From positions 62,001 through 116,412 of the forward strand of contig CAUYUJ010000244.1 of NCBI GenBank assembly GCA_963575745.1: a stretch of 54,412 bases of DNA, given 5' to 3'. Source of the stretch: Prorocentrum cordatum. Its lineage: Eukaryota. Positions within the stretch are counted from its first letter, which is position 1. Every line of letters begins with the position of its first letter. Under the pieces are notes generated by a model that did not search any database, was not told the DNA's origin, and saw nothing but the letters and a program-made list of their open reading frames with translations. The translations under genes and the position numbers were made by a program. Shown piece by piece: positions 1 through 54,412 of this stretch.

Positions 1-48
1 GGTGGACTGCGAGACACCTGCGTCGTTTGCGCATTGCTTGCAGTATCA

Positions 49-1550
49 CGGGGCTGCGTGCAGGCACTCCTCCAGCAATAGAGTCTCGAACGAAGTCCCG
101 ACGAGAACGCACAGTCAATCGTCCGACTTCTGAGCCGCGATGATGGCAATGGAGGCATCAGCGCGTTTACCCTTGAGAATCCACGCGTGTGAAGACATGA
201 GTTGCTCGTTGCGTTTACCGCCATCGCTGCACACCAACAGTCTGAGCTCTGAATCAGCCGTAAACTGAGTGCAACAGTACAAAGCCGCCCTCTGTGTCCA
301 TGGCCCAAAATTCGCTTTACAATCCGCTTCTTTGCTGAAGTCCCTCCACCTCCGTAAGACTGGATCGCCTGTTACTTCCCGTGCCCCCCAATTCAGAGCG
401 AGGAGCGTTTCCGCGATGTTCATCGCAATGTCAACTATGAGGACGCACGCATGATCGTCATGTGTCGTTCTGCCGCAAGTATGCAAGAATATTTGGCTGT
501 CCGTAACAATGTGTACTGTGCGAGCGCGCCATAGAGATAAGTTTCCATATATTGCGCCAGCCCTCCAGGCATATCCCAGTCATTATGTCAATGCTGCGTG
601 TTCAAGTGTTTTGCCTGTTTTCTCAGTTTCTTCGCGTTCCCTGCGGTGGTCGGCGTGGAGCCTGGTGTTGAAATACAAGGCCTCGTGCTCAAACCCACGT
701 GGTCGCCGAATGTCCCGGATTGCCAACACTAGCCGGCCGCTTTGCGGTTGATCGGGAGTTTCTGTACACACAGAGGGAAGGGCGTGTGCTTGTGGGCGTG
801 TGCTTCTGGCATCCAGCCTTTCCCGCCCCCATGCTGGCAACCTCCACCTCCTCCACATCCTCTCAGGAAATCCCGTGAGGTCCCTTGAGGTCGTTCTTCC
901 TCCGCCTCCTCCACCTCCTCCGACTCTCCTCCAACTCCTCCTCTTCTTCCTCCTCCTCCTCCTCCTCCTCCTCCCCCTCCTCCTCCAACTCCTTCAAGTC
1001 TCCTCCCTCCTCCTCCGCCTCCTTTCCCTCCCTTTCCTCCTCCTCCTTTTCCTCCTTTTCCTCCCCTTCCCCCTCCTCCTCCCCTCCTCCTCCTCCTCCT
1101 CCTCCTCCTCCTCCTCCATTCCTCCGTCCTCCTATGTTTTCCTCCCTGCTCATCCTCGTCACTGAAATAGGATGCTCTGCCGCCGTTTGGCTTCAGCGCA
1201 GGCGCGTACCTTTATGATGTGCGGAGAGCATAAGCACTGGAATGAACACCTTATTGCCGCCATATTGTCTTCCGTACAACTTCCAAACCCAGCAGTTCTA
1301 GTTGGTAGCGAAGCTGGGAGCGATCCCAGCTCGCGGTCCACAGAACCTGCGCATAGTGCGGTGTGGACGCACATTCGCATTGACTTCCACCTCCGCATTG
1401 TACCACCCTCCATTCCTTGAGCAGCCTGTGCTCATGGTTGTTCTGCAAACCGACTGGCAATTTGCCCCGGACGCCCACTGGTCTGGTTGCGGGGGCATCA
1501 GCAAAAGGCACAATCGCGATGAGGAGTGATTCGCCCACCAGAAACACCAT
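49..1550 (-). mobile_element. Decayed non-LTR retrotransposon 3' region (post-RT segment plus RNase H-like domain), split by a (GGA)n tract
   Basis: One minus frame from 858 to 49 (three internal stops) reads LEHAALT**LGYAWR..VHIVTDSQ..DPVLRRWRDFSKEADCKAN..LLVCSDGGKR..SHAWIL..TSFETLLLEECL, which are RNase H motifs. 1251-1550 (VLWTASWDRSQLRYQLELLGLEVVRKT) weakly resembles the segment after a LINE RT domain. Confidence 0.6.
895..1150. repeat. Imperfect (CCT)n microsatellite
   Basis: Read directly from the sequence. Confidence 0.95.
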
Positions 1551-1796
1551 GACGTTCCGCGACCCGTCGCAACCCCACAGGCACTGGCCGCAGTTTCGCG
1601 TCCCGCATGGTTGCGCGGCTCTTCCTTGGGCTAGTGCCGTGCTTCAGTATGTGTGCGATAGTGCTGGTTTTCCTTGTGAGCACATCGCACCACCCGGATG
1701 GAGCACTGAAGGCTAACGCACCAATTTTACCGACCTCGGCTTCCACCAGGGTTGACGGCATCACCATGGCATATCACGGCTGCCCCGTAGTTTGAT

Positions 1797-3210
1797 ATGG
1801 CGTTCGTCCCTGCGCAGGCCCGAGCTCCAAGGCGCCTCCGCAGCCATCATCGTGGTGAGGTCTTATCGAGGAGGATATCCATCTTGACGCTTTGGGGCTG
1901 CATCCTCGTGTTCTCCGTGGCCGTCCTGTTCTGGCCCGCCTGCATGGTGCCTGGTGGAGCAGGCCCACAGGGCGGCGGCGGCCGCGGCGGGGTCACTTCC
2001 CGCCAACCGACCTCATGGTCGCCCGAGCGCGAGTATGTGTATTATTTCCGCCAGTGGGTACAGGACTTGCTCGTTTTGATCGTGCTAGCTACCGACACGG
2101 ACAGCGCCAAGTAAAGCGCCGCCGTTCTCCTCTATTTCGGTGGGGCCGCTCGCGAACTCACGCGCTCCATGAATTTCGCGGAGATGACGGGGGGAGGCAT
2201 GGTCAACAGCCAGCAAGAGGACTCCGTGGCCTACCTCATCGCAAACCTCGTCACGCAGTTCTGTCCAATAGGCGAGGAGTCGCACATCCAGGCTACCCCC
2301 GATTTCTTCGAGTTCTCGTGGCGCCGCAACGGAACCGCTGACGCGCTGCTCTCGCGGCTTCTCACGCTGCGATTCCTAGCTACGCACAACGGTGGAGCTG
2401 CGATGTCTTGGGGGGGCTACAGCTGGCTGCTCCGAGCGGTCGGCGTCGCAGCTAGCCAACCCATGACGGTACTCCAGCCACGCGGCAACCGACGCCCAGC
2501 CACGGAGGCCGAGTCCAACAGTCTCACGGCCATGCTCAGGCGCGTGGGCCACCGAAAAACATCGCCAGCGCTCTTCGGCGCCACCATCGTTCGGTTCGTG
2601 GGGCATGACCAATGACAGCAGTAACGACGCACCTGCTACGCACCCCTGGCACACTCAGCCTCGACCCCTGGGCTGCCAGCGCCGCCGAGCTTCCCGGTGC
2701 CGGAGGTGCTAAGCCCGTCGCAGAGCGCCGCTCCGCCGCGGGCATCCTTTCCCGCCGCCGCGTGGGCGCCCGCGGACGTGGCCGACTGCGTCAGTGGAAC
2801 CTCCTCAGACACCAGTTCGGGCCCAGGCGGAGAAGTCAACTACCAATCGCCAGAGCTTCAAGGATTCATCCCTGCCCAGATAGATGAGCAGTCGTTCTGG
2901 CTTGTAAAAAACTGTTAAACGTCGGTGGCGAAGACACACGCTACGCGCAAGGCGCTTAGAGACAGCAAGAAGAGCAACAACACCTTCACCAGAAAAGGCA
3001 AAGGCAATAGTGCCCAGAAGTAGGCATATCTCTTGGAGGTTTCAGACACTCGAGTCGATATTCAAGTAGATACGCAAGTAGATACTCAAGTAGATCAGGT
3101 CTTCTGTGTTGGGACACGACAAGGCACAAGCAAGCGCTCGCCAGGCAAATCATGACGTGTAGCATCTGTGGGATCGAGTACCACTTCGCGCTGAGTGCCC
3201 GCAAGGCAAC
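1797..3210 (+). pseudogene. gag: Decayed LTR-retrotransposon gag (probably Ty1/copia-like) with CCHC zinc knuckle; no pol in window
   Basis: ORFs 1797-2114, 2169-2615 and 2697-2918 share one frame. Motifs: PTSWSPEREYVYYFRQWVQDL, GGAARELTR, FCPIGEESHIQA, RRNGTADALLSR, a K/G-rich stretch, then CSICGIEYHF/RAEC (C-x2-C-x4-H-x4-C with a 1-nt frameshift) at ~3158-3198. Confidence 0.65.
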
Positions 3211-3337
3211 GCATCCTCACCTCAGGGCAGCGGCAGCGGCGGCCAGTTCGGAGGTCACGCAAACCCTGGACTTTTAGACAGAGCCCCAGGCAGGGACCCC
3301 GGACAAGTTCACGAGGCGCGCCCCCTGACCCCCCCCC

Positions 3338-3338
3338 C

Positions 3339-3383
<45 letters not shown>

Positions 3384-3386
3384 ACA

Positions 3387-3418
<32 letters not shown>

Positions 3419-3532
3419 CACACGCACACGCACACACGCACGCACACACGCAGACGCACACGCACACGCACGCACGCACGCACACGCATACACACACGCA
3501 TACACACACACGTACACACACAAACACACCCA

Positions 3533-3599
<67 letters not shown>

Positions 3600-3635
3600 G
3601 CGCGCACGCACGCACGCACGCACGCACGCGCGCGC
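3338..3635. repeat. Compound (CA)n/(TA)n/(CACG)n microsatellite
   Basis: Read directly from the sequence. Confidence 0.95.
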
Positions 3636-4039
3636 AGGAAGTCCCCGGACGGCGCGAGCCTTTTTTTTCCCGCCGGGGCCCCGTTCCGCCCGCCCCGCTG
3701 CCGCCGAAGCCCCGTTGCGCGAGGTCGCGTCGCCCCGCCGAGGCCCTGCGCTGCGGTCTGCACAGCTCCGCCGCCCGCCCGGGGCTCCGTGTCCGTCGTT
3801 GCGGCTCGGGCTCGCCCCACCGTTTGTTCCCTACGTTCCCTGCCGGGGTGGACCTATACACGGTGTCTTGGCGATTTCGTGGGCCGTTCCCGTTTCGACT
3901 TCGTCTTGCGTGAACGGCGCATCGGAGACAAAACGAGGGAACACGAGAACAAGACGAGAACGACAAAACACCGTTTAGGTTCAGCCCTGGTTCCCTTTTC
4001 CTCACGTCGGCGGCGAGCGGGTGGGGGAAGGCGAGAAGG

Positions 4040-4210
4040 AAAAAACCTTCCCAGAAGGCGGCGGGGCTTCTCAGAAGCCCTCGGGCCCTCTGTGAGAGGT
4101 TCTCTGGGTCTTCGGGGAAGGCACAGAGAGCTTCTCGGAAGGCCCCGGGGACTGCCGAGCCTTCTGACAAGGCCCGCCCCTTCTCACTCCCGCCCCGGGA
4201 TCACCGCCGA
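4040..4210 (+). repeat. Dispersed repeat; second copy at ~5905-6080
   Basis: Both sites share CCTTCYCAGAAGGCGGCGGGRCTTCTC ... GAGCCTTCTGA..AGGCCCGCCYCTTCTCAC. Confidence 0.7.
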
Positions 4211-4575
4211 GCACGGCGGTCATCCGCGCGGCCGTCTTCCGCCCAGCCTGTCTCTGCCGAGCCTTTCTTCGCCAACGTAGTTCGTGCATCCGTTCCTGGC
4301 GCGCGAGACCTGGTGTGCAGCCACAGGCTCACTTGCGTACCCCTGTCCGCTGGCCTTGTTTGAGCCAGCTCCAGGGATCCTAATCATGCCACCCTTGGCC
4401 CGTCCTGCTTGTCCTTCGTCCACAGGGCTTCGACGGGGTGAACGTCTGGTATGAGCTGAGCGATACGTTAAAAAAGGAAGGTCGCGCCTGTCTGTCAGGC
4501 ACGCTGGGGATCCAGAACTCACGAGTGGCCAGGCCGACGACGATGCCCCAGAAATGAGCCAGCCCAATCCTAGAT

Positions 4576-4739
4576 TGCAGTCGGGCCTGTCCCTCTACAG
4601 GAAGAACGTTCAATCATAGTCAAACAATAGTAGGGGATGCTGTTTTTTTTGCTATTTTTTTAAACTTTGGGGGCATTGTTTTGCGTATTTTTTGTTTTTT
4701 CGGCCCAAATCCGCCGGTGGGGGCACACGCCCGACCTGA
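4576..4739 (+). mobile_element. MITE family A (TIR core GTCGGGCCTGTCCCTCTACAGG), copy 1
   Basis: Both TIRs present; degenerate 8-bp flanks TCCTAGAT/TGCCAGAC (5/8). Confidence 0.75.
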
Positions 4740-5110
4740 TGCCAGACACGCGAGCGCAGCGATTGACGCCGCGCGTGGGCCCCGATCGCTCGCTGTTCCG
4801 CCGCAGCCGTTTGGGTTCAGAGCCGCCTGCGAGTCGGGACCTCCGCCCTGGGCATACACAAGGGGGCTACATGCGAACCCTACCCCTACCCCCCACGAGT
4901 TCTGAAGGGGGAGGGTAGGGTTCACATCGTTCGGGAGCTCCCGAGCGAAGTGAGCCCCACCCTCCCCCTCAAAAATCGTGGGGGCTAGGGGTAGGGTTCG
5001 CATTCGGCCCCCCGAAACAGCCCACCCGTCTGGCTGCTGGCCGCCCCCGCGCGCATCTCTCCGGAGGCCCGACGTTGCGAGCAAAAATGCGGCGTCGCGG
5101 GAAATTGCGA

Positions 5111-5267
5111 CGAAGTCGGGCCTGTCCCTCTACAGGAGGAATATTCCAAAATAGTCAAAAGATAGTCAGGGGACGAAGTTTTGACTATTTTCGACCATTT
5201 GGGAACATGTTTGGGGGTATTTTTGTTTTTCGTCCAAATCCCCCTATAGGGGACATGCCCGACTAAT
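5111..5267 (+). mobile_element. MITE family A, copy 2
   Basis: TIRs GTCGGGCCTGTCCCTCTACAGG / CCTATAGGGGACATGCCCGAC; internal inverted repeat AAAATAGTCAAAA/TTTTGACTATTTT; flanks AATTGCGA/AGTTACGA (6/8). Confidence 0.8.
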
Positions 5268-5558
5268 AGTTACGACTGGACCCCCAGACCCAATCTTCTT
5301 GCGGCGGCATGTTTCGAGATGGATCGAACTATGGTGGTCCCAGACCGGGCAGCTTCCAGCGGCATTCTTCCGAGCTGAATCGTTCGGCGGTTTTGGGGCA
5401 AGAGCCCGGGCGAAAACGCCCAGTGTGCAAAAGTTGCACGGCGCGGATCTCAGGGCCAGCGCGACTCCGTGACCGACGAGATGGCGTGCATGAGCTTCCT
5501 CGGGTGCCACTCCGGGCTCTTCTCCTCCGCCCTCCCCAGCGCCGCGGCCAAGCATCGG

Positions 5559-5722
5559 AGGCCTGGAGGTTGGCAGCATCACCAATGTGGGTGGTGTGCC
5601 TTCACCGAGGGAAGTGGATCCCGATCTCGGCATGGTGGTAGCGTTCGGGGTCCTGGGTGCCCGAAGACTACCACCATCACCAGAGTCCAGGATCAGCTTC
5701 CCTCGAGGCACCCCCCTTCGTG
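5559..5722 (+). mobile_element. Truncated copy of TIR family H
   Basis: Similar to 30906-31103 and 51148-51343 (GGTGTGCCT..GATCCCGATCTCG..ATGGTGGTA). Confidence 0.6.
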
Positions 5723-6169
5723 CAGTTCCGTCTTCAGAGTGCATGAGCATGCGCTAGGGATTGATAGTCGATGAGAAGCGCCGATTTGGTGTCGATCAGC
5801 GTCGCGTTAGCGTCGAGGAGTGTCGGTCAGCGTCGATTCGCAAGAGCCAGCAAGATGGCATGGGAGGCTCCCGTGAGTTGCCACAGATTGGCGGCGACCC
5901 TGAGAGGGGGCAGGCCTTCTCAGAAGGCGGCGGGACTTCTCCAAGGCGCTAACGCCTTCTGAGAAGTTTTCTGCGTCTATGGGGAAGGCTTCGAAAGCCT
6001 CTCGGCAGGCCCGAGGCCTTCCGAGCCTTCTGAGGAGGCCCGCCTCTTCTCACCTCCCCGCCAGGCTCGCCGCCGAGCAGAAGTTGGTGTTGGTGATCGT
6101 TTTCTTATTCATTGTTTTGCCGATCGGCGTGGGCCCTCGCACCCGCCCACCCTCCCCCTCCATGGAGCA

Positions 6170-6330
6170 GCTCTTGGCGGTTTGGGGCGCCTGTTTCGAG
6201 CAGGTGGAGCCTCCCCGACGGGACGCACTGCTGCAGACAGTCGCGCTGAGCAGAGGTCCGGAGCCAGAGGCCCCCCCCCCCGCCGCCTCCTTCCGCCCAG
6301 CGTCGAAGCGCCGATTAACAAGAGAACGCT
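6170..6330 (+). repeat. Dispersed repeat; second copy at ~41033-41180
   Basis: Both share GGCGCCTGTTTCRAGCAGGTGGAGCCTCCCC..CAGTCGCGCTRAGCAGAGGTCCGGAGCCAGA. Confidence 0.8.
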
Positions 6331-6982
6331 CACGAGTCGGCGTTCGTGCCTTCCTTCCTGCTCTCTCTTTCCTTCTTCCCAGTATCTTGGTGCCAGTTTG
6401 CTGGTCGAGCTGCCCGGTCCGGGCTGCGACCGCCTAGATTGCCACCGAGAAATCTCTCCACTTGCAGCACCACGTATGTTGGGAAACGAGGATGCCGCCA
6501 CACAGCAAACAAAAATCCGAGGCCCGAAAACCATCATCACTTCACTGATTTTGGGCCCCAGGGCCCACTGAGTCCCCAGGGGCCCCAGATTGGTGAAGCG
6601 ATGTTTCTCCCCACGTAAGGACCCCGAAATGCATCACCTCACTAAACCGAGCCCAGGACGAAAGTCAGGGGCCGAATTGCTGCTGTGATGCCACATCGGC
6701 CTCGTAAAAAAAAAAAAGTTGGCGTTCGTGCCCGCCTCCACGCCTCCGGGAGCAGCCCGAGGAGCAGGCGGAGGGCCAGCGCCCCGCCGCCGCCGGCGAG
6801 GCCCAGCCCCTCGCGGAGCCCGCGGAGGCAGCCGCCGAGGGCGCGGCGGACGTGGGCGCGCCCGCGCAGGAGGCGCCCACCAAGGCCAGGGGCGTGGCCG
6901 GGTGCTTCCCCACGGCGGGCGGGGTCGGACGAAGGGGTCGATGGCGCCAAGGGCATTGGCTGCGTGGGCTGAGGGGCTCACC

Positions 6983-7150
6983 CCTCCTTTTCCTCCTCCT
7001 CCTCCTCCTCCTTTTCCTCCTCCTCCTCCTTCTCCTTCCGCCTTCTCCTCCTCATCATCATCATCCTTTGCCTCCTCCTCCTCCTCCTCCTCCTTTTCCT
7101 CCTCCTCCTCCTTCGCCTCCTCCTCCTCCTCCTCCTCCTCCTCCTCCTCC

Positions 7151-7182
<32 letters not shown>

Positions 7183-7183
7183 G

Positions 7184-7256
<73 letters not shown>

Positions 7257-7565
7257 CATCCTCATCCTTATCCTTCTCCTTCTCCTTCTCCTTCTCCTAC
7301 TCCTTCTCCTTCTCCTTCTCCTCCTCGTCCTCCTCCTCCTCCTCGTCCTCCTCCTTTTCCTCCTCCTTCGCTCTCATCCTCCTGCTGCTCCTCCTCCTCT
7401 TCCTCCTCCTCCTCCGCCTCCTCCCTCTCCCCCCCTCACTCCCCCCTGTTCCTCCTCCTTTCCTTCCCCCTCCTCCTCCCCCTCCTCCTCCTCCCCTCCT
7501 CCTCCTCCTCCTCCTCCTCCTCCTCCTCCTCCTCCTCCTCCTCCTCCTCCTCCTCCTCCTCCTCG
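6983..7565. repeat. Compound (CCT)n/(CAT)n microsatellite
   Basis: Read directly from the sequence. Confidence 0.95.
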
Positions 7566-7587
7566 TCCGTAGCCATTTGGGCTCGAG
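7566..7587 (+). other. Genomic relic of the dinoflagellate spliced leader (DinoSL)
   Basis: TCCGTAGCCATTTGGGCTCGAG matches DCCGTAGCCATTTTGGCTCAAG at 20/22; it ends 62 nt upstream of the ATG at 7650. Confidence 0.9.
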
Positions 7588-7649
7588 TGTTCTGCACTCC
7601 ACACGGTTTCGTTTTCGCGATCCCTGTCCTCCAGGATTGCTGTCTCGCC

Positions 7650-9206
7650 ATGGCTCGCAGCGGGCGTGGTGGGACGGATGGCGCCGAGGACGCCTCCAAG
7701 GTTGCTTGGGCGGCGGTGCTCGACGCGGTGCTGGCGTCGGGCGTGCGGCGTGCGATGCGGGGCCACCTGCTGCGATGTGCAGTGGAGGCGGCTGCTCGTG
7801 AGGCCGTGAGCTCCTGCCGCCAGGGCGATGCGCCCTGCGCGGCGTGCAGCATGCTAGAGGGCTTCGAAGCTACGCTCGAGCATGCTGGGGAGCATATGGG
7901 TGTGCAGGGCAAGGCGACCACGGAAGATGTGCGGCGTGCCCTCCGCTCTATCGGCCAGCACTCGTTGGCCGAAGAGTGGGAGGCCCACCGGGCGGGCCGC
8001 CGCGCGCTGGCTCATCCTGGGGCTGCCGTGCCTGAGCGCGTGCGTGCTGCGCTAGCCAAGGGTGGCACGCCCCACATGATCGACAGCCTCAAGTCCGACG
8101 ACGGCTTTGTCGGCAAGGGCTCGTTCGTTGACGCGGAGGTGGAGGCGCCTGAGAGTACGCTGGAGGTGGATAGCCTGACAGCGGACGCGGATGTGGTGCA
8201 CGGCGGCGGCGAATCGTCAGAGGGCGATGGCACGCTGCTGAGCACGAAAGAGGCGCAGGCTGTTCAGGACTGCGCTGTGGGAGCGGCGGCCGACAAGTTC
8301 GAGCCGAAGTTGGGCGGCAAGCTGGTGGTCAACGCCTTCCGTATCCAGGAGCTCGAGGACAAGTTGCGGGTCTTGCAGACTGACGTGGAGGCGCTGCTGC
8401 TGCACCGTGCAGCTGGCCTACAACCTGTCCTGGCGAGTACAGCCTAGAGCACGGACCAGGCGAAGGATAGGAACCAGGTCAGGGACGAGCTCAAGATGGT
8501 TGCTGACGTGCACTCGGCTCTCGCGGAGGAGGCCGACGGCACGTGCGTTGTCGCCAATCGTCTCAAGGTCGCGGAGCTCATGCGCTACCACACCTCGAAA
8601 ACGGGAGACGACACAATCAGCTTGAAGGAGTACGTGGCCCGCATGCAGGAGGGGCAGGACGACATACATTACATCACGGGCAAGGGCACCGCTGACATGC
8701 TCGCGTCGCCTGGCCTGGATATGTTGCGGAAGAGGGGCTTGGAGGTTCTTTACATCACCGACTCCTCGTACGAGTATGTTGTCCAGCAGCTGGATAATTT
8801 TAACGGCAAGAGGCTTGTGGCCGTTGAGCAGAATGGCCTCGAGTTGGTGAGTGAGGACGCTGGCAAGCTACCTGGGCATGGTGGTCGAGTAGCTTCGTGG
8901 GCGGACGCCGAGTTCGGCCCAGGGGACGAGCGCCACGACGCCGCTGACGACGTGGAGGCCCAGCGCGCGCAGAACCAGCATCGCGGCGCTTCCGCCGATG
9001 AGCTGATGGAGGGCATGCGGGTCGCGGTTGTCGAGGAGTTCAGCCGCAAGGGGCGGGACAAACGGGCCCGTGTCCCAGTCGGCCTCGTCGGAACCGTGGT
9101 GCATGTCGACAGTCCCGCTGAGAATGCCATCATCCAGTGGGACGATCCGACGCTTTGCGGGGAATTGGCGTTTCGGCCATGCCGCGTGCGCAATGGAGAA
9201 TGCTGA
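7650..9206 (+). pseudogene. SL-led intronless chimeric ORF (~519 codons, one internal TAG at 8445-8447) containing an Hsp90 segment
   Basis: 7650-8447 and 8496-9206 are in the same frame with no other stop. The N-terminus is helical and of unknown function, the centre is an Hsp90 fragment, and the C-terminus is a beta-rich module (EGMRVAV..VGLVGTVVHVD..AIIQWD). Confidence 0.7.
8556..8846 (+). pseudogene. HSP90: Hsp90 middle-domain fragment (~97 aa), diverged
   Basis: NRLKVAELMRYHTSKTGDDTISLKEYVARMQEGQDDIHYITG..SPGLDMLRKRGLEVLYITDSSYEYVVQQLDNFNGKRLV..GLEL matches the Hsp90 blocks LRYHTS, SLKEYV.RM, IYYITGE, EVLY..DPIDEY.VQQL.EFDGK. Confidence 0.9.
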
Positions 9207-9828
9207 GGGTATCGACCGCACAGAGCCTTGGCAGCTTGCGTGCTCCGTAGTGCCTCGGCGCGGCCCCCGCTCTGCCTTGCTGGATTCGCTTCGTCTTTCT
9301 GGTTGGGCCTCGGGGCGTGGGGTCGCTGGGGTTGGTTTTCGCCCGTGGGGCGATGGCTAGCCCCTTCTGGGTCGGGGCGGCCTCGGGAGGCTGCTGGGTG
9401 GTCGCCCGTCCGTCCCCGCGGGGGTGGCGTTCCTGCCCCACGGGCCGTCTTCGGAGGGCTTAGGCGGTGGGAATGCCTGTCTGGGCGCTCTGGTCTCCTG
9501 GGTTCCTTGGCCCCTCGTCGCCTCGGGCTTCCGCGGCGTCTGTGCGGGGGGGGGAGGCCTGTCGGGCTCCGTCGTGGCCGCCTGGCTTCGATGGGAGCTG
9601 TCAAAAATGTGATGCCCCCCCCCCCCACCCCCCCCACCCGCTAATTCCAGGATCGTGCGTTTCATTCCAGGTCCTGTCAAGTCCTTCACCCTTGAGGGCA
9701 TTACAGATACTAGCTACCCGCGCTTCAGTACCTCTGTTGCGCCAGGTTGTGCGCGCCTCCCCCCCCTCCTCCTCCTCCGCCTCCTCCTTCTCCTCCTCCT
9801 CCTCCTCCTCCTCCCCCTCCTTCTCCGC

Positions 9829-9869
9829 TCCGTGGCCAGTTTGGCTCAAGTCCGTAGCGTTTCGCTCAG
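9829..9869 (+). other. Tandem DinoSL relics at the LINE 5' end
   Basis: TCCGTGGCCAGTTTGGCTCAAG (20/22) is followed immediately by the more decayed TCCGTAGCGTTTCGCTCAG. Confidence 0.8.
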
Positions 9870-9955
9870 TGCTTGAGATTCTGGCAAGGGGATCAGCGGC
9901 CCCACCTGCATTCCCTGGCATCACCAGCCAGGCCTCATCTCGCATGAGGTAACCT

Positions 9956-11135
9956 ATGTGCCGTCACGTACACGTTTTCTTTTCCAGTGAACTCCTGCAG
10001 GAGCCCATGCCGAAGGATGCTAAATTATATATCACTTGCTTGGCGTGCAGGTATCGATGGGCTTTCAAAACGAACGCGTTCTGCTACACCTGCAACGCGA
10101 CCCTCCTCCCGAACGAGATGCCGCGGAGGGCCGCCCAGGGTGTCTGGCCCCCCCCCCGCCGGAAGGTCGGGGTGGCCAACCTGCTGGTGCGGAAGTGCCA
10201 GCCTACCCACCAGGCACGTGGCCGCAGTGGGGAGGGCCGCCTGCGAGATTGGCGCCGCCCCGCTCCTCCACTCCGCCGCAGAGGGCCCCTAGACCACCGA
10301 CGCCCTCTTGGACGAGCTCAATCAAGGCCAGGGTCGGGAACGCGGCGGGTGCACGGCTGGAGGCGCCCCAGCAGGCTTTGGCGCGACGGCCAGCGCCGAA
10401 GCCCCCCCCCCCGCGCGAGCCCCTGCTCGAGGAGACAGTCTCGGCCAAGGGGGCGGCCTGCCGCAGGGCCCAGCAGCGGTCGCGAGAATGCGCGGCGAAT
10501 GAGGGCGAGGCGGCCAAGTGGTTTGAGCAGCTGCGGGCCGCCACGGTCACGACGCCGAGCAGGCTTGGAAGGATGAACTACGAGGTCGAGCTCCAGCGTG
10601 CAGGTGGGCACCGACCAGGACCACCTGACGGAGCAGCCGAGAAGATCGTAGGCTCACAGATCAACTTGTCGGAGCTGCTCACGGGGGAGGGCGGCGTCGA
10701 CACAGTCGAGATTGTGGACGGGTCCGTGCTCGATCTCTCGGACTTGGAGCTCGACGATTCAGATAAGCAAAGCTGGGCCGCTCTCAAGGCAAACATGGCA
10801 TCGCAGATCAGAGAGGCAATGTCGGCGGCAATCGGGCCCAGCGCTGAGCACATCCAGAAGCTCAGGCAGGATGCGAGAGAGAGATGCGACAGCGGCTCGC
10901 CAGCAAAAGGGCCCGCAGGGAAGACGGGGGTGGAGCGACGCCGCCAGCAGCAGGGGCACCGGCGGCTCCGGCCGAAGTGGCGCCCATTGCTGGGGCAGCG
11001 TCTTCTGCGGGCCCTGCTGTCGCTGGTGCTGCTCCTGCAGCCGCTGCTGACACAGGCCAATCACAGCCAAAGCAGCGCGACCCAGACCAGATCAAATCTA
11101 TGGTTGAAGCAGCCCGAGCTCACAATGCAGAGTCT
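9956..11135 (+). pseudogene. LINE ORF1-like region, frameshifted
   Basis: N-terminal CLAC-x11-CYTC zinc finger, then a low-complexity and helical region (LDLSDLELDDSDKQSWAALKANMASQIREAM). Confidence 0.55.
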
Positions 11136-11956
11136 TGCCTTTGATGGGGTCACTGGGTACCCTGTGACCAGTGAAACTTGTTTTTTTCGGGCATGCCCTG
11201 TGCGACCTTTTCTCGGGGCACATGGGCCTGCCGCCCGAGCGCGACATCCCTGCCGGAGATCCCGACAGGAACCGGCACCATTTTTTAGAAGCCGCGCAGG
11301 TCTGGAGCGCCAGATGGGTTTGGGATTTGAGAGGCGAAGTGGCAGATGGCCTTCTGTCGGGGCAAGACTGGTGTGAACGATGCACGGCTTCTTTTCTGCA
11401 GGAACCAGACGCGGCGGCTCTGCGTCGGGCAGTTCTTGCGCGCTGCAGACGGGGCGCGCTGACGGAAGCCATTTCAGACATCTGTCTAGCTGCTTGGTCA
11501 GGAGGGCGGCCACTCAGACAGCCTTTCTCCCGCATGATGCATGCTCTGACTGCAGACCTCTAGGGCGTCTTTGCGCAGCACCGCTGGCAGGAGCTCGACA
11601 ACCTGCTGGCCGTTTTTCGAGCGCAGCTGGAAATGCTCGGGAGGGCGGCAGCGGGGCGCCACGGCGCCCTTGGGGAGCCCATGGGGCAGACCCTACATGG
11701 GGCGAGGTGGCGGTCGCCGTTTGGGGGGCGCTCTGGCGGCCTCAGGGAGCCGCAGCGACAAACCCTAAAGGGAGGTGGAGGTAGCGGGCTCTTGACCACT
11801 GCCGCAGACACGCGGGCGGGCGACCCCCCTGGTCGAGCCCAGCCCCCCGTCAGTGTCGCGGATGCGCGGGTGGCCGAGTCCACTGGCGAGAGCGACCCCT
11901 CCCAAGCTGCTCGCGGCTGGCCGCCGCCGCCCGTGGGAGGCAGCAAGGCGCTCTTA

Positions 11957-12612
11957 CGTTTCGCAGCGGTAACGTGCAATTCTCATGCTTGGTCGACTGG
12001 CCTCAAGTTTTTGGATCGGTCAAAGCTGGTCGAAGCCGCAGCTTATGATGCAGTTCTGCCCCAGGAGCACCGCTTGCTCCCGCGTCCGATTCAAGGCCCC
12101 ACTGGGCCCATCAGGCGGGGCACGCCTGCTTTTCAGCCCGCGGCCAGCACTGGGCCGACGGACAGGGGGCCGTCAGCTGGCGCGGCGGCACTCGTGCGCA
12201 GTCACTTTGGCGTTGCGGACTACCAGCATCGGTGCCTAAGCGAGCGCGTGTCGGCCTACCGAGTGGCTCTGACGTATAACGTAGAGGCGCCGCTGGTCTT
12301 GGTCCACGGCCATGCCACGCATGGGCTCAGCGGCGCCAGTCTCGATTTTCTGGGACAGGTCAGCGCGGCGGTCGCCGAGGCCAGCATCCCGTTCGCGATC
12401 GGAGGCGACTGGAACATTGACGCGGAGGAGCTCAGGCAGTCTCAGTGGACTGGGCACATTGGGGCCAGCATCCTTCGGCCAGAAGGCGCGACCTGCCGCG
12501 ACAGCTGCTGCGGCTTTTTCGTCATCAGCGGGAGCCTGGACTATCGCGTCGACTGGTGCTCCGCGGTGGCCGACACACCAGTGGGGCCGCGCTCGGCGGT
12601 GGCCCTTCGCCT
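11957..12612 (+). pseudogene. APE/EEP endonuclease domain of the LINE
   Basis: VTCNSHAW, VLPQEH, AGAAALVR, IGGDWNI, GFFVISGSL (IDY-like, decayed) and GPRSAV (SDH-like, decayed). Confidence 0.8.
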
Positions 12613-13449
12613 CCGCGCGTTGGCTGGTCAGGCCAAGGTTTGGAAGCGCATCGTGCCCGAACGCTTCCCCCTGCCCAAGGATGAGGAGGAGCGACGGCGG
12701 ATGGTTATTCCAGGATCCTGGGAAGGCCAAAAATTTTTGGGCCTGGACCTTCGGGGCGCCGCGTCCACTTGGTTCACCTCCGCGGAAAGGGCCCTGTTTC
12801 AGGTCCACGGTTTGGCTGATTCCAAGTACCTGGGTACCTGGGCAGACACAAAGCTTGTCAGATCCAGCTCGCGCCGCTGCGAGCCGCTCGGGGCCGAGAG
12901 CTCTATCGCAAATCGAATATATCCACTCAGAAGTGGCTCTCGCTGCGCCGCCTGTCGCTCCAGTTTTTGAAAGCTACAGAGCTTGAGACTCAGGCTCAGC
13001 TGGTCAACCTAGCCACGCCTCTTTTCAGCTTGTTCACCGAGGCGGGCCAGGAGAAGCTGCGAGGACTCACCGTGCCCAGATTTGCCCGGCAGCTGGCTGG
13101 CGGCGCGACTCGAGGGCCGCTAGCGGACGCGGCCCAAGCCGAGGTCACCAGCAGGGTGAAGCCGGAGGCGACAGAAGGTCGAAAGAAGTGGAAGTCACGG
13201 GCAAAGTCGTCGGTCGTTGGGGGAGGTCGCGTCGCTCGCAGGTATAGCAGGGGCCCTGCCCCTCCGCCCCTGCCAGCTTTCGCAGACGAAGATGACCAGG
13301 ATACTGCGGCTAGTCTGCCTGTGCTTCTGGTGGGTCAAGTCGCTCTAGAGTAGACTTTGAAGACTCGAGTGGGTATCCCCATCTGGACCAGCGAAGCGCG
13401 CGAAGGGGGGCAGCGTCCTCTTGACTGGCCAGTGGAGGAGACGCTCGAA

Positions 13450-14400
13450 CTAATCACAGCAGAGCATGTGCTTGAAGCGGCGGCTTCTTTCAGTCCGACC
13501 ACGGCGTTGGGCTGGGAACCCGCGGCTTCTGTTGCAGCTCCCTCGGCCGCTGGTTGAAGCCTTCGCGGCCGTCCTCTCGGCGTGGAAAAAAAAAGCACCC
13601 GAAGGTCGGAGCGATGTGGCTTGTGCTGATTGTTTTTCTCGGCGAGCCGTCTGGGGGAGTTCGACCGATCGGGCGGCCCCCCCTCTGGGCGAGGGTTTGG
13701 AACATAATCAGACGCAGGCTGTGCTCAGAATGGGAACGTCGTGTTGATGGGCGTTTCTTCTGGGGGATGAGCGCCAGCGCAGCCGGTGGTAAAATCGCTT
13801 GGGTTCACAACGCGCTTGCAGCTTGTGCCCGTGCCCAGCCTGGCTGGGCATCCAGCGCGCTCTTTATAGACCTGCGCAAGTTCTATGAACACATCTCGCA
13901 CCAAGAGCTGAGAGACGCCGCCGAGCACGCTGTTTTTTCGGAAGCCCTGTGAAGGGCTTACTGTTCGATGTATCGGGCGCCGCGCAGAGTCTCTTGGCAA
14001 GGCGCTGTCAGCCGAGTCCTTGTGCCCAACGGCACGGTGGTGGCAGGCTGCTCTGGGGCCACGACGCTGTCGCGTTTGCTTCTCTTGGCTTGTCTGCGGC
14101 GCGCAGCGACGGCCAGCCCAGCCGTCTGGATAAAACATGTTATCTACAACGTTTCGCTGCATGCTGTCGGAGGTATATAGGTTGTTCGCGAGGAGCTAGG
14201 GCAAGCTTTTCGCAAGGTAGCGGCTGACCTCAAGGGCAAAGGGCTGCCGATTGCTCGTGACAAGCTCGGCCCCCCCTCCTCCTCGGGGGAGGTGGCGGAC
14301 GGGGTCCTTCTCGACTTTGATCTCCCCGAGTCGGTGCGTGCCCAGGTCCGCCGAGACCTCGGATGGGGGCGCGACCGACGGCAGCCGCAGGCGAGTCAGC
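13450..14400 (+). pseudogene. Reverse transcriptase domain, decayed
   Basis: RPIG, ALFIDLRKFYEHISH, GTVVAGCSGATTL, VIYNVS at the YxDD position (Asp codons mutated), RDLG. Confidence 0.8.
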
Positions 14401-15429
14401 ACTCACCACGATCGTTCTTGCGACGCCCAAGCCAAGGTCGGACGACTCGTGGCCCTTCGGAACGCTGGAGCCCCAGCAAGGCTCTTTGGGGGGGCCGACA
14501 TCCAAGGGCTCCCCGACGGCAAGCTTTCGCAACTTTGGTTAGCCGCCTTGCGCGCATAAGGGCGCCTTCCTCGAGGCTGCTCCTTGGAGCTAGCGCCCAT
14601 GTGCCCGCGTGGCGGCTGGGCCTCAGACCCGTTGGTCTTGGTCACTGCTGATGCCTTGCAAATCTATGTGCGGATGCTCAGAGATGGGTCGCCTTTCGCC
14701 CGCTGCGCTGCGCTTTCTTTCTGCCCGAGGGCAGGCCACAGCGGCGAAAGCCCGCCTTTGGTCGCAAGGCGAGGACCCTGCTGCAGCTCGGATCCTCACT
14801 GCTGCCAGAGTAGGGATGAAGTTTGCTGACCCCTGGACCTTGCACGAAGCCTCGGGTGAGGTTTGGTCCCGGGCTCCTGTCTCGCCTGCTTTTGTGGCTC
14901 GCCGTGCCCGCTTTGCCGCCAGGCGCCTGTCAGACCACCGTGGCCTCAGCAAAATTGGACAAGGCAGAGGTTGGATTGGCGAACTTGTTTGGCGGCCCCT
15001 CAACGAGGGGCTGCGCTGTAAGGTGTTAGACGACGATGACGGGGCGGAATCGGGCACTGGCGGAGCTTGGGGGTTGCGGGAGCAGAGGACCTTGGGAGGC
15101 CTTGTCATGGGCTCGCACTGGTGCCAGCACAGGCTGCATCAGCACGACTCTCAGCTTGAGGCAGACTGCCTCATCTGTCACGGTGCTCGTGGCACCCTTC
15201 TTCAGAGGCACATCGAGTGCCCTGCCCGCTTGCTTGCTTCCGAGATAATCTCTCGCATGAGCTCCAGGCATCGGTCGTTCGACCCTCCGGCTGCTCGGTC
15301 GATCTGCAGGAGCGCTTCGCTCGCGGCATCCTCCCTGACCCCTGTCAGCTCCTCGCGCGGAGGCCCTGGGACCCAGCGTGGGAGTTCGAGGCTGAAAGAG
15401 TTGGCACCAGCCTTGCGATGGAGGATGCT

Positions 15430-15860
15430 CACGTTTTTTTCGTTGACGGCTCGGCTCGCGATGGGGCGTTCCCCGCCTCGCGCTCTGCAGGCTGGGGAGT
15501 TGCCGTTTATGGCAGCGAGCGCCGCTGGATCAGAGGCTGGCATGGAGCTGTCCCGCCAGCCGCGCTTCCAGACCAAGTCGCCCGCGACGGCGAAGATTTT
15601 GCAGTTTTCATGGCCGCCAGTTTTTTAGTCGGCACTTTCACGCTCTACTCCGATTGTAAAGGCACGCCATCTTGCTTCAACCAGCCCAGCTATCACTCGC
15701 ATGCATCTTTGGAAAGGGTTGCACGACAGAAATGTTTTCTCCCGCGTCGTTCTCTGCAAGGTCAAGGCCCACTCGAGCATGGAAGACGTTTGGGGGGGCA
15801 GGACCAGCCATGTGAAAACGGGCGACGACGACGCCGACCGCCTGGCCAAGCTAGGTGCGG
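15430..15860 (+). pseudogene. RNase H domain in canonical motif order
   Basis: FFVDGSARDG, QVARDGEDFA, LYSDCKG, KVKAH, GDDDADRLAKLG; preceded by CLIC..RHIEC zinc finger at ~15165-15220. Confidence 0.85.
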
Positions 15861-16869
15861 ATCTCGGAAGACACGACCCGCAAGATATGCTAGTCGCGAA
15901 AGGAATGCTGTTTCTGGCCTGTCAGCTCATCACGTTCATAACCCGAGCCGTGGTGCATTACTCTGACGTCGGCCTTTTACGATAATGCGGGCGCCCATGG
16001 GGCTCACCCTTATTTCGCTGCGGGCGGCGAAGGCCCGGAGGAGGACCTGGGGGGGCTTCGGCGGAGGGGGGCGGCGGAGGGGGGACCTGCCACTGCTGCT
16101 GCCCCCCCCATCCTGCCCCCGAGGGCCCCTCCCAGGACCTGCCCGCGGTGCCCCTTGGCCCCGAGCTGGTCAGCCTGGCTGGTGACGCCCGCCAGGCCCC
16201 CTGGACCCAGGAGGACCACCAGCTTCTGGAGTTCCCCGTGCTCGGCCAAGAGCTCGCCCCCATATTTTTTTGCTCCGCCTGCGGAGGTTGCGCGACGGTC
16301 TCGGGTGTAGCTAGAGGCCTTCAGTCTGTCTGCCCTGGGGCCCAAGCGAGTTTGCTCGACCCTGGCAGCAAGAACACTCGAGCTTTGCTCCGTTCCAAGC
16401 ACCCCAATCGCGCCTTCAAGCTAGGCCCCTGGAGGTCGCCTGGGGAGCGGGCTCGGGAGGTGTTTGGGGTGTTGAACGGCGGCCCAGGGGTCCAGCGACA
16501 AGGCCAGCGAAGCGAGGGGGTGTCTAGCGTGATTTCCAATCTCTCTGCTCGGCCGATTGTTTACACTCGGCTCGAATGAAGCGGAGGCCCGAGATCTTGG
16601 GGTCAAGCTCCGAGAAATGCGCAAGTGCACTGATGTCCAAATCGAAGACGGTTAGCTTTTTTGCCCAGGGGGGCCCAATTGCTGGCCCCTGACAGGTCCT
16701 TGGCCTTCCTGTCAGGGTGACAAGAAGGCCCTCTCCGATGGGCCCCCCATATAGCTTACTCAGCCGACTGTCGGATTATTTCTCTCTTCTCCCCCTTTGG
16801 TGGCGTGCGATCCTCCTCCTCCGCTTCCTCCTCCTCCTCCACCTTCTCCTTCTCCTCCTCCTTCTTCCA

Positions 16870-19800
16870 GGCGTCGGCCCATTCTCGAGCCCGCATTTTT
16901 GCCCCGCTCCAGAGTTTGAGGCCGCCCCAGGCACAGACCAGCAGGTCGGCGTCGCCTCTGGCCTTTTCCGCGCGTCGCATACTGGCGGCGGCGAGGGGCG
17001 CAGTCGAGCAGCGCCGCGGGCGCGGAGTCATGCCAGCGCAGAGCCCCATGTTGCCATGGACAGCCTGCCGAAGGTGCCAACATGGGGAACGCGACGACAA
17101 GTGGAAGCGGCTGGATTACAAATGCCAGCGCGGCGCCATGGTCTCCTGGAAGGGCGCCGCGTCGCAGCCAGCCGCAGCGCCGGCGGCGGCTGCGACGGCG
17201 CCTGCGGGGGCCCCCCAGCAGGCGGCGGAGTTGGCGGCGGCGCTCCAACAGGTGGCGGGCCGTCTCACGGGGCTCAACCTGCAGCCCGAGCTCACGAAGA
17301 AGCTGGCGGGCGCCGTCGGGGAGCTCGCCAAGGCGTCGGCAGCGGCGGCGGGCTCCCCGCGCATCCGTGCGGCGCGCCTCGCGGAGGCGGCGCGCGCGCT
17401 AGTGGGGGCCACCAGAGTGTGCGAGAAGGCCTTCACCGCGGCGGAGAAGGCCAGAGAGCGCCTGGCCCTGCGCGAGCAGGACCTCAAACACTAGGGCCGC
17501 GAGGTGGTCAAAGCGGAGCGCCTGGTAACAGATCGCCGCGGAGGCCCAGGCGCCGCAGCAGCCCGAGAACCTCTGGTCTGAGAGCGACCTCTCGGCCACG
17601 CAGTCGATGGCGGGCTTCGGGGGGGCCTTCAGCGCCGGCGCCAGCGAGGTGGGCGAGGTCGCGGTCGAGCAGGCCGAGCGCGCCAAGAGGGAGATGATCA
17701 GCGAGTGCAAGGGGACGACTGCAGAGTTCTGAGACAAGCTGCGAGCGCGCTGGGACGCGAAGCAGCAGGCGGCCGAGGAGGAGGCCAAGTGGGCGCCGGA
17801 AGGCCGACGCCAAGGCAGCCCCGCAGGGCTCGCCGCCCGCTGCGCCCACCGCGCCAGCGCCCCACGGCAGCGCCCCCGTGGAGGCAGCAGCGGCGGCGGC
17901 AGCGGAGGGCGCGGCCTCGGCCGCGCAGGCCAGCCGGACGGCGGCGGCGCGGGAGGAACTACTGGCGGACCCCAGGAAGCGAGAGGCCAGCGCGAAGGAG
18001 GCCGTCAACGCGGCAGTCCCGTCGAGAAGGCTCAGGGGGCCTGGGCGGCAGCGTCAGTCTGCCGAGCGCCCGTCCAGGCATGTCTTCATCGGCGACGTGA
18101 CCACCTGGGGACCTACTGCAGCGAAGTTCGTTCGCGAGTTGTGCCGCAGCGACTCGATGGACGGATTCTTGCTGCAGGAGACACATTTGAAGGCTTCGCA
18201 GATTTCAGAGGCCGAGCGCGCTCTGAAAAGGCTGGGGCCTGAAGGCCGCTGTCTCGGCAGCGCGCCAGAGCGATCGCTCGGTGGCGGGCTCGCTTGGTGG
18301 AGTGCGCGCTGCAATTCGGACCCGCCATCAAACTTCTTATTTTAGAGAGCTCGCGAGGGAGGACTGCGTCGACTAGCACCACAGTCGTAGCCTCTCGTGC
18401 TGCTGAGTTCGAGCTTCATGACTGGATGCCCCTTTCTTTGCACCTGAAGGGGGTGGCAATCACCCTCACCAGCCTGTACCTTAAGGCTCCAACGGTTTTG
18501 CTGGCGCAACATGCGCGAGCTCACATCTCTGTCAGCTTTCGTCAGGACGTTGCGTAACCCCTGGATAGTTGCAGGAGACTTCAACGCCTCGCCTGAAGCC
18601 TGCCGTAAGTCGGGCTGGGATCACCGGCTCGGCTGTCAGATTGCCACAGTGCAGGGCGGGTTCGCATGCTTCAAGAGTGATTATGAACCGTCCTAGATTG
18701 ATTGCGCGTCGCTGGGCCACGGGGCCCAATTTACGTTCGAAGGCCCCCAGACAGCGCTGGCCCCATGGGCGCCCCGGGTCGGTCAGATCCTCGCGCCCCG
18801 AGCTGAGACAGCGCCAGCTATCTCGAGGATTCAGCGCATGCCAGCGCCTCTCAAGCATCCGAGGAGGCCGCCGAAGCAGCCCGACCCTGGTAGCTGCCGC
18901 CAGGAAAAAAAACGCACCTCCTCTCGCGCTGCCGCTGCCGCGGCCACCGCCCCCCCCGTCCCAGACCGAAGAGCTGGGGCGTGCTGGAGAGGGGCGTGAG
19001 CATATCATTTTAAACCGACGATGGGAGGCCCTGGGCGCTCAAGGCTGGACAAACTTTCCCACGCTCAGCGGGTTGGATGACCCCGGGCCGGAGCCTCTGG
19101 AGGATGGGGAGATTTTGAAGAGCACGCCTTCCCTGAGCCGCCGCGGGGGCCCCGCGATGCCACGCCATCCGTGGAGGTGGCAGCGGATCTTCCCAGCTCA
19201 GGGGGGCCCTCCGACCCCCCTCCGAACCCTTCCCTCTCTTTGGAGCCCGCCGAGCCGCCCGCCGAACTGAGGGATGATCTCTGGCGCGACGCGTCGGAGG
19301 CCCCGATGCCCATTGCACTTGGGGGAGCGCCCGAGTGCGCGAAGCGCAGTGCGTCGTTCCTCGGGGCCCCTCCCCATCTTTAGCTGTAGGAGCACTGCGC
19401 GGCCAGCTGGTCCACGGGGTGGCGCAGTTCGATCGTCGCGCCTGCCGCCTAGGGGGCAGCTTGATTTTGCGGGCGCGCAGCCCCGCGCAAGTTTCTGGAG
19501 GTCGAGGGCCGAGAGAGGGGGCTAGGAAAGCCCCGATGTGCTAGTTTATCGGCAGGGCGGTGGGGTCGAGCAGCCGGCGCGCCGAGGGACTCACGCGCAC
19601 TGCGCGCCAGGGGCAGGGGGGGGCAACGGCAGGAGGAGCTACAAAACATATGCTGGAAGTTGGCTCTGGAGGAGGCGCCCTCGGCAGGTCGCAGCCCGCC
19701 CCCCGCAGGCCCTGCAGCACAAAGCCTTGTGCATTTCGCGCCCCAGGGATATATCAGCAGCGCTGCTTGCCGCGCTCAAAAGAATGGCGGCGCAGGCTGG

Positions 19801-22075
19801 AAAAGAAATCTCCAATGCCCGCAGGCTGGACCTTTGTAGGGGGCAGCGACTATCAGACCCCGAGCAGGCCTCCCCGGGAAAGCTCCGCAGGATGACGAAG
19901 CCCCCCCCCGTTTTGAAGATGAGCTCGTCGATAGTCCCGGGGTGAAGGCGGTCTCCCCCAAGGGGCCTGTTGATTGCAAGGCCGAGGTTTTCCAGCAAAT
20001 CTGGCCTGCGTCCTCGGCGTCTCTCCGGGGTGCCGTAGCCGTTCTGACTCGAGCTAGGCAGCGGGCGTTGGCAGCGCCAGGTCGCCCAAGCTGGACCCGT
20101 GGCACGTTAGACCAGGCCCTCCGCCTGCAGCCAGATGGAGGCCGCGGCGTCGACGGATTCGCTGCGTCAGATATCCGCAGGCTGCCGACAGAGGGAAGAG
20201 CTAGATTCATGGAGCTATTAAATGAGATAGAGCGACGCGTTGCCCGGCCGCACCAGGTGCCCCAGGCCATCATCATGCTGGAGGCCAAGAAGACAGGGGA
20301 CAAAGCCATCGCCCTGATCTCCTGGCCGGCGCGCGCGCGGCAGCTGCTGACCTAGCCTGAGGTCGACGCCTGGGTGAGGGGGCGGCGCGCCACTGGGCCG
20401 CAGCGCTGCAGGGCTCGTCGCGCATGCGGGAGGCGCCGGCGCGGTCGCTGCAGGACGAAGCGGCCCGCGCGCTGGGCGTCTCAGCGGGCGCGGGGCTGGC
20501 CGACATTGCCCGCTTCTACGACTCGCTCAGCGCGGGGGCGGCGGCGTCGGCCAGCCAAGGCCCCCATTTCCTGCCGAGGGCGCCTGCGCTCGAACTGCAG
20601 CTGCACGCGGCGCGCAGGTGCGCGCGGCAGCAGGCGGCGCATGCGGAGCCCTGCCACGCGGGCGCATCCGCGCTGGCGGGCTCAAGGGACGTCAACATGT
20701 TGACCAGGGCGGTGGCGTGCCGAACGCTGGAGAGGCTAACGGAGCATCGCTGCCGCTGCCAGCCGCGCGCCTGGCTCGATGACGCGAGCACGTCGGTCTT
20801 CGGCAACCCAGCGGCGGCGGAGGAGGCGCTTCCAGCAGTGATGGTCAGCCTCAGGGACCTCAGACGAGAGGGTCTGAGCTGGCGGACAAGAGTACGCTGC
20901 TCTCCTCGGACCCTGCCATGACGAGGAGGATGGCGGCCCAGATGGCCAAGCGAGAGGTTTTTTTCCACGGCGTCTAGGAGGGCAGAGACCTGGGGGTGGA
21001 CAGAGCCGCCGCGGGCACGCGCAGGCAAAGCTCACAAATGGCGAGAAGGAAGCCGGCGCACCTCTGCACGATATCCCTGGGCAAGAAGCTCAGGACGCTG
21101 CGCAGGGAGAAGAAGGCCGCCATGCTGAACCAGGGGGCCATGGCGTCGCTGCTGCACGGGGCGAGGGCGCACGGCGAGCCGCCGTCGGCCATCGCCCAGG
21201 CGCGCCGCTGCTACGCCGCTGCCCTAGCGAAGCCGCGCGCGGGCCGCCGCGCGACGACCTTCTTGGCGCTGGAGGGCAGGGGCCCCGCCCTGGAGCTGCC
21301 GCGCGCGCAGCTGAGGGCGTGGCTCGACCTCTACGCGAACCGCCCCGCCGCGCGCCAGATGGCGGAGCGCGCGTGGCCGCTGATCTTGGCGCAGCTGTTG
21401 AGGGTGATTGTGCGGCACCGCTGGAGACGGCGCCGAGGCGTCATGGGCTCGCTGATGCTGACGCTGCTGGGCGCGGGCTGGACACCCAGTGCGCCATCCT
21501 CCTGGATTGACCCACGTGGGGATGTCTGGGCGATGGCAAAGGGCGGGGAGCGCCGCGACCCCACCGACGTCATCGATGCCGTCATCCTGGACATCGAGAC
21601 GCGGCTCTGGGGGGCGGTCGCCGCGGGCCACTTGGCCAAGGGCATGGAGGGCGGCCTTGACCTGACGGGCGCGAAGCTCACGCTGAAGAAGCGGCGCAAG
21701 CCGAAGCCAGCGGATGCCAGCGCGCTGCTGCAGGCCATGGCGGCCAGCACCTGGACCAAGGAGAGGCGCCGCCAGGTCCTGGGAGAGAAGCGCGCTGGTG
21801 ATGGCAGATGCTGGCGCGGGGAGATCGCGGACGACTACCACCGCATCGGGGGCATATGCCCTTGCCGCCCAGAGCACCCCGACTTCGACAGGACCGAGCG
21901 TCTCTGCGATATGGCGGGGAGAGGGCACCAGGACTGCCCCATCGTCTGGCTCAGGGGCCTGGCGCTTCGCAGCTGGACGACCCCACCACCGTGCGAGACG
22001 CAGCATGCGCGGCGCTTCCTCGGGGAGGTCGACGGCTCCCGCCTTGCGCCCAGAGGCCAGAGGCATTTCCTCCTC
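16870..22075 (+). mobile_element. Second decayed LINE (ORF1-APE-RT), ending before its own RNase H
   Basis: ORF1 from ATG 17030 (WTACRRC, helical/coiled-coil-like). APE: VFIGDVTTWG, LLQETHL, SLYL, WIVAGDFN (18082-18585). RT: GRGVDGF, DIARFYDSL, AWLDD, RDLGV (~20140-21000). Decayed Zn finger CWRG..YHR..ICP at ~21810-21860. Confidence 0.8.
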
Positions 22076-22079
22076 CCCC

Positions 22080-24605
22080 CCGCGCGAGGTTTCTCTGATT
22101 TTGCAGTCGCCTGGGATGCTGAAGGTCCTGCTCCGCGGCGCAGTGTTTCGACGGCTTGAGGCGGACATTGGCGATGAGGTAGGCTTCCACCCAGCGGGCC
22201 TGCTTTGATGTTGTAGCTCGGCACCTCGCCTCACAGAAATACACCACTCAGGAGAAGGGGGTCCTCAGGACCGTTTGTACGGGTGCTTGGTGGACCAGGA
22301 CTTATACTATTTCCAAGGGGTACATGCATTCAGAACTCTGCCCTCTTGGATGTGGGCAACGCGACACTCTCTACCATCGTATCTGGAAATGCCCAGCTGC
22401 ACAGGATACCAGGGAGAGCGCGGTGGACCAGAAGATCTTGGACAGCATCGACGGCTTCGTCGATCATAAGCATGTCCTCTTTGCTGCTACCAGGGGGGGG
22501 GGGGGGCTGCCGCGCCCAGGAGATGATTACCCCGCCCCGTGTACGTCTGGATCCCTAGTGGCCGACTGGTTTGTGGACCCTCCTGATGACAGGACCGAAA
22601 TCCGGGGACAGATATTTGTAGATGGGTCATGCAGCCGCCACATTAGTAAATAGTTAAGCCGTGCTGCGTGGGCCATCATTTTTTTCAAGACGACCAGAGG
22701 CAGTGCAATATTCGGGGGCCTGTGCACGCGCCGCTTCCGCAGACTCCGCAGCGCGCAGAGTTTTCAGCATTCGCTGCGGCCGCCGTGTGCATAGTTGGCC
22801 TCTCAGATGTTTTTTCTGATTACCAGTATGTGATCACCCAGTACGCGGCTAGCCCTGCGGACAGAGTGAGCTTTCGCAAGGTGCATGCAGGCCGCGCGCT
22901 CCGGGCGCACAGCTGCACCAGTCGCTAGCTGACGACAGCCTCACCGACCAAGAGCGTTTTGTGCGACTCGGCAACGACTTCGCCGACAGAGGAGCGAAAG
23001 CTGCTCTCGAATTGCACGAGCGTGACGACGACGCCCTCGACATTCGATGAGCAAGTCAAGTTCGTCTCAGCCTTCTGCCGCCTTGCTACGAAGGTGCTGC
23101 CTCTGTTTCCCCCGCCCAGGGCCGACGGTGAAGTGGAGTATCGACCGATCGGCACAGCCAAGAGCGGTCTTGCAGCTCCAGATGACTGCAGCTATGTTTG
23201 GATTGCTGGTTTATGGCGCTGCAGTAAGTGCTGCCGTGCCACTCGCAAAGCAGACTTCCCGGCTAAACTTATGAGTGCGCCCAGGCCGCCGCGGCGCAGG
23301 TGTGTCGGAGTCGTTTTTGGGCTTCGACCTCGACCTCATAGCTAGTAAGCGCCAGAGCATTGTTTGTTTTTCTTGCTCAGACGGCTCCTCGCTTTTCATT
23401 TGCCTCCACTGCGCCGCTTTCGTCTCAACTGGTTCGCCGCTAACTTACATCGGCAACGGTGCGACGGAACTCGCAATAGCCGCAAGAAGTGGAAATGGAA
23501 CCGCGTCTTGAGAGGTGTCCACACACAGCACGGCAAAGACTCGGTCAGCGCACAGATTGAAGCCAGCGGAGATGATGAGACAGGTGGGCGCACTGGGCCA
23601 GCTCCGCCTCTTCAGCACAGCACGCAGCCACCATCTAACTCAGCTGCTGCTTCGAGCCAGCCAGCCGCAGCAGTGCCGATTGGCACGCTGGATCTCTGTG
23701 GCACTGATATGGGCCCCGCTCGCAAAGACAGCCAAGCCTATCAATTTTTTAATGCTCAGTTTGCGGATTTTGCTGCTGACAGTGAAGCTGCGGACTTTTT
23801 ATTTGCCTCGAGCACTGTCGAGGCCACCGCACCTCCAACCTTGCGCACAGAAGTGCAACCGGTCCTGGAGCCTGCGCACGCCGTACTGTCGCTTCCTGTG
23901 AGCAGTGTAGCCCCACCTCCCGTCCCAGAGCCTCCAGCGTTGTCTGAGCGGGCTGAGCTTCGTCGGGTCACGGAAGCTCTGGGACGTGAGGAAGATGAGG
24001 CCCCGCTCGTGCCCGAACCGTTGCTGACATGGAGTTTTGCCGTGGCCTGCCAACCGTCAACCTGGCGCCACCAGAACCGAAGGGCGAACAGCGCCCAGGC
24101 CGGTACCAGTGCTGACGTCACCGGCCGCTGCGAGCAGTGACGCCCCTCCTCATGTTCCAGAGACTCCTGCTTTGTCTGTCGGGGGAAAGAAGCTCTGGAA
24201 CAAGAAGAAGATGAGGCCCCGCTCGTGCCCGAGCCGTCTCGGGCTTCGGCCTTTCAAGCTAAAGTGCAGCGCCTTTTTAAGAGCTGCGGGAGGGGGGAGT
24301 GGGGGGCGGATTTCGGGCGACTCAGTCTAGCGCCACGGGGTCTCGGCCCCGACGGTGGCTCTAGCGCGTGCCAGATCTGCCCCTCTCCCACTCTCGCGGT
24401 GCTTGCACTGCACTTCCGCGGCCCCGCTGGCGGCCGCCCGCCACGCGGGGCCCACCCGCCCGCGGGTCTCTGGGGGGCAGAACACCCTTTCTGCCCACAC
24501 CCGCGGCATGTGGTGCCAGCAGCGTCTCGCCGCCTCTGCCGGACCCTTTTCACTTGGCCGGCCTTTTCCTGGCCAGGAAGCGGCTGGAGCCCTCTGGGGA
24601 AACAA
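22080..24605 (+). mobile_element. 3' half of a third LINE (Zn finger, RNase H, Cys-rich tail, 3' UTR) ending at (TCC)n
   Basis: CPLGCGQRDTLYHRIWKCP, IFVDGSC, QTPQRAEF, FSDY, LGNDFADRGAK, CSKC, CLHC. GC is visibly lower than upstream; (CCT)n begins at 24606. Confidence 0.75.
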
Positions 24606-25273
24606 TCCTCCTCCTCCTCCTCCTCCTCCTCCTCCTCCTCCTCCTCCTCGTATCCTCGACCACCCCGCGAGGCGTCCTCCCGTTCGGGCAAGCTGGACGA
24701 GCCGCAGGCCTCCGCCGATGCCGACGGCACGCCGTCCACCGCCGCCGACGCTGACCCAGAGGATCTGAGTTGTGATGCCCCAACCAGCCTCCCAGGCTCC
24801 CAGCCTCTCGGGGGCAACGTTGTGGGGGATAGGCTCAGGGGGGGGATGCATCGACCCCGAGTCGCCCATCCATCGCCGATAGGGGCCCCATAGTCCACCC
24901 CGCACAAGAGCGTGCTGGTTCGCTGGCGGGGCCTGCCACCAATGTGTAGGCCAAGCATCGCCCACTCCAGCTCGATGTTTCCCCGTGCGACGGTCCCCCC
25001 ACTTCAAGTCCCCCCCCCAGGATTATGATGTTCCAACCTGCTTCAGCTTTGATCGCCCGAAATAGTTCCGAGCACCAAACTGTACCGAAACTCGGGGGTG
25101 TTCGCGTGTCGGGCCCTGGGAGACACTCGCCCGACATTGCTTGGACTCTTCCGACACTCTTTCGACACTTTTCCGGGTGTTGGAAATTATTTCTGGGATG
25201 TGGTCCTTAAGAACGATGGGAACAACCCAAGATCTAAGAATCCATATTCACACATACTAGATTCACATTATCA

Positions 25274-25432
25274 TGAAGTCGGGCCTGTCCCTCTACAGGA
25301 GGAATATTCAAAAATAGTCACAGAATAGTCTGGGGGCGATGTTTTGAGCATATTGGGATGTTTTGAGTCTTTTTTTAACTACTTTTAATTTTCCGCCCAA
25401 GATCTTCCTGTGGGAGGACACGCCCGACCTAG
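25274..25432 (+). mobile_element. MITE family A, copy 3
   Basis: Both TIRs present; flanks CATTATCA/CACTGACA (5/8). Confidence 0.8.
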
Positions 25433-25469
25433 CACTGACACGAATCGGCGGTGCGCCCCCGGGGGCAGC

Positions 25470-25701
25470 GGAGGAGGAGGGAGGAGGAAGAGGAGGAGCA
25501 GGAGGAGGAGCAGGAGGAGGAGGAGGAGGGAGGAGGAGGAGGAGGAGGAGGAGGAGGAGGAGGAGGAGGAGGAGGTATGATGAAGGAGGAGGCGAAGGCA
25601 GAAGTGAGGAGGTAGAGGAGGTAAGGGATTGTAGTGGAGTCGTGTGTGGTGGAGTTTGGGGGTAGGGAGGAGGAGGAGGAGAGGGAGGGCGAGGAGGACC
25701 G

Positions 25702-25788
<87 letters not shown>

Positions 25789-25943
25789 CTGATGCTGATG
25801 ATGATGATGATGATGATGAGTGATGATGAGTGATGATGATGATGATGATGATGGAAGAGGAGGAGGAGGAGGAGGAGGGGGAGGAGGAGGAGGAGGAGGA
25901 GGAGGAGGAGGAGGAGGAGGAGGAGGAGGAGGGGGGGAGGAGG
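25470..25943. repeat. Compound (GGA)n/(GAT)n microsatellite
   Basis: Read directly from the sequence. Confidence 0.95.
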
Positions 25944-25953
25944 GCGACCCGTA

Positions 25954-26126
25954 CAGTCAACCCGCATAGTAAGGATGGGTGACCTTCCCAAGTGTACGCT
26001 TTCATCCTTGCCTCCTCGGTCCATCCTTGGCCACTCTCGTTGGCCGCGCCCCGCTCGAAAAGCTTCGAGGTGGGCGTCCAAGGCCCTTGCAGCCTTATTG
26101 CGCATCCTCATGATACGATTTGACTG
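25954..26126. mobile_element. Tc1/mariner(pogo)-type MITE family E
   Basis: TA-[CAGTCAA...TTGACTG]-TA; related copies at 30231-30402, 30648-30820 and, more decayed, ~26647-26821. Confidence 0.75.
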
Positions 26127-26128
26127 TA

Positions 26129-26282
26129 CAGTCGGCCCGGAATAGTAGGTCGACCCTGCCAGATCAAGGGTACCCTTGTGTCCTGAGCTTCGCGACCCAC
26201 GTCTTCCTACATTCCTGCGGCAATGTGGCCCTCGGAAGGGTCTCGCGTCCTCTCGCGTGTCCACCCCAATCAATCCCGACTG
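26129..26282. mobile_element. Tc1/mariner-type MITE family G
   Basis: TA-[CAGTCGG...CCGACTG]-TA; related copy at ~33683-33832. Confidence 0.7.
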
Positions 26283-26418
26283 TATCCAGACCCCCACCAT
26301 CTCAGCACCCCCGTGCGGGATGCACCTCCCGAAGCCCGGAGGAGGCAGCCCATGCATAGTAGCCCCACCTCGGGGGCTAAAGCGGCCAGAGGTGCCCAGG
26401 CCTCCCATGGGGGTAGGG

Positions 26419-26576
26419 TTACGTCGGGCCTGTCCCTCTGCAGGGGGAATCTTCAAAAATAATTAAAAAATAGCCTGGGGACTATTTTTTTACTATTTTT
26501 GAGCATTTGGGGAAATGTTTGAGCATTCTTCATTTGTCGCGCAAAATCCCCCTGAAGGGGGACAGGCCCGACCTGA
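26419..26576 (+). mobile_element. MITE family A, copy 4, flanked by a 62-bp direct repeat
   Basis: TIRs intact; 26357-26418 and 26577-26638 are identical at 57/62. Confidence 0.85.
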
Positions 26577-27249
26577 TAGTATCCCCACCTCGGGGGGTAA
26601 GGCGGCCAGAGTTGCCCAGGCCTTCCATGGGGGTAGGGATCGGTGCCCGGTCGAAACCGATGTCAAGGAAGGGTCGCCTTCCTAAGGATACCCATTGCAT
26701 CCGTGCCTCTTTGGTCCATCCTTGACTCGTTTCGATGGCCCGCCGCGCTCGAGAAAGCTTCACCACGGGCGTCCAAGGGGCTTGCATCCTGGTCGCATAT
26801 CCTTACGATCAGCTCTGAATGTACGTGGCCAATTCGCCCACGTAGCGAATTATCGGGCGACGAGAACTATCCGTAAGGGCTTCGCCCCCTGCCGCCGGCC
26901 CCCTACCTTATCATAATGGGATAGATCAGAGTCGCGTCGGTGCGTCTCGGCGCTGCCGTGGCGCATCTGGGAACATCATGCGAGGGCGGATAGGAGCCAT
27001 CAGCGAATCTTGAGACGTTGGCGTTATCGAAGACGCCTACGGCGAATCACCGCCGCCCCCTGCCAATTGGAATCGCCCATGTGGCCGAGCGTTGTGGCAA
27101 GAGCTCTGCAAAGCTATCGGACCGCGTGTTCCCCCAGCCGTTGTAGAAACCCTTCGGGGAACATTTGGGGGAGGATGGCGGGGAAGACCAGGAGGAGGAG
27201 GAGGAGGAGGAGGAGGAGGAGGAGGAGGAGGAGGAGGAGGAGGGGGCAT

Positions 27250-29370
27250 CTTTGGAGCCTCTGGGGGCACCCTTGGGGCCTCCTGGGAGCTTCCTGGGGG
27301 CCTCTTGGAGGCATCTTGGGGGCCTCCCTGGGTCTCTTGGGGGCCTTTGGGGGCTTCTGGGCACGGCCCGTCTGACGCTGTCGGACGCCGTCTTGGGGGC
27401 CTTTCTGGGCCGACGTGGGACCCTCTTGGGGTGCTCTAGGGCAGTCTTGCAGGCCATGGTGGGCGTCATGGAGGCCCCTCGGGGCCGTCTTGGGGCCCTC
27501 TTGGGGGCCCCTTCGGCCGTCATAGGGCCATCTTGGAGGCCTCCTGGCCGATCTTGGGGCGATCTTTGGGGGCTCTTGGGCCATCTCGGGCCGTCGGAAG
27601 ATTGACAATGAGCAAATGCCACAATCATGAACAACCTAACGAACATCCATGAGTTTGGCCTCTCTGGGCCTTCCTGGCTGTCCTCTTGGCGGCCTCTTGG
27701 GCCGTCTTGGCGACCTCTTGGGGGCCTCTTGGACAGTCTTGGGGCCATCTTGGAGCCCTCTTGGGCCGTCTTGGTGGCCTCCTGGCCCGTCGGGCGCCCT
27801 CGGGCGCCGTCTTGGAGGCCACTCTGGGCTGGCGTGGGGCCCTCTTGGGGCGCTTCGGGGCCGTCTTGGAGACCATCGTGGGCGTCTTGGAGGCCCCTCC
27901 CCTCCTCTCACTCCTCCTCCTCCTCCTCCTCCTCCTCCTCCTCCTCCTCCTCCTCCTCCTCCTCCTCCTCCTCCTCCTCCTCCTCTGGGCCGTCTGAGGG
28001 CCGTCTTGGGGGCCTCTTCGGCCGTCGTGGGGGCCATCTTGGAGGCCTCTTGGGCGATCTTGGGGCGATCTTTGGGGCCTCTTGGACCGTCTCGGGCCGT
28101 CGGTAGATTGAAAAGAAGCATCTGCCACAACCTTCAAAAACCTACGTAAGGAAAATCAATGAGTTTGGCCTCTTCGGGCCTTCCTGGAGGCCCTCTTGGA
28201 GGCCTCTTGGACCGTCTTGGCGACCTCTTGGGGGCCTCTTGGGCCGTCTTGGAGACATCTTGGGCCATCTTGATGGCCTCCTGGCCCGTTTGACGCCGTC
28301 GGAAGCCGCCTTGAGGGTCTCTCTGGGCCGACGTGGGACCCTCTTGGGTGCTCCAGGGCAGTCTTGCAGGCCATCTAGAGCGCCTTGGAGGCCTCTTGGG
28401 CCGTCTTGGGGGCCATCTTGGAGGCCTCTTGGGCGATCGTGGGGTGATCTTTGGGGGCTCTTAGGCAGTCTCGGACCGTCGGAAGATTGAAAAGAAGCAA
28501 ATGCCACAATCCTCGACAACCTAACGAACATCCATGAGTTTGGCCTCTCTGGGCCTTCCTGGAGGCCCTCTTGGAGGCCTCTTGGGCCGTCTTGAGACCT
28601 CTTGGGGGCCGTCTTGGTTGCCTCCCGGTCCGTCTGACGCCATCGGAAGCCGTCTTGGAGGCCACTCTGGGCTGGCGTGGGACCCTCTTGGGGCGCTTCA
28701 GGGCCGTCTTGGAGACCATCGTGGGCGTCTTGGATGCCCCTCTTGGGCCGTCGCCGTCTTGGGGGCCTCTTCGACCGTCATAGGGCCAGCTTGGAGGCCT
28801 CTTGGGCGATCTTGGGGCGATCTTTGGGGCTCTTGGGCCGTCTCGGGCCGTCGGTAGATTGAACAGAAGCAAATGCCAGAACCTTCAAAAACCTAATGGA
28901 AATCAATGAGTTTGGCCTGAAGGCCCTCTTGGAGGCCTCTTGGGCCGTCTTGGAAACCTCCTGGGGGCCTCTTGGGCCATCTTGGAGCCATCTTGGGCCA
29001 TCTTGATGACCTCCTGGCCTGTCTGACGCCGTCGGAAGCCGCCTTGAGGGCTCTCTGGGCCGACGTGGGACTCCTCTTGGGGTCCTCCAGGGCAGTGTTG
29101 CAGGCCATCTAGTGCGCCTTGGAGGCCTCTTGGGCCGTCTTTGGGCCATTTTGGATGCCTCTGGGACTGTCTCGGGGCGGTCTTGGGAGCCTCTTGAGCA
29201 GTCGTGGAGCGTCGGAAAGCCGTAAATGCGAGGAGAAGGCCAACATCCTTCAAGAACCGCCGTAACATCGACGATGTTGGCTTCTTGGGGGCTCTCTCGG
29301 GAGCCTCTTGGAGCGCTCTTGGGGCCCTTTTGGGCCGTCTTGGAACTATCTTCGGGCGCCTTGGAGCACT
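27250..29370. repeat. Complex GC-rich satellite (10-11 bp CCTCTTGGGG/GCCGTCTTGG motifs) with higher-order units
   Basis: An AT-richer marker GCCGTCGGWAGATTGA..GCAWMTGCCA..ATGAGTTTGGCCT recurs at ~27590, 28095, 28475 and 28848. Confidence 0.85.
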
Positions 29371-29374
29371 CTTA

Positions 29375-29615
29375 GTCTCGGCAATGCGAATATGGAGTAA
29401 TTTGCAATGGTTTATGGCCTCGGGGACGCGAGTACTGCGTAATTTGCAAGGGCTTGTTGCCTCTGGGACGCAATCATTGCATACTTTGCCTAGGTTGATG
29501 GCCTCGGGGACGCGAATATTGTATAATTTATGAGGGTGTGTGCCTCGGGGACCCGAGAATCCTATATTTGACGAGGGTTTGTGGCCTCTCGGGGGCGCGA
29601 ATCTCGCGTATTTTT
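29375..29615. repeat. ~42-bp minisatellite, about 6 diverged units
   Basis: A GCCTCGGGGACGCG-like core starts at 29416, 29458, 29500, 29541 and 29583. Confidence 0.8.
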
Positions 29616-30164
29616 ACGTGTCCCTCCCCCCGCCCCCCCCCCTGGGAATTCGGCAACGCGATCCAGGCGTGGTGAATTGCCGGTTTGGGGCTCCCCACAC
29701 CTCGCGCGGACTTCAAAGATTTACAGCAGGAAGCAGAAAGCTGGATTGTAACACTGGAGACTTGAAACGGCAAGCGGCGCAGGGAGCAGCAAGCCTCATC
29801 CTCGCAGCCTGGTGGCCCCGCAAGGTGGCCGGCGGACAAGCATCCACTGCCCCTCGGTTGGGCCACGCCTGGGCCCAGGAGCCGTGTCTACGCCACGCTC
29901 CCCTGGCAAAAGCCAGGAGGGCGTGACGTGTATGCACTGGTGCGGGGTTCAGGATGGGGCTGGCCAGGGGGCAGCGGATACGCCCCACATGGTCCGGCTT
30001 GAATAAGGAGCATTTGCTTTTCAGAAGGGGCTCGGTCGTTTTGTTGGTCTGCGTTCCGCTGCTTTGTTGGGCGGCGAGTCCCCCTGGTGTTCCGTCGGAC
30101 TACCCAGAATTGCCTGGAGAAAAAAGGGGCTTCGTTCCTGATTGGTCGTTCCCCCCCCCTTTTC

Positions 30165-30425
30165 TTGAGTCGGGCCCGTCCCTCTACGGCGGGAATATTC
30201 AAAGATGGTCAAAAAATAGTCCGGGGACTACAGTCAACGCGCCTAGTAAGTACGCGCGCCTTCATCTAGGGTACCCTTGTGTCCTTGCCTCTGCGGCCCG
30301 TCCCTGCCATTATCACTGGCCGCCCGCCGCCCAAAAAATCCCAACTTCGGCCTCCAAGGGTCTTGCGTCCTTATCACCCGTCCTTGCTATACGTTTTGAC
30401 TGCATGTTTTGAGTATCTTTTGGGG
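30165..30425 (+). mobile_element. MITE family A, partial copy 5, interrupted by a family E MITE (30231-30402)
   Basis: ...GGGGACTA[CAGTC...GACTG]CA-TGTTTTGAG, after which family A sequence resumes. Confidence 0.7.
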
Positions 30426-30905
30426 CACCGCCGAAGATCCAGAGCCGCGCTCTGCGCCCCACGCTTCTGCCCCCCCGGCCCAAGCGTGCAGCCCGTGCGA
30501 CGCCGACGCCTCGGCGCCAGAGGCGCCCTCCGAGGCCTCGGCGGGGCAGCGCTTCGGTGCCGCCCGCCCGCCTGCCGCGCGGCAGTCTCCGACGCCCCCC
30601 CCCCCCCGATTCCTCGAGCAGCGGCGGAGCGTCCCGGCTCGCCTACACAGTCAGCGCGCCCAGTGAGGACGCGCGCCTTCCTCCAGGGTGCCCTTGCGTC
30701 CCTGCCTCTGCGGCCCGTCCTTCGCCGTGTTCTCACTGGCCGCCCCCCGCCCCCGAAGTCCAACTTCGGCCTCCAAGGGCCTTGCGTCCTTACCTCGCGT
30801 CCTTACTATACGTTTGACTGCAGGCCCACCAAATCATGTGTTCCATCATGTTCCAAGCACTTTTGAAGGTGGTTTGCGCGAACAGTTCTTGGAACATGTC
30901 TTCGC

Positions 30906-31103
30906 AGGCCTAGAGGTTGACACCAACACCAATGTCGGCGGTGTGCCTCCACCGAAGGAAGGAGATCCTGATCTCGGTGATGGTGGTAATATTCTGGCTT
31001 CCCAGGCGGCCGAAATATCACCACCAGCAGCGAAATCTGGGATCATCTCTTCCCCCCGTGGAGGCACCCCCCTGTGTTGGTGTTGGTGCCCATGTCCAGG
31101 CCT
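30906..31103. mobile_element. TIR element family H (~197 bp)
   Basis: AGGCCTAGAGGTTGACACCAACACCAA ... TTGGTGTTGGTGCCCATGTCCAGGCCT; near-full copy at 51148-51343. Confidence 0.75.
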
Positions 31104-31144
31104 CCAATGGCTGGCCGGGACTGCTTTGGTTGAGTGCCTCGGGT

Positions 31145-32722
31145 GCATGGCTGGGGAGACTGCCGGCCGCGCGCGGCGGTCTCCGGCCCCCCCTCCCCGA
31201 TTCCTCAAGCAGTGGCGAAGCGTCCCGGCTCGCCTGTGGGCCCACCACATAGTGTTCTGAGCCCCTTTTGAAGTGGTTCGCGCGAACTGTTCTTGGAAGG
31301 GACTGCTTTGGTTGAATGCCCCGGGCGTATGGCTGGGGAAGCGGCTCCTGTTCAAGGCGTACCCTTTCCTGTGCAAGCTCTTCGGCACCGCCTGCACCCC
31401 GCCCTCCGGCCGCCTGAGGCCCCGCCCGCCCGCGCCCTGTCTCCCCAATTGGTGCTTTGCGCGCCCCGCCTAGCTCTTAACCGGAAGAGGCCCGCTCCTC
31501 CTCCTCCCCCTCCCCCTCCCCCTCCTCCCCCTCCTCCTCCTCCTCCTCCTCCTCCTCCTCCTCGTCCTCCTCCTCCTCCTCCTCCCTCCCGCCTAGCTCT
31601 TAACCGGAAGAGGCCCGCTCCTCCTCCTCCCCCTCCCCCTCCCCCTCCTCCCCCTCCTCCTCCTCCTCCTCCTCCTCCTCCTCCTCGTCCTCCTCCTCCT
31701 CCTCCTCCTACTCCTCCTCCTCCTCGCTCCTCCTCCTCCTCCTCCTCCTCCTCCCCCTCCCCTCCTCCTCTTCCTCCTCCTCCTCCTCCCCCTCCTCCTC
31801 CTCCAAGAGCACCTCCTCCTCCTCCTCCTCCCTCCTCCTCCTCCTCTCCTCCTCCTCCTCCTCCTCCTCCTCCTCCTCCTCCTCCTCCTCCTCCTCCTCC
31901 TCCTCCTCCTCCTCCTCCTCCTACCTCCTCCCTCCTCCTCCTCCTCCTCCTCCTCCTCCTCCTCCTCCTCCTCCTCCTCCTCCTCCTCCTCCTCCCGCTC
32001 TCGACCCGCAGACCAAAAAGTGCATGGCTTGGGAGGCTGCCGGCCGCGCGCGGCGGTCTCCGGCCCCCCCTCCCCGATTCCTCAAGCAGTGGCGAAGCGT
32101 CCCGGCTCGCCTGTGGGCCCACCACATAGTGTTCTGAGCCCCTTTTGAAGTGGTTCGCGCGAACTGCTCTTGGAAGGGACTGCTTTGGTTGAATGCCCCG
32201 GGCGTATGGCTGGGGAAGCGGCTCCTGTCCAAGGCGTACCCTTTCCTGTGCAAGCTCTTCGGCACCGCCTGCACCCCGCGCCCTCCGGCCGCCTGAGGCC
32301 CCGCCCGCCCGCGCCCTGTCTCCCCAATTGGTGCTTTGCGCGCCCCGCCTAGCTCTTAACCGGAAGAGGCCCGCTCCTCCTCCTCCCCCTCCCCCTCCCC
32401 CTCCTCCCCCTCCTCCTCCTCCTCCTCCTCCTCCTCCTCCTCGTCCTCCTCCTCCTCCTCCTCCTACTCCTCCTCCTCCTCTCCTCCTCCTCTCCTCCCC
32501 CTCCTCCTCTCCTCTCCCTCCTCCTCCTCTCCTCCCCCTCCTCCCTCCTCCGCCTCCTCCCCCTCCTACTCCTCCTCTCCTCCTCCCTCCTCCTCCTCCT
32601 CCTCCTCCTCCTCCTCCTCCTCCTCACTCCTCCTCCTCCTCCTCCTCCCCCCCCTTCCTCCTCCCTCCTCCTCCTCCTCCGTCCTCCTCCTCCTCCCCCC
32701 TCTCGACCCGCAGACCAAAAGT
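31145..32722 (+). repeat. Recent tandem duplication (units 31145-32020 and 32021-32722), each ending in a (CCT)n tract
   Basis: The ~350-bp unique parts are near-identical; both units end with TCGACCCGCAGACCAAAA. Confidence 0.9.
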
Positions 32723-32828
32723 TCATGCTTAGAGGGCTGCGGCCGCGCGCGGCAAGCCTCCGACCCCCCTCTCCCTCTTCCGCTCCCCCCCCCCCTGCTC
32801 GCAGGCCCCCTCGCGCCGTGGGCAAGAG

Positions 32829-32990
32829 TGAAGGGAAACTGGGACACACAAATAAATACACACAAATAAAAAGATTCCCCATATTTTCCTATATTTTCTG
32901 GGTTTTTGTCTTCCCCCCCACTTCCCATATTTTCCCATATTTTCTGGGAATCGACGATTAATTGTGTCTGTGTGTTTTTTCCCCTCTTGA
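32829..32990 (+). mobile_element. Element family B, copy 1 (162 bp, TGAAGGG...CCTCTTGA), 5-bp TSD AAGAG
   Basis: AAGAG at 32824-32828 and 32991-32995. Confidence 0.85.
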
Positions 32991-32995
32991 AAGAG

Positions 32996-33326
32996 TTGAG
33001 TCGGGCGTGTCTCAGGAGGGAAAACAAAACACAGACACAATCAATCGTCGACCCCCAGGAAAAAATATGGGAAAATATGGGAAGTGGGCGGGGAGACAAA
33101 AGCCAAGAAAATATGAGAAAATAGGGGGAATCATTTTGTTTGTGGGTATTCATTTGTGTGTCCCAGGGCCCCTTCAGTGTCCCTCTGCAGGGGGAATATT
33201 CAAAAGATAGGCAAACAAATCGTCAGGGGACGGTTTTGGGGACCGTTTTGGAACAGTTTGAACATTTCTGGGGTCTTTTTCATTTCTCGTCCAAGATCCG
33301 CCTGCAGGGGGACCGGCCCGACCTGA
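32996..33326 (+). mobile_element. MITE family A, copy 6, 8-bp TSD GGCAAGAG, left TIR interrupted by element B
   Basis: GGCAAGAG at 32821-32828 and 33327-33334; removing 33012-33181 restores the TIR. Confidence 0.85.
33012..33176 (-). mobile_element. Element family B, copy 2 (165 bp), 5-bp TSD GTGTC
   Basis: GTGTC at 33007-33011 and 33177-33181. Confidence 0.85.
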
Positions 33327-33514
33327 GGCAAGAGTCATGGCGCCAACATCGCAGAGCAGCTTTCGTTCGTCACCAACCCAGGGGCCCCGATTTGCCCTCC
33401 GTTTCCAGGGGGGGGGGGGGGCGGGGGCACATTGAAAAAACACTTGTGGAGCCCGCACACCCCCCCAACCCGGAATTCGGGTCTTCGGGTCGGGTTGGGG
33501 TGGTTTGGCAGGTA

Positions 33515-54412: not shown

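What the first reader, a model, noticed from the sequence alone, without database searches (positions are those of the whole stretch)
49..582. Retrotransposon RNase H with circularly permuted catalytic motif order
Seen: in one minus frame the motifs run VHIVTDSQ (D at 499-501), RRWRDFSKEADCKAN (D at 322-324), LLVCSDGG (D at 223-225), SHAWIL, TSFETLLLEECL (E at 85-87). Established: RNase HI order is D10 (DG), E48, D70 (TDS), D134 (NExAD), which is the order in both other RNase H domains here (15430-15860 and 22610-23000). In this copy the C-terminal half (D70 to D134, 59 aa apart) precedes the N-terminal half (D10 to E48, ~46 aa apart) via a ~33-aa linker, and I see no DG motif in the short post-RT-like stretch before TDS. 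Inference: a LINE lineage carries a circularly permuted RNase H, an architecture I do not know to be described. This copy is dead (stops) and sits at the window edge.
Basis: partly seen in the sequence, partly recalled or inferred. Interest (0 to 1): 0.82.

Follow-up and report, generated by a model that had tools for sequence, protein, structure and literature searches.

The report
Dead copy of back-to-front RNase H
The window edge holds a broken copy of a small dinoflagellate gene whose intact relatives encode an RNase H-type nuclease with its two halves joined in swapped order, an arrangement that standard family and fold searches miss.

Summary
The motifs are real and far beyond chance. 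Read through its stops, the minus-strand frame hits a 202-aa protein at E 1.9e-35. About 20 relatives share the order D(beta4) .. NKEAD .. SDGG .. SSxExE; the named ones are Karenia brevis transcripts.

Profile comparison with 38 canonical RVT_3/RNase HI proteins splits in two. The first half matches the canonical C-half (Prob 97%, E 5e-11). The second half matches the canonical N-half (E 0.012; 0 of 150 shuffles reach its score). Swapping the halves in a script gives one 133-column alignment (Prob 98.3%, E 2e-14).

AlphaFold gives one compact domain (pTM 0.80) with beta4-aB-aD-beta5-aE-linker-beta1-beta2-beta3-aA. Each half superposes on RNase H structures separately. So the circular permutation is supported.

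- It is not a LINE ORF2 piece. The ORF starts at a Met (nt 572) and relatives stop about 45-55 aa after the Glu.
- The true Glu position (nt 122-124) is Gly here.

This copy is a pseudogene. The scan had not noted this family before.

The parts
534..572 (-). Start of the pseudogene: Met (572-570) plus 12 codons, MPGGLAQYMETYL, in the first of three frames. An in-frame stop lies 5 codons upstream (588-590).
   Evidence: tblastn of P0011 aa 1-13, 11 of 13 identical. The stop-to-stop ORF 435..587 begins HNDWDMPGG.
133..543 (-). Main body in the second frame. It covers the beta4-like strand through the beta3-like strand of the permuted domain (P0011 aa 12-150, 56% identity).
   Evidence: the family HMM hits ORF 118-579 at E 5e-31.
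499..501 (-). Asp of VHIVTDSQ, equivalent to RNase HI D70 (beta4). It comes first in this protein.
   Evidence: Conserved as Asp in 11 of 11 family rows that cover it. It aligns to 'gDSE' of the canonical profile.
322..336 (-). SKEAD (family consensus NKEAD), equivalent to RNase HI N130..D134 on the last helix. The Asp is at 322-324, and the family's Asn is Ser in this copy.
   Evidence: Asn 19 of 19 and Asp 19 of 19 in the family. Pfam RVT_3 positions 105-123 of 123 match here in relatives.
217..234 (-). VCSDGG (family GWSDGG), equivalent to the beta1 'DG' motif with RNase HI D10. The Asp is at 223-225.
   Evidence: Asp 21 of 21 in the family. It aligns to canonical 'DGGaRGNPG'.
5..130 (-). 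C-terminal part in the third frame: EVGRLTVRSRRDFVRDSIAGGVPARSPVILQAMRKRRRCLAV. This is helix aA plus a basic tail (RKRRR at nt 17-31). The ORF would end about 5 codons beyond the window edge.
   Evidence: tblastn of P0011 aa 164-205, 60% identity. P0002, P0010 and P0011 end ...RKRRRCLAIRQFIM or ...RKRRRCLAIRHFIM.
122..124 (-). Position of the family's conserved Glu (RNase HI E48 equivalent). It is Gly in this copy.
   Evidence: Glu in 17 of 19 family rows. P0011 'EVE' is 'EVG' in the window.
130..160 (-). Second frame break with loss of about 10-13 codons (P0011 aa 151-163, the end of beta3 and the loop before aA).
   Evidence: The aligned pieces end at nt 133 and resume at nt 130 in another frame.
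85..87 (-). It is an out-of-frame reading and not part of the protein.

Best explanation
Window 5-572 (minus strand) is a pseudogene. It is a decayed copy of a small stand-alone dinoflagellate gene family of about 200-340 aa.

The family's single domain is a naturally circularly permuted type-1 RNase H of the RVT_3/RNase HI kind. The chain begins just before strand beta4 and runs beta4 (Asp) - aB - aD - beta5 - aE (N-x-E-A-D). A conserved, partly structured linker of about 20-25 residues then leads into beta1 (D-G-G) - beta2 - beta3 - aA (Glu). A short basic tail (..RKRRR..) follows.

All four carboxylates of the RNase H DEDD site are kept in the family. Intact members therefore most likely fold into one RNase H-like domain and cut nucleic acid, most simply the RNA strand of RNA:DNA hybrids, by two-metal catalysis.

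Shown: the conserved order, the homology of both halves to the canonical domain, the ORF limits, the predicted compact fold, and the decay of this copy. Inferred: enzymatic activity and substrate, nuclear targeting by the basic tail, and origin by duplication of an RNase H domain followed by loss of the outer halves.
For: 1. Family and order.
- phmmer found 8 relatives, the best at 1.9e-35.
- A profile search found 9 proteins at E<=1e-3.
- A metagenome scan gave 4 more permuted members, L082-L085.
- All show first half then second half in one frame.
- In L082-L085 each half occurs once across six frames.

2. ORF limits.
- The window and P0011 share the start MPGGLAQYM, and in the window an in-frame stop precedes it.
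- Ten sequences that are complete at the 3' end (P0002, P0005, P0007, P0009, P0010, P0011, P0015-P0017 and the L082 ORF) stop about 45-55 aa after the Glu.

3. Homology to RNase H.
- Pfam RVT_3 matches the first half in 11 of the 16 database relatives scanned and in 3 of 3 metagenome ORFs. It always uses the C-terminal part of the profile, ending at position 122-123 of 123, and scores 13.9-21.2 bits against a cut-off of 21.6.
- hhalign of the family (A6) against 38 canonical proteins (A5): the first half matches canonical columns 90-168 at Prob 97.1%, E 5e-11. The second half matches columns 28-89 at E 0.012, so the two hits abut at columns 89/90.
- With the halves swapped in a script, one alignment covers 133 columns at Prob 98.3%, E 2e-14, score 93.1. 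The native order gives 80.0 over 78 columns.
- The second half alone scores 24.1. 150 column shuffles gave mean 11.1, sd 2.4, max 22.9, and 0 of 150 reached the observed score. The reversed alignment scored 10.7.
- Against 81 proteobacterial RNase HI the two best local hits were the family's NKEAD segment to RnhA 130-143 and its WSDGG segment to RnhA 4-27. Both are weak, at E 0.02 and 0.26.
- Language-model neighbours are RVT_3/RNase_H clusters at 0.90-0.92.

4. Active site. D70-like 11/11, N130-like 19/19, D134-like 19/19, D10-like 21/21, E48-like 17/19.

5. Structure.
- The AF2 model of P0011 has pLDDT 80.4 and pTM 0.80, with the core at about 90.
- Its elements run E20-25, H28-34, H42-62, E74-76, H83-95, E99-102, E114-124, E129-139, E145-155, H162-181.
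- The P0005 model has the same order, with its core at 75-95.

6. Pseudogene status. The gene lies in three frames, is missing codons, and has Gly at the Glu position.
Against: - No Pfam model reaches its curated cut-off on any member. The window copy itself gets no Pfam or PDB sequence hit at E<=10.
- The second half alone (P0017, P0018) gets no Pfam hit. Its hhalign probability is low (3.6-15.6%), although its score beats all shuffles.
- I had no model coordinates. I could not check that the four carboxylates meet, or that the two halves sit as they do in RNase H.
- The alignments are shallow (17-21 rows, Neff about 2.6).
- Only Karenia brevis is named among the sources. Most relatives come from unnamed short contigs whose 5' ends I could not inspect.
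- The P0003/P0012 cluster has Arg at the Glu position.
Confidence: 0.8

Rival explanations
1. Two tandem canonical RNase H domains (or a tandem gene array), seen only from the middle. On this view the 'permuted' unit is the C-half of copy 1 plus the N-half of copy 2, cut by the window edge and by gene prediction.
For: Tandem RVT_3 pairs do exist in this subfamily. The 626-aa ORF of L086 is SAP + 2 x RVT_3 (E 3.4e-57, 2 stretches), and P0019 carries the end of a first domain before a complete second one. The window copy runs off the window edge.
Against: - Nothing RNase H-like lies upstream of the Met in the window. tblastn of 17 family proteins hits only nt 5-572. The family HMM and the canonical HMM find nothing else.
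- Relatives start with Met just before beta4 and end at conserved stops after a conserved tail.
- Each half occurs once in six frames of four whole contigs.
- The N-terminal extension of the long forms shows no similarity to an RNase H N-half (E 0.21) or to the family's own second half (E 0.35).
Confidence: 0.05
2. A degenerate RNase H domain of a LINE/non-LTR retrotransposon ORF2, rearranged in this lineage.
For: The window contains LINE-like remains elsewhere: Exo_endo_phos at about nt 18130-18597 on the plus strand, E 6e-6. Pfam's nearest family is named 'Reverse transcriptase-like' (RVT_3).
Against: - No RT or endonuclease match was found in six frames of nt 1-8000.
- Upstream of the gene lie an unassigned stretch and a (GGA)n microsatellite at 898-1133.
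- The ORF has its own Met start.
- Relatives are short stand-alone ORFs, five of them in a Karenia brevis transcriptome.
- No protein of 593-2000 aa matched the family profile, which is weak evidence.
- The nearest canonical relatives are cellular or giant-virus RNase HI-type proteins, not ORF2 domains.
Confidence: 0.05
3. The same permuted gene, but the two halves do not pair within one chain. The protein would form a domain-swapped dimer, with the C-half of one chain paired to the N-half of another, or it would be a non-catalytic nucleic-acid binder.
For: Permuted and half-domain proteins often swap. No activity or oligomer data exist. The P0003/P0012 cluster lacks the Glu.
Against: AF2 places both halves of a single chain in one confident domain (pTM 0.80). 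The linker of about 20-25 residues is conserved (the D-F pair is nearly invariant) and partly structured (E99-102). All four carboxylates are otherwise conserved.
Confidence: 0.1

Closest known systems
Type-1 RNase H of the RVT_3/RNase HI kind (Pfam PF13456/PF00075). Solved examples that surfaced here: LC11-RNase H1 (3U3G/4H8K), Halobacterium RNase H1 (4E19), Rv2228c N-domain (3HST), HIV-1 RT RNase H domain (1HRH).
   Same: The four acidic positions and the N-x-x-A-D helix motif are the same. The set of secondary-structure elements is the same. Each half aligns by profile and by structure.
   Different: The chain order is rotated, with new termini between helix aA and strand beta4 and the old termini joined by a conserved linker. 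No curated profile passes its cut-off. There is an extra basic tail, and in some members an N-terminal extension of 120-160 aa with no detectable family.
Eukaryote-type SAP + tandem RVT_3 proteins (L086 ORF, P0019) and giant-virus deoxynucleoside-kinase-like/RNase H fusions (L088-L090)
   Same: They are the closest canonical sequences to the first half (28-35% identity, R-E-x-N-K-x-A-D-x-L-A-N-x-A-x-D). L086 shows that duplicated RNase H domains occur in this subfamily.
   Different: All have the canonical order D-E-D-D. None is permuted.
[quoted passage not shown]
   Same: It is a computational report that a permutation exists somewhere in the CATH RNase H-like superfamily.
   Different: The text I could read names no proteins, organism or catalytic residues, so I cannot tell whether it is this family. 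The authors state that their literature search found only the RNase T2/BECR case for ribonucleases.
Circularly permuted RuvC/A22-type resolvase of a mirusvirus-like virus
   Same: It is another member of the RNase H-like superfamily with its two halves swapped, and it too is missed by standard searches.
   Different: It belongs to a different family (a RuvC resolvase, viral) and is unrelated in sequence. I did not test it here.

Membership tests
Type-1 RNase H (Pfam RVT_3 PF13456 / RNase_H PF00075) | Match to the curated profile above its gathering score | tested here: not met
   The window copy has 0 families at E<=10. Relatives score RVT_3 13.9-21.2 bits against a cut-off of 21.6, on the C-terminal part of the profile only.
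Type-1 RNase H (Pfam RVT_3 PF13456 / RNase_H PF00075) | Four conserved carboxylates (D10, E48, D70, D134 in E. coli numbering, recalled) | tested here: met
   In the family: 21/21, 17/19, 11/11 and 19/19, with equivalences taken from hhalign. The window copy keeps 3 of 4, because the Glu position is Gly.
Type-1 RNase H (Pfam RVT_3 PF13456 / RNase_H PF00075) | Canonical chain order beta1-beta2-beta3-aA-beta4-aB-aD-beta5-aE | tested here: not met
   The order is beta4..aE then beta1..aA in every member, and the hhalign hits tile the canonical profile in swapped order.
Type-1 RNase H (Pfam RVT_3 PF13456 / RNase_H PF00075) | RNase H fold (five-stranded mixed sheet with flanking helices) as one domain | tested here: inconclusive
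   AF2 gives a confident single domain with the right elements, and each half superposes on RNase H.
Type-1 RNase H (Pfam RVT_3 PF13456 / RNase_H PF00075) | Metal-dependent cleavage of the RNA strand of RNA:DNA hybrids | not testable with these tools
   This needs an enzyme assay.
RNase H domain of a non-LTR (LINE) retrotransposon ORF2 | Lies in one ORF downstream of a reverse transcriptase (and usually an endonuclease) | tested here: not met
   No RT or endonuclease match in six frames of nt 1-8000. The ORF has its own Met after an in-frame stop. No longer fused relatives were found (weak).
Tandem (dual) RNase H architecture | A second complete or C-terminal half domain after the Glu helix, or an N-half before the first Asp strand | tested here: not met
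   Relatives stop about 45-55 aa after the Glu. Each half occurs once per contig in six frames. The N-extension is not RNase H-like.

The most novel reading that the evidence does not exclude
Dinoflagellates carry a lineage-specific, expressed family of naturally circularly permuted RNase HI enzymes. It would be the first natural permutant of this textbook fold to be tied to named sequences and an intact DEDD site. It would have arisen from a tandem RNase H protein (SAP + 2 x RVT_3 type) by loss of the outer halves, and it would act in the nucleus on RNA:DNA hybrids. The window holds one of its dead copies.
Probability: 0.5. Interest if true: 0.72.

Novelty: new variant of a known kind. Interest (0 to 1): 0.62.

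Why it matters
RNase HI is one of the best-studied folds in enzymology and in protein-folding work. A natural version whose chain starts at beta4 and ends with helix aA would be a ready-made test of how chain order shapes the folding and catalysis of this domain.

For dinoflagellates it adds a lineage-specific candidate enzyme for RNA:DNA hybrid metabolism. The locus in this window is itself only a decayed copy.

Tried and rejected
- Own genome: none is held. Copy number and intact copies in this organism could not be examined.
- Pfam and PDB-sequence searches with the window copy, and a PDB-sequence search with the family profile, gave nothing useful.
- No second copy exists in the window by tblastn, blastn or HMM.
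- Fused or longer forms: none among the 8000 candidates scored at 593-2000 aa. The tool itself calls this weak evidence.
- I considered whether the N-terminal extension of the long forms (motifs like 'NfNL.tDGL' and 'IGGDLFtLLD') is a relic of a lost N-half. hhalign gave E 0.21 against the canonical profile and E 0.35 against the family's own second half, so there is no support.
- Building a canonical RVT_3 set from prokaryote genomes failed: 0 of 5 and 0 of 151 genomes matched. I used the search for homologous proteins with the second domain of L086 instead.
- The proteobacterial RNase HI profile (81 sequences) was too distant for significance.
- Whole-model fold searches: RNase H is not among the top rows; only half-matches appear.
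- Dinoflagellate spliced-leader relic next to the gene: none. The only matches in the window are at 7567-7587 and 9830-9850, and there is none in the 87 loci fetched by then.
- Sequencing runs: no RNA holder is listed. The only holder has 0.11 of the sampled words. I did not lay reads.
- Viral origin: 3 of 3 IMG/VR hits are canonical giant-virus RNase H fusions, not permuted.
- The midpoint-rooted tree shows the family as one long-branched clade joining near the L086/P0019-P0024 group. It is too weak to name a donor.
Their other content is unknown.
- Literature searches found no paper on a permuted RNase HI apart from the CIRPIN mention. PMC7824862, PMC2628886 and PMC12290083 (passages read) proved irrelevant.
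Full report
**What is in the sequence**

On the minus strand of window 1-762, one frame reads ...VHIVTDSQ...RRWRDFSKEADCKAN...LLVCSDGG...SHAWIL...TSFETLLLEECL..., interrupted by stops. The window copy matches no Pfam family and no PDB sequence at E<=10. No second copy lies in the window. No whole genome is held for the window.

**It has relatives, and they share the odd order**

phmmer of the read-through frame against 1.84 billion cluster representatives gave 8 proteins at E<=1e-3. The best, P0002 (202 aa), scored 1.9e-35 at 55% identity over query residues 74-211, one alignment running across both 'halves'.

More members came from three sources:
- Cluster look-ups and a profile search added members, giving P0002-P0018 in all.
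- Five carry a source name, all from a Karenia brevis transcriptome.
- A metagenome scan gave four more members on whole short contigs, L082-L085.

Every member has the same layout:
- a strand with v-[AT]-D-[SN]-[EQ];
- NWGPR;
- W-R-R-R-x-x-N-K-E-A-D-x-L-A-N-x-A-M-D;
- a conserved linker of about 20-25 residues (D-F nearly invariant);
- q-G-W-S-D-G-G-s-R .. S-S-x-G-W-I-L-K;
- i-i-A-A-g-A-k-f;
- S-S-l-E-v-E;
- an amphipathic stretch, then a basic tail (..RKRRR..) and a stop.

**The true reading of the window copy**

tblastn of P0011 (210 aa, the P0002 cluster) puts the gene in three frames:
- aa 1-13 at nt 572-534 (MPGGLAQYMETYL, 11 of 13 identical);
- aa 12-150 at nt 543-133 (56% identity);
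- aa 164-205 at nt 130-5 (60% identity).

About 10-13 codons are lost at the second break. Several things follow:
- Nearly the whole ORF is present, from its Met (572-570, five codons after an in-frame stop) to about five codons short of the stop, which lies beyond base 1.
- The family's conserved Glu corresponds to nt 124-122 and is Gly here.

**Is it RNase H, and is it permuted?**

Four lines of evidence agree.

*1. Pfam.*
- RVT_3 (the RNase HI-like 'reverse transcriptase-like' family) is the only recurrent match.
- It appears in 11 of the 16 database relatives scanned and in 3 of 3 metagenome ORFs.
- It always falls on the first half of the protein and always uses the last part of the profile, ending at position 122-123 of 123.
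- It always scores below the cut-off (13.9-21.2 bits against 21.6).
- Natural fragments holding only the second half (P0017, P0018) match nothing.

*2. Profile-profile comparison.*
- I assembled 38 canonical RVT_3/RNase_H proteins (A5). They came from a search with the second RNase H domain of metagenome locus L086, plus L086 and L087 themselves.
- hhalign of the 21-row family alignment A6 against A5 gave two hits. Family P0005 66-154 matched canonical P0020 63-141 (Prob 97.1%, E 5e-11). Family 164-231 matched canonical 1-62 (E 0.012, Prob 3.6%).
- The two hits abut at canonical profile columns 89/90, so together they tile the canonical domain in swapped order.
- When the two halves were swapped in a script, one alignment covered 133 columns (canonical 32-165) at Prob 98.3%, E 2e-14 and score 93.1. 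The native order gave 80.0 over 78 columns.
- The second half alone scored 24.1. 150 column shuffles gave mean 11.1, sd 2.4 and max 22.9, with 0 of 150 reaching 24.1. The reversed alignment gave 10.7.
- A more distant profile of 81 proteobacterial RNase HI gave the same two pairings, but weakly: the NKEAD segment to RnhA 130-143 at E 0.02, and the WSDGG segment to RnhA 4-27 at E 0.26.

*3. Catalytic positions.* These were taken from the hhalign equivalences. The D70-like Asp is kept in 11 of 11 rows that cover it, the N130-like Asn in 19 of 19, the D134-like Asp in 19 of 19, the D10-like Asp in 21 of 21, and the E48-like Glu in 17 of 19. The exceptions are P0003 and P0012, one cluster, with Arg.

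*4. Structure.*
- AlphaFold2 on the family alignment gave, for P0011, mean pLDDT 80.4 and pTM 0.80, with the core (residues 20-181) near 90.
- The elements run E20-25, H28-34, H42-62, E74-76, H83-95, E99-102, E114-124, E129-139, E145-155, H162-181. That is beta4-aB-aD-beta5-aE, a partly structured linker, then beta1-beta2-beta3-aA.
- P0005 gave the same order with a disordered N-terminal 64 residues.
- Language-model neighbours are RVT_3/RNase_H clusters at 0.90-0.92.
- Missing: a permutation-aware superposition of the whole domain and a check that the four carboxylates meet.

**The tandem-domain alternative**

The evidence goes against it.
- Short forms (P0002, P0007, P0011) begin with Met 10-25 residues before the first strand. 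In the window that Met follows an in-frame stop.
- The sequences complete at the 3' end stop about 45-55 residues after the Glu, behind a conserved tail.
- In L082-L085 each half occurs exactly once in six frames, apart from a short local repeat in L083.
- The 120-160 aa N-terminal extension of the long forms is not detectably RNase H-like (E 0.21 and 0.35).

Tandem pairs do exist among the nearest canonical relatives. The L086 ORF is SAP + 2 x RVT_3, and P0019 shows the same. Origin by domain duplication and loss of the outer halves is therefore plausible, but it is only an inference.

**The LINE context**

I found no support for it.
- There is no RT or endonuclease match in six frames of nt 1-8000.
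- Upstream lie an unassigned stretch and a (GGA)n microsatellite.
- The only LINE-like signal is an Exo_endo_phos match at about 18.1-18.6 kb on the other strand.
- No relative of 593-2000 aa was found, which is weak evidence.
- The nearest canonical sequences are cellular-type or giant-virus RNase HI proteins.
- The two 'other RNase H domains' of the window show canonical motif order by eye but match no Pfam family at E<=1.

**Host**

Two relics of the dinoflagellate spliced leader (2 mismatches each; 0 expected in shuffles) lie at 7567-7587 and 9830-9850. This fits a dinoflagellate nuclear genome. None is next to this gene.

**Mechanism proposed**

Intact members fold as a single RNase H-like domain. 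The old N- and C-termini are bridged by the conserved linker, and the new termini lie between aA and beta4. The conserved D/E/D/D set then performs two-metal hydrolysis, most simply of the RNA strand in RNA:DNA hybrids. The basic tail may serve nuclear import or nucleic-acid binding.

The order, the homology, the ORF limits and the predicted fold are shown. Activity, substrate, localisation and origin are inferred. A domain-swapped dimer cannot be excluded.

**Novelty**

Seven full-text searches found no paper describing a natural permuted RNase HI. [quoted passage not shown] They say their literature search found only the RNase T2/BECR case.

It does hold a note on a permuted RuvC in a virus (e1-5643447, untested here).

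I file the finding as a new variant of a known kind. The family is interesting. The locus in the window is a pseudogene at the edge.

Noticed in passing
window 7567-7587 and 9830-9850 (+): Two relics of the dinoflagellate spliced leader (21-mer, 2 mismatches each; 0 matches in 100 shuffles). They suggest retroposed, once trans-spliced transcripts and a dinoflagellate nuclear origin for the window.
   Followed up: partly
window ~18130-18597 (+): Exo_endo_phos (AP-endonuclease type) match, E 6e-6 and 26.5 bits, the only Pfam hit in the plus frames of 13-25 kb. It is probably the endonuclease of a decayed LINE.
   Followed up: partly
window 898-1133: A (TCC)n/(GGA)n microsatellite of about 78 units lies directly upstream (on the gene's strand) of the pseudogene. 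It gives long Gly/Glu/Arg-rich pseudo-ORFs.
   Followed up: no
whole window: None of the 18 long stop-to-stop ORFs scanned (334-813 aa) has a Pfam match at E<=1e-3. In this DNA of about 60% G+C, long open frames are not evidence of genes.
   Followed up: partly
L086 3366-5243 (+): A eukaryote-like metagenome contig encodes a 626-aa protein with a SAP domain and two tandem RVT_3 RNase H domains. The first lacks the beta1 Asp. This is a possible model for the precursor of the permuted family.
   Followed up: partly
L088, L089, L090: Giant-virus MAG contigs encode fusions of a deoxynucleoside-kinase-like N-terminal part (named by eye only) with a canonical RNase H. Their R-E-x-N-K-E-A-D-K-L-A-N motif is close to that of the permuted family.
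   Followed up: no
L083 ~17-739 (+): This family member carries a short tandem repeat of the DPVIWRERKHNKEADYLA segment with a stop between the copies, so it is a second damaged or rearranged copy.
   Followed up: no
P0003, P0004, P0012, L082 N-termini: Long forms share a conserved N-terminal extension of 120-160 aa (..TGWRHQHSGxRHSWED..LPxWR..) with no Pfam match and low AF2 confidence. Its function is unknown.
   Followed up: partly
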